64,000 bases of DNA, from assembly GCA_964304625.1 (NCBI GenBank), contig OZ199839.1, positions 8,852,221 through 8,916,220 on the forward strand. The letters run 5' to 3'. How positions within the stretch are numbered: the stretch's first letter is position 1; each line of letters begins with the position of its first letter. Both the position numbers and the translations under genes were made by a program. This document shows positions 1-64,000 of this stretch, piece after piece. The stretch is from Kudoa neothunni (Eukaryota > Animalia > Cnidaria). The notes under the pieces were generated by a model. The model was not told the origin of the DNA and did no database searches. It saw only the letters and a list, made by a program, of their open reading frames with translations.

Positions 1-1339
1 TTCAAATGCGAAATGAAAAAAAGGTTGTTCCTGCTTATTTAACTGTTGAAAAAGACAAATAGTATCGCTAAATCCATAGGTATTGACAAATTTAACGGTA
101 GTAGTAGTAGTAGTAATAACGGTTAGTTCGTATAATTTAAAAATAGGTTTGGAATTAATTTTTAAAAAATTTCATTACGATATGAAGAGTACAACGTAAT
201 AAATGTGGATAATTCAAATTTAATTAAGTATATCATTTTAAATTATTAAAACTTGAAATCATGCATGGAAAAACGTATCTTCGACTACAATTCCAAACTG
301 ATTTAGATAATCTAGGCTTTTTGAACGTTGTATTCTGATACTACAATATACGAAATTAAAGATTAATTAATAGATAATCAAAATTTATTTCAAGATTTTT
401 CTGAAAATAGTGTTGAAAATTTCGTCACATTATTTAATTGTTTATCTACTTTAATTTTTAGATAAAAATATGACGAAACCAACATTATTAAAGAAAAGGG
501 AAAAATACATGAGGAATCAATAGTTTTACCTGGAGCGTATGCAGTTGATAAATTTCAAGAAAATTTCAATATTTCACGTAAATTCCAAAATATAGTAATA
601 AATTAAGAATAATTTAAATATAACAAAGGTAGTTTTTATATTTGCGTTTATTTCTTTCAGATAGAAGATATTTTAACTAAACAGATGTAATTTATGATTA
701 CATATACACATACAGGTTTTCCGTGAATAATAAATTGACATCTAAAACAAATTCTAATATTTATTCTTAATTCACATAAATTCATAGCCAAAACGAATTA
801 TTTCTTTTTCTTTTTGACTCCAATAATTGTTATATGTCTACCTTTTGGTCAACAAATGGATTTTATTTTTAAATCTTAAAGAAAATTATCAAAATTAAAA
901 TTTATTTATTACATTTCAATTGGGGTTGCTCCATTATTACTGTTGATCTGTCTTGATTACTGAATTTCTGTTCTTGAATATTGTACTCACTATTTGAATG
1001 AGTTCTTGATATCGTATGTGGCGAATTTTCAATTAATTCATTTGTTGATTCCTAATATGGTTAAAATGCAATTTAATTAGAAAACAATTACTATTTCGTC
1101 TGTTCCAATAGTTCCCCAACTAAATAAAATTAAGAAGTATGATAATGATCGATAATTGTGTTATCGTGGTTTTTACTATCCTTTATAACAGATTTATTTA
1201 TCTTATCGATTTATCAAGAAAGTCAACACAATATTCTGATGTTGTATTAGCCAACTTTGTTGTAAACATTTTCGCATATTTCAACTTTTTAGCGAAACTT
1301 TTTATTTTAATCTGCTTTATTTATCAATAATAGTAGAAG

Positions 1340-3033
1340 TTTGTTTGTCCGTTGCTATCTTCTGTTATTGGACTTGTTTTTAAAAATTTCATTCCATATG
1401 AATTTGTCCATCTTTCATGACAAAAATCTTCGGAGTAAAGAGGTAACTTTTTCATTGATCTACATATAACACATGACAGCATGGCGATGAGATTGATCGA
1501 TAAAATAAGCATGAACATGTCGATGGACTTGTAGTTCCATTAAAGCTTGTCAATACGTTATCGTCATTTAATAATGAGATTTGATCTTTCAACTTATTGC
1601 AGGCGTATTATGTCAAGTGTTTTTTGTAAAGGGAGGTACATTCTACATTAAATGTTTCATATGAAACATAATACATTTGACTTATTGTTATAACCTCCCT
1701 TTCTGTTCGAACGATGTTCAAAATTTTGAGCAAGTTACAAATAAAATCACTCAAAGTACCAAATTTGTGAAAAACGCTTTCAATTTTCGAATTAACTGCT
1801 TCAATTTGATTATTTGTATCAATGTCATAAAAGTTTTTTGCATCACTGAGACCGATAACTCACTCACTGTAAAGTGATTCCCAATTCCTTTGAGAATATT
1901 TTCTCAATTTAACGTTGTTAAATGAATGAACTTGATCTGCATAACTTATATTCAATGTAATCATTACAATGAATCATTTTCTGCAAGCATGTTAAAACTT
2001 CTTTACAACGACAAATAGAAAATAGAAATTGAGACTTTATTGTTGGTAATCTGCCTTTGGAAAATTTTCATGACATGAAATTTACAAAGTATACACGATG
2101 CGAGTGGAAAACTTCTTTTTGGCCATTTTCTAAGTCTTTTAGCCTTATCGGTAACGATTGTATTTATATTGTCTCGAAGCATTTATATTATATTAGTTAA
2201 AACATCGCAAAACCATTGAATAGCAACTTCAGTCTCCTCATAGAGTATACACACACTCGTTATGTGTGTTAACCCAAAAGAATCTACCCCCGCGAATAGA
2301 TATAATGGAGATCTAAAACTATGATTACAATCGATTCAAATTTTTTTAATTACCTTGAATTAAGAAGTTTGTATGTTGCGTCTACAAGCATCACCTCTGG
2401 ATAAAACTGCAAGAAGGATTTCATTTTATTGTCTGCAAAAAAAATTCCGTTAACAACGTTATATTTATTATATAAAATTTTAACGTAGCAGTTATAATCC
2501 CCTCAACACTTTCTCTATCGCATCTAGGTTAAGGGGGAACAAATTATTATTTGCTCTAATATTATATATAGACTTGAGAAGATCATTTTTTCTGATTTCA
2601 TACTGAATTTTAGACTGAATCAATTCAATTAAATTTTGATCATCTAGATCAATTTTTCGTTTTTATGGTAACTTTCTGTAAATCACTTCATTTGATTCAT
2701 GATTATGAACTAGCATACAAGAATACACTTCAAGAGCAGTTCCATCGATAGAATTCCTAAGTGATATTTTAACAGGGAAGTCTCTCCTTACAGCTGGTTT
2801 ATTTCTACTTCCACAAGATTTTGGTTTGTTTTTGCCACTGAAAATACAACAGGAAGTAATCTCATAATAACGTAGAGCTGGATTGACTGGTTTAGTAATT
2901 CTGCTTCGCATATTTGAAATAGTTCTGGCTTGATATTCATAAAGTTACAAAAATTTGATTTTTCGTAATCTAAAATGGCATTATCAAGATCCTCAAAGGT
3001 GACAATTCGAAAAATCGACAAATCATGTTCCAA
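1340..3033 (-). mobile_element. Decayed Mutator-like (MULE, ZSWIM3-type) transposase
   Basis: Minus-strand fragments in the expected order: FAR1/ZSWIM3-like N-terminus (PVKISLR...CMLVHNHE), FYPEVMLVDATYKL (~2370-2420), IVTDK...FPLASCILCKFHV (~2070-2160), DTNNQIEAVNSK (~1790-1820) and a SWIM-like remnant SCVICRSMKKLP...HERW. Multiple stops and frameshifts. No TIRs identified. Confidence 0.85.
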
Positions 3034-4246
3034 GTGTAAACATTTTTGAGTTTAAAGCGTTTCTAGTGAAATTGTGAGAGCAGAATGTGCGCTCAAATCA
3101 TGACTTGAACGAACAAAAATTATTTAACCCATTATATTTAAGTCTAATTGTTGTTTTTTTTAATTTTTTTAATATATGAAAAAATAATTATCACTTCCGG
3201 TACTAGTGTTATTATCGTTTACGTAAAATTTTGAAATTTAAGGATAACATAAGTTAAACTAATTTATAACGAGTTTTAAATTCTAAGTTCAATGTGTTGA
3301 GTACTTTTCGAGAAATTCGCTTCCTGAGATATAGCCACAGCGTTGATTTAATAGGGATTTCACGTATCAAAATGAAATAACGCGGCACAACTAATGAATT
3401 ATGTCCTCATAAGATGCAATTAAATAATAGTGATAAAGCTGGAATAACATAGAATAGTCTTTATTAAAAGTTAACGTTAAAATATTATTATTATTAATTA
3501 TTATTATTGTTATTGTTGTTGTTGTTGTTGGATTTATAAACCTCAAAAAGAGGGTTAATTGTAATGACAGGAGAGAGTCATTTGTCAACAATTGTGGATA
3601 TAAAGATGTGTACAAATAATTTATTACATCAATTTAACGAAAAATTAAATATTAGACAATAAATGTATTTTCTGCGTATGTTAATTGTTATATTTTATGA
3701 TTTCTATGTAGATTGATATAGTCCATTTCTTTTAGAATTACAAAATAATATGAGAAAAAAATTATAGTGAAACCTTTTGTGCTATTTTCTATCTTTATAT
3801 GATAAACTGTTTATTAATTCCCATATTTAAAAATATATGATAATCTCACTAGAATATTGATGGATTTAGGAAGGTTGAATTATTGGAAATTAATTCTTAT
3901 TCGAACTTTTCTAAATTTACAAAAAATCATGTTAACTAAATACTAGATAATATGTAAAATACGAATAAAATATATGCAGCAGTTCTAGAGATATAGTCAT
4001 TAGCTATTTTTTATTGCTTCGTTAATAGAAAAATTTATCAATTAATAAAACATTGCTGAATCATCTATGAATATTAGAGCGAGTTTGTTTCTGACCCAGT
4101 AAAGAACAACAAATAAAGTGGAAATAACCTTTCTTAAATAGTCAATCTATAGATTCTAGTATTATAATTTGGAGTTTCACGTAAAAATTAGACGATTGTC
4201 GTCTAAGGCATAATAAGGTGTAATCTATAAGATTACGATTGATTTA

Positions 4247-5953
4247 TTATTCCTCGGAACAATATTTTGTAATTGGACTCCAGTCACTGGTAGTATCGGC
4301 GAAGCACGATTTGAAAGACTCCCAAGAACATCTTTCTTGATAATTACTACTAGAGGAGTTAGTTTTTTCCCAGCAACAAACTATTGGCGTCTGTCTTTCG
4401 TTCACATAAAGCGAAACGTATTTCTAAGGTTCAACAAATTTATCGCATCTTTATTTGGAATATTAATATTTACCTTTTTATTAGATTTATCTTCGAACAT
4501 CACAAAAATTAGATTATTACCCATCGGTAATAATTTTCCATACCTATCTAGACGTCCACGTCCCTTACTTGGTAGACTATAAAATGGATGAACAAAGGTT
4601 GAGTATTCAGGTGTGGTTTTGAACATGTAGGCGTTAGTGGCATTTATTAGATCCTAAGTTATAATACTAGGATTTAAAAAAGATGAAAAATCAATCAATA
4701 CCATTAATGGTAGAATATTTTCGGAGCCGGCAAATTCAGCATAAAATTTAAAGTTGTTATCATCGTTAGTTGTAGCTGCTTGACTCAACAAACTGTAAAT
4801 TTTTTCAAACAATGGGAAAAGCCGTATATTTGGCGAATTTATTTCGATACCCAAACATGGAACCAGTTTGAACGTCATTCATAAATTCCAGTAAAATTAG
4901 ATCCTTTCTAGAGAACAACCGACAGATCGCATGTTCTCTCAAAGCATATCCCTCCAGCAATATATTATACCGACAAATATCATATAGTGCTTCGATAATT
5001 TTCCGTGTGTAATTATGGCTTTTTCCTGATAGAGCTCCTTTTAATATACTATTAATATGGTCCACCGTTTCATTGAATCTGTTTCTATGTAAAATAATAT
5101 TCCCTCTATAGTAAGCTTGTTCGGGGAGTTTTTTGTATTTTGGGCAATAATCGATAAATCTTAATCGCTTTCCCATGGTACACTTATTGTCTGGAATCTG
5201 GTTTTTATTTAATCCTGCCGCTTTCGCAAATGCTACTTCAAAAATGTTCATAGTTTGTTGACTTTCTTTCACACAAGTTGAGACAAAATGCAAATTTTTA
5301 TATATGTCATAATTTTTTGAGGATAAACTGTGTTCTATAGTGTTTTTCAGTATTTCACCTATTATAATCGTATTATTTAGAATAATAATAATAATAAATA
5401 GAAAAATATGCCAATAATATATCAAAATTTTATTTTACTAAAAAATATTGAAAATAAATAAAATTTTTATGACAAATAAACAATTTTTAATATGTATAAT
5501 TATCTAATTTTTGTCATAAATTTTAAAATTTATGCACCTATTCTACGACCAAAAAGTAGTTCTTGCTCTTCAGCAATAGGAGCCAATTGACCCACGAGAT
5601 GATTCACTCCATAGATTTTCTCATCAATGTCTTTTATTACTGGCGATCTATTATCCCATAAAAAATCTATTAATTCCTTTATATTTTCATTTCTTCGTTC
5701 TCCGGGGTATTCTGCGCCATGACTACTTAATAAGCTATATCATTTTAACCTGTAGATTAGGTAATATCTCGTGAAATAGCTCTTTCTTGTGGGTGTAAAA
5801 CCATATGCGATCATAAGATGTTACTGTGGAAAAGAGTATCTCATTTTCATATTGCTCTGATTTTAACCCCAAAAGTACACACAGTAGAAGAATTCTCAAC
5901 AATCGAATTTTGTATATTTCTAAATTTAAAATTAGTTTAATTTACACACACAT
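4247..5953 (-). pseudogene. MINPP1: MINPP1-like histidine acid phosphatase with degenerate active site; frameshifted (pseudogene or consensus errors)
   Basis: Spliced model with an intron at 5359-5537 and two ~50-nt introns near 4650-4700 and 4425-4475. It gives signal-like LLRILLLCVLLG, LFSTVTSYD, SHGAEYP, GQLAPIAEEQ, KRLRFIDYCPKY, ICRLFSRKDLILLEFMND, EFAGSENILPLM, LLPMGNNLIFVMF, VSLYVNE, colinear with MINPP1 (YFGTKTRYE, RHGTRYP, GQL, KLMRFFDHCEKF, WCDVF..DAKVLEYLND, QFGHAETLLPLL, IVPYASNLIFVLY, VQMLLNE). +1 frameshifts at ~5737 and ~4817. In-frame TAA three codons after ATG 5953, so the start is uncertain. Confidence 0.85.
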
Positions 5954-6998
5954 TTTTATTTTTAAATCGACTAGCATTAAATACACGAACGATAGCATCT
6001 AAGCACTCCACCTAACTAACACATCTTAGTAAATTAATATTGAATTTAGTTGTTAATCTTCTCCAATCAAATTAACTATAAAATAAATTTGTAATTAATA
6101 TAAATGTGGATATTTATGCATTATTTCAAAAATATTTGATTTTTTACAACTAAAATATTAATAGTGTAATGAGTGGATACAGTGCTCAACGTTAGATTTA
6201 CTTTTTATTTTACCTTCTGTCATCGAAAAATACTTAAAGTTGTTTATCAATTTTCAAGTCAAGTAAATGTTTGGTCTAAGTCATAAACATATTGGTTGAT
6301 TGGTTATTTTCGAAAACATTTTTTATAAAATTGTCAAGAAAAACAATTGTATTTAGAATTGATATGGAAAAACATTCATTAAGTCATAACACCAGAAATA
6401 TTGTTATTCCAATAGGATATTTAATATTTATATGATAAAAAGAAACTTTCAATAGAAGCTAAATGAATAAACAATGTTTTAGCTGTCATTTACAATAGTT
6501 ACATTATTTCAAGATCTAAATGAAACCTCCCTACCGTAGGAAAAAACCATTAGAGTTATGTAACGAATTTTTTTAGAATGTTATAAAGGTAAAATTAAAG
6601 ATACAGTTCTAAAATTGAGATAAATGTAAAGATTCTAACCAATAAGTTGATCCACTTGTGCGACAATTGGCAGTTTTTATATAAAAAATAGGTACTAAAA
6701 TTACTTCAAAATAAATCGCTTCACATTCCAATCGTTTATATAGATGAATCGAGGGTTTCGACTTCAACGAGAAGATCACTTGATAGTATCAATAAAAACG
6801 ATGTACGCAAAAATAAGATTACTAAAAAAAATATATAAACTTACACTAGATTATCTTATTTTTGTGAAGGTTAAAAACTGTGAGTTCTATCAGCGCTAAA
6901 TAGGTTCGTCATTTCTTAATCCTATATAGAAGTTTTCTCATCAATTAAAAACGATTGTAACGAATACATCCACAAAAATTAATAACTAATAAACACTA

Positions 6999-9900
6999 CA
7001 GTCGATACTGGATATTGCGTGGTTTTTTGCTGTTCCCCCAAAATCCACGCAATACAAAGTTTTTACGCAATATCCAGTTTCATGCGTATGTGTTACATTG
7101 TAAAATACGATTTTTCTTGTGCTTACGTTTGATGATTATTCCTACCAACAAGTTTTTGTTAAAACGCAGATAAAATTGAATTCAATTAAGAGAAACTTAC
7201 TAATTTTTTTCAAAAATCTTGTGATTTTTGCGTGTCAAATCTTCCTATTGATATTTTTTAAATTCTTTCCGTTATGGGATATAATTCAAACAATCCAGAT
7301 AGAGCTTCTTGAATTAAAACTTTATTTAAAATATTAACTATATTCAATTTTTGTTTTATAAAAATTTTAACTTCTTTAATAATTAGTTCGATATCATCAG
7401 ATTAACCATTTGGGGGAAATAAATCCGCATGATTTTGATACTCACATGTTGCCACCTTATCATCGTCAAATATATTTTCGTAAGCTTCAATTTCATTGGA
7501 GAAAACCAATAATATATACATATTATATTACTTTCATAATTGTTTCTGATTTGGGACATCATCCTCAAATCTTCTTGTTCTATAAACTGATATAACTTTT
7601 TTATTTTACAGTTTTATATATTAGTATCAAGAATTTTTGATGTTTAAAACAATTAAATATAATTTCTGGCGTAATACTCTCCTAAAATTTAGTTAATGAC
7701 GTGATTGAGTTTAGTAATGTTTATTTTTAAATCATAGAAACTTCACATAAAACCGTGTGCTTCGTCATTGTATTCCTGTCCTATTTTTAATGCATTTAAT
7801 GATGCCTAAATTAAGCTTTGCGGAATATTAGTCGTTTTTGAGTTGACAAATTTGATATATTTTTAAAAAATCAATATTTTGGGGATGAAGAGCATATTGA
7901 ACAAACAAAATTAAAACTTTTCTGTTCTCATCTACCATTCTTTGGTTCAACTTTCTATTATGTTAATAAATATATTACGCATCGTCCATGTGTTTTTTTA
8001 ATAATATTCACGCGGTAGATGTTAAACCTAGTTCAAACGCCAAGGATTCTGAAATTTACCGGTGAAAACTGATGGGAGTTTATTCCTATTTAAAGAAGAG
8101 TGGCAGTAAAACAGTCACTCTTTTTTGGATATTTTTCCCTAATATTCCCACCTGATTCCTTTAAAACATAACCAATGTTTTGGTAACTACTCATAAAAGA
8201 AGGCCAGCAGTTACATCAATGTTTATAACGTCTTTAGGACTATACGCCTTGGCCTAATTGATGTGCTCAACATTCCATGAGTCAGCAGAGGAAAAATATG
8301 TGGTCGCATTCTCATCACGAAGCATTTTGAAAGCTATCTCACATCTTGGATGGACTCTAAAGACCACATTCAACTAGATTTTAAGTTGGGAATTTCTTTT
8401 TTATTTGTAACTAGCGTTAAAGCCCAGCATCGCTTGACACTATGTGACGTAAAATTTTAATTTTTCTGTTTTAATTGATGCATTTCAAAGCTTTTCATTA
8501 TTTTTGCAATGTGATGAATTAGAAAAACAAAATTATGCGCACACTTTCCATTCGAATATAAATAGAGGTATTGAGAGAAATTAATGAATATTTTTAAGTT
8601 TATTTTACAAATTATTGGCCAAAACTATGATGACCTTAATTTTATGAGCAATTAAAGTTCATTTATTAAACAAAATAATAAAGTAACTTAAATAGGACTT
8701 TCAGTTCTTTTCAAAATTTTGCGATAAAAAATTAATCATTCTAGTTATAAAATTTATTATTAGTCTACAAACGATAAAAAAATTAAAATAGACCTAAAAT
8801 GCGTCAAGAAAAAAATATTGTTACTCCTTTTTTTGCAATTTTATAAAGGATGTTAATGAGGTTTCAATAATCTGTGAGTAGTGGCTTAAGTATTCGTTAT
8901 TTTTAACATATTTTTCCAATTTTTAAATAAATGCAAACTTTCTTTTTATCAAGAATACTTACTAGTTCAAAAATATACAAATTTAATTAACAAAATACGA
9001 TTAGATTTAAAATGTAAAGATGTTTTTAGTTTGGAAAATTACAGTAATACTTAAATATCAACTGGTTTTCTCGGAGAAGCGCACCCTTTTAAAAATAAAA
9101 GTACTGTTTGATTTCCCTAAAAAATTACTTTGTATTGAACTTTTCTTGGATTAACGAAAACTTTGTGTAAATATCGGTTAGATCGAATAGACCAATAACT
9201 TCTTATCAACTTATATAATACGTATTGAGATTGAGATTGAGGGGGACTATATTTTGTGCAAAAGTAATCGTGAATATAAATTCTTAAATTACGTGTAGAA
9301 TGCGGTGTCGCGTATTTTCATGAAGCTTTTATTTCATAATGAATTATTTGTAGCAAAAAGGAAATTATATATGATTTGAATACTAATCTTAAAGTCTGGC
9401 TGGAGGTAAGGAATAATTAGGTTACTAAGAGCCTAAACATTATTTTAAAAAAATTATATCATAAAATATAGAAACTTATCGAATAATTGATGCCTGCTGT
9501 TCTGCAAGAAATTTTAGGACAACCAAAAAATGAGTAAAAACTTATCGAAAAGACGAATATAGTTTAAATCTCAGTCGGTATATTCGATAAAAAAAAATCT
9601 TCATTTAAGAAGTTATCACAGAAATTTAATTATTTGAAAACTCTACACACATCCTACATCGTCATTAGAATTCTTATAGAACTACCAAATTATTCCTTGA
9701 TGGAAAAAACTTTAATCTCGAATTATGTGTTTTATTTAAAATGGTCATAAGTCTTTTTGCTTTAAAATGTATCTATAATGCTTGAAAAATTAAAATACAT
9801 CCTAAGTACTTTGTTATGCTTCAAATTTTAAGGGAAATGCGACAACTCTTGTAAATGTGACGTTAATGATTTTATTTGTCTTATATATGTCGTTTGGAAT

Positions 9901-10821
9901 AATTTTAACATTGTTAAACCATTCTATACCATAATTAACAGATTCTCTTTGTGAATAATGAGTAAAAGTTTATTCTAGTCGATTTTTTCTTTGAAATAAA
10001 CAAACATCAATATTATTATTGTTATTATGCAGGTACTTTTAAATCTGGTAATTGATGTAAACAAACAGAAAATTCCTTCCTTCTGATAACGATATTGATT
10101 ATATTTATACTTCTAAGTAAATGAACGATTTCTATTGATGGCATCATCTATTCAAATGCAGACTAAAAGCTGTATTTAAAAAAGTTTCGTCTTGACACGT
10201 GAATATTGCTACAAACACACACACTGACAGACAGAAGAACTTTATTTATATAGTAAATATATAAAGCAATTTCGATAAGAGCATATCTCGGCTGAACATT
10301 ATCATTCGACCATTGTTTAACAAACCAACCATATAACTTACCATCTATATTTTTAATTTGCCAGAAAAAATGTTCTTCTCTATAGTTTCAATATTCGTAT
10401 TTTTTGAATTTATCTTCGTGTGAATGAATTCTATCAATCTCTAGATGATCTTTAACATGGAAATATATTAATATTCAACTTAGATCACTACATCACTCAA
10501 TTTAAACTTAGAAATTATCATTTTTAAGACAATTTTCAACATTTTAATCGAGTTATAATAATCAATAATTTCTCCTTTCTCTGATCTATTACTTTTTTAG
10601 AGGATTTAATGAAGAATACACTCTTAGTTTTACATAAATCGTCCATAAAAACCACGCAATACAAATTGTCCACGCAATAACTAGACTTAAGTTATATCTA
10701 AAAAAATTGTTTTTTTATGTTAACTATGTTTACAGAATGATAAAATAATAACAGAACCAAAAAGCTAGGTTCCTCTCTAAAAAGAATAATGTCAAAATTA
10801 CGCAATATCCAATCTCGACTG
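6999..10821 (-). mobile_element. Tigger/pogo-like DNA transposon with TIRs, TA TSD and decayed transposase
   Basis: TA|CAGTCGATACTGGATATTGCGT at 6997 and ACGCAATATCCAATCTCGACTG|TA at ~10800-10823 are imperfect TIRs. Subterminal CCACGCAATA repeats occur at both ends. Minus-strand remnant at ~7950-8400 (YSPKDVINID.TA, SKKRVTVLL, TGKFQNP) resembles TIGD/pogo DDE. Confidence 0.8.
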
Positions 10822-12710
10822 TATTTGGAGAGTCCCCTAAAGTTTGCCTCACAAAACTCTCTTAATTATCCAAACCACGCCGAATCCTATTTTCTAAGAT
10901 GTTTTAATAAGTATGAAATTAATAATTAATTAAAATAATTCATTTATAAAAATGTTGCATTTAGATCTTGAAATATTGTATTGTCTATTTAGGCAGTGTC
11001 CATTGTAACGGATGGGAATATCTACCAAAATAATGCTTCCATCAATCTTTTAATTTTAAAAATACAAGTAACAATTCATGAACTATTATTATGTGAATTT
11101 TCAACGGAAAATAAATTCCTTGATTTTTTTTATCTTTAAATTGGCCAAATGTGCGATCATTGTTTAATTCTTTTCTTCAACAAATTCATATATACGTTAA
11201 TGTATAAGTAATTTTCAAATACTATGTGTTGATTTCATGACAAGAAGTATCGACATATACGATACATTAATTAAGAACACGTGAGCTTCTGTTAATGAAG
11301 TTTGTTTGAAACAAAGATTGTAAATTAACTATCTTACGATATAATTTCAATTAAAATAATTAAGTTTACATTTATTTGGTGGTTATAGTTTGTATAATAG
11401 GCTTTATCGATAGAGATCACCCTTGATTCTTTCAGCATTAATGTCCATCATGTGAAACTTTACTATTTGATTTACTTGAATAAAGATATTTTCTATCAGT
11501 GAATGTATATTGAATAATTTCCAATCTAATAATAGTGCTAAATTTAATCGCAATGCGAAATTACAAGAAATCGCCAAAGAAAAATTTAAACCCTATTCAA
11601 ATCGCTTATAAAATGCACAAGTCTCTACAAACCGACCTATGTCAACGTCTGCAGCATAAAGCAATGGATTTATCCTTATTTCAATAGTTGTTATTGAGAG
11701 AATTAAAATTATATTAGAGAAAATAATGTTTATAACTAGAAAACTATTAAACATAGTTATAAAATATTCATTTAAAACGTGGTAACTAACTTAGAGCACA
11801 AAATGAAATCAACGAGAATAATTCGAAACTGATAATCAAGTATCAATTAACGAGCAAAATGAAAATAGAAATGATATAAGTATAATATGTTCAAATAAGT
11901 ATTAGATATGATACTTGAAGCAAATGAAAAGTCAAATGAAGGAAATTTCTAAAGCATCCTCAACCAGGTTACTTACTAATGGCTCGTCTTTAGACTTCTA
12001 TAAGATGAAAGTGACAAACAGACAGATGAGTGCAAAATCGACGATAATTTTAATAGTTAAATAATCATATCGAATTTTCTATTAATTTTATGTCGATTTT
12101 AAAATTTCTCTCTAAAGTAAGAACAACAGGCGACTTACGGGTACTGATCTAACAGTCATTAGATTACCTCGAAGCCGAAGACGTGGAATTTTAAAATTAA
12201 CATATTATTGTACAAACCAACAATATCATATTTTATAAAATATATATCAACCATATAAAGTAGTGTATGGACCATACGCAATTTTTAAAAATTTCCTTGT
12301 TTATTACTTTTTTTTAATTCAAATTGAAATAGATCATTTGTCAATAGGTAATTGGTTTTCAAAAAAATATAAAACCCAGCTTAACGCGAAACAAAACTTT
12401 CATTCCTGGTCTTTGATAACACCATCTGACTGCTAATATTTGTATATAGTTACGTTAATTAAAGTAAATAATGCAGAGCGAGAAAAACTAAAATTTATTC
12501 ATCAGAAACAAAAAAGGAGCCAATCTACATATCTATTATCAAAACTCGAATATCATTTCATTTATGTTAATCCTCATTTAGGTAATAAAATTGGATATTT
12601 CATTAGTTACAGCAATAGATATTATTGGCGAATGAGTGCAAAGAAAAATAACTCATCATGAAATAAAGACAAACAAGCCAATATGACTAAGAAGGTATTA
12701 CAACAAAACG

Positions 12711-13258
12711 TTAGGTGTACTCGCTGGCATCAATCATCATTCTGCTTGTGTAAAAATCTTGAAAGAGATCTCTGAGGGTTGCTTGGATACTGGGAGTGAC
12801 TGCTTCTTGTCCTAACAATTGAGTAGCTATCGAAATCAACGACTTGTCCATTTGCTACAATCCGGATGTATAACAAGATCACCCAATTACAACATACGTT
12901 GTAGATATCCGGTGGAATGCCCATATCAGCCAAATTCTTGTTTACCTCATCTATAATTTCTTTACGTTGGGTGAAATCAGTCCATGCATACACCACCTTT
13001 ATAACTTGCAAAATAACGTATACGGTTTTGTTTTCGATTTCACACAAATAGTGGCCAATGTAAGACCTGAGATGGGGCTGTTCTTTTAGCATACTGAACG
13101 CGCAAATAGATCACAAAAATAAGTTTACAAATGTGGCTAACTTACTCCTTATAAATTTCGTACACAAAGTCCATATTTGCCTTGGTGGCGTGATGAACAA
13201 TTTTGTTCAAAAAATTTTTCAATTCACGGGCAGCCTCAACACAAGAACCCCTCGTCAT
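12711..13258 (-). CDS. Globin-fold protein lacking proximal and distal His (globin B, 150 aa, 3 exons)
   Basis: Exons 13258-13146, 13093-12898, 12854-12711 total 453 nt, open, with GT-AG introns of 52 and 43 nt. Protein: MTRGSCVEAARELKNFLNKIVHHATKANMDFVYEIYKD MLKEQPHLRSYIGHYLCEIENKTVYVILQVIKVVYAWTDFTQRKEIIDEVNKNLADMGIPPDIYN QMDKSLISIATQLLGQEAVTPSIQATLRDLFQDFYTSRMMIDASEYT. Introns fall at globin positions B12.2 and G7.0. ProC2, FG-corner G-I-P and GH LG.E.VTP patterns are present. Confidence 0.85.
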
Positions 13259-14242
13259 TTTTTATATAGTTCAAGTAATCCTATTAGAAATCCTATTATT
13301 TTCTTTTTTTATCGATTTTTGTAAACAATTATAAATAGCAGGATTTACAAAATTTTGTTTGGGATTAAGACAAACTGAATAAATAAAATGAAAGCAATGC
13401 CCAAAATTAGTACCCATTTAATGCGATTAAATTGGCAGAACTCATTTCGAAATCAATAATATTTTTTGAAATATTTAAATTATTAAATCCCCATTTCTAT
13501 TCATTGAATTAACATTAAATTCAATGATTTTTTTATCTTAGTAATTTTTTGCGCCATCAACACTAATATAAAGTATTCGCTTGTTTCCTTATATGGAAAC
13601 TATTGATTACTCCATTATTGGTTTCTTTAGAATTAAATAGACGAAACTTTACGTTAAATTAATAATCTTTTTATTATAAATTTCTTTTATATTATATTTG
13701 TTATTTGATGCTAATCAACAATTTATATGCGTACAAAGGAATCCCTGAGAAAATGAGAACATTTAGATATGTTATTGATCGCTTGTTCCATTTTAATCCT
13801 TTGAACCCCAATGTCACCCCAGATGGTAATTTTCAATTCTGTGAGTGTTTTAACCATTTGGGTACATTTTTGAATCTATCTTTACTATAATAATATAGTT
13901 AATGTTAACTTGATTTTATATAGTTGAATTAGAAAAATTTGTGTGTTTTATACCAAAGCAATACAGATACAGATGAATATCTAACTTTACGGCAAGTATA
14001 AAAAAGACTAAAAGTATCCTGCAATTGAACTTGGGATCTTGAGGTTTCAGTAAAATTAAAAAATATACACATATAATATTAAATAATCCTGTTCTAAAAA
14101 TGAATCTAAGAAGAAGATATGTTTTGATATGTATACCATAGGGACAGATTAATCCATGTTGCCATTTAGCACCATGTGTGTATCTTTTTAATTTTTGAAA
14201 TTACTGCTCCAATTTTTGGATATTTTATACAAAATTATTTAA

Positions 14243-16653
14243 CTCTCTAACCGACTTGGGGTGTATTACACCCCGAAGCACTTTTATTCTGACCATAAAA
14301 TCTCGCGCGTTTTTTTTCAAATATTTTAAAATTTAGGCTATTCTCCTAAATTTGTGAATTCTAGCATTTACTAAAATTTAACGAAAAAAAACTAATTGGA
14401 TCACCCCCTAAAAAAATCCATCTTCTAACCAACTTGGGGTAAATATCACCCCAGACTTTTTTCTTAAATTTACTTTAAAAATTATTTTAATTTGAAATGC
14501 AAATTATTGAAAAATTCTATCGCAAGAATTTTGAGAAAAATAGAAATTACCACAACAAGTAATCCACTTCTGCTTATTTCGATAGCAATGTGCATTCCCT
14601 GCGAAAATCATGATGGATATAACTCGACTTTCTGCAGGTATAATATCCTTGTTTTTTTATTAAACAAATTGTAGGTCAATAATATTTATGATTAATTGTT
14701 TATTGATTTTGACTAAATGTCAATGTGATAATTCAATTCTGATTATAAATATGCCTCAAAATAATAGAGAGGGCTTACTCGAATAACACTTAGTACACAA
14801 ACAAGTTCCTGCAGATAAATTACAATGAGTAATCTTGATGAGTTTTTTAATTAAAATCTATCTTCTGAGAGTGAATTGGATGACTACTTGTTAGAACTAT
14901 CGAACTATTCTGACGAAATTTCAGAGAATGAGCTTTCTTACAATGCTACAACAAGCAAAAACGGAATTCTTTGGACAGTAAAGAAACCTACTTCATCGAG
15001 GACATCCATGGAGAATGCTATGAATTCCCATCCTGGCCCAACCGCATGCATACGCTACACAACGAGTCACAAATATTTTGGATTGCTTTGTTACATTTTT
15101 CACAACCCAAATTTGTGAAGAGATAACAAAATTTACAAATATATTTGGGAAACCAGATTTGTTGACTCATGGATTGATCCGGATGAAATAGAACTTAAAG
15201 GATTCCTAGGAATCCTAATATTAATGGCCATTCATAATGATAGAGAGGAGCCACTAACTGAACTTTTCAGTTTAACTGAAGGGAAGCCTATCTATCGGCA
15301 ACTCTTCACGTATCACCGATTTCAACAAATATTAAGATGTCTTCATCTTGATGACATGGCCACTATAGAACAACGGAGAGAAAACGATAAATTTTGTCCG
15401 ATTCGCAATGTATAGAACATGTGGATACAAATATTGCCGATGTGTTTTACTCCTAATGAAAATGTTACTGTTGATGAGCAGTTAGTATCTTTTAGAGAAA
15501 GGTGTCCATTTAGGCAGTATATACCGTTGAAACTAGCGAAATGCGGGTTGAAACTTTTCCTTCTTGTCGATCCTTTGGATAATTATATCGTAAGTATTTC
15601 TCCATACCTTGGAAAAAACGGAGGTGAAACTGGCCGAAGCTATAATGTTGAAGAAAGTATTGCCTTGTCTTGGCACCGTCGGTCCCTTTGTTCCATTCCG
15701 GAAGAACGATTGTGGCGGAAAATTTTTTTCATCCTTAAAGTTAGCGACCAAGTTATTAGAGAGACAGTTAACGTATCTGGAGACCATTCGACAAAGCAAA
15801 AGAGAATTACCATCAAGTGTTAATCCCTCCAAACACAGAGAGTTGTATAGGACCACCTTCGCATTTTTCAAAAAAATATGTTAACAAAAAAAGGAAATGT
15901 GTGGTTCCTTTGTTGACTGAGACTATTAAAACGAACATTTCTAGTGAATGTGAAAAGAAAAAGACCCAAACAATATTGTGGTACAACAAAACAAGAGGGG
16001 GAGAGGACACTGTTGACAGAATGTTGTCGTCTATCTCTGTAAGACGATTTAACAGGAGATGGCCCATGGTTGTATTTTTCAATATGGTCGGCTTATCATT
16101 AATAAATGCTTTTGCGTTATATAGAAACATATATAATGAAAAAGCGAAAATAAGGCGCACTTTTTTGAAGGAAATGGCCAAGACCCTGTACCAGCCGCTG
16201 ATGAACGGAAACATGAAAATAAATAAAGTCATCAAAAGATCTTCATCATCTATCCAAAATTCAAGTAACTTATCGTCAAAAATAAAACATGGACGTCGCG
16301 TGTTTTTGCCACGCCAAAATGACAAAAAAAACGTCCAATAAATGTTCGAATTGTAGTTAATTCTACTGCAAATTTTATTCTTCGAATAAATGTACAGATT
16401 GTGCTTAAGTTAAATCCTCATTTTTTATTAGTTTCTCAAAGTTTATTTCGTATCAAAAATATCGTTTGGTGGTTGTTTGATAGTAGTGTTTTAGTTTAAT
16501 CGAGTGCGATTACTTAATACAGTAATCTGAGTTTTCTCAAATTTCTTTCAATAGAATTATTTAAAAATTTCCAAATCAAATTAAAATAATTTTTAAAGGA
16601 AACTTAAGCAAAAAAGTCTGGGGTGATACTTGCCCAAAGTTGGTTGGAAGATA
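14243..16653 (+). mobile_element. piggyBac (PGBD4-like) transposon, frameshifted transposase
   Basis: TTAA|CTCTCTAACCGACTTGGGGT left end. The internal repeat 14420-14462 is the inverted complement of 16611-16653. Transposase fragments RFQQILRCLHLDD, VTVDEQLVSFRERCPFRQYIPLK, YNKTRGGEDTVD, RRWPMVVFFNM lie over ~14750-16410 with stops and frameshifts. Confidence 0.92.
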
Positions 16654-17013
16654 GTACTCTCCCGTAGCTTAGAGAATAAGTGCGCTCACCCAAAATATAG
16701 AATAACACGCGCGGTCCCGACTGGGTCCAATAAAATAGTAATAAGGGGGCTTTTAGCGTGACGGATAGGCCGCCAATAATAATCAGGTTGCGACTAATAC
16801 CTAACACTACTCAAACCTAATTTAATCTTGGCACACCAAATAATGGTGAATGGTAAGTGAGTGATTGCGAGCTCAGAATCAAAAAGACACTCGGCCAGCA
16901 TTATTGAGAATAGACGAAATAGACAGCGGCAGTAGCTCACTGTCCCAAAATTGTTAGATAAGCGAAATAAGGAGAAGCGAAAAGTGGACGATAACCCTTA
17001 GCAAAGAGAATGA

Positions 17014-17596
17014 TCATTCAACATTTTTCCATCCTTCTCTGAAAGCAGCGAACAGTTTGGAGAGGGCACTATCTATCTCTGGAGTTATATATCCTTCACC
17101 AGCTTCTCTTTTGATGAGACCAACAAGAGATAATTTGAATTGCTAAATAACGAGAATATAACGCATAGATTAGCAACAGTAGCAAAATAAAGTTAAACAA
17201 TACATCATATTCCTCTTCAGTGATTTTGATGCCAGTGTGTTGAACATTTCCTTCGGTGATGGCTATGTCTAAGCTGGCACCATCTTCAGAGCTATCGACT
17301 ACCTTCAAAGCACAGCCAAAATATTATCAGTGTGTGACTTGGTTTCTTCTCAGATTTGTAGTTGAAATGCTTTTGAAGATTGGGTTTTTGCTTCAACATA
17401 CTAAATAGGAAAGAGCAAGATGATGCGATGAGCAAGCAGTAGAACAACAGTAGATAGAGAATTGAATAAAACCAGTTAGTTACTCTGTGAACACCTCGTA
17501 ACCAATGTCAACATTCTTCTTACCACACAAGTCCTTCACTTCGCCAAAGACTCTTTTGACAAGTTGAGCAGTAGCAGGATCCAATTTAGAAATCAT
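17014..17596 (-). CDS. Globin with PheCD1/HisE7/HisF8 (globin A, 3 exons); two 1-nt deletions in exon 2
   Basis: Exons 17596-17484, 17400-17204, 17142-17014; introns (83 and 61 nt) at B12.2 and G7.0. Restoring 1 nt at ~17351 and 1 nt at ~17308 gives MISKLDPATAQLVKRVFGEVKDLCGKKNVDIGYEVFTD MLKQKPNLQKHFNYKSEEETKSHTDNILAVLLKVVDSSEDGASLDIAITEGNVQHTGIKITEEEYD QFKLSLVGLIKREAGEGYITPEIDSALSKLFAAFREGWKNVE. Confidence 0.85.
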
Positions 17597-19985
17597 CGTC
17601 AATTCTGTGCTTATTTAGATTTCCGATTACTTATGACAACAACAGAAATTATCTTTCGGTCTCTTATCAGTCCCCAATACTCATTATTTTAATGCTGTGT
17701 GGAGTCATGTCGGAACAATAAATTTGAGTTTTTAAACAATCCTAACTTTCCTATACAGTCTATCTATTAAAGCGAAGCTAATATTTTAATGGAAGCAACG
17801 TTAATTTTCACCGATTTCATGAAACGATATCCAATTATCTAATCTACATAATAATGATAAGGAGAATTTCAACTCGGTATGCCTTACAAATACATTCACC
17901 TATGGATTCAAACGGAAAATATTATATTAACTATCTATTTATATGAACCATAAACAATATAAAAACAATTATTCGCAATATTTACAATATTTAGGTTTCA
18001 AGTCATGTGCTGACCGTGACTTATGTCTTATCATCACAAAACCTACTATCCACTTGTTGTTGCTGCGAATAATCCTAATCAGGGAACGTTTTCAACCTTA
18101 AAATCCTACATATTTTAAAAAGTCGTGTTGGTATGTGTGGTTTTTTTCAAGTACGTCCGTAAGAAAATAATGCCGTCCTTATAGAAGCATCTCCTTTATG
18201 TATAGCCGCATTATCTAACCTATATTTGTCAAATCCGAATATTAAAACGCTAGTAAATATTGCATCACTCTATCTATAGATAATATTATGACGCAAGATT
18301 GTTGACATAACTGAAAATCAGATTATGTGATATTTTAATTGCTGTCCTTGGATATAAAATCTATTTCAAACTACTAAAAATTGAACTAAATTACTTCTGT
18401 CGGAAAATACTTACAACAATATCAATTTATTAATCCATATTCGGCTGATGGAATTCAGCTAAAAAGGAAATAATAATATTATCAGAGAAAGGACTATCAA
18501 CGTCATTGAAATCCCTATAGTTCGTTGCTATTTTAGAAGCAACGAACTATGCAATACCATTAAGTTTTTTGTTCAAACCATTTATATAATAATTATTAAT
18601 CATTTAAAGTCATTCTCTACATTAAATACAGTCGGGAGTATAGTTTCTAAAAAGCGTTGTGCGTGATATTCGTTATATTTAAAACACGAATCAATTAAAA
18701 CAACCATGCTAAAATTGTGGTCTAGAGTTTCAACTATAAAACCTTAATCCGATGTACTCTTAAACTCAAAAATTAACACAATTACTCTATAATTTTCTTA
18801 AATTAAATCAATTAAATTTTAATTAATTAATATTGCATTAAAAGGCGATGGTTGCATTTCATTCGTACCATTCTTCGTAAAAACGTCTATTTTCTATAAA
18901 TAACGCGGTCGTTTATCAGCCTACTTCTATATTTTAGCTTTTATTGTTTCCAAATTAGGTGAAACTGGTGGAAAAGCGTGATACGTGATGCATTTCACGA
19001 TCATCGCGCTATATCACTCCCGTGACCTGGCACGCGTAGAACCCCTAGGAGGGACTTTATGCCCGACCTATTGTTACTCAACAAAATTTTCGATATAAAC
19101 TAACCCAACTTTAACATACTACGAATGGATAAACATTTTTGTATTATTTAGAATAGTGAAATAATAACTTTAATTTTATATAAGGATAAGATTGATAACG
19201 GCTTTTCTCAAGTAACCAGTTAATACCTTTTAATGGGGTTTCCTTCCTAATCAGATTATCTGAAACCGAAACTATGTGATTACATGCCGGGAATCTAGAT
19301 ATTAGTAAGTAGCTGGATCCTGTTACTTTAGTTACAATATTTATATTCGAACCTAGCTTTGTGCTATGCTTGTTTTACTTTTTATTGTCCGAACATCATT
19401 TACTACATCGCTTATTCTCGCTAGATTTTAATGTTCGCTGAATCTGTTCGAATAACAAAACACAGCCCAAAACTCATATTACATAATTTTTTGAGGTGTA
19501 GAAAAACATATAGGGGAGAATTAACCAGTACATAACTGGTTGCGTGGGCGTTTGTGTTAAAGTTTAGATTGTGGGTGAACAAACCGGAGGCCTAATCCGA
19601 CCCTCAATTAGAAAATTTGTATTTCATGATAAATATTAAATAATTCAACATTAATGTTGTTCTTTAATTTTATATTATAGTTATCTACAGAAATTAATTT
19701 TCTGACTCCTGAGAGTTTTCTAATTTCGAAATCCCCCCCCCCCAAACAAAAATTGTTTATATGCCGCTGAATTAGATGATTGAAATATTGTTATGTTTAT
19801 TTATGTTAAAATAATCGATTGTTAGTTGTTAGTTTTATTTTGGCTTATTTTTGAAAGTTCTTCATATAGCAGAGTCTCCCCATAGAGGTCCGTGACTTAT
19901 ACTTTTAGTCCAAGAAAAAAATTTTGGAGTCGAGGATGCTTCATACTTAATGTGACGATTCTGAGTAAGCGGAATCTCCGTCGAG

Positions 19986-21071
19986 CAGCGTTGCCAACTG
20001 GGTCAGATTTTTTCTTAATGTCCTATTTTTTCCTAATGTTTTATTTTATCAGATTTTTTCGCTTTTGTTCTTCGATATATTGGCTAATCGCTAAACAGTG
20101 TTTAATAAGTAGGAAGCTGTTGCAAATTCTCAAAACATGAAAATGTAATCGTTGTTGATTTCATCATGAGAAATTTTCGAGTACGTAATTTTATAATTGG
20201 CGCAATGTTTTATATCAAATTAGAATATCTCCAGTAGAGGTTTACCATATGTAATTTCCAATTATATATTTCAATAATTAATTCTTAAAGTCCACGGCAT
20301 ATAAAAATTGAGACTAAAAAGGACATGTACAAATTCGTGAAAACAACCACATTTTAAAATGTTATACTCCAGTTGAGGCCAACATTTGGTATTTTTCATC
20401 GTTATTACCATTGATACACAGCTTTATCATAACCATGGACAATTTTGGAATTATCGCGAAGAGTTTTATGTGTTGGAATTTGGAATGTTTGAATTTTAAA
20501 AAAAGACTCCGACGTTTGTGATATCCAATGTTAAGCTATCATCACATTACATTACAAGTGTTTGTTATCAATTTTCGAAAGGTTTTAATTTTATTTAATA
20601 CCCAAAGTTATTATAATTTAGCTAAATATTATCTATTTGACCAATTTTTTCTTAATATGAATGGATGAATGGTCTTACATACAAATAAATATTGATCTGC
20701 TAAGTATAGTTATTAGATTTTATTCAAAAATCGGACGAAGGACTGTAATACGACTTTTTGAGCATTGTCCGTCAGAAAATATAGCACATCTTTATTTCAA
20801 TTAATTCTGATTAACGCTTTTCCGGAAAGAGCATTTTCTTTTTCTGGAACCGTCAAAACCATCAGAAAAAATAGCATGTTTTGCTTTATATTAGATGATC
20901 TTATTCGAATGAGATAATTTTTAAACACATCAAACAAGTGGTGGTATAACATTGAAGTTTCTGAGTTAATTATAAATTTACATAATTTTTATACATATAG
21001 TTAAGTATGAGTTCGACTTTTTACAAAAAATACTTTTCTTTCCGGATGCTTTACATGGGATGGCAACGTTG
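19986..21071. mobile_element. Non-autonomous hAT-like element
   Basis: TIRs CAGCGTTGCCA / TGGCAACGTTG flanked by 8-bp CCGTCGAG / CCCTCGAA (6/8 match, putative TSD). Confidence 0.6.
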
Positions 21072-22272
21072 CCCTCGAAATTTTAACATGTGCAATTCAC
21101 ACGCGATCAATGCTGAAATAAGGCTGGTAAACGATAATCATTTGATAGATTTTACTGGAAATTAATTTTTGTTTGGAGTCTATTACTTTTTATTTATAAC
21201 TGAGTTATTTTAAATGTAAATTAAGTAATTTAAAGTAAAATGATATAAAATAATTCCATTTTGATAAAATGTGTAAAAAATCTTAACAATTTTTTAAAAA
21301 TGGTTGAATTCTTTAACATTTTATCGTATTTTTTTAATTTAACTATAAGGAAAAAGAGAATGAAACTTCTATTGGCGTCAAATTTAACTTTTTGAGATAT
21401 TTTTATTTAATTATTTTAAATTTTTATACGTCAGGGTAAAATAAATTCGTATTTAAAAATTATATAAACTAAAAAATTATATTCATAATAATATCGCGTG
21501 TTCATTTAATACATTTAAATTTAAAATTAAAACAAAAAAAAACAATATCTCCAGTATGCGCTTGCGTCATTATTCACATATGTTATTTTGCTTAAAATAT
21601 TAACTATCTGTATCGTTTATAAATTATGATTTATTCATATATTTACCTACTATAGAACCTCATTTTGATTTAATTATTGCCTCAAAAAGACAAGAAAAAG
21701 TCAAAAAATTTAATTTAGTATCAGTTGTGTTTATTTCATTTACACCCTTTTTATCGTTAAAGTGGATCGATTTTTTTCTTTTCCATGTAATTTTATTAGA
21801 AATATTTTTTAGATCTAAAAATAAATTCGTTTATAACTTTATTTCAGAAGGGGTACGGAGTTTTCCTCATAAATGGATGGGAATTCGGAAACTAAAATTG
21901 ATTGGGAAGCTCTGTCACGTAGGGATATAACGTTAAGCTTAATGAATATTCATATTAGATATCTTGTTGAATATGCTACATTTCCATAATCATTTTTATT
22001 GATAACAAACGATGAATCTTATACTAATATTGTAAATTGTTGTCTAATTTGAAGAAATTCTAAATATTCGAATTCCTTGGAGTGTGCATCGCGTTGATTA
22101 AAAATAGTTAATAAACGTATCACGCTATTAGAATCTCTTAGTAGTCTTTAAGTTAGCAAATTATTTCGTTTATATACTTTCAGTGATCCTCTGATATTGG
22201 CCAAAATACTAGCAGATAGGAAAGATTTTATTTTTTGAACTTTTTAATAATTATTCAGCCCTTGATTATAAC

Positions 22273-22772
22273 TAGGGATCGTCGAATTTTTAATAATGTT
22301 TCGACGTTAATTTTCCGGTAATATCCAAAAGCTTCCGAAAAACTTGAAATAAATAATAACCGACAAGAAAATGATAGTTTTCTTGTTGAATAGATCAACA
22401 TAGAGAAGATGGAAAATTAATTAGGCTTTAAATATTGAGAGCAAAATCATCTCTGCAACAAAATAGAATCCACAAGCGAATAAATCCAAAGAAACATCGA
22501 TAAAAAATGGTTGAAGACACTTCTTTGCCAGCTAATTTTGTAGGGATAGAAAAAGTGGCAAAATTGAGAAAAATTTGGCTTCTGTTATGCTCTCGGCGTT
22601 CTTCCGCAATCGCTATTGGACAAGAAATGTTTTTTGCGGGGAAGTTGTTCCAACCTTTTCTAAATTTAAAATGTTTTAACATACATGCGTGTGCACTGGA
22701 GAATCAACCAAAATAAACGTCGATTTTAGTCGTCGAATTTTTTTAAAAAAACTTCGAAAACTACGATCCCTA
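22273..22772. mobile_element. 500-bp hAT-type MITE
   Basis: TIRs TAGGGATCGT / ACGATCCCTA, subterminal TCGTCGAATTTTT repeats, and 8-bp TSD ATTATAAC / ACTATAAC. Confidence 0.75.
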
Positions 22773-23460
22773 ACTATAACTATTTATCCTTTGCATTGAA
22801 TAAATTTTCTTACATTTATAACGGTTTTATATAATATATTTATCGTTGATGAAAATACTTTATTGGCAAATGATTAACACATTTAAATTGTTGGTATTTT
22901 TAATTATGTTAATAATACTTGTTTATTTTAATGCATAAAAATTTACTTAAAATAAAATTTAAAAAATTAAAGTTCATGTAGATGTGTAATATCGATAAAT
23001 CTTAATAAAAAAATTGGTAGAAATTTAAATGTGGAAAAATTAACTAATTAATCCATGTATAAATTAGATTTAGTTTAAATAAACATGAATCGGATCAATA
23101 TTTACCGAAAATATATCAATAGTTTTGTTTTTTAATATTGTACATTTTTCGAAATAGTAATAAAGTGTTATTATTATGAGATGAAAACGTTGATTAGTTT
23201 GTATTTTCTCTATGATAGTGTCAGAATTTCAAGTTAGACGATTGCCGGTAAGAAACCTATTAGCGCGACAACATTTTTGTAGGATATAACAAAATGTTAG
23301 TCTCAATTAAAAATGAGTTTGGTGTAAGAAAAGCCAAAATTTTAAAAGTCTTTAGCGAATCTTTGATCAAGTGTATTTGCGAAAAATACAAAAGTCTATT
23401 GATTTTTAATGTAAATCTACATAATAATGTATCTATATTATGTATATTCATAGATGTGTA

Positions 23461-24594
23461 TCACTGAGTTCCGTAGTATCGTTGGCCCATATTTAAAGGT
23501 GGGTTCTGTTCAATGGACACAGTAACAATTCTGACAGTGTCATATTTATCCATTATTAACTCTATAGCTACAAAAAATCATAAGCACGAATTAAAACCAT
23601 AATAATACCTTCACTGTTGATAAAAAGACACAACAGAACAACATTTTTAGGCTCAACATTACGGTTGACAACCAGCAGTGTTATTGTATCGGTAATGATC
23701 CTACTGTTCATTTGATCTAAAACAAATCGGTAATAAAAATTCCGAACAAACAAATATTTAGCGTACATATCGAAGGGTACACAATAAACACAATGTGATC
23801 CGAAAGGTTGGAAGGTATATGGGCAAAGGTGGACTAACGAAAAACAAAAATTAACTAATAAATTCACCCATCTGTTTTTATATTTGTTTATGAAAGAAGA
23901 GATAATCAACTCATCCCGCATAAGTCTTATAATCTTATAAGATTGAAATGTGGTAAGTTATTAATTAAGTACAAAATATTTCAAAAGCACCTGATAATAA
24001 CCATCTCTGTTGTATTCCATTAAAATACGACTAGTTTTTAGGGTGTTGAAACAGCAGGACAATCCTTTATCGATGATTTCACCTACGCACAAAAAACACT
24101 CAAGAGATGCTGTTCAAAAATCCGCATCATACCACTCCGAATAAGACTCACAATGTGGACCTTTGAGTGACAACTTACTCCATCGAATTGGCTGTGATTG
24201 TAGGAGGTGTAACTGCATGGTTTATATATTAAAAGGTCGGTAGATGCTTCACATACAATCTCGGTCTATTCAAAATCAATGGAGTTGATGAAACAACTTA
24301 ATTATCTACACATTCAAGCTGATTACCAGTCGATCAACATAATAAATATAATCTGCTCGGCTGGTGCATCTAAATAACAATTTTTTAAAGCAACCTTCCT
24401 ACCCTACCCAACCCAACCCAACATCAGATAGGATGATACTTGTTTTTGACCATAGTTATGAGGTAGTCGATATAATTGTTTCTTTCCACCGTGAATACGT
24501 TGTTGAAACGTTTTCCATCATTATCATTGGTAATTTTGGCTGGACTACCCGGTTGAAAAGCAGCACACCGGACTCCACACTCTTCGCCATTCAT
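23461..24594 (-). CDS. UPRT: Animal-type uracil phosphoribosyltransferase homologue (7 exons), divergent
   Basis: Splicing six GT-AG introns gives ...YLITMVKNKCTSRADYIYYVDRLTEIVCEAS...FDGVSCHSKVHIVSLIRSGEIIDKGL...FAHIPSNLSDHIVFIVYPSIYQMNS...VEPKNVVLLCLF...RIVTVSIEQNPPLNMGQRYYGTQ*. This matches UPRT (TSRADFIFY.DR, VSI.R.GE) and the short animal C-terminus (human-like FGQKYFGTD). Start codon uncertain. Confidence 0.9.
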
Positions 24595-25583
24595 CTCAAT
24601 GAAGCTCGCTAAAATCGGTGACTAATCTTCTATTTGATACAGTCCCCAACAAAAGTCTAATTAAAAGTTCGAACCATTTGGTCAATACCATATCATTCTA
24701 GACACCCATTCTAACAATATATATATTGTATACTCGAAAAATATGTACACACATATATGAAGTATTCGTACCAAGGTGAAAAGTTATGAACTATATGCAT
24801 ATTGATAACATTTAAGTCTATTATTTTTAGCATGTTTTTGTATGTCAATCGCACAGATAGTGTCAGTGGAAAAAGATATATACGCATTATTTTATCTTAA
24901 ATATATGTTCAGATCATTATATATAGCACAATTCATATTAAACATATTTCTCGAAATTTTGCCATGAGCCAATTTTCGAAATAACCTCTTTAAATAAATT
25001 CAGGATATTAAATGTAAAATAAGCGATAATTAATGATTTCTACCGAATCGAAACTTCTAAAAGATCTGCCACGCGAATAATTCAATGATAATTAACCTAT
25101 AAATAATAAAAATATTTTTTACTGCGATTATTTATATATATGTTGAATGCCTTTCTCAATTAATTGGTCAGATTAGCGGGCAGAACCCCCTCCTGAATTA
25201 CAAACTATTATCCTTGTTTTGGTAACATGTGGTATGATTTAAAAAATTTTTAATTTCAATAAAAATTATGTAATCGAAAAATCTCTCTTATATGACAAAT
25301 TATTCAGGAAATAACCCAAAAATAATCCTTCGTAAAACATCGAACATAACACTGATTTTGAAAAATTTTATTTAATGACTAAAAAAATTTCAAATCACAT
25401 ACAAAAAATTGAATAAATGCATATATTAGTATATAATGAGCAATAGAATGGCGTATCGTAATAGAATTGAGAACTAATGAAATCCGAACATTCCCGAAGA
25501 ATAATCATCCACTAACTAACGTTGGTAGTGTATAAAGGTGCCCTTGTGGTTAGGTCGTTCTTTTGTTATCTAATACATTTGAT

Positions 25584-28500
25584 ATGGCCGAGGAAAAAGC
25601 ACCAATTAAAAAGAAGAATCCAAAAGCCTTCACTTACAGATCAGCACTGCGAGCAAAGAAGGGGCACGCTCGTCGTTTGGACCTTAAAACTCTAAAACAT
25701 CATTTACCTACAGTTAGCAAGTGGGTTATATGAATTTGAAAATAGATATATAAAAAATAATTTTTTTATTATCTAGGGAACAAGAACTACCTCCTCCGAT
25801 GGTTGTTGGAATAGTGGGACCTCCAAAGAGCGGTAAATCTACATTGTTGGCGTCTCTCATCCGACATTACACCAAATCACCAGTCTCTCAGATAAATGGT
25901 CCTATCACAGTGGTGACTGGAAAAAGAAGGCGCCTCACATTTATCGAGTGTAACAACGATATCAATTCGATGGTTGACCTATCGAAGGTGGTGGATTTGG
26001 CATTGTTGGTTATCAGCGCGAAAGACGGTCTACAAATGGAAATATTCGAGTTCTTGTCGATGATACAGGTGGCGGGGTTTCCAAAGGTGATGGGAGTGTT
26101 GACATTTTTGGACCGGTTCAACGAGAACAAATCACTTAAAGTATACAAGAAAAAGATCAAAGATCGCTTCTGGAGTGATGTGTATGCGGGGGCGAAAGTA
26201 TTCTACCTGACCGGTTTTAAGTATTCGTCGTACGGCAAAAGAGAAATAATTAATTTGGCTCGTTTTATTTCACTTGCCAAACCACCTCAGCTCTCATGGA
26301 GAACCTCACATGCCTATCTGATTTGTGATCGTATGGAAGATATAACCGATCCTGAAAAGATCCGTCAATCGAATAACAACTGCGATCGTACCGTGGCCAT
26401 ATACGGTTACGTTCAAGGGACACATTTGAAATCTTCACAAAAAATCCATGTGATGGGAGTTGGTGATTATTCGATTGCGAAAATTGGATATCTACCAGAT
26501 CCATGTCCATTTCCTGATCACACCAAAAATCGTCGACTCGACGTTAAAGAGAAATTGGTGTATGCACCATTCTCCAGCATCAACAACATTCTTTTCGATC
26601 AAGACGCAGTTTATATTGATGTTGGTCAAAGTCAAATGTTTCAAAAGCGTGACTCATCCACAACTGCCAATGACAACGATACAGCACTAGCTGACAACAA
26701 ATACATTAGTGCGATTCTCGATATGAAATATTCGTTGAAAGACAAATTGAAGGCATCCACGTTTGCACTTACAAACGATGTGCTTTTTGAAGATGAGAAC
26801 ACAAGCGACGAGGATGACAACTCACAGCTCGTAGAAACTCAATCTGAAGAAGAATCGGCTGATAATAATCGATCGCAGGTGTCACTGCCATCAATCATTG
26901 ATTCCAAGCGTATACGAGCAACTCATCAATCTCTTACCCTCCATCTCCCACATGTGGTACTGAAACAGTTGATTTACGGTAAACAACAAGATGATCAAGT
27001 AGTGGTGGGAGTAAGCAAGCATGAGAAATTGGTGGGTGACTTGTTTTTTGAGAAAACCAAATCTCCCAAATTTGACAACAGTATCTATGATTGTACAAGA
27101 ACTTCTAACAAATATGACCCACACGCACTAGCTGTTGATCAGCTAATTTCAAGTAAAGTCGATTGGATCAACACTCCCAAACAATTGATCTACAAATATT
27201 TTGTTACTGGTCAATCTGAGAATCTGGAGCGAAATCTTAATAATCTCTCCAACGCTGGTCTATCTACCTCAGTAGGAACGATTGATGGGGATGACGATGT
27301 CGATGTATTCGGAGATTTTGAGGATTTGGAAGAAATGGAAGATTCGGAGCAAGATCCACAATCTTCATCTGAAGAACAAATGTCAAGTGATGATGATGAT
27401 GAGATGATGATGAAAAAGAAACTGGAAAAGAAACAATTATTCGATAGTGCTTACGATTCCAAACAACTTTCCACATCATCGAAATCTAAAACAAAATCTG
27501 ATATAAATGGTGTTATTAAAACTAACGATGAGAAATATACTGAGGAAGAAGAGCGCTATTTGAATGAGTTGAAAAAGGCCGCGTTGGAACAAAAGAATGT
27601 ATAATCTGTTTAATTATAGTAGAATTAGTTGGTTCTTAAATTATCATTTAAAGATGGATGACAACGAATTCAAGCATCTTCCTGAGGAGCAACGTGTGTT
27701 GTATGAGGGCTACCGCCCTGGCATGTATGTTCGTGTGGAAATTGTTGATATGGAGAATGAGTTTGTGACAAACTTCAATCCCAAATACCCGCTGATTATG
27801 GGTGCTATTCTGGCTGGGGAGGATCAGATGGGTTACTTGAATTGTCGAATTAAAAAACACAAATGGTATCGACGTGTGCTGAAAAACAACGATCCGGTGA
27901 TTGTTTCATTGGGCTGGAGACGATTTCAAACCATCGCCTCCTTCTCCATGGAAGATCATAACAAACGCAAACGATACATCAAATACACCCCCGCTCATCT
28001 GCATTGCTATGCAACATGTTATGGACCTTTGACAACGCCTGGTGTGGGTGTATTTGCACTGCAGGTTCCACCTTATGTTCGAAAGGTATTTGTTTTGAAG
28101 AGATTTAGCGTTGAACTGGTTTTAGCGTGAATTTCGAGTCACCGCCACTGGAGTTACAATAGAAGTCGATAAAAGTTTGTCAATTGTGAAAAAGTTGAAG
28201 CTTATCGGTACACCTTGTAAAATATTTAAAAATACCGCTTTTATTAAGGTATTATTTTTCGAGTTTATTTCTTAAAATACATTGGTGGCTTTTCAACATT
28301 AACTTAAAAGCAAGTTAGTTCCGATTGTAGTATTTTTGATAATTAGGCTGTTAATATTATATTTAAGTTAAAATAAATATTTTATAAAAATATACATTTT
28401 TTTAATTTTTAAGCAATATTTTTTGAAAAACGCAATTATAAAAGAAATTCTACAAAAGGATTTATAAAAAGGGTTGTTGGAATCATATTATTATGTTTGC

Positions 28501-31500
28501 GCGTGCGTTTATTTATGTGTGGGATTAAATTCGTAATTTGTCTATTGTGCCCCCACCCCAATTAATCTCCACATGTGTATTGCGCCTGCGCGAATTTTTT
28601 TATCCTCTGCTCTTCTATTTATGAGTTGTAGGTAGATCAATTTTTATAATCCACTAATATTAATTATTTCTGACCAATTTTTGCATTCTTATGAGATAAA
28701 AATAATGAGCTATCGTAAACTTTCGATACTGCTTAATTCGGAATTGCGTAATTCATTAAATTTTAGCACATTTTATGGTAATTTTATGATAATTTTATCT
28801 GGATAAGGAGAAAATAACAATAATAATTAGTGAAGTCAGAAACCCATTTTTGATGTTTTAATTTTATGTATGGTGTAAAATAATTGTATAGTGAGAAAAA
28901 ATAGATATTCTTGCTATTGCGTAAATTAAATTCTTGATTTTAATCCTTTTAGTCTTCATAATGCTTTGCAATAAAACCCGAAAATGACTCGTTCTCAGAG
29001 AAATATTAAAGATAAAATAGAAACAAATAAACGTTATAATTTATAATGTAAAGAATAGTGACTGGCAGGTTTCGAATTTTCGAGTCATAGCTTAAAGGCA
29101 GTGGCACCATCCCGCCCTACTGCTGGCTGCGCCTGTGTTAACTTTGAATACGATCTTTATTAACAATCGTTACACCAAATAGTCAAAAGAACCGAGGGTC
29201 TCCATAAAATTAACGATTTTTTTTATAAGTATTTGTATTTTACGCTTGCTCGCGCATCGATCTTGCGTAATTTCTTCTTGTCGTCAAAAAGTTTAGCAAT
29301 ATCAAGAGTTTACTGTATAATCAATTCTGCGCACTGGGGGTTAAATTTTATAGGACTGATAATAATAAACTAATAAACTCTACATATTAGGGATTAAATT
29401 TTATCGACTGAAACTAATGAACCGTAGTCAATTTTGTACATTTTTTTAATTCGATCAGCCTAAAAATAAGGCGGAGACCATTCTCACTGTAAATTTAAAT
29501 TCCATAATTCATGCGCATGCGTTTTAATTTTTGATTCCAATAACTCTTACTTGCGAGCTGTATATAGGTTTAATTTTTTAGAATCTGCTCTATTTAATTA
29601 TATTTCATGTGCATATGAAGAACTTTTAAGTATTTTTTGAAATATTAATTTTTCTGAAATAAACAATTCAATTTTGATAAATTAATTACTATTTATTCTT
29701 TAATTTTACATTTTGAAAATTTGCGTTTTCGTAATTTTCGTGGAATTTATGACTCTCGCTAATTATTAGATTGCAAAGTTTAAACAAATATCTTATAGGT
29801 TTTTTTCTAATATTAAAATTGCGCCAATAAAAACGTATATCTGAATTGAATGTGAATGTGAGGTTATTTAATAATCATTATTTTATGAGGACGAATTATT
29901 TTTGTGAAATTTCTATTTGACATTAAAATCGACAATAGTTAGATATATCAAACATTGGATAGTTTAAATTTAAGCATTCTGATTGAGTCATTCAACTCAA
30001 ATATTTTTCTAACTGTTATCGTATTTGTGACAATGCAGAAAATCTAAGACTTGATATGTCGCCACCTTTATGATTGTTTTTTTGTTTTTTGTTATTGTAA
30101 TTTGTGTTAGGGAATGTTTTCGGATGGATTGGAAGTGGCTAAATTCGAGGGAGCCAATATCAGCACAGTCAGTGGAATACGTGGTCATGTGAAGAAAGCT
30201 GATAATGTAATTTATTTTATTAACTTTTGGTATTATTCTGTGTGTGTAGTCGAACAACGGAAACTTCAGAGCCACTTTTGAAGATAAAATTCTCATGAGT
30301 GACATTGTGTTTTTGAAAACGTGGGTTCCAGTTGAATTGCCAAAATTCTGCCTACCAGTTAAAACCCTTTTACTTCCTACCAGCAACCGACTCGAATGGG
30401 TTGGCATGAAAACAGTTGGTACATTAAGATTCGAGCAAAACCTACCATATCCCGACAAGATCGATTCCCACTACAAACCTGTAGAACGTGAACCTAAAGC
30501 GTTCGCGCCATTAGTTATCCCCAATAAACTACAGAAAGAACTTCCCTTCAAAACCAAACCTAAAGTTGTGGTTCGGGCTGCCAATCTGCCTTCGGACCCT
30601 ACGATGGTTGGACGTGTGTTGGAACCAGAAGAGAAAAAGGTATGCTTTCAACTGCTGCGCTATCGAGCTAAATAGTTTATATTTTTTACTAAATTAAAGC
30701 TTCACTCCCATAGGACTCATTCTAATGTTCATCATAAATGAAATATTTTAAAAATTGATTGAATTGGCGAAATATCGTTCGATGCTAAAAGCATATTTTT
30801 TTATTTTCAATAAATCTGAATATGTTAATATAAATTTTCCAAAGCTTGTTAAGAAAATGCGATCTCCGCGTATTTTTACATTTTCGAATTTATTTTGGTG
30901 TTAAGTTATCATTATTACAAAATTAATCTTCAACAATATTATTCGGAAATTTTTAGTTTCATTTGGTATAGAACCGCTGAAAATAATAATTGATATCAAA
31001 TTATATATTTGAAAAAATACTTAATAATTTTTCCTTGTCAATTCTAACAATTATTCATTGGTATTTTAAGATTACCAACCTGAAAAATCATAATAATTGA
31101 GTTATTAATTTTCTGAAAAGTTTACATCCGTTCTAGATGTTGTAGTTATTCGGAGTGTTATTAAGCCAGTGTATTGTATCTCCAAAAATATCGAGATTAT
31201 CGTGATTGAATGAATGCCGAAATCTCTTTATATAAAATTCATAGTAGACTTTTCTGTAGTTAAATTTGTTTTGATTCCATATATAATATCTATTATTAGC
31301 CCAATCTTTCATTTTTAATCATTTTCTAAACGCTCATGAAAATATTCATATATACCTCAATATATGTGATAAAAATACATTTAATTATCATAAAATCATC
31401 AATGCAATGAGATTCTGAATAATTGGTAAAACTTATATAATAATCTAACAAGACAGTATAAATTATAAAATCGAGTTAATCATATAAATATATATATATA

Positions 31501-31778
31501 TATATACTTATAATTATTTATCTTTTTATGTATTAGATAACTTTACAAAACTCTCGTCAAATTGTTTTACTGTATTTTTTATCTAGGCAATAACGCTGAT
31601 GAAAGAAATTCTCTTATCCAACAAAGACATCAACGACAAACGAGCATTAAAGAGACGTGCTGACACTTTGGAATACCAGCGAAAGAAAGCTAAGGAGGAG
31701 AGCGAGCGTGCTAAATCGTTAAAAATGAAACGCAAAGATCGATTTCGAAATATAGCGGCGAAAAAATCAAATTTTTAA
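25584..31778 (+). CDS. BMS1: Ribosome biogenesis GTPase BMS1
   Basis: KKNPKAF N-terminus, P-loop [88 protein letters not shown]. Eight exons including long introns ~28249-30110 and ~30640-31586. Stop TAA at 31776-31778. Confidence 0.97.
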
Positions 31779-31832
31779 CAAAACAATTAGCATGTAGATG
31801 AGATGTTTAATAGTGTGTTGTAATATTGTTTT

Positions 31833-34125
31833 CTATGGTGCGTTTTGATATACATCAACTAGGTTGACCTTAGGATTTTTGTAGTTTCTTTTCCTGAATG
31901 AGTTTAAAATGTGGATTATTTTGATTTTGTGAATTCTAACAAATTCGCCGATCAATCTCACCTCTTCCAACACCTTTTTGGGTTGCTTTGGTAATTGTCT
32001 GCAAATCTCGGCGAGAATATGTTGATATTCTATCAAATTCATACGAGACGAGTCAAAGTCACTATGCGTTGTTTGTTTGTAGATAAAATCGGAGGGTGTG
32101 TAGGTGCGATTGTTTTGTAGTTGATGGTGGAATATTCCCACCAACTTTTCGCAGATGTGCACATTTGTAATGTAGCCCATAAGGTAACTTCTATACAAAC
32201 GCAAATAGAGGTCAGGGAACACTGAGATATGCCAATGGGTGGCAAACGAAACCAAAAAATGATATTGTTTGAATTTTTGTGACAACACCAAAATCAGTCC
32301 TATTAGGAGTGGATCGAAGAGATTGTCTTCTAGTTGATGTTTGAGGGTATAAGCCAGCAACGCAGATACCGCATAGTGTAATACATCTTCACTACATTTT
32401 ATCCAACAGAAATGATTTGACGACAACGCGTGAATTCCATTGCCAACATATATGGTATCGATCTGATGGGCTTCTTCTGAAGTCATACACCACAAACTTC
32501 TCACAGCAGGTCCATTAACATAGTCACCGTCCACCAATCGTTCAAAAATATCCGATATTAGTGTGACAAACATTTCAGCGTTGTTCTCCAAAAAATACGT
32601 AGGCAATCTCATCAATCGGGACACAGTACTCTTGTAAATCGACGAGTTTACATCATTTTCGTCAAATGTACCCAGCATGGCCTTGTTCTCAATAAGATTT
32701 TTGTTGGTAATACAATCGGTTTGTAAAAACAGAAGAAACAGTTCCGAATGGTAAGGTTGGCATTCCATCAGAAACGTCACCAGTTGGCGTGTCAAACATA
32801 TATTCCTCACCGATGCACATAATAAATAATCAATCCAATGCAAATACACTTCTGCCATTTGAGAGAGTGGACGCGATTTGGCACCACCAGACATCGCTAA
32901 CAATGATGATGATGATGATGGATCATCACTGTCATTGCTATTGTTAATATTGACATTGGCACTGAGATTAACATTGTTGTTAGAGGTATTGTCTATCCCA
33001 CCCACCCCAAATGATGATTTCACAAAATTCCTTATAAACAAATCATAATTCAGACTGAATATGATATCGTTAGAGTTGGAGCCTACCAAATGGTAGTAGT
33101 TGAAAACATGGTGGAAAAAGCTGAGGAAAAATAGCAACTGATTGGCAGACGCTATAACATCGGTTCCAACCAAAACAGCTGTAAGAGTATCCAAAGTTGG
33201 AACAGCAGACTCCGTTGGTGTTGGTTTGGTAGTAGAAAACATGCCAACAGCTTCATCGGAAACTATTGGCAGATCGAGATTTTTAATGATAAGATGAATA
33301 GATGTCATAAAGGAGTTGTAGTCGGTAAGATATTCTTGGTTTTGACACAATCCCTTCGTGACTATGCCTCTATCGGTGTTGTTCTTGCAAAACAACATAA
33401 ACTTTCTCATTATTGTCGGAACTATGTATCCTCGAAAAATCAACGAAACAGTGTTGATAATGTTTCGCACAAACGAATCCGAATAAAGAAAATTCTCAAT
33501 GTTCTTATCCGAAACTTTGACTTTGTTACGTCGAGCAACCACCACAAACGGTAACATTGTTCCAACCAAATATGGTGCATAGTGGTCGAATAGTTCACGC
33601 TTCTCACAGTTGAACAAAAAACAATCATCAAACTCTTTGAACAATCTGACAGCTATTTGGAGGCGGTGATTGGGACAGAAATCCCAAATAAATATTCTCA
33701 GGTAATAAGCCAACGACTCACGACTCACACACCAGTTGATCGAAACCCATCACAACCCAATCTTTAGGAATGTATTCAGTGTTGATAAATATACTGATCA
33801 GCGCTTTCTGGTGGTGTTCACTGAAGGTAAAACTTAGCTCGTGACACACTGGAAAGTAGTTCTTCACCAATATGTACACTATGTCGTCGATCAAATTCTT
33901 CACTCGATTATCGGTTTTGAATTCAGCCATCAATATCAACAAAAATTGACAGAGCGTCTCTTTATTGCCCTCATCCAACAATGCATAGAAGTAGGTGAGC
34001 ACGGCTTTAAAATTTTGAGGGTTCAACATGTAATCACTCAACATGGACACCATCGTCGAATCTTTATGCTTTTGCAATGGTGAACGTTGTTGGTGATTGC
34101 TTGTGGATTTGGAATTTGAGTTCAT
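31833..34125 (-). CDS. INTS10: Probable Integrator complex subunit 10 (738 aa, 2 exons), highly divergent
   Basis: The two track ORFs join via a phase-1 intron 33653-33728 (GTGAGT...AAATAG). C-terminal segments WIKCSEDVLHYAVSALLAY, DPLLIGLILVLSQ, YITNVHICEKL and FVRIHKIKIIHIL resemble human INTS10 (LLPCTSKAIMPYCLHLMLAC, DDMALGHVIVLLQ, YVTNIDMLEEF, FCINEKILLLQTL) as recalled from memory. Confidence 0.6.
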
Positions 34126-35781
34126 TGAGTCATCAAAATTTACTACAGTCTCACGTTTAGACGGTCAAGTGAACTTATCTACAGAAGAAAAAAGCCAGCG
34201 CAGCTACGAAACACTATATAAACAAACGGGATCTAGATAACGCTGTTTGATAACGACCCACGCCCAACCAACTATATTTTCTCGACAGCCGATCGATATC
34301 GGCCATTCGTTGTTGGTCATTTATTTTCTTTTATTGAAATAATGATCGTGATGAAGTAAATATGTTTGTTGATTGTGAGATTTTGTTATATTTTCAATAA
34401 TTTTTTTTGACGATTCATCCCGAGCAAACACTATCGTATTAAAATATATTCCGGTTTTAATAACGTGTTCCAATTTAAGATGTTACTGAATAGAAAAATA
34501 AGTGGACAGCCACAACACCATTTCAACCAAATTTTTTAGGGGACCTATCGTATTTTTTCTTCGCCTTTTAAACGAGCTTATCATCAAAATTTAATAACTC
34601 TTTTAATGAGACTGTTTGAGAAATTCCTTTTCGAATTGATGGTCTCATACACTACATTTTCGAGTTAATTCAGACTGTTCAAATGTGGTGAAGGGAGTTA
34701 AGGAATGTTAATTATGCTACAGATTTGTGAAGTTATTTTTCCTAATCTTCATAACGAATGTCGGCTCATCAAAGACCCTAAACCGAAAACAACGAACAAA
34801 CTATTAATATTATAAGTCGATAACGGGTATAACGATTTACTTATTTTTTTAAATAAATCCATACAGATCTAAATTTTAATTAATATTGTGCCCTTCTATA
34901 TCGTAGTTTACTTTTGGGGGGTAAGGAGATAATCCATAAAGCACAACGCGATGGATGGTAATGTAAAGTAATCATGTTTATCACTAATTGCGCCTTTAAA
35001 GTATTACCGAGTATTGAAATTCTTGGTATCTAACGTCCAACTAATAACGCTTTAAAGCAGGGGTCTCCAAAGATTTTATTAAAAATGTTAGAGTATATTC
35101 AGCTTTTTGACTGGAACAAATAAAAATATGTGAAAGATATTCTAATAATATTCTAATTCCGATATATAATAAAATGAAAAATTATATTAACCCTCCAAAA
35201 AGCTTGTATTAACGATGTAACATCAAGATATATTAGAAAAATTTATGAAATTTGTAGCTTTACCACAATGAATCTATTTTTCATCATATATCATATTCAA
35301 CTGACCTACCAAGTTAGGTGGCTTGTATATGATTATAGTTACATACTTTTGCACATATATAAACACAACGGCAGATTTTAAGACTAACTTACACATACAT
35401 AGAAAAGTTAATAAGATTATGTTCCTTAGCTTAAAGGCGCTTGAAGAGTTTTTGAAGTGTCTGCAGGGTTTCAAACGACATTTTCAGATTATTGTATTTA
35501 TTTTCGTGGCTTTTGTTTGTAGTTACGATTCAAGTCAATGTTAAAAATTAGATTTAACCTTCTTAGATGATTATAAACTATCGTTATTGTTTTATAAATT
35601 GTTAATTACAATGAGTACTGACGATCATTAATAATATTTAAGAAAAATAAAGCCAGTGTATTTACTAGTTTTTATGAGCTACAAAGTATCTGTACATAAA
35701 CGAACCCCATTTAATTACATAAATAGGGAAGGTGGAGTTCGATTTTAATATAAAAATAAACAACAAATGTCATGGGGTAGA

Positions 35782-35985
35782 TTTTTTTTGTTTACAAGGT
35801 CAAACCCTAGGCGCAACTTGTTAGGTCGTGAAATTCGGGCTGGTTAGGTCTTCTCCATTCACGCTTTAGGCACCACAGCGTCATATTACGGCGACTTACG
35901 TTTATGCGGTAGTGTAGGAATTTAACCCACTAAACATCACTGTTTCGAAGCAACAACTACTCAACCGTACCCTGGACTAACCCAG
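35782..35985 (-). repeat. Possible tRNA-derived SINE remnant
   Basis: Minus strand has A-box-like TAGTCCAGGGTACGG, B-box-like GGGTTAAATTCC, a GC-richer body and a terminal AAACAAAAAAA. Single copy in the window. Confidence 0.35.
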
Positions 35986-36169
35986 AATTAATCTGGGAAA
36001 GTCGTCTAGGAATTTATTTGAAACAAACTTACCTGAAATGTATGTATATTTACCAACAATTATTGTTTCAGATGCGGAGCCGACGTCTGCGTTAGTATCC
36101 TCTTTATTTTATATTAATGTTAATTGATTAGTTAATCGTACGATTTCTAATTATCTGAGATTTCTTTTA

Positions 36170-37317
36170 ACAGTTTTCAATAGTTTTTATCTCTACCATG
36201 TCCCATGCTTCATTCAGCGTATGAAAACAATCCATAATCGAGTATTTGAAGGATGTTGAAGTATCCTTGTCGGACAGAAACTTTCTGGCCAACGATTTGC
36301 GAAGTTTGTCTTCAAACTATGAATGATGTCGAAATCCATTGGTTGGTGGAAACTGGTGATGTTTTTAGGTAGGAACAACAATTCAATGTTATTAAAGTGG
36401 TTCGTTAAATTGGGATTAGACGGGCATTGATCAAGTAGGATAAGGACTTTTGTATTTTCTTGACTGAACTTGTTATCTAAATTTTTTAGGATTTCCAAGA
36501 ATAGAGCCGCGGACATCCAACCATTTTTAGGGACTTTAGTTTACTGGGAAATTTTTGACCCCATTCAAGCAATAGCTAATATTGTTACCCTTTTTCTTGG
36601 ATGTTTTGTTCCTTTTATACCAGATTCGTGCTTGGTGACATACGTTTGCTGAGATAATTGCTCGTAGAAAAGGGCGGCTTCGTCCATATTAATATCTTCC
36701 CGTTTATATTTATCAAGGATATTAGAATTATTGCTCATCCATTCGGGGATAGCACTTCCAGCCTCTCCGCGTAACCTGAAATTCACCAAACAAACCTTGT
36801 CTTGAAATTAGAGAACCAAGCTTTACTGCAATTAAAATCATTAATCTTAAGAACTTCAGCTATTTTCTCAGCCTTTTCTTAAATAATGAATCTAGGAATA
36901 TTATTCTTCTTTTCCCTTTGGAGAACAATCCAGTTGAATAGTAGATTTTCAAGCTCATCAAATTTCCCGTTTTTTATTCTAATACGACGACTATCAGAAA
37001 AATTAGAATCGACGATTTCGCTTTCCTTAGATAACATTCTATCCAACGAATAATAGTCTATGTTTTTTTAATAATGATTAGAAATTAATGCTGATATGAC
37101 ACCTAACCATTTCAACTTCTGTAACACTTGAAAAGACGGAATAGTCGGATTATTTTATGGATATAAAGCCACGCAATAGCAAGACCTTCGATTTTCACCG
37201 ATTTTACACTAAAAAATATATTCTATTAAGCATATAACAAAATTTCAACCAAATAATTGTACAGTGTGATTAAACAAAGACTACGAATTGAAAACCACGC
37301 AAATCGAGACCTTACTG
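36170..37317 (-). mobile_element. Tigger/pogo (TIGD4/6-like) transposon remnant
   Basis: CENP-B-type HTH (FDELENLLFNWI...AWFSNFK), INMDEAALFYE, RKRVTILA, LILLDQCPS, FLPKNITSFHQPMDFDIIHSLK. Terminal CCACGCAAATCGAGACCTTACTG|TA. Frameshifted. Confidence 0.88.
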
Positions 37318-40300
37318 TAGTTAGCTTTTGTATGTATCCCGGCGTTTACTGCATCCTTCCTACTTAATTTCGGATTAGGAATAACGGAACGCCCGGACTA
37401 GGCTTTGAATTCGCAGAAATAATTATTGTTTTTTTGATGTCTTATGAAGTACCTCAGAAATATACGGATGAATAAATTGCCGAGTGTATAAATGTTCATG
37501 AATCACCAATTGGGTGAATTTTAAGACGAAACCAAGATGGTATTTGTTCAGTAAGTAAAAAGATGGTGAAGGTGACCGCAGACAAAAATTTTCAAGAATA
37601 CACAATTGTATTCTCATGTGTTAACGACATGATTTAATGCCCTATGGCTGATTACCTCAGTCGTAACTAGGCCTTCAAAAAAGCAAGGGTTTGGGGATTA
37701 TGCTCTAATTCGAAGAGATTAAGTCAATGTATTAACAGGATTGTGTGATTCGTTCACGATGGATTTTTGTAATCATGTTGGAAGAAATTTTCCTATGAAA
37801 ATTCAGCGGTGCACTATTTTATGGAATAAACTATTTTATTTCTTTAAAAATATCCGCTAAATCACAGTAGTACAGAATCTCTGTACGAAGTTCGGGCGGT
37901 ATCGCATACAAATCGGAAATAAATCTTAAGTCGAGCACATTCGGATTCACGGGAATCTCCACGTTGTTGATAAATACATCAAAAAAATTATTATTTCTCT
38001 ATAACTTTAACAAATTCGAAGTCGTTAATTGTTCACTGAATATTTATTTCCGATTTGTATCGGTTAATAATAAATGTGTGAATTGAATGTTCAATCTTGT
38101 GACTTCGTATTTAAAAACAGAACTTCCCCGTTTATTCTATTCAAAATAGGGACGAAGATGTTTCAATTTAACGATGGCATTCCTTAATGTGGTTTTTAGT
38201 TTATAAATTTTTTTTCATAGTTTATTCATGATTAAAAAAATGTTATAACAACATTTGTTCCAAAATTCCAACATGAATATTTTTAATTTATTTTTTTTAT
38301 TTATATCCATTAAATAATTAAAACTAAAAATATAAAATAATTATTTGTTTACTAAAATTAACTTTAAAGTTAAGGAATCGTCACAAATCAAAATATACGA
38401 TTTTTAAGCATTCTAGGTAAAATCAATGGTGGATGTTTGGAGAGTTTAAAACTAATATAATTAATTTACTGAGATGTATTATCTATCAAAAATTTACAAA
38501 GTCATATTGCAGGGCCATATGTGGTATTGATAATGAGAAATATTCTTCATTGGTTAGCAATAGCGTAACAAAGTTATTAAATCTCTGCGTCACACGAAAA
38601 TTTCCACCTCCCAATTAAAAATGGGATAGAAATCTACCCCAGGTTTTTTTGATTAAAATTATTTAAAATATAAAATTATATAACCTCGAATAATTTTAAT
38701 AAATTCTATTGATTAGATTTTGATTAAACCAAGAAACATTATTACTAAGTCAGAGTCTAAAATGCTTAGCGTTTTGCGCCGTACGCTCTTGTCTTATCAT
38801 CAGTAAATCTCTCTTGTTTACTTAAAAATGTTCTATTAATGTAGGAGATTGTGTTGTCCTCGATGTTAGGCTTGTTAAGTGGGTTACATGGTTTCCATAA
38901 TTGGATTGTATTTGTTTATTCATGGCGACATATATCTATACTGAATTTATATATCCACAATTTCGAGATACATCTTATATCGTTTATCTATCTGTACATT
39001 TAAGGTAGATGTGTCCATTTGGATGTGTACTTAAAGACATTCTTTATTTTTGGAACTTTAATATATTTGGCTTGATAAATACACTTTAAAAGTTTTATAG
39101 ATGGAATTTAATATGGCAAAAATATGAAAATTTGCTAAATTAATGAAGAATTGAAAGCGTATGTTGTAATCAGATGGATTCAATCCTTACACACTGAATC
39201 ATTATAACAACTAAATTTTCTGGAAACTTGTGTTAGATCCAAAGAGAGACGCCATTTAAAAGCTACTACTACAGTGATAGAGGACTAAATTAATCTACCC
39301 GTTACTATGCTAATAATGCGCGAAAAATATATTCTATAATTAAATTGGACATAGAATCTAATTATTAACGCGCAATGCAACGTTTTATTTTACAATCAAA
39401 TAATGCTTTTTTAATATCGTCTTGAATGGCGATACAGTTATATTTTGTTCTTTCTTTAACAATGGAAACACCTTACGTAAAAGTATCCATTTTATAGGAT
39501 TTTCTCCCGCTCACATTGAGTTTTAAGTGATTCATAATTTGGTTTATCCAATTTTTTCGCACATTCTAACTTAAAACTATAGTACGCAATCGCAATCGCA
39601 ATCCATATAGGATTAATTTTATTTCCGTTAGTTTTGTATGTTATTAAGCGAATAACTAAATTTTAATCGATCATATTATCTTTTTATACTTTATTTTATC
39701 ACGAAAACAGTGGTACACAACTGATTCTAGCGTTTAAAACCGAATCTAGCAACTTAGAAAGAATTAAATACTACATGAGATTTTTAAAATAATTTATTAT
39801 TCATATTTATTTGTGGCAAAAAATATTTTGGAAGGCGATTTCACTATTCGGGAAACCAAGTTATCGATGAGTCCCCCTGACCAAGATAACTAATGATGTA
39901 ATAATGAGCACATTTTTATGTTTTTTCTCCTCACAACAGAAATTTTTTTAAAGATTCCTAACACTGATAATCCTATACTACCATTAACATTAGAGTTCAA
40001 TTTTTTTGTTCATTTTAAGTGTAACTATGCCATGGTTATCAAAAATATCCTCATACGGGTAATAAACAAAAATTTATGAAAATAACTACGAAAAATAGGC
40101 GACAGATAGATTATTTCGAATTTAATTAATATCTATGTAGAGTACGCTTGAAAAAAAGCGATCATTTTGTTTGAAAAATTATTAGGGGTCACTCGCTCTA
40201 TAACACCCAAAACTAAGGGAAACAAAATTAATCTTCTACTCCTGGCGCATGCACTATTGCTGTGAAAAGAGACACTATCATTTTAGTTGGGATTAATACC

Positions 40301-40497
40301 TCCAGCCTACAAATCACGAAAGCGTTCACTTTGTTTAAGACCGATGAAAATAACCGACGAGATTATTAAATGAAGTAAAAATGTATTGAATGCGCCCAAC
40401 AGTTTTATAACGAGTTGAATACTCGGAGAAAAAAAGACGAAACTGAAATAAATTTAAATTTAGTTAGAATCCCACATTATATTATTGTACAATGATT

Positions 40498-41185
40498 TCA
40501 ATTGGAATGGCTGTAACTTCTAACAATAAATAACGATTATACACACACACGCACACATAACACAGATGCGAACCTGCTGTTTCTATCTCTACGAGGGGGA
40601 TCAGCAGCCCTTCTCGGCAGTGGTGATTCTTTGGATCTACTCTCATGGGTGTATTCGGCCCTTCTATGTCTGGATGGTGAGTCACGATTTCTAAAATTGG
40701 GATTCCAATTCGATACACATTTACCGATCTATCGGTTTACCTGTAACGATCGCCACCTTGTCTCGCATCGTCATATCTGCGATTATCGTAGCAATCCCGC
40801 GATTTATGTCCAACTCGACCACAATTGTAACAATTCCTATCATCAACCCTTGGACGACCACCATCATCTCTCGAATCTTTATCACCTAGTAGTAGAGACG
40901 TTGTGAATATCCACCATCAAACGCTAATGTGATGAAGCGTAAACTACGTCGATCTCTAGCCAACTCCACTCGAACAGATCTTCCACAGAATCTTCGACCA
41001 TCCATCCTTTTTACAGCTTCTTTTGCGTCACGTTCGTCCGAATAGATAACAAATGCAAAACCAGGTGGCCTTCGAGCAATCCACACGTCCTCCAGTTTAC
41101 CGTACCTAGAAAACTCATCCTCCATCTCTTCCTTTCTCACTCCTTCCGGTAGACCACCAATAAATACCCTCGCTCTCTCAACCAT
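40498..41185 (-). CDS. SRSF7: SR splicing factor, RRM plus CCHC knuckle (SRSF7/9G8-like)
   Basis: RRM RVFIGGL...VWIARRPPGFAFV. After splicing three short introns: CYNCGRVGHKSRDC and an R/D/S-rich tail ending RSYSHSN*. Confidence 0.88.
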
Positions 41186-42129
41186 TACACAACAACTCAG
41201 CCGTCAATGAACAAGTCACGCACCCACGAATCTCCCACCGATCTAATCCATCCAACATGGATGGTTGTTAATATGACAATTTTTCGATTGCACTGCATTA
41301 ATCTCATTTCAATAATATATTATTTGTTTCTAAGCAGCGGCATACATTCCGCAAACGTAATGAATGTGCATTAATTTAATTTAGCTTATTCACGAACATC
41401 TCCGAATAATTCGTGAGTATTACACGCTGTGTATTTTCTACGGGTGCACTCCACCAAAAGTGATACGTTTGTTTCGTTGTTTTGTAGACATAGGAATTTT
41501 AATTAATTGAGTTGCTTATCCGTTATTAATGTGTGCGCACGCAAAAACCTTATTGTGTAATTAACAATCGTATACAACTGTCAAAGATGACCAAGTCACT
41601 CGCTTACTAAGTGGGCACAAACCATTGTAATTCCTTTCGGTCATCCTATGTCATTGGTTCCATCTTTACAATTCATTAACTCGGTGAGGTTAACATCAGA
41701 GTTGTATTTCCACATTCGGATCAACCAAACTAACTGCGTTATCTCAAAGTTAGATGATACTCGAGTTAATTTTTTGATCCTTTAATAACTATTTTTTATG
41801 TTTATTACAGTTGTTAACAACTTTTTGATTATCGGATCCTACAAATCTAAAAGGTAAAATGTAGGTACGCTTGAACCACTTCTATTTTTAATACGCACAT
41901 CCCCCTCTTTCTAACTTTTTCCACTTCACAATTTACATATACTGTTCATTGTCTGTTTAATCTTGTAGTGATTAATTACTGCTGGTCGGGTTTTAAACCC
42001 AAAACAGCCAAAAGTAATTAGCTAAGGTCAAAATTGCGCGTAAGAGGTGTAGTCTACAGATTCTAATGGACACTTACTATTAAAATTAATTTTTTTTAAT
42101 TATTCCTAATGATTATTTTTGAACATTAA

Positions 42130-43848
42130 ATTATGATTAGAACTCACAAATCAATACATAAAATCCGTGGTCTCTATGTATCTTTCCAGACAATGCCCAT
42201 CCGTGCCTTCGTGTTAATGCCCTCTTTTGGTTACAATGTGTCAAACTGAAGTGTGGAAAGTGTTGAAGAGGCTTTGAAAGCTAGTAGACTTTTCTCTTGG
42301 AAAAAATCTATAACGCGTTCTAAAGAATGGGACAATTTCTGTTCCATCTTTACTAAAGACGGGGTTGAAACATCCTAAATTGATTTTATTGTTAATTTAA
42401 GCGTATCAGATCAGGTAATGTTTGACATTAAAATTGCTAATTTTGTAGCTGAAACAATCTCCCCGTTTACAATAACAGAAAGTGCATCGTTTACAGAGAT
42501 AATACACTTTGCATTTAACTTAGGCCAAAAGTTCAATGAACCTAGTGCTAGGCTTAAGATTTTGTCCAAAAAATGCGTTAAACAAATAATTATGAATGAG
42601 TATAAGCGTATGTATTTAAAAATGGAAAAATTAATTACAGCAATCAATCACAATAGTATGTGCCCAACCGTTGATATATCAGTGTTGTTTGTTAAAAATT
42701 TCACTCTTCAACATCTCCAGTGTGACATGATCTATTCTCCTGTAAAACACACTCCAGAAAATATAAGTAAAATCTGCACGGAATTTTGTACTAAATTTTC
42801 ACTTAGCAAATCTGATCTAAGAATTATTTGTGACTCCGCAGCAAACAATCTATCTGGTCTAAGAGAGTTCAACAATATTAATCTCAAGGTATTTTATGTA
42901 TTAAATTGATGTATTTTAATATATTGATTACATTTTTTTATCATTAAGTTTATAAATAAATTTTATTTTCGCTATAATATCTAATTTCAATTTGTTCATT
43001 ATGTGTAGCTTGGGATCTCAGTACAAACAGCACATCCGATTTATCCATACTAAGGGTGAATGTTGACAAACTGTGCGGATCTGTTCATAAAACGGCAGAT
43101 TTACAGTCCAAATTACCAATGAAAATACAATGGGACTCAGCTACGCGATCATGGAGAGGTCTCAGCGATCGATATAGGACGTTAGTGGCGTATTTCGATA
43201 GTTCGGAGGGTGTGCTAGAAAATACTTTGATCAGCTGGAGCGGGTGAAAAGGCCATCGTCACATTTTGTAATTCGTTGAAGTTTCGTTTTTTACGTTATC
43301 GTTAGGTATTTATTGTATTTCATCGTATCAAAGCAATGATTCAAAAGCAACATGAAACTTTTATGGGCGATTATTGTATGCATTTGGAAAGTTTATTGGA
43401 CGAAAAATACACACAATGTATTGATATCAACCGTAAAATCGCAACTTTTCTTCATCCAAATTTTGAAAAATTCAAATTTATTGAGCGTGAGTCTACAAAA
43501 TAAAGAATTAAATTATGTGATGTGATGTGATAAACCACTCAATATGTTATGAACTGGATAGTGACTCAGAAGATTTTCAATCAGAAATTCAACTGTACAT
43601 CCGAGAAAAAGTCAACCAAGTTTACGAAAATCCGCCCGTTTATTGGGAAAAATCAAAGAAAGAAAATCTTAAAAAAGTTGCAACTAACGTGTACATACAG
43701 CCGACCAGCATCCAGCTCAATGTCAGAACGGGCGTTGTCATACGCTGGAAAAATTTTATCCAAGTCTAGATATAGACTTGAACCGAACACGTAACGAAAA
43801 TTAGTAGTCTATACTAATAATATTAAAAATAAGACACTTCTGGAGTAA
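42130..43848 (+). mobile_element. Decayed hAT transposase
   Basis: RIICDSAANNL (catalytic D region), DSATRSW, ATFLHPNF, and dimerization-domain motif PASSSMSERALSYAGKILSKSRYRLEP. Stops and frameshifts present. Confidence 0.85.
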
Positions 43849-45175
43849 ATTTAATTCACTCCTCTTTATTATGTTTTATTTTGCACTATCTCAAAAGCAA
43901 ATTGAACAGACCTAACTATTAGACTTATTAGATTAGGGTTTGAAAGTATTTTTGTCATTCTAAAAAATGTGTTGACAGATTTGACTATAGCGTAACTTAA
44001 TATAACGAGGTTCTGTTTCCTAAATCAACTTAATTATCTTTTAAAAAAACTGATATCAAATTTGTATTTGGTAATAAAATATGAAATTATGACGTATAAG
44101 GTAACATACCCCAAAAATTCTAGTAAATCAAGGTAAAGATCGTAATTGTTTATATTCAATGCCTCATATTTTTTTCGATTAAAATTAGATTTTAATCGAA
44201 TATCTTTTTTTCACGATTGTCCGTAATAAAATAAAAGAATAAAAAGACAAAATTTAGCTTAAAATAATTACTTCTCAATTAAAGAATTTTTCGTCAGGAC
44301 GCTGTCGGATACACGTGCAATCTCCATCTTTTTCAACAAACATTGAATTGTTGTCTAATTTGTTTTGATAATCATCCATAAATTGGTTGTTCTTCATATT
44401 TTTTAACATATAAACGTAAATTTTACAATATCAGATTAATCTATATATGTATTAATTGGTTTTAACTATGAATAATTTAAAAACGAGGACAACCACATGC
44501 TCTCAAAATGCATTTTCTTAATATTCTTAGGATTGATGAGTTTTTTTAAAAATAAGTAAACACTATATTTTAGATAAACATTTAATTTCAATAGGTAAAT
44601 AATTAAAGGTTGATTATATGAAGTTATTACTATATTAAAGAAATTGTTACGTATGTGTTTAGTATAACACTTGATAAACGTAAAAATATTGTCCTTCATC
44701 ATATTCACTTTCTAATTTAAAACTTCTGTTGATAAGCACTTACCTACGTTGTTTGAAAAAAAGATTATAGCTATGCCAACTTTTCCTACAATATTTTTTA
44801 AACAAATCGTTGTCTTCATTCATAATTAAAAATGTTTTCGATATTTGACGTGTTCTTTCGAATGAGAAAACGTCCCTTTCGAGAGGAAAGATTTCTACGG
44901 TATTATAATTATAATAGAATAGTGAAATTAAAATATGATTTTGTTATATCATATGAAATGTTAATTTGTGTTTTTTGCGTCAGAGATGTTTACGCAAATC
45001 TATGTATAATCTCATTTATGTTTAAAAGCGTCGAAAATTGCATGTCCTACAGATAAGATATCGTATATAAAAGTAAATATAATTCTAATTTATTTTTTAA
45101 TTTCTTTTTTATTCGCATATTTTTTAAAAGAAAATTGTATAAACTTCAATTAGCATACAAACCAAAAAACAACCA

Positions 45176-46626
45176 CCCTCCAAAGAGCTTGGGTCAATTA
45201 GACCCAGGTTTTTTTTATCAATTTATCGAAAGAAATCTAAACAGTGAAACGCCAAAATATTTTATAAATCTATCGGCTATATTTTTAGTAAAACAGTGGA
45301 AAATGTATCAGATAATCCTACTTAATCCTTTACACTTCATTTTGAGCTTTCCTCACGCTGCATCATACACTAAATATTACTGTGAATAGTTTATTTTCTG
45401 TGCAATAATGGATAAAATTTAATTTTCATTTTAAATTAATAATTTTTGGTATTTAAAAATTCCGATATTACGTTAGACTATATTACGTCTCCAAGAAACG
45501 TGTTTTTGAATCTTGTTACATACGCACACACGGTTTTATTTGAAAAATGTCACTGAGCGATTCTGAGATGTATAGTGAATATTTACTATCGTCAACAAAT
45601 GAATTCGGTGACTTTGAATCCGAAACTTCGGAGGAATCCTTAGCAGTCGATATGTTACTGGAAATCTAACTATAGGCAAAAATAGAACTCTTTAGTTTAG
45701 CCGAAGGCAAGGAAATTTATCGATAAATTTTTTACAAGAATAGATTTAAACAAATCGCCAGAGTTCTTCATTTTTATGATTATAGGACAAGAGCAGACAA
45801 CCTTTTTACATCTCTCCCACTCGCATTAAAATTGTTACGTATACTTCTGGCGTATTTGGGTACTATACGCCACAACAAAAGAGACATTCCAAAATGTGCT
45901 CTTCCATCTGAAAATAGAGAGTTATTTAGTATGACTTTTCTATTTTTCGAAAAATTTATGCTAACATCGTATGTAAATAAGAAAAATAAATCTGTCATTT
46001 TGTTAGCTATAATAAAACGAAAGGTGGCGCTGATTCAGTCGATAGAATGTTGGCATCTGTCATTGTAAGGGGATTCAATAGAAGATGGCCAATGATTGTT
46101 TTCTTTAACATGCTGGATTTATCCCTGGTAAATGCGTTTGTATTATACAAAAACATTTTTAATTGTAAAAATAAACTACGGAGCACTTTCTTGAAAGAAT
46201 TGGCCGATGTTCTCTATCAACATCATTACAATTAACAAGGGGGAACGATAAAAAAATCTCAGCACGTTGTACAAATTGTCTTGGTTTTTATTGTCGAACC
46301 CGTTCAACCAACAGACATTGTAACTGTTCAAATAATGTATAACAGAAATTTACGTTTTTTAAAAAACGTTGAAATGTTTTCTTTGTTGAAAAATTAATTG
46401 TTGTTATTTTTTATTGTAAAAGTGTGAATCTCAATATAGCCGATAGATTTTAAAAATATTTTGTCGTTTCACTATTTAGACTTATTCAATAAAATTTGCG
46501 TAAATTATACCTTATAACAAGTTAGGAGAATACATAAATTTTAGTGAGTTAATGAAAATTATAAATAAAGACATGATCTCATTAATTTCGATTTGGGGTC
46601 AAATTGGCCCCAAGGTCTTTAGAGGG
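45176..46626 (+). mobile_element. Internally deleted piggyBac element
   Basis: TIRs CCCTCCAAAGAGCTTGGGTCAATTAGACCC and GGGGTCAAATTGGCCCCAAGGTCTTTAGAGGG|TTAA. Fragments YLGTIRHNKRDIP and RRWPMIVFFNMLDLSLVNAFVLY are related to the 14.2-16.7 kb element. Confidence 0.88.
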
Positions 46627-48699
46627 TTAATATAGATATCAGATAATTACGTATCAACAGACACATAAAGATTGAACCAAATGGAAATCTTCAAAAGTTT
46701 CATTCAATTCATCAGACAGACGCAATGCTTTCGCTTTCAGTGTCGGATGGATCAAAATCACTGGAACCAATAAGATCTATCATTGTATTGTAAGAATGAA
46801 TCACATGTAAAAGATTAACTGAGCATAAAACAAGAATTAAAGGATATAACAATAATCCACTTCAATTAAAACTCAACTTAAAATCAACAGAAAAATTTGT
46901 TCAATTAATAATTTGGATGTTCAGAAAACGTAATATAATGAATTTACATGAAATTTCGATTTTACAACGCCAATTTAATAAATGGATGGGTTCATGGAGT
47001 CCATAATTATCTACAAAGGGTTAATTTATTTGTCTATATTATTGTTCTCTCTTGGAAATTCCATATTACCCCCCTCTCGAAAGTTTTATCCATTCTGTTA
47101 TTGAGTAGTTTAAATTTCTCATTTCTAACAATGTCGCAATTTTCATTCAAGTTGCTATAATTGAAGTCAATTAATGTTTTTGACTTCCATGATGGGATAG
47201 TAATCAACAGATGATGGATGTAATACCGAAGTTCTAAATCAATTGGTCTTGGAGTCACTCTTAGTTCATACTTTTTCAAATTATTCAATAATCTCCACGT
47301 CAAAAAAGTGAGCGATATTTTGTCTTATGTTTTAAGTGCGTATTAATTATGCCGAAGTAATCAAAACACAGTTTTGGGGGGCAAAATAAGCATAGCTAAC
47401 ACTCCTATTTTTCTCCTCGAGAGAATTATATCTTACTTTTATAATTATGTGAAATGACTTATTTCATTTTTACCTTACGATTAATATCTATATTTAATAT
47501 CTATATTTTGAATTTTCGAGAATATATTCTAAAAATGCACAATAATCATGCTACGTAAAAAATAACGCGTGACTGTGCTCATTTTAGTGATATCAATAAT
47601 AAATATTTTGACCCAATAAAGAACCATCCAACAATATTGCATTGTTAAATTTAAAAAATATCTTGATTTTAATGTGAATTATTGTAATTTTTGAAAAATT
47701 AATAATAAGTATTTTGACAACAACGAAATAAAAATATTTATTAAAATAATAATTAGTTGATTTCCACGTAATCCTTCACGTGGGTAACTTATGTAATTGA
47801 TAACTGGTTATGAAAATAATAAAAGTACCTTCATAATCGTGCCTATGCACTCAAATGACAAATAGGTTGTAATACAAACAAAACATTATATTACAAATCT
47901 TCTTTATATTTACGATCAATCCCTTAATTTTTTTCTTTTTCAAACACAGAATAACTTAAAAAAATTAATTTTGCGAATTTACTTAGTTTATCTGATATAA
48001 TTTGGAAACCAGAATTTATTATTGTCGTGTGTTATAATACTCAGTAGTCATTGGATAAGTATTCTATTCTGGTTGTGTGAACAAGTAACAGAAATTAATT
48101 AATAATAAGGTTAGGGATTTCTTGCCCAATCAAATGAGAGATTATTGTTGAACCGATTGATAAAAGTGAGATTATGTAAAAATAATCAGCAAACCATTTT
48201 TAAACAGATTATTGCCTCTACTAATTTCGATTAACAGAAGATTATCTGATTAACGTACCGAAATAGGCGCATACCAATCTACGTCACTTAAGGTGTCATC
48301 TGCTTACGATTGACTCCGATAGATGTGTTGTCGTTTATTCACCACTTAAAAATATTTAAATATTCAATCAGAATATTTTAAGTGAGTTTAAATATGGAGG
48401 TTTGAACATTCTTATTTTAACTAATATGTATTAATCGTGGAAACGAGGTAAAATAATCGTCATGCTAATTCCCAATTGAATAACACGTGACACAGTCGCT
48501 AATTCTCTATCAAATTAAGAGATTTATCAATCTATTTTGGAGGTGTATTTGATTCGAATTTATCGATCTAAATTTTAACCGCATGGAATCGTTAAAATAA
48601 ACAGACTACCTTGCAAACATCCTTTATTAATAATCACGACAATAAACGAAGATGATCTCATGTGGTGTTCGGTATCTACGTGCAGCGTTCGGTTTGGTC

Positions 48700-49666
48700 A
48701 TGGTGTCGTCTACTCTCCATTGTGAAAAATTTGGAATCCGAAACCACCGTTGACGATTTGAAAGAAACTTTCAAAAAGTACGGAAAGGTTAATGACATTG
48801 CCATCGACGATGATAGTGCAAGCGCCACTGTTATGTTTGCAAGAGTGAAAGCAGCGGAAAGGCACTCAGCGCATTGAATGGCAAAGATGTGTGTGGATCG
48901 ATCGTGAAGATCTCCATGGATGATGAGGAATCTGAAGTGGATTCTGGTAGAAATTGATTGTGTTGAGAGGTGCTGATAATGGGTTTATATTTTTGTAGAT
49001 GAAGAGGAGGTGAATCCAGCCGCCAGTAACAGCAACGAGGAGGACAACGATATGATGATGATATCAATGAGGAAGAAGAACTGGAAGAAGATGATGATGA
49101 TGATGATGATGAGCAGGAAACCCCTAATAAAAACTGCCAAAACCTGTCGAACCTGTTCCAAAGAAGGTCACATTGCTAAGTTCTGCCCACAGAACCAGAA
49201 GGACAAGAAAAAGTTTGAAAAGATCACTTGTTTTAAATGTGGAAAATTTGGTCACAAATCTCGTGATTGTAAAAATGCCTTGAAAAACATGTGCTTCAAC
49301 TGCGCTCAAGATGGACATTTGTCTCGTGACTGTCCAAACAAACAACCCTCTGGCAATGCCTCTAGGGTCTGTTTCAGATGTAAACAAACAGGTCACATGT
49401 CCAGAGAATGTCCCAACAAATCTGAGGAGAATCACCAAGCCAGAGCTTGCTACAAATGTGGTCAAACTGGTCACGTGCTCAGGGATTGTAAAAATCGATC
49501 TGAAGCTGACCATAACACAAGAAAATGTTTCAAATGCGGTGATCCAGGTCACATCTCTCGGGATTGTACTTCCGGTAGCTCTGGGGGCCCAATTCGAACA
49601 AATGGTGGGAATGCCGGCATAAAAAAATCCAGACAATCTCCCTACCACAAGAAAAATATGAAGTAA
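48700..49666 (+). CDS. RRM + acidic linker + six CCHC zinc knuckles (CNBP/UMSBP-like); frameshifted as assembled
   Basis: RRM IVKNLESETTVDDLKETFKKYGKV...ATVMF...ALNGKDVCGSIVKIS, one intron (~48947-48998), poly-D/E codon tract, and six CX2CX4HX4C knuckles. Four single-base indels are needed to restore the frame. Confidence 0.85.
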
Positions 49667-50697
49667 TCGTAGCTCCACGATCGTTTCTAATTTGATTGTG
49701 TAGGAATTGAGGTAGCGCTTACTCCACTCAGTCAACATCAATTCATTTTGCTGTTACTTTGTAGAATATTTATTTGAGGAGTTGTAGTCAAAATATATGT
49801 ATTTGTGATCTGTTAGTTTGTCATGGATGGGTTTCTACTGATTGGCGTGTTCTATTTAATGTTTTTATTGATTGCGTTGGCGTTCTTTTTTCAGTTTGGG
49901 GTTGTTGTTAATTGGTATTATTAAATTTTATGTTTTCCGAGAGTCGTGGATTACTATCGCGAAATCTCGACTATTTATGTTTATTTCTATACGATAAATT
50001 CTCCAATGAATTACTCTGTCTTAATGAGGCCTCAAACTTTACCGTTTATTTATATTCTCTTCTATAAGCTGTTTGTATTCGTATTTTCCTAATTAAACTT
50101 AACAACTAATAATGAACAAGAAACTTAACTAGTGTACTTGTCGTTTGAATTAATAATTGGGTGACAGTGATAGAAACTAAGGTATTGAACAAATCTACAC
50201 ATTGATTGTATGATATATTGAAAAGAGAATAAACTATAAGATTTAATCTAAATAGAATTGAATGAATGTGAAGGTCATTCATGCAGGATTAAAGAGTGAG
50301 TTATAAAAAATAGCAAAAATATAACATTCTATATTTATAAAAGTATAAAAACACGGTCTCGTCTAATTATTCACCCGAAATTTGCTTAAAAATGATCTGT
50401 ACACGATGAATTAAGGCTAGCAGAAACAAAGCTCCTAGTATGACATTTTGTAAAACCTCAAAAAACTAAAAAAGTAGTCGTTGGGTCGTGCGGAATATGG
50501 CTCTAGCGCAATTTTAAAAAATTTACTTGTATACTCCATATTTTATTTTACTTCAGGTTTAAATAAGTAGTTCAATAACAAATAAGTCATTAAAAATTAA
50601 CGAATATTTGGATTTCAACAAATAAGGCGTGCTCCGATACAATCCATCCGGACCCTAGAAAATAACTATCTTAATGGTCTTAAATTTCTTTGTCGAT

Positions 50698-52137
50698 TAT
50701 CAATAATAAATCCAATAAATTACTTCAACATTTTTGCCTATTTCCTATTCGACTAGAGTCGGATACACATGTAACCTACACATCGTTTTGCAATAAACAT
50801 CGAAAAATAGCAGATTATTTGCTTTTTTCGGAAATTATTCATAATTTCTATTTTATATTAATGTTAACAAAAACAACATTAAATTTTTCTGTGTTGATTT
50901 TCCATGTGGAAATCGCGATAAGGAGCTTTTAAGTTTTAGAGAGGACGGTGCAGGGTCATTCGTGACCCCAATTTAGACATTTCCTCGTTTTATGGTACAA
51001 CTCAAGTTATTATATCGTTTAAATTTCTTGTAATCTCCGTAGAAGAGTTTAAGTTTTTACACATACAGTCAAAATAAATGTATTGAATCTTTAGTAATAA
51101 ATACTTGCATTTTATCAGTGTACGCAATACTTTATAATATTAAAGGTAATGGTAAAATAATTTTTTAAATAAAACAGATACTATATGTAAATAATAAACT
51201 AATATAATCATTCTTGCTTAAAGCTGAAATATTTTAGCAGCATAAACAGAGAAGTATACAATGACCGCAATATCTAGATTAACGTTGTTATTTTTTATTC
51301 TACTGCAATATAGACTCTGGTATATTTTGATGTACTTGACAGTGATTTGTTCGTATGAATATAACACTCATACCACGGGTTTATTACATTTTTTGTGTTA
51401 AATAAATTTCTTTAAGCATGAAACAAATAGAATACTACTTTTTAAACTTATTAACTGTAATTATGAGATTTGGCAAGCATAGTTGCAAAAAAGAGGCTAA
51501 AATTGTAAATAATTTCGTTTGAAAGCTAAATTATGTATTATATCAACAATAATACATTATTTTATTCGAACAAATATTTTTGTCAAAATAAATTGAATAC
51601 AATTTATATTGGTAATTAATTATATACTTTATGTCGTATTTTAAAAATAAATAGATAAATATACGATTCATTATTTGTAAAAGTTATCCAATTTAATATC
51701 TTCAACTAAATAAATGTGTGTTGAAAATTTTTAATTAATGCTTATCTTTAATTTTGCAAGTAATTGGTGCATAAAAATTACTCCACTGGTAATAATGTAC
51801 TAATAAAAATATATAAACTAAAATGAATAATTATAATTGTTAATTAATGTTTTAAAAGTTAATTTGACATATAGAAATAAAGATAGATGACATATTATTT
51901 AGAAGGTTTACTATTCTAAATTTGGTACGTAATAATTAAGAAAATTTAAATAATAGTTACAGTATACTAATTAGGATAAAATATGAAAATAATCAGCTAT
52001 TTTTCGGTGTTTATTCCAAAATGATGTGGATTACACGTGTATCCGACTGTAATCGAATAGTAATTGAGGAAAAATTTAGAAGTAACTGATTTGAGCTCAA
52101 TATTTACACACAATATTCTTTTGATTTATTATTGATA
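50698..52137. repeat. Long imperfect inverted repeat (foldback/MITE-like)
   Basis: 50698-50822 and 51988-52137 are reverse complements around the core CTATTCGA.TA.AGTCGGATACAC.TGTAA...AATAAACA.CGAAAAATAGC.GATTATTT. A further partial copy lies at ~44304-44345. Confidence 0.75.
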
Positions 52138-54166
52138 CTCGTAAATGAATAAACGAGAAAAAACGCACGAAAGATGGTGTTTTTCTGAAGTCACATACTT
52201 TACCATTTCCCACACGGCTTTCGACCGCGCGTTTATGATTGGTGGATTACAACATTTATAATCTAAATGTTACAAAGACATTGATTTTTACGTAGAAGTA
52301 TGGGCTCGAATATAAATTTTGTCTGATAATGTCTTTGGCACGTGCGCATTAATTGATAAATTTTGTTTACTTTGGGTTTATTAATTTTTATTTAAGAAAA
52401 TGATTATTACACAATTTTATTAGGTGCAGCGTGCGCATTTTAGATTTTTCATTTTAGAATATACTTATTTTTAAACAGAAATAAACAAAACTTCGTATTT
52501 AATCATGTTTCAACAACCGTTATTATCCCATGATCCTTTGATTTATATTTTCTTATTTTCATACAAAGTTGGTGCATTTTTATCACTAGAAAAATAATCA
52601 TTATTTTTTAAATAAATTTTATTTACGTTATATATACTTACTATGTATATTTATCAACATTAACAATTTATCTTTTAATCCGTAAATCACACATCCATCT
52701 ATTACGACCAAAATAACATCGTTCGTATTTATTAACGCAAATTGCCTGATAACAGATGACAACGTATTTTAAAGTTCGCTCTATTAGTAGTATGTGTATT
52801 CTTCGTGTAATGACATATTATGTATTTAATGAAGTAATCTTTAGATTTTAACATTAATAAAACAAAATTGATCGATAAAAATGATTATATTACATATAAT
52901 GCGGGTGCAACCAACTCGATCTTCTATTATTTGTTGTTTGTAGAAGTTATTTCACATCTGTAAACTTAATTATGTGGTAATTTAGGTTTGATGTGATATG
53001 ATAATTTTCAAAAACCTTCTTAGAAAACAAAAATAAAATAAATATCTAAAATGTAGTGTGTTTCAAACTAAAACATTAAAATTATTTTAAAAGTCACAAA
53101 TATAAGAATAATACACAATTTAGATCTTTAATGTAAAATTGAAATTTTACATAATTAATTATTAGTAATTCGTAGTTTAAACATTCTGGGATCATCGTGA
53201 AAATGTAAGAGGAAGGATTATTAAATCCTTCATCATCCACTGTGACTCATAATTCTATTTATGAATCTAAAAAATTCCAAATAACTTTCATATTAATATT
53301 TTAATCTAATTGTTGATATCTATTTTATCAAACTGATCCCTCTTCTTATTTACGATTTTTATAATTTTGAAAAATTCGATTTGAGGAATGTTATAACATA
53401 AAAGGGTAGAGATTCAACTCAGTTTATTGTGACCATTTAATCCGGCACATAATTATATTATAGTATAATCCATTAAACAATTTATCTGAATGCTAATTAT
53501 TCAAGACAACAATATTTGATATTATATTTGTCTCTTAATGTGTTTTAATAGCCTAAGAAATCAGTGTTAAACAAATTATGATCGATTCTTTAATTAAATT
53601 AAAAACTTTATGCATAAAAATTGATTTTTAATTATCACACGCATATGCATTTAAACGCAATTATTACGTATATTCGAACGTAGGATCTAATGAATTTATC
53701 GGTTGTGCAATAAATAAAAATTAATTCAAAAACAAGCCCTAATAGGTTTATAAAAATTTTACAATTATTATTACTCTCTCATTTTCAAAGAAAAATCGAA
53801 TCAACTCCGAACTCCTCTATTTTTTTATATGGTAGAATACAAAAATTAGTAAGAGTTCATTAGATATAGAAGACTTATCTTATGCCGCCAAATATTCAAA
53901 AGAAATTTTGGATGGATAAAGAAAACTATTTTTTTATAAAACTAAGGAAAAAAATTATTAATTGTATTAAATATATTAATTAATTTATAAATAAAAACAC
54001 CAAATTTACTAATAAGCTCATATCGAATATCAATCAGTTTAGCATTGTTTTTTAAAAAATGAAGATATAACCATAAAAACACAACAATTATTTATATCTA
54101 TCTACTTGTTTTGTCGATTTTAAAGTTAACAAAAACAAAGGTTTTTGAAAACAACAATATTTAGCT

Positions 54167-55957
54167 TTATTTCATTGAGAAGTAGACTGTGTTGTTAACA
54201 ACTCGTCTGGTGAATTTACATTTTTTCATGGCATCTCCCACCAATTTGACAAGAAGGTTTCTTGGTACATTAGCAGGAAGGCCATCGGTGACTTTTTGCA
54301 TGAGTTCAGCAGAGGTGATGGAGTTGCCTTTGAGTGAAGCAGTAACCAATCGATGAACCTTTTTTTCAAGGTCAAACTTCTAAGATAAGTAGATTTCAAT
54401 CTCATTGGAAAAGTGGGGAAAGTACCGATGATTTCGAATCGGAGGAAGACTGTTTATCAAGCACATTATTATTTTGTTGGGGAGCATTGGTATCAATAGA
54501 GGAGGACTTGGACAAGTTGGAATCCGACATCATCATATTTTCCAATTCAGGATTTGGATAATCACTGACACCAACACCAAGAGGTGGCAGTGCCAAATTA
54601 GAGTAGGTATTTTCAAGAGATTCAAAATCATCATCATCATCATCATCGTCGTCATCATCATTTTCACCGAAAGAATTCTCATCACCTTCATCATCACTAA
54701 TTTTGATAGCAAGATTGTTAACAATATATAGCAACACGTCAGATCTACCTATCATTCATTGGTCGTTTACGAGATTGAGTTTTTTTGGTAGCGTTGGATT
54801 TGGTGGGGTCGTCGTTGTTGTCTGAATCTTCACTGACATCATGAAACGCATCCTCGGAGTCTTCATTGTCAGCTCCATATTTGTTTTCACCGGAAAGTGC
54901 TGCATTTAGGTCATCATCAGGTATTTTATCAGGTTCTTGATCATTTTGATTGAATGCGGCGACATCGCTACCTGTTATAAATTATTGGTTATTTACTAAT
55001 GTAAAGGTGTTGTTGACAAGCAAACACAACTACCAGAAGAATCAGACATATAATCAACTTCCATAGATTCAATATAATCATTATCGTCGGACATGAATTC
55101 GTTGGTTGGTTTTGGTGTTTTTGATTTTGTCTACAGTGTCAGAAACATTAGTTGACACTGTCGATCTTGAATCGAGAAATTACCCGATGATCATCATTAT
55201 CTTGAATATCATCTTTGGAGTGTTGCTCTTTGGATGTAGATATTTGTTGGTCTCCGTTTGGGGTGAGATCATTGGGATTCATCTTCATACGAATCATTTG
55301 GCGGGTGATAGCGTCGCGTTTGTTTCTCGCGGAAAATTCCTACACGACGACGACGACAACAACAGGCGGTGGTAAATTAGAATTAACACTACAACAAATT
55401 TTCACCTGTTCCGCTTCCTCCGCATTCAACGTTCTGTAGTTGATACAAGGCTTCATTTTGTACCAATCGCTAACGGGGAAAGCATCAAAACCACCATTAT
55501 TATTACGACTAAGTAAAAAATAGGACGAGTTTGACATCACCATTTTCTCTTCGGTCCCATTAAATCTACAGCCAGTCAATAATAACATGATATTTTCTGT
55601 CAAATGACTTTTTAACGTTATTTTTAATTTTTAGTCTCGAAAGAATGCATGTTTCTTCTAGAACAGGTGCGGAATTTTTTTGTTGTTGTCTTCGATCAGA
55701 CTTCCCCTTTGTTGGCTCGTCACCCAAACTCGATTTTTTAATTTCCTTAGAAAATCGAAACTTTTTACAAGTAGAAATGCATATTAACTATATTAGTGCC
55801 TACTTCTTCGACTGATTTCAAATCTAGAGGTACTCCAGTGCTGAATTGCATCAACGAGCAGTTATTTCTAACGGATAATATACTCTAATATCAGCAACTG
55901 CGTTTATACCTACTTTCTAATGTGAATGGGGATGACAGTGTTGGTGAACGGTTGCAT
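54167..55957 (-). CDS. GTF2F1: Transcription initiation factor IIF large subunit (RAP74)
   Basis: SYFLLSRNNNGGFDAFPVSDWYKMKPCINYRTLNAEEAEQ matches RAP74 GAFEAFPVHNWY...RTLTAEEAE. Acidic middle region with EVDYMSDSS and a C-terminal winged helix ending TVYFSMK*. Multi-exon; start approximate. Confidence 0.9.
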
Positions 55958-56778
55958 CTCCAATGAATTACACAAATTCTAACCAAACGAGGACGGTGTT
56001 TGATCCACGAATCCCATCGAATATGCTCATCATGCGCTCTAGGAGTATTGTCGTCATAAGCACCGTTGATATTTTGCTTATGTGTGGTAGCGGTCGTTAG
56101 TCCACTTCTACATATCCTAATTGATCTTGAGGAACTGTCACAATCCTCCTGAAATCAATAATAATTACCTCACAGGAGGCTTATCCAGCATTTCCTTACG
56201 TTGAATTCTTATTTCTTCGTACGAAAAGTTTATTATTAAATAAAGCGCAGTGTGTCACACATTGTTACGTTAGAGTAGAAAAATGTATCATTTTAAGTTT
56301 TGAAGGAGTTAATGAATTTTGATTGAACATACGGTCAAATCTCCACAAAATCTCATATTGGATATTAGGGCTCAAAGTTGTTGATAGGGGAGATTAATTT
56401 GAGGGCGAAAACAAAACCAATATTTGGTGCTTTGAATTAGTAGGTTTTAAGCTGATAAACCACAAAATGTGCCCCATTAATATAGAGACTGCATCATTTT
56501 ATGAGAATATCATTACAAATAATTCTATAACGGTGCCGAGGCTGCTCAATTTGATTGTTGTTAAAAATTAAATTTCAACGTTGACATTACTTTTCATATG
56601 GAGTTACTCTAAGAATAGAAATGCACATATTTTTTTGACTGACAAAGTTAGTGCGGTGTTACATAAACAGCTTTAAACGATCTTTGAACGTGCAACCTTA
56701 ATCTGATCGTTACCAAACACCTGGTTACAAATTAACAAATCAACTGTGATTCCTGGTGATCTAGCAAATTGGATTATT

Positions 56779-59515
56779 ATGAATAATCCATTCGTCGACG
56801 ACACCAGCGAATTACCAACAGCAACGCTGTTTAACTCAAATTTTCAAATGGCGGAAAGTAGCAGTTTATCAGCTGCTACCAAAACAACTCGACCCAGCAT
56901 CAGTCAAGGCAGTGCTCGGTGGCGAAGAATGTATCGAAGAAATTCAGAGGCATTTAAAGTATTTTAAAAGATTCTACATTTAATATTTAATACATTGAAT
57001 GTGAAACTATTTTATTTTTGGAAAGGGGTCGATTCTCATACTTATCATTTAAATTTTAGGAAGTTAGAAGTCAATGTCAAACCAACTTTCAACTACAACG
57101 AAATGTATCTATTCTAATATAATATTGTTTTATATTTTTAAATTTGGATTGTTCATTATTCGCAGAATAAACGAAATCAACTGCTGTGTGAGAAAAGAAA
57201 CGCTGAATTGAACAATATCAAATTTGGTGAACCCAGCTCAGGCCCCTCAGACAATAATAACTATGGTGCGAATAACCGTAATGATAAGGTGTGAATAATA
57301 ATCTTTTATTGGCTCGATCAGACACACATTACCTGTAAATATAGAACAAATCTTTTCAACAACCGGCTTACCAAAGCTCTTTGCCTAACGCCAACGATAG
57401 TGCGGATGTATTGGTGTTCTGTTTCAAAGTCTCTTATTCCTCATACTTACTGTAAATGTGTATTTTTTGGGTATTAGTCAATTAAAAATTCGAAAAATGA
57501 AGATGAATTATTCCATATCCTCCAACAAATGATGTACGTGTAGATTGTGTAAATCTATGATTAATGTGAAGTTTATGTTTAGTTCTCATGGCATTCTTGA
57601 TGACGAAAATTCGTTAAATGATGAAAGGATCCTTTTAGAGTGAGATAGACGGCCGAGTTGTTTGAAATATATCGATTTAGCACAGAAATTATTGTTTTCC
57701 TGACGAAAGTTTTGGAAAATATCAACAGGTTATTTGTTCGTCTTATTATATTCCGCTTCTATTCCACATCTTTAGGAATGATATTATTCTGTATGTGTTA
57801 TGTGTGCTGAAAAAATTGATTGTGTCGTGTGATATTTTCACCAAATACATGCTCTCTTCTAGTAAAATATCTCTGATGCATATTACGCTTATCTTACTAT
57901 AGCCTTACCGAAGAAACTTATTGGGCTTCTTCACAATTCCAATATGACTATTGTTGAAGTTGTGGTTGTTGTTATTGGGAATCTAATGAGTAATTATTGT
58001 TATATAACCTGTTGACACCATGAATTGGTAATGATCTGAATATTTTTTAGTGCGAAATGTCGACTATAGAAATATGCTTATCACCAGCGAAGAAACTATA
58101 CATGTGCTAACCTCTATAAATCGCAATGAAGCTAGTGTAAATATTAGAAATGGTGTTGTGATCGGTTTGACTGATTTTTATAGCACAATCACATTAAACA
58201 AGTGCTCTGGATATGCTGCTCGTTGTGTAGTTGCAGAAAAAATCCACCCGTCTTAGAAGTTTACAAAAAGGTAATTTGTATGTCTTTGAAGAATAAATTT
58301 TTATTTTATCACGTCAGATTGTGTCTATTATTTCGTTCGCTTTGGATTACAACGTTGAAGTAATTTATTGAGATGATTATTTTTTTCTAAAAAGTTTCAG
58401 TTGGCCAGTTATGCTCTATTAGCCGTTTCTTATATGGTGGCTCTTGGTGGAACTTATTTGGATGTGATCATTTGTAAGTTGTGAGTTTCTCTTATATTTT
58501 TATAGTTGGTGATTCAACGCAATTGTATCATTCGAGCAATGGAATGGCTTCAATCAGGAGAGAAACAACTTGAGGTTGATCATTGTGTTAATTTACGACT
58601 CACTTGTGAGCCCATCCCGAATTTAAATTTAGATTCAAGCGCTTCACGTAATGGGAGAGTTGGTAGCTGACGAAGAAAAATATGTAAAGGTAACATCATT
58701 GATATAGTGAACCTGCCCTACATCTGCAATTAGTATGCCATCGATATCAGACTACTCGACGAAATTTGCTTTCGAATCGACTATGATGATTTTTACATTA
58801 TAGAGGTGGTTTTAATTTAGGGTTTGCGTTTTTATTAGAATTTTAAAGTCGTTGTTTTTTATTATCTCCAATTTGGCTGACACCAACCCACTCTACATCC
58901 AGCTGATGATTAATACTGGAATTATTGAAGCTACTTTCGACGTTATGGACAAATTTGTTGATAGAATACCAAATCTAATTTCATGGACTGTATGCAATTT
59001 TTTTACCAGAGCCCAGCCCAGACAGGTACACATTTTATTTTGTTTATTCTGATATTTAAGTGTTCGAGACTACTTATATGTATGCGTTGATTGATGTATA
59101 GGCCAAACTATTCATCAATGAAAGTTGCTTGAACAAAATCTCACAGCTTCTTACACTCGATAATGTACCGGTAAAAGTGTGCGCGTTAAACACTATTATT
59201 TCTATACTTGAAGTAATTGAATGACTTTAAACTAAAAAGTTGACTCTTTCGTCTACCCAACCATGTTAATTTAGGTAGCCAAGGGGCTTGATATCATTTC
59301 CGAGGTGGACGCACTTTTAGGTAAAACGAATATGTTGAAACTCATCGAAAACTGCCAACATCACCCAGATCATAATATTTATTTACTAAGTCGTGAAATA
59401 ATTGAAAAGTAATCATTGTCTTGTTGTGTACTTTGGATATGAATTTCTCATTTTTAGTTTCTGTTCATGGGACTCCACAGAAATGGTCCGATACGATCTC
59501 GCGATATCACAATAA
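56779..59515 (+). CDS. Divergent importin-alpha-like ARM-repeat protein
   Basis: IBB-like NKRNQLLCEKRN. ARM H3 helices EVVVVVIGNL, LLAVSYMV, LHVMGELV, FFIISNLA, ISWTVCNF. C-terminal KLIENCQHHPDHNIYLLSREIIE matches importin-alpha IEQLQNHENEDIYKLAYEII. Many short introns. Confidence 0.8.
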
Positions 59516-61340
59516 TTTTTATGTTATTTTCACTGTTTTATTTGTTGTTTACTTCTATTCTTTCGCTCATAATAATATCTATCCACATATTTATATTGAA
59601 TTAATAATTTTACGATGTAAATTAGCACAAATTCAACTGTATTCTTTTATTAATTTATGTTATTGACAAGATTAAGGTTTTTTAGTTTACTTCTTCAAAT
59701 AAACAGAATATAATAAATGGGCGGCAAATCGCAACTCATTGTTTATTTATCAGTCCATAGTTACTTCGCTGGATTATACAGATTTTATTATATACGATGT
59801 TGCGTGTTAACTTTTTATGTAGTTGAAAAATTTGCACCTTCCAAATAAAAATTAAAAATGTGATGGGAATCTACCCCAATTTTTTATTCGGCAAAATTGT
59901 CTCAAATAAAAGTTAGCATTGACTGACAAAATATGAGGAAAATTTATTGGGTAAATTTTGAACAAATGACCAATTATTAAAGTTATATTCTATATTCTAT
60001 ATGCGCATGCGCACACAGTTTTGTTGTTACGTTTCTTTGGAGCATGATTGTGTTGATAGGTGTATTTTTTAATTTTAACATTTAATTCAAGTTTAATAAC
60101 AGCCGCCAATTAATTTCTCCCATTTTAAACAACGCAATGTAATACTGCGCAGCAAAAGACAAAATGATGTCAAACAATACTTATTTCATATTAAAGTTTT
60201 CATACGCGTTTTTAAACTCTTTCTAAACACAAAAATTGTCAAATTGTTGAAAAATTATATCATGGTTTTTTGAATGCTCTCTACAACGCAGAACTAAGTC
60301 AACTGAATAAGACTCATCATGTTTTGAATAACTAGTATAAGAATAACGAGAGAATAAGGAGTTACCGATGTATTCAAGAGAGAAAAACATGCTTATATTA
60401 ATTTGGCGCGTGCGCGTTGTTATCACATGTATAGTGTTTCGTTATTTATTCATTATTTACTAGATAGATTGTCCGTAAATTTTCAAAAATGACATTTATT
60501 AATATTTTAAATAATTTTATGAATCCGTATTTAGTAATTAATTAATTAACGACTACTTTACGTAATGTATATTGAGTTACATGTAAAGTAGTATAAATAA
60601 TTTTCCTCTCCAAATATTCCATTATGGTTAAATAGCTTAAATATATATATTTTTACATGTACGAAAACTAACTTTTTCCAATATATACGTAGAAACAACA
60701 CAATCCGAATCATCGTGCACAATCGGAGGATATCGGGTCTGCAGTATTATTAGATTTTTTCCTTATTCATTCGATAGAATTATTTTATATTAAACAATAT
60801 AGGTAAATACGATTTTATAAACTTAAATAAACAATAAAAAGTGTGGTTCATCGGACACCAAAACGACTGGGTGTATAGGCGATTTTGACGTGTTTGGTGG
60901 ATTAATTGACCCAGGAATTATCCTCTTATCGTTAAAGGGTATCAACGTAATCTTGGAACCAAAATAGTTAAGAATTCACTATTTTAACCATAATTATCAC
61001 TTTATTATTCAAAATAGTAATATTTGACGTTAAATAACAAATACAAACAATTCATAGATAAAAACAGAAATGTCGATAAATATAAGGAAGACATGGTCCC
61101 AAATTTTACAAATTCTTATGTAAATAGCATTTAAAAACTAATTTAGCATCATACTTGTATTGACCATATTTAAAATAATTGTGGAAACATCAAGTTAGTT
61201 TATAGCCGCCAATAAAAGAAAATCAGGACAAAGATCATGATTATTTTTCTGATTTCTAAGTGGATATGCAGTCGCTTGTAGAAATGACACTAGTTTTAAC
61301 GGTATAACGAAACATTGGTCCAATGTGTAAATTTATTCCG

Positions 61341-63101
61341 TTAGGGATTTCGCTTAAAGCGATAAACATAATTTGTAACACCAGTACGATTCGATTGTTC
61401 TCCTTGCTGGTTACCAGTGGTGGTGGGAGCAGTAGCAGCAGGGTTGACGTTACCATTTCCATTGGACGTTTGTTGATTTTGTTGGTTGTGCATTTCTTTC
61501 GATCCGTTTGGAGGCTGTAAGAAATAAGTTAATAAAGTAATTCACTGATCAAAAATGACAGTCTGCCAATTGTCAATGGAGACCGATTCATAAACTTACT
61601 TTTAACGTAGTTGATTGAGATGAAATATTAGAGCTGTTGGCACCATTGCTGGTTGTTGCTTCTGTAGGATGATCAAAGCAAACAATGTTTTTTCCGTGTT
61701 TCTTGATAATATAATCCCAAACATTTGAATCATGGAGTTTGTAATCGATCCAAGGACTGAGAAGTGCTTCAACTGCTTGAGTCCTTTCAGAAGGGAGGTA
61801 ATGTGTGCAGGTGTCAACCAAATCTAAAAATTCCTTTCCAAATCCAGGTTTATTCAGTAGATTCTCGAATATATTCTTTTCAGGGTATAGTTTTTGTTTG
61901 GATGTGTCGGTTGGTGGTATTAGTTTATTGGGAGACGGAATTTGAGTTGGTTTTTCAAGCAACGACTTCGGCGCACTAACAACATACATTAAACCACACT
62001 ATCAACAATAACAATAGATGAATCACGATGGAATTCCATAGGAGTCGAAAAACTTTTCTGAGTATTGAGTGGTGAGAGTAAGTGAAAGCGGAGGTATACC
62101 TTTCACTTCCAAAATAGAACCTATCTGTTCGCCCTCGTCTTTTCCTTTGAAAAGCCGTTCTCCAGTGGCCAACTCATAAAGTGTGCATCCAAAACTCCAC
62201 ATATCGATGGCTTTTGACGCTCTCATCCTCAGCAGAACTTCGGGCGATCTATAGTTTAAACTTTGAAGTTCTACATTTTCAAGGTCTTCCAAAAATCTAC
62301 TATCATGAAAGCCCGCAATCTAAATTAAATCAAGTATAGATGTGGTTGATATGCGATCAGCCATATGCAATGCTCATCTTGAGGACCTACCTTGATTTTG
62401 CTTTCATCGCCAATTTCTGTCACAATTTTACCAGGTATGATGTCGCTGTGGATAACCTTTAAATCATGCATGTACATGATGGCGTGAAGAATTTGAATGG
62501 CGTAATTTTTGACTTGATCAGGAGGCAATCCATTACGATTGTTTTCCTCCTTGAGGAACGACCTAAGACTTCTTTCCCAAGGGGGGAAACTTAGACAATA
62601 CACATCCTGATACAGGAAATAGGAGACCAAAGGTATGATATTGAAACAGTTGAATGGATCATTCTCTGTGAGCAGTTTTAAAATCACAATTTCTCTGGCG
62701 GCATTTCTACGATGCGAATGCAATGGCACAAACTTGGGCACAATTTTGGTATGGTTGTATCGTTTAGTTTTGTGATCGTACGTTAGAACAATAGTGCTAT
62801 AATTGCCATCGTGAATTGGTCTCATTATCTCATAGCGAAAACCCAAGTGATCGTTGAGGAAAAACTTGATATTGCTTTTTCCGATAAACTCCCTGTATGC
62901 CGTATCGGTGCGTTGAGTCAATTTGCCCATATAATAAATCTCTTCGTACTCTTTAACTTTATTGACATCCTCACGAGTCAGCAGATGACCGTGCAATTTA
63001 AGGACTCGATTCGCTGATAATGGTGTGGAACACTCTGTGTATTGAAGCTTATACACTGAGTTGGGTTCGTAGATAGCTCTATCAGATGTTGGGCTCTCCA
63101 T
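61341..63101 (-). CDS. DYRK2/3/4-class kinase homologue, predicted pseudokinase (4 exons)
   Basis: LLTREDVNKVKEYEEIYYMG (NAPA-like), DHLGFRYEI, QSLNYRSPEV, AIDMWSFGCTLYELATGERLFKGKDEGEQIGSILEVKGIP. Introns at ~62320-62390, ~61979-62025 and ~61515-61599. Confidence 0.9.
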
Positions 63102-64000
63102 TATCTTATTGGATAACGTTGTCACAAGATCTCACTAGAATCCGCCTAAATATATCAACAACAAATGCCGAAAATATCTAATTAGTTAGCGTTATCTTAA
63201 AAAAGTTAATCTATATCTAGTTTATGATCTTATTTCCCCACAAGAAACCAATATTTGTATGCGATTCACTCAACAGAGAGTATGTGATTATAAAACTCAC
63301 CATGTTCACCAATAGGAATCAATGAATTTGGACGTAAAACTCCATCCATACAACAATAAAGTTATAAAAATGTTGTAAGATAATTAAATAAAGATCTATT
63401 AATAGATATAAACAGTTTCCATTCCTTGTGCCTAGTGACAAATGACAAATGCCAAATGCGAAAGATGAAATATTGTTTTTAGAATCTCGAACTAAACAAA
63501 TATTACTGAGTTTCATTTAGAACCTGTGTATAATACATTTTAATGTAATCTACCGATGATGTGGCAGTTTTAAATACTCTTCTAAAATTATCAGACAAAT
63601 TAAGCTATTAATAAAATGTAATGAAATATGGTTAGCGTTGTTACCGTTTAAAAAGTTTATCCTATGGGCTCCACTCTGACCAGGTTCTATAAGCCTCTCC
63701 GCAAAAAAGCTACTTACACAAAATCATATTAAAAATTAAAATAATCAACCTTGCCGAAAAGTGAACAGATTAAAAGATACGAAATATTTCCGCGAAATTT
63801 TGCTATCTATCACCCTTTGAAATTAACCAATTTAATCTAAATTATGACATATAACGTTGAATAACATTAAATGACGCTTCATTGTTGAGATATTAGTTCA
63901 AAATAACCGAGTATAAACCATGTTAATAGTAACAAGGTTGGCAGGCACCTTTGGAGGATCTACTGTTTACGAGGGCTGTTTTTGCCTTGGTGTTTAACTG

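Follow-up and report, generated by a model that had tools for sequence, protein, structure and literature searches.

A highly diverged candidate globin gene with replaced heme-pocket residues, next to a His-bearing paralogue, in the myxozoan parasite Kudoa neothunni

The residues that contact heme are usually kept in animal globins. A survey of 187 arthropod globins described HbL domains of Daphnia in which F8 is Tyr or Val, and the HbL2 of the ostracod Puriana, with Met at CD1, Val at E7 and Val at F8, for which another, non-respiratory function was proposed (PMC7457136). Non-heme globin families have been described from bacteria and algae (PMC8717448), among them the N-terminal domain of RsbR and the B. 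anthracis proteins pXO1-118 and pXO2-61, in which a globin fold lacks both the proximal and the distal His (PMC8717448, PMC7475203), as appears to be the case in the gene studied here. A first-pass annotation of this gene had held that non-heme globin folds are known mainly from bacteria and phycobiliproteins, which overstated the novelty of the locus, since the crustacean cases were already reported (PMC7457136).

We studied this gene (gene B) and its paralogue (globin A) in a 64,000-nucleotide stretch of the Kudoa neothunni genome, hereafter the window (C2:8852221-8916220). The published assembly comprises 40.2 Mb in three chromosome scaffolds, together with one mitochondrial genome that is circular (PMC12239612), and our genome-wide searches covered 40,260,978 bases in four contigs. 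These contain neither the SL1 leader nor the TTAGGC telomere repeat, by which a nematode origin is excluded. Gene B lies at positions 12711-13258 of the window, on the minus strand, and consists of an intact open reading frame of 150 codons in three exons joined by GT..AG introns (Table 1). The exons account for all of its residues (37 + 1 split codon + 65 + 47 = 150), and an in-frame TAA is found two codons upstream of the ATG. The median intron length in K. neothunni is 49 nt (PMC12239612), and intron 1, at 52 nt, fits this value. The clean three-exon frame of 150 amino acids with intron phases 2 and 0, as initially annotated, is all in the sequence; so are the GHYLC motif, at residues 51-55, and the KVV followed by 20 residues up to Leu92 in gene B and His92 in globin A. 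The published annotation of the species drew on almost no parasite RNA reads (PMC12239612).

Table 1. Positions in the window of gene B, its candidate heme-pocket codons and the neighbouring features, with the aligned residues of E. coli Hmp and globin A.
Feature	Position	Strand	Description
Gene B exon 1	13146-13258	-	113 nt, from the ATG to codon 38, which is split; helices A and B as far as B12.2
Gene B intron 1	13094-13145	-	52 nt, GTAAGT..CAG, phase 2 = B12.2
Gene B exon 2	12898-13093	-	196 nt; helices C, E and F up to G6; central exon, putative heme-pocket site
Gene B intron 2	12855-12897	-	43 nt, GTATGT..TAG, phase 0 = G7.0
Gene B exon 3	12711-12854	-	Helix G from G7, GH corner, helix H; ends in TAA
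B10 (gene B codon 36, TAT)	13151-13153	-	Hmp Tyr29, A Phe36 (TTC), B Tyr36
C2			Hmp Pro37, A Pro44, B Pro44
CD1 (gene B codon 50, ATT)	13057-13059	-	Hmp Phe43, A Phe50 (TTC), B Ile50
E7 (gene B codon 60, AAA)	13027-13029	-	Hmp Gln53, A His60 (CAC), B Lys60
E11			Hmp Leu57, A Ile64, B Val64
F8 (gene B codon 92, TTG)	12931-12933	-	Hmp His85, A His92 (CAC), B Leu92
G5			Hmp Tyr95, A Tyr102, B Tyr102
Globin A	17014-17596	-	Exons 17596-17484, 17400-17204 and 17142-17014; Phe CD1, His E7 and His F8 kept
piggyBac-type transposase remnant	14876-16341 (15224-16338 when delimited more narrowly)	+	Decayed; PF13843 matches in three frames; between A and B, context only

Next, we studied the coding properties of gene B. 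Its frame contains no stop codons; of the other five frames of this DNA, four contain 8-12 and one contains 2. The exons have a GC content of 38-42%, compared with 23-26% in the 500-nt flanks; the published genomic and exonic values for the species are 30.4% and 36.8% (PMC12239612). Codon-usage log-odds, trained on a Pfam-confirmed BMS1-like gene of the same window (25799-28127), amounted to +0.25 bits per codon in frame and to -0.33 to -0.48 out of frame, and the in-frame score exceeded the 99th percentile of random 450-nt segments of the window. When neutral decay was simulated with substitutions only, the probability that the reading frame, the start codon and the four splice dinucleotides all stayed intact was 0.46 at 0.02 substitutions per site, 0.15 at 0.05, 0.02 at 0.1 and 0 at 0.2. 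The codon usage, the GC content of the exons and the decay simulations argue that gene B is a real gene and that coding constraint acted on it until recently, relative to the time scale over which it diverged.

Globin A adjoins gene B at a distance of 4 kb on the same strand. With one base of A skipped, the two proteins align without gaps over 128 residues at 27% identity (E 6e-15). Their intron positions and phases are identical, exon 1 measures 113 nt in both genes and ends in the same split codon (GA before the intron, T after it), and exon 2 opens with Met-Leu-Lys in both. Exon 2 of globin A is 197 nt long, its frame broken by an additional T within the run at 17307-17309; when one T is skipped the exon measures 196 nt as in gene B, the frame is restored and His60 falls in frame. 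The published assembly has a QV of 48.5, at which an assembly error in the short coding sequence of globin A is unlikely, and this gene may have become a pseudogene recently or may represent a haplotype variant. Between A and B we obtained a pS of 0.84 and a dN of 0.91; synonymous sites are thus saturated, which indicates that the duplication is old and makes dN/dS unreadable from the pair. Neither exon searches nor A+B exon profiles revealed a third member of the family in the whole 40-Mb genome.

Elsewhere in the window, the gene used for codon training (25799-28130, plus strand) is a BMS1-type ribosome biogenesis GTPase with AARP2CN, GTPase and RIBIOP_C domains. The two long open reading frames of this gene lie in different frames and share positions 27597-27604, implying that the frame changes there or that a short intron is present.

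To place the A/B family we used several kinds of sequence search. Run exon by exon at E values up to 10, the Pfam Globin model (PF00042) matched no exon of gene B or globin A, and no other Pfam family matched the exons of gene B. A six-frame scan of the genome with PF00042 recovered four canonical globins on chromosome 1 and neither A nor B. Exon 2 of gene B had no match among 1.84 billion representative proteins in an exhaustive phmmer search and retrieved nothing in a word-index protein search; a feature search of the ESM Atlas gave no usable match. The top matches of PDB sequence searches with exon 2 of gene B and exons 1 and 3 of globin A were non-globin noise, and the same was all that PDB searches with A+B profiles of exon 1 and of the E-F half returned. 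Alignment of A+B with hhalign to four canonical globin exons of Kudoa yielded nothing, and nor did a word-index search with a canonical Kudoa globin exon, performed to gather animal globins. Myxozoans are parasitic cnidarians whose sequences evolve very fast, which explains much of what we observed for A and B.

A profile-profile comparison gave a different outcome. The template was a profile of the globin domain of E. coli Hmp and 120 relatives, all of them close enterobacterial ones, so that it is narrow. Aligned to it with hhalign, the joined A+B profile scored 30.8 (P 2e-4, at a reported probability of only 47%) over 89 ungapped columns that set residues 32-120 of gene B on residues 25-113 of Hmp. 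Shuffling the columns of A+B (n = 300) gave a mean score of 12.3 and a highest score of 22.4, shuffling blocks of 10 columns (n = 200) gave a mean of 15.5 and a highest score of 25.7, and the reversed A+B alignment scored 11.9. The real score thus lies above all 500 shuffles, in agreement with the first-pass annotation of gene B as a globin homologue. Globin A alone aligned in the same register as A+B over 107 columns (P 1.3e-3); gene B alone did so over 33 columns, at a score that was not significant, and a profile of the E-F half-exon matched Hmp 74-96, again in this register (P 0.0098). When the exons were aligned to Hmp one by one, the right register came from the E-F half only, and the other exons had no match. 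In the PDB, the top match of the A+B profile of exon 3 was a cytoglobin (E 0.31), over a segment that runs from the last part of helix G through the GH corner into the beginning of helix H.

The same alignment, which was made without intron information, allowed us to place the introns on the globin fold. Intron 1 splits the codon of Asp38, aligned with Arg31 of Hmp (B12), after its second base and is therefore at B12.2, while intron 2 falls between the residues aligned with Asn96 (G6) and Ile97 (G7) of Hmp, that is, at G7.0. These are the positions that had been assigned to the introns before, now reproduced by an alignment blind to them. Both B12.2 and G7.0 are held to be ancestral to the globin genes of animals and plants (PMC3087553), and the coincidence of two positions and two phases with ancestral sites is regarded by us as the strongest single argument for the putative globin descent of the family. 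Moreover, both eukaryote globin introns being present argues against horizontal transfer from bacteria, an origin that we rejected on these grounds despite the likeness to Hmp. As to the designation "animal globin", the globin homologue part stands; the animal part rests mainly on the ancestral eukaryote intron positions, and no exon is recognised by Pfam Globin.

Congruently with this register, the hydrophobic core of the template is largely preserved. A total of 28 template columns have a hydrophobic residue in 80% or more of the Hmp relatives; gene B has hydrophobic residues in 24 of them, compared with 6-17 when the alignment is shifted by 1 to 6 positions either way, and globin A in 21 of the 28, compared with 7-13 when shifted. 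The frame, with 0 stops, the splice sites and the helix pattern of gene B are kept as previously annotated, and so is its core pattern, with 24 of 28 positions hydrophobic. Modeled with AlphaFold, exon 2 of gene B alone (pLDDT 72) formed helices at protein residues 44-75 and 78-94, with a break where the EF corner is expected and an end two residues past F8. Exon 3, modeled with globin A as a second row (pLDDT 80), formed helices at positions 2-14 and 21-45, and this arrangement, in which a six-residue loop separates helices of 13 and 25 residues and the second helix begins at Thr-Pro, resembles G7-G19, the GH corner and helix H. We take these exon-wise predictions as hints about the fold and not as a test of the whole fold. 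A Foldseek search with the exon 2 model alone found no globin and was uninformative.

These results bear on the possibility that A and B are not globins and instead form an orphan helical family with a chance likeness to them. Such a reading would agree with the failure of Pfam Globin on every exon, with the absence of a match to the canonical globins of the genome, with single-exon PDB searches that top out at non-globins and with the Foldseek search on the exon 2 model, which finds no globin. We nevertheless consider it very improbable, given that the profile-profile score exceeds all 500 shuffles and that one ungapped register sets Pro C2, Phe CD1, His F8 and Tyr G5 of globin A on the same residues of Hmp and puts both introns, with their phases, on ancestral globin positions; the cytoglobin that tops the PDB matches of the exon 3 profile, at the right helices, also speaks against it.

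To identify the heme-pocket positions of gene B we used the numbering of Hmp, in which Gln53 is E7 and His85 is F8, as is established for this family. In Vitreoscilla hemoglobin, the numbering of which is shared with Hmp, Tyr29 corresponds to B10 and Tyr95 to G5, according to titles cited in PMC8306070. The proximal His F8 is absent from gene B, and so are Phe CD1 and a His or Gln at E7. The only His residues of the protein are at 22, 23, 45 and 52, so helices E to H contain none, whatever the exact register. Tyr at B10, Ile at CD1, Lys at E7 and Leu at F8, initially assigned by alignment to globin A, were reproduced independently by the profile-profile alignment to Hmp, and the loss of the proximal and distal His and of the CD1 Phe was likewise borne out (Leu92, Lys60 and Ile50). 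If gaps are allowed, as in a MAFFT alignment, His52-Tyr53 of gene B would instead be paired with His49-Phe50 of globin A around CD1, but Ile is the residue that both ungapped alignments, to A and to Hmp, place at this position.

We then compared the codons of the two paralogues at these sites. They differ at three bases for F8, two for E7 and two for CD1, that is, at 7 of 9 bases, which makes a base-calling error at F8 not credible and indicates that the changes did not occur in a single recent step. A sequencing error at F8 was rejected, since TTG and CAC differ at all three bases. To judge from these codons, the heme-residue changes of gene B are not the outcome of one recent step.

One reading of these replacements is that gene B still binds heme or another tetrapyrrole through Tyr B10, Lys E7, Met95 or the His52 or Cys55 of the CD corner, and acts as a carrier, sensor or redox protein. 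The positions lining the pocket are hydrophobic, Val E11, Tyr B10 and Tyr G5 are present, the cell makes heme (see below), and phycobiliproteins hold tetrapyrroles in globin folds without His (PMC8717448), all of which would suit this proposal. Against it, helices E to H of gene B have no His, the only strong iron ligand common to all known heme globins is missing now that F8 is Leu, the CD1 Phe that packs against heme is gone as well, and none of the alternative ligands is conserved in globin A. We thus judge heme binding through an unusual ligand to be quite improbable.

It is also conceivable that gene B is a dying or dead relic, a duplicate that is dispensable or not expressed, whose heme residues drifted after constraint was lost and whose reading frame remains open because inactivation is recent. 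Some observations fit this view: the sister copy A is frameshifted, hinting that the small family is dispensable; a decayed piggyBac element lies between the two genes; and searches with exon 2 of gene B found no homologue outside the genome. In the simulations, however, an intact frame, start and set of four splice dinucleotides survive only ~0.05 substitutions per site of neutral drift. The three key codons differ from those of globin A at 7 of 9 positions. Moreover, 24 of 28 core hydrophobic positions are kept, and the codon usage of gene B is typical of the genes of the species. Weighing both sides, we find a relic unlikely; if gene B were one, the locus would merely record a globin loss in progress.

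To learn whether the loss of heme ligands in gene B could reflect a wider loss, we looked at the heme biosynthesis genes and the other globins of the parasite. Exon matches above the Pfam cut-offs were found for ferrochelatase (C2:9219863-9221030, ~300 kb beyond the window), ALAD (C3:6384091-6385292) and UROD (C3:1317163-1318646). A second ferrochelatase-like match, at C2:2724143-2724388, is weak (22 bits) and covers positions 111-188 only. On the strength of these gene matches, K. neothunni is able to make heme. The canonical globins comprise a tandem trio at C1:1992936-1996556 and a fourth, weaker one at C1:1472149-1472289; all four match PF00042, at 18-36 bits, with His at the E7-like and F8-like positions, and as far as sequence tells they are evidence that this parasite uses heme globins. 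Ferrochelatase, ALAD and UROD together with the canonical globins bearing both His residues indicate that the ligand loss in gene B is not part of a general heme loss, and heme auxotrophy was rejected as an explanation, given the presence of the three enzymes.

The canonical Kudoa globins share with A and B the genome and the size of a single-domain globin. Unlike A and B, they match PF00042 and have no B12.2 intron, and they show no detectable similarity to either gene; unlike gene B, they keep His at E7 and F8. The central exon of the canonical genes runs through the B helix, and the B12.2 intron has seemingly been lost in their lineage.

Taken together, our results lead us to favor, with some reservation, the reading in which gene B is a real gene that would encode a globin-fold protein no longer holding heme in the normal way. 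The structure of the gene, its paralogy with globin A, the globin register, the replaced residues and the signs of coding constraint are shown by the analyses above; the fold of the entire protein, the heme loss, the expression and any new ligand are part of what we infer here. Gene B and globin A would have originated by an old tandem duplication. Gene B has kept the introns at B12.2 and G7.0, the helix pattern, nearly all of the hydrophobic core positions, Pro C2 and Tyr G5, and has lost the residues that hold and tune heme, with Phe CD1 replaced by Ile, His E7 by Lys and His F8 by Leu. The protein is predicted to fold as a very diverged 3-on-3 globin devoid of the normal proximal heme bond. 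Its pocket would now be aliphatic, lined by Leu F8, Ile CD1 and Val E11 together with Tyr B10, and Lys E7 would stand at the mouth.

An aliphatic pocket with Lys and Tyr near its mouth leads us to guess that it binds a small molecule, and our best guess is a hydrophobic or carboxylate-bearing one, by analogy with the bacterial non-heme globin sensors and their fatty acid; a protein-protein role may be an alternative. The further proposal that gene B has been kept by selection as a heme-free animal globin fold, whose former heme pocket now accommodates a lipid or some other small ligand, is possible, and we put it forward tentatively while leaning against it. If it were true, gene B would be the first function-backed animal case, and in a muscle-dwelling cnidarian parasite.

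The parasite studied here has lost most of its ancestral genes. The A/B pair and the canonical trio on another chromosome amount to two very different globin lineages in it. Full-text literature searches returned no paper describing a myxozoan's own globin; by their titles and abstracts, the papers matching the search terms dealt with the fish hosts or with other matters. Neither globin nor heme is mentioned in a recent preprint on a myxozoan genome. Should gene B turn out to be expressed and free of heme, it would reveal which functions an animal globin fold can serve when heme is lacking, a question so far addressed only for bacterial sensor domains and phycobiliproteins. From a methodological standpoint, ancestral introns and the profile-profile register recovered, in a fast-evolving lineage, a family missed by Pfam and by exhaustive sequence search.

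Finally, we compared gene B with the known systems that it most resembles. With the globin domain of E. coli Hmp and of the Vitreoscilla type it shares Tyr B10, Pro C2, Tyr G5 and an I-x-P-x-x-Y stretch after helix F; in contrast to the Kudoa genes, which are single-domain and carry eukaryote introns, Hmp binds heme through His85 and has a reductase domain. The likeness to Hmp is thus that of a common 3-on-3 globin core and not of a close relationship. In the stretch after helix F (window 12898-13092 and 17204-17305, minus strand), an Ile, a Pro or Glu, and Tyr G5, spaced as in Hmp 90-95, occur in both A and B as they do in bacterial flavohemoglobins. By eye this stretch is closer to flavohemoglobins than to vertebrate globins, and it may be an ancestral 3-on-3 feature.

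The bacterial non-heme sensors, in which the pocket of a globin fold has been reused for a fatty acid, provide a model for a possible role of gene B. They differ from it in being bacterial and intronless and in belonging to a sensor-type globin lineage, and the position equivalent to F8 is occupied in them by an Arg that holds the ligand, and in gene B by Leu. Gene B is therefore outside this family, and what the two may have in common is a functional analogy only.

The closest parallel is offered by the crustacean paralogues, namely the monodomain HbL of Daphnia pulex and the HbL2 of Puriana. These are, like gene B, paralogues of animal globins with an intact reading frame and a replaced F8, known from their sequences only, and in Puriana HbL2, as in gene B, CD1, E7 and F8 are all replaced by non-ligating residues. 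By its descent, its intact reading frame and its non-ligating F8, gene B fits the descriptive class of animal globin paralogues with replaced CD1, E7 and F8. The crustacean proteins belong to a different phylum, arose independently and are easy to identify as globins; the Kudoa pair has diverged to a point where it escapes Pfam, and the residues of gene B are its own, with Ile, Lys and Leu at CD1, E7 and F8 and the Tyr at B10 kept. On this comparison of sequences, gene B is of the same kind as the Daphnia and Puriana paralogues, independently arisen in a cnidarian parasite and far more diverged.

Follow-up and report, generated by a model that had tools for sequence, protein, structure and literature searches.

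The window, a 64,000-nt stretch of contig OZ199839.1 from the myxozoan Kudoa neothunni, carries two globin genes, here called A and B, which both lie on the minus strand, consist of three exons each and are separated by 3.8 kb (Table 1). Both are interrupted by GT-AG introns of phase 2 at B12.2, where an Asp codon is split, and of phase 0 at G7.0, and the first exon counted from the ATG measures 113 nt in either gene. In B, an in-frame stop sits two codons 5' of this ATG. The preliminary description of the locus had listed the common strand, exon phases and first-exon length together with several segments common to A and B, all of which are present in the sequence, and had placed a piggyBac between the genes, in agreement with the transposase matches and terminal inverted repeats found there.

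Table 1. Features of the globin A/B locus (positions in the window)
Feature	Position	Strand	Remarks
Globin A exon 1	17484..17596	-	113 nt, ATG at 17596; helices A-B; Gly B6, Phe B10
Globin A intron 1	after 17484..17596	-	83-nt GT-AG, B12.2
Globin A exon 2	17204..17400	-	helices C to G6; Phe CD1
Globin A His codons	E7 17334-17332, F8 17239-17237	-	in exon 2
Globin A intron 2	after 17204..17400	-	61-nt GT-AG, G7.0
Globin A exon 3	17014..17142	-	helices G-H, stop TGA 17016-17014
Globin B exon 1	13146..13258	-	113 nt, ATG at 13258; Val B6, Tyr B10
Globin B intron 1	after 13146..13258	-	52-nt GT-AG, B12.2
Globin B exon 2	12898..13093	-	Ile CD1 13059-13057, Lys E7 13029-13027, Leu F8 12933-12931
Globin B intron 2	after 12898..13093	-	43-nt GT-AG, G7.0
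Globin B exon 3	12711..12854	-	helices G-H, stop TAA 12713-12711
piggyBac, decayed full-length	14243..16675	+	2.43 kb
High-copy repeat, separate, adjoining piggyBac TTAA	13800..14242		boundaries approximate; contig depth, loose ends at 14242

In the assembly the frame of A is not open, its 439-nt CDS containing stops in exon 2 and the distal His lying out-of-frame. However, the read contigs X1, X2 and X4 all add a T behind 17349 and an A behind 17306, and these two restored bases open the frame to a globin of 146 aa. The earlier claim of a His/His globin therefore stands for the reads, but not for the window text, in which two missing bases break the frame. A single extra T as source of the frameshift was ruled out, since the reads show two missing bases; exon 3 is without differences between X4 and the assembly. 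The frameshifts look like assembly errors, and an annotation made from the assembly alone would wrongly list A among the pseudogenes. In the read-corrected frame the pocket of A comprises Phe CD1 (F50), His E7 (H61) and His F8 (H93), which together with the B12.2 and G7.0 introns, placed in register with those of eight other Kudoa globins, are the features of an animal 3/3 globin. PF00042 gave no match with the exon pieces of A, which were searched singly. Since A also has odd residues (Gly F4, Asn E10 and Ala/Leu in place of the usual helix H Trp, with a pI of 5.2), heme binding is predicted for it with less than certainty.

The pocket of the 150-aa protein B is different, with Ile50 at CD1, Lys60 at E7 and Leu92 (TTG) at F8, so that neither a proximal His F8 nor a Phe CD1 nor a His or Gln at E7 is found. 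The register is set by the introns: F8 follows E7 by 32 residues, and the G7.0 intron comes 12 residues further on. All of the other Kudoa globins (8/8) have His F8 and Phe CD1, and Leu and Ile occur at these positions in B alone. The His-less state noted before is real, as the sequence of B is identical in the read contigs X1 and X2. At F8 the codon TTG differs from CAY at 3/3 positions, while E7 AAA and CD1 ATT are each two positions away from the codons of A. Because B lacks both His and the CD1 Phe, normal heme-iron ligation is ruled out. B is nevertheless a globin by descent according to its homology to globins, its intron positions and its core pattern. B alone gave no globin family match in Pfam (single exons), PDB or Atlas, where a feature search with exon 2 gave no usable match. 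AlphaFold returned a single long helix for exon 2 of B (pTM 0.42), which, covering exon 2 only, is uninformative on the fold.

Among the Kudoa globins A and B are closest to one another, with branch support of 93-98 in three unrooted trees and an identity of 27% (read-corrected A, intron-anchored alignment), compared to 10-19% for either against the other Kudoa globins. The local A-B alignment scored 131 against 63 for the best of 2000 shuffles (provisional A model), and exon 3 of A and B matched in BLASTP with 32% identity (E 5e-6). At the DNA level no similarity between the genes was found, and no upstream DNA in common. An HMM built from only the eight other globins, that is G1-G4 (PF00042 matches) and their orthologues, scored A with 31.4 and B with 23.9 bits, the shuffle maxima being 7.2 and 12.7, and the PDB matches of exon profiles from the Kudoa set were for the most part globins (cytoglobin E 0.005, leghemoglobin E 0.01). 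G1-G4, a trio at about 1.99 Mb and a further gene at about 1.472 Mb of contig C1, resemble A and B in the two introns and the fold pattern. Their identity to A or B is only 11-19%. All four differ from B in having His F8, and from both A and B in being mostly basic (pI 7.1-9.6, neutral to basic, in the other Kudoa globins, 5.5 in B) and in a longer CD region, which is short in A and B. The MAFFT alignment shifts A/B by 3 residues relative to G1-G4 in helices E-F, which is an artefact, the His-to-His and His-to-intron counts being identical. The trees and the identity bear out the grouping as paralogues suggested earlier, and the proposed duplication with a subsequent functional split is likewise supported, since A and B are mutually closest and B is intact but lacks the heme-ligand residues.

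Between the genes, three fragments match the piggyBac transposase (Pfam DDE_Tnp_1_7, E 2e-12 to 9e-6). The left TTAA target (14239-14242) is intact and the right end degenerate, subterminal inverted repeats lie at about 14420-14539 and 16532-16652, and the element has the transposase, terminal inverted repeats and TTAA target of a piggyBac DNA transposon. Its transposase is split by stops and frameshifts. Copies in the genome are 82-91% alike in DNA, this one being about 85% alike to other dead copies, and open frames in the sampled copies do not exceed 189 aa. The A-B distance amounts to 2.4-3.0 changes per site, which exceeds the distances of orthologues in other Kudoa-like species (0.35-1.2). 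Given these values the piggyBac is far younger than the duplication, and a role as its driver was ruled out on age. Judged from its sequence, the element is dead, later than the A/B duplication and incidental. The adjoining repeat has a summed contig depth of 130-225, compared to 4-8 for single-copy DNA.

Word, profile, synteny and exact exon-ORF searches revealed no orthologues of A or B, while those of G1-G3 were found, syntenic in another Kudoa-like contig (L039). Word searches with exon 2 of B and of G4 gave zero matches, and exact look-ups of exon ORFs were negative. The large profile search returned only orthologues of G1 and G2, plus two very long proteins of 727 and 2367 aa, each matched in multiple stretches, which we regarded as unrelated, and no globins of free-living cnidarians were among its matches. 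Profile and single-exon searches of the genome revealed no second His-less globin pair, the weak matches that we read being transposon or Helitron frames or due to chance. On a Kudoa-like 61-kb contig in the Pempheris klunzingeri assembly, approached by synteny from BMS1, neither gene lies within 10 kb. The A/B locus was in none of the RNA runs looked through.

Cnidarian single-domain globins of the neuroglobin-like and GbX-like types share with A and B the three exons, the B12.2 and G7.0 introns and a length of about 150 aa, and with A the Phe CD1, His E7 and His F8, all three of which are missing from B (PMC6077788). The very short CD region of A and B sets both apart from them. The MGC acylation motif of GbX-like globins is absent, as A starts with MIS and B with MTR, and so is the E10.2 intron, there being no third intron in exon 2. 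By the MGC mark A and B would not be GbX-like, although a further upstream exon of A is conceivable. Myxozoans are not mentioned in the survey of cnidarian globins (Smith et al. 2018; PMC6077788).

Globins without the key His are known from arthropods, including HbL2 of the ostracod Puriana with Met CD1, Val E7 and Val F8, the Daphnia HbL with Tyr or Val at F8, and the hexapod androglobin domains; an alternative function was proposed for them, and a tested one is not given (Prothmann et al. 2020, PMC7457136). As in B, the proximal His is replaced, and Puriana HbL2 has replacements at the other two key positions as well. These globins are bilaterian and represent an independent lineage with other replacements than the Ile/Lys/Leu of B, and unlike them B has a heme-competent sister next to it, the predicted proteome of the genome amounting to about 5,300 proteins. 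The bacterial non-heme globins comprise the RsbR N-terminal domain, the sensor domains of B. anthracis sporulation inhibitors, phycocyanin and photoglobin, and in the RsbR family the pocket is reused and a fatty acid is held by a basic residue (PMC8717448). They resemble B in a globin fold, for B by homology, without proximal and distal His. In contrast to them, B has animal heme-globin ancestry, as seen from the introns and the paralogy with A, and lacks a fused signalling domain. Its basic residue is at E7, while RsbR uses an F8-equivalent Arg where B has Leu, and no sequence match of B to RsbR-type families was found in Pfam or PDB.

We propose, with a probability of roughly 0.55 for the reading as a whole, that two soluble single-domain globins arose by an old tandem duplication within the lineage of Kudoa, one a heme globin and the other a selected non-heme globin, with the piggyBac as a bystander. 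A would have retained its heme pocket and most likely binds heme as a cytoplasmic, neuroglobin-like protein in NO/redox handling or local O2 buffering. In B the proximal His, the distal His and the CD1 Phe would have disappeared long ago, and we infer that selection has retained the protein in folded globin form for a task of its own that does not involve heme. By analogy with the bacterial RsbR-type globins, this task may most likely be the binding of a small hydrophobic ligand in the vacated pocket. Candidates are a fatty acid and a metal-free tetrapyrrole, for which Lys E7 and Tyr B10/E10 would be putative polar anchors. The piggyBac would have entered later and without a role.

The preliminary description had also considered a hetero-oligomer or a sensor/partner pair; the low-oxygen host tissue that it invoked is an assumption. 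In such a pair, B without heme would serve A as a structural or regulatory subunit. The two sister paralogues are adjacent on one strand, with a gap of <1 kb once the two later repeats are removed, and share the acidic pI and the short CD region. However, duplication alone accounts for adjacency and like charge, A and B have no common upstream DNA, and tandem globins are common in this genome, as the intact trio on C1 illustrates; we regard such a pair as unlikely. B might instead still bind heme, through another ligand or with no iron ligation, or scavenge host heme as a buffer in myoglobin-rich tuna muscle. Its pocket is still hydrophobic with the FG Ile and G5 Tyr retained, the alternative ligands considered (Tyr B10 or E10, Lys E7, an FG-corner Met and a CD-loop His or Cys) include candidates close to the pocket, and a Lys-His hexacoordinated globin has been recorded (PMC4476040). 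Against this, F8 is Leu and not Tyr, Cys or Met, the heme-stacking CD1 Phe is gone, Gly B6 is changed to Val, and a scavenger would have to act without a signal peptide, which renders this explanation improbable.

More doubtful still is the view that B, as a duplicate, is under relaxed constraint or has died recently, with its frame still unbroken. The branch of B is longer than that of A (1.4-1.7 compared to 0.9-1.2), neither an orthologue nor RNA turned up, and myxozoan proteins evolve fast (PMC12239612). However, the multi-step codon changes at F8, E7 and CD1 coexist with an open frame and four good splice sites, and 29/35 core columns are hydrophobic (P 1e-5) at an exon-like coding GC of 0.40 (flanks 0.24-0.26), all of which is unlikely under neutrality. 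In neutral simulations, which leave splice sites and indels out of the reckoning, the frame of B stayed open in 9% of the runs at 0.1 substitutions per site and in <1% at 0.2, and the nearby piggyBac was broken in many places over a far shorter time. The intact frame, splice sites and hydrophobic core point to selection on B after the loss of the heme ligands. That the assembly carries a true null allele of A from a second haplotype and the pair decays as a whole is very improbable, since despite the published assembly QV of 48.5, the reported haplotypic variation (PMC12239612) and the origin of all read contigs from one sample, the frame is open in 3/3 runs covering exon 2, contigs and assembly differ over about 1.5 kb around A in an error-like manner by 4-5 gaps and 0-1 substitutions, each missing base shortens a base run, and the initial scaffolds had a long-read k-mer coverage of only about 7x.

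Under the preferred reading of a heme globin beside a selected non-heme globin, B probably does other work than A. More tentatively, B may be selected and heme-independent with its own ligand or as a regulator of A, and a highly reduced genome might thus contain an animal equivalent of the bacterial RsbR-type globins. Those families of non-heme globins that have been named (RsbR, phycocyanin, photoglobin) come from bacteria or algae (PMC8717448), and the His-less animal globins that we found in the literature are sequences without a tested role (PMC7457136). B is a small soluble single-domain example beside a heme-competent sister, so that direct expression and comparison are possible. No paper on myxozoan globins was found in the literature searched. 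In the myxozoan K. neothunni, the source sample of which was tuna muscle (PMC12239612), at least six globins are kept among only about 5,300 predicted proteins.

A, the read-corrected globin gene with His at E7 and F8, and B, its neighbour without heme-ligand residues, had been described as a same-strand pair with matching exon phases and first exons of equal length. The gene models agree: both genes lie on the minus strand, exon 1 measures 113 nt from the ATG in each, intron 1 interrupts an Asp codon behind its second base (B12.2) and intron 2 is in phase 0 (G7.0); metazoan globins typically show this pattern, those of sea anemones included (PMC6077788). The shared sequence motifs listed in the preliminary description are likewise present, and the proteins, with a provisional model of A, align with a score of 131 vs a shuffle maximum of 63. 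Pfam and PDB searches of the spliced models were run one exon at a time, while the joined proteins, built from coordinates, served for local alignments and trees only.

Globin genes and other features (window coordinates unless the genome contig C1 is named)
Feature	Position	Strand	Remarks
A, three exons	17596-17484, 17400-17204, 17142-17014	minus	GT-AG introns
B, three exons	13258-13146, 13093-12898, 12854-12711	minus	GT-AG introns
G1-G3, tandem trio of His-F8 globins	C1:1992770-1996700	minus	
G4, sixth globin	C1 ~1471650-1472480	plus	His E7/His F8
piggyBac	~14243-16675		TTAA left end, degenerate right end, inverted repeats, three Pfam DDE_Tnp_1_7 fragments
High-copy repeat	13800-14242		ends at piggyBac TTAA
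Multi-exon gene	~9100-11750	minus	just downstream of B
BMS1	25554-28260	plus	ribosome biogenesis GTPase, synteny anchor

Four further globins are present in the genome, a tandem trio near 1.99 Mb of C1 and one near 1.472 Mb. For two of them, a large protein search recovered orthologues in other Kudoa-like samples; the order G1-G3 is kept whole on one Kudoa-like contig (L039). The E7 residue of G1 is His in K. neothunni and Val in both orthologues (contigs L038 and L039); G4, for which searches found no orthologue, has Pro in position B6 and is extended by a basic stretch at its N-terminus. A and B share 27% identity, compared to 10-19% between either and the other Kudoa globins. In agreement with the proposed paralogy, three unrooted trees of the Kudoa globins place A and B on one side of a branch (support 98/98, 97/97 and 93/90). 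Grouping B with G3 (p-AU 0.03) or A with G2 (p-AU 0.02) was rejected, but B with G4 was not (p-AU 0.10). Since the tree is unrooted and its branches are long, A and B are probable, not proven, sisters. They lie two to eight times as far apart as orthologues of different Kudoa-like species, so the duplication is probably older than those species.

B agrees base for base with the read contigs. In A, the four other Kudoa globins and their orthologues, the F8 His comes 32 residues after E7 and 12 ahead of the second intron; in this register B carries Leu (F8), Lys (E7), Ile (CD1) and Val (B6), confirming it as His-less. As predicted from these residues, the normal iron ligand is not available to B. 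Exon-by-exon Pfam, PDB and Atlas searches gave no globin match for B alone, and PDB matches of exon profiles from the Kudoa set were weak and mostly globins. Judged by its sequence, B nevertheless descends from globins, since it scores 23.9 bits (shuffles up to 12.7) against an HMM built without A or B and has hydrophobic residues at 29 of 35 core columns.

We propose, with a probability of about 0.55, that B is a folded, heme-independent globin acting alone, which would probably hold a small hydrophobic ligand; RsbR-type domains serve as the analogy (PMC8717448). A hetero-oligomer of A and B is unlikely: adjacency and common acidity are the sole points in its favour among the things tested. 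Heme binding by B via another ligand is similarly doubtful. That B is decaying is more improbable still. No B orthologue was found in searches of other Kudoa-like sequence, and the A/B stretch was found in none of the RNA runs checked; very few transcript reads mapped to K. neothunni (PMC12239612). However, B was apparently retained for a long time after losing the ligand, as its F8 codon TTG is three changes away from a His codon, its codons differ from those of A at two positions at E7 and two at CD1, and coding GC is 0.40 vs 0.24-0.26 in the flanks. In addition, in a neutral simulation, which counts neither indels nor splice sites, 9% of runs still had an open frame at 0.1 substitutions per site, and <1% at 0.2. 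No DNA similarity between A and B was detected.

The His/His globin A holds in the read contigs and fails in the assembly text, where the CDS of 439 nt stops in exon 2. Contigs from three runs (X1, X2 and X4, all of one sample and thus not independent individuals) carry an extra base behind 17349 and another behind 17306; once both are restored, A is open over 146 aa and shows Gly B6, Phe B10, Phe CD1, His E7 and His F8. In each case the missing base leaves a base run shorter, and assembly and contigs differ near A by 4-5 gaps and 0-1 substitutions, a pattern typical of long-read error and not of a second allele. There is hardly any chance that the frameshifts mark a true null allele. Small indels are in local excess at 16386-17899 (X1: 5 gaps, 1 substitution); the published assembly QV is 48.5 (PMC12239612). 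A lacks the MGC motif, has unusual residues in Gly F4 and Asn E10, and would most likely be a soluble cytoplasmic globin that binds heme.

The piggyBac reported between A and B was verified. It aligns near full length with three other genome copies at ~85%, and none of the copies sampled has an open frame >189 aa; it is dead, far younger than the A/B duplication and one of many. The repeat beside it has ~30x single-copy contig depth. The gene downstream of B has a hydrophobic, signal-peptide-like start; four pieces from its likely frames gave no Pfam match and a fifth one weak COA8 match (E 0.045). The best matches of window BMS1, 87% in a fish assembly and 81% in a Logan contig (sequence search), come from what look like other Kudoa species. 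The 87% match, on JBCEDJ010000093.1, a 61.5-kb AT-rich contig of Pempheris klunzingeri assembly GCA_042242105.1 with a decayed piggyBac of its own, probably stems from a Kudoa contaminant that went unrecognised and received a fish annotation.

The K. neothunni assembly comprises 40.2 Mb in three chromosomes (N50 12.0 Mb, GC 30.4%) and a circular mitochondrial contig, with a median intron of 49 nt and 5,316 proteins; its HiFi data stem from yellowfin tuna muscle, and the initial scaffolds had a k-mer coverage of ~7 (Weber et al. 2025, PMC12239612). Repeats make up 46% of the genome. As with A, assembly errors may lie behind other genes that look like pseudogenes here. Our literature search found no published work on Kudoa or myxozoan globins. 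Daphnia globins have Tyr or Val at F8, hexapod androglobins miss both His, and an ostracod globin has, like B, all three key residues (CD1, E7, F8) replaced; no function is settled there for His-less globins (Prothmann et al. 2020, PMC7457136). His-less animal globins are thus already known, and B adds another case.
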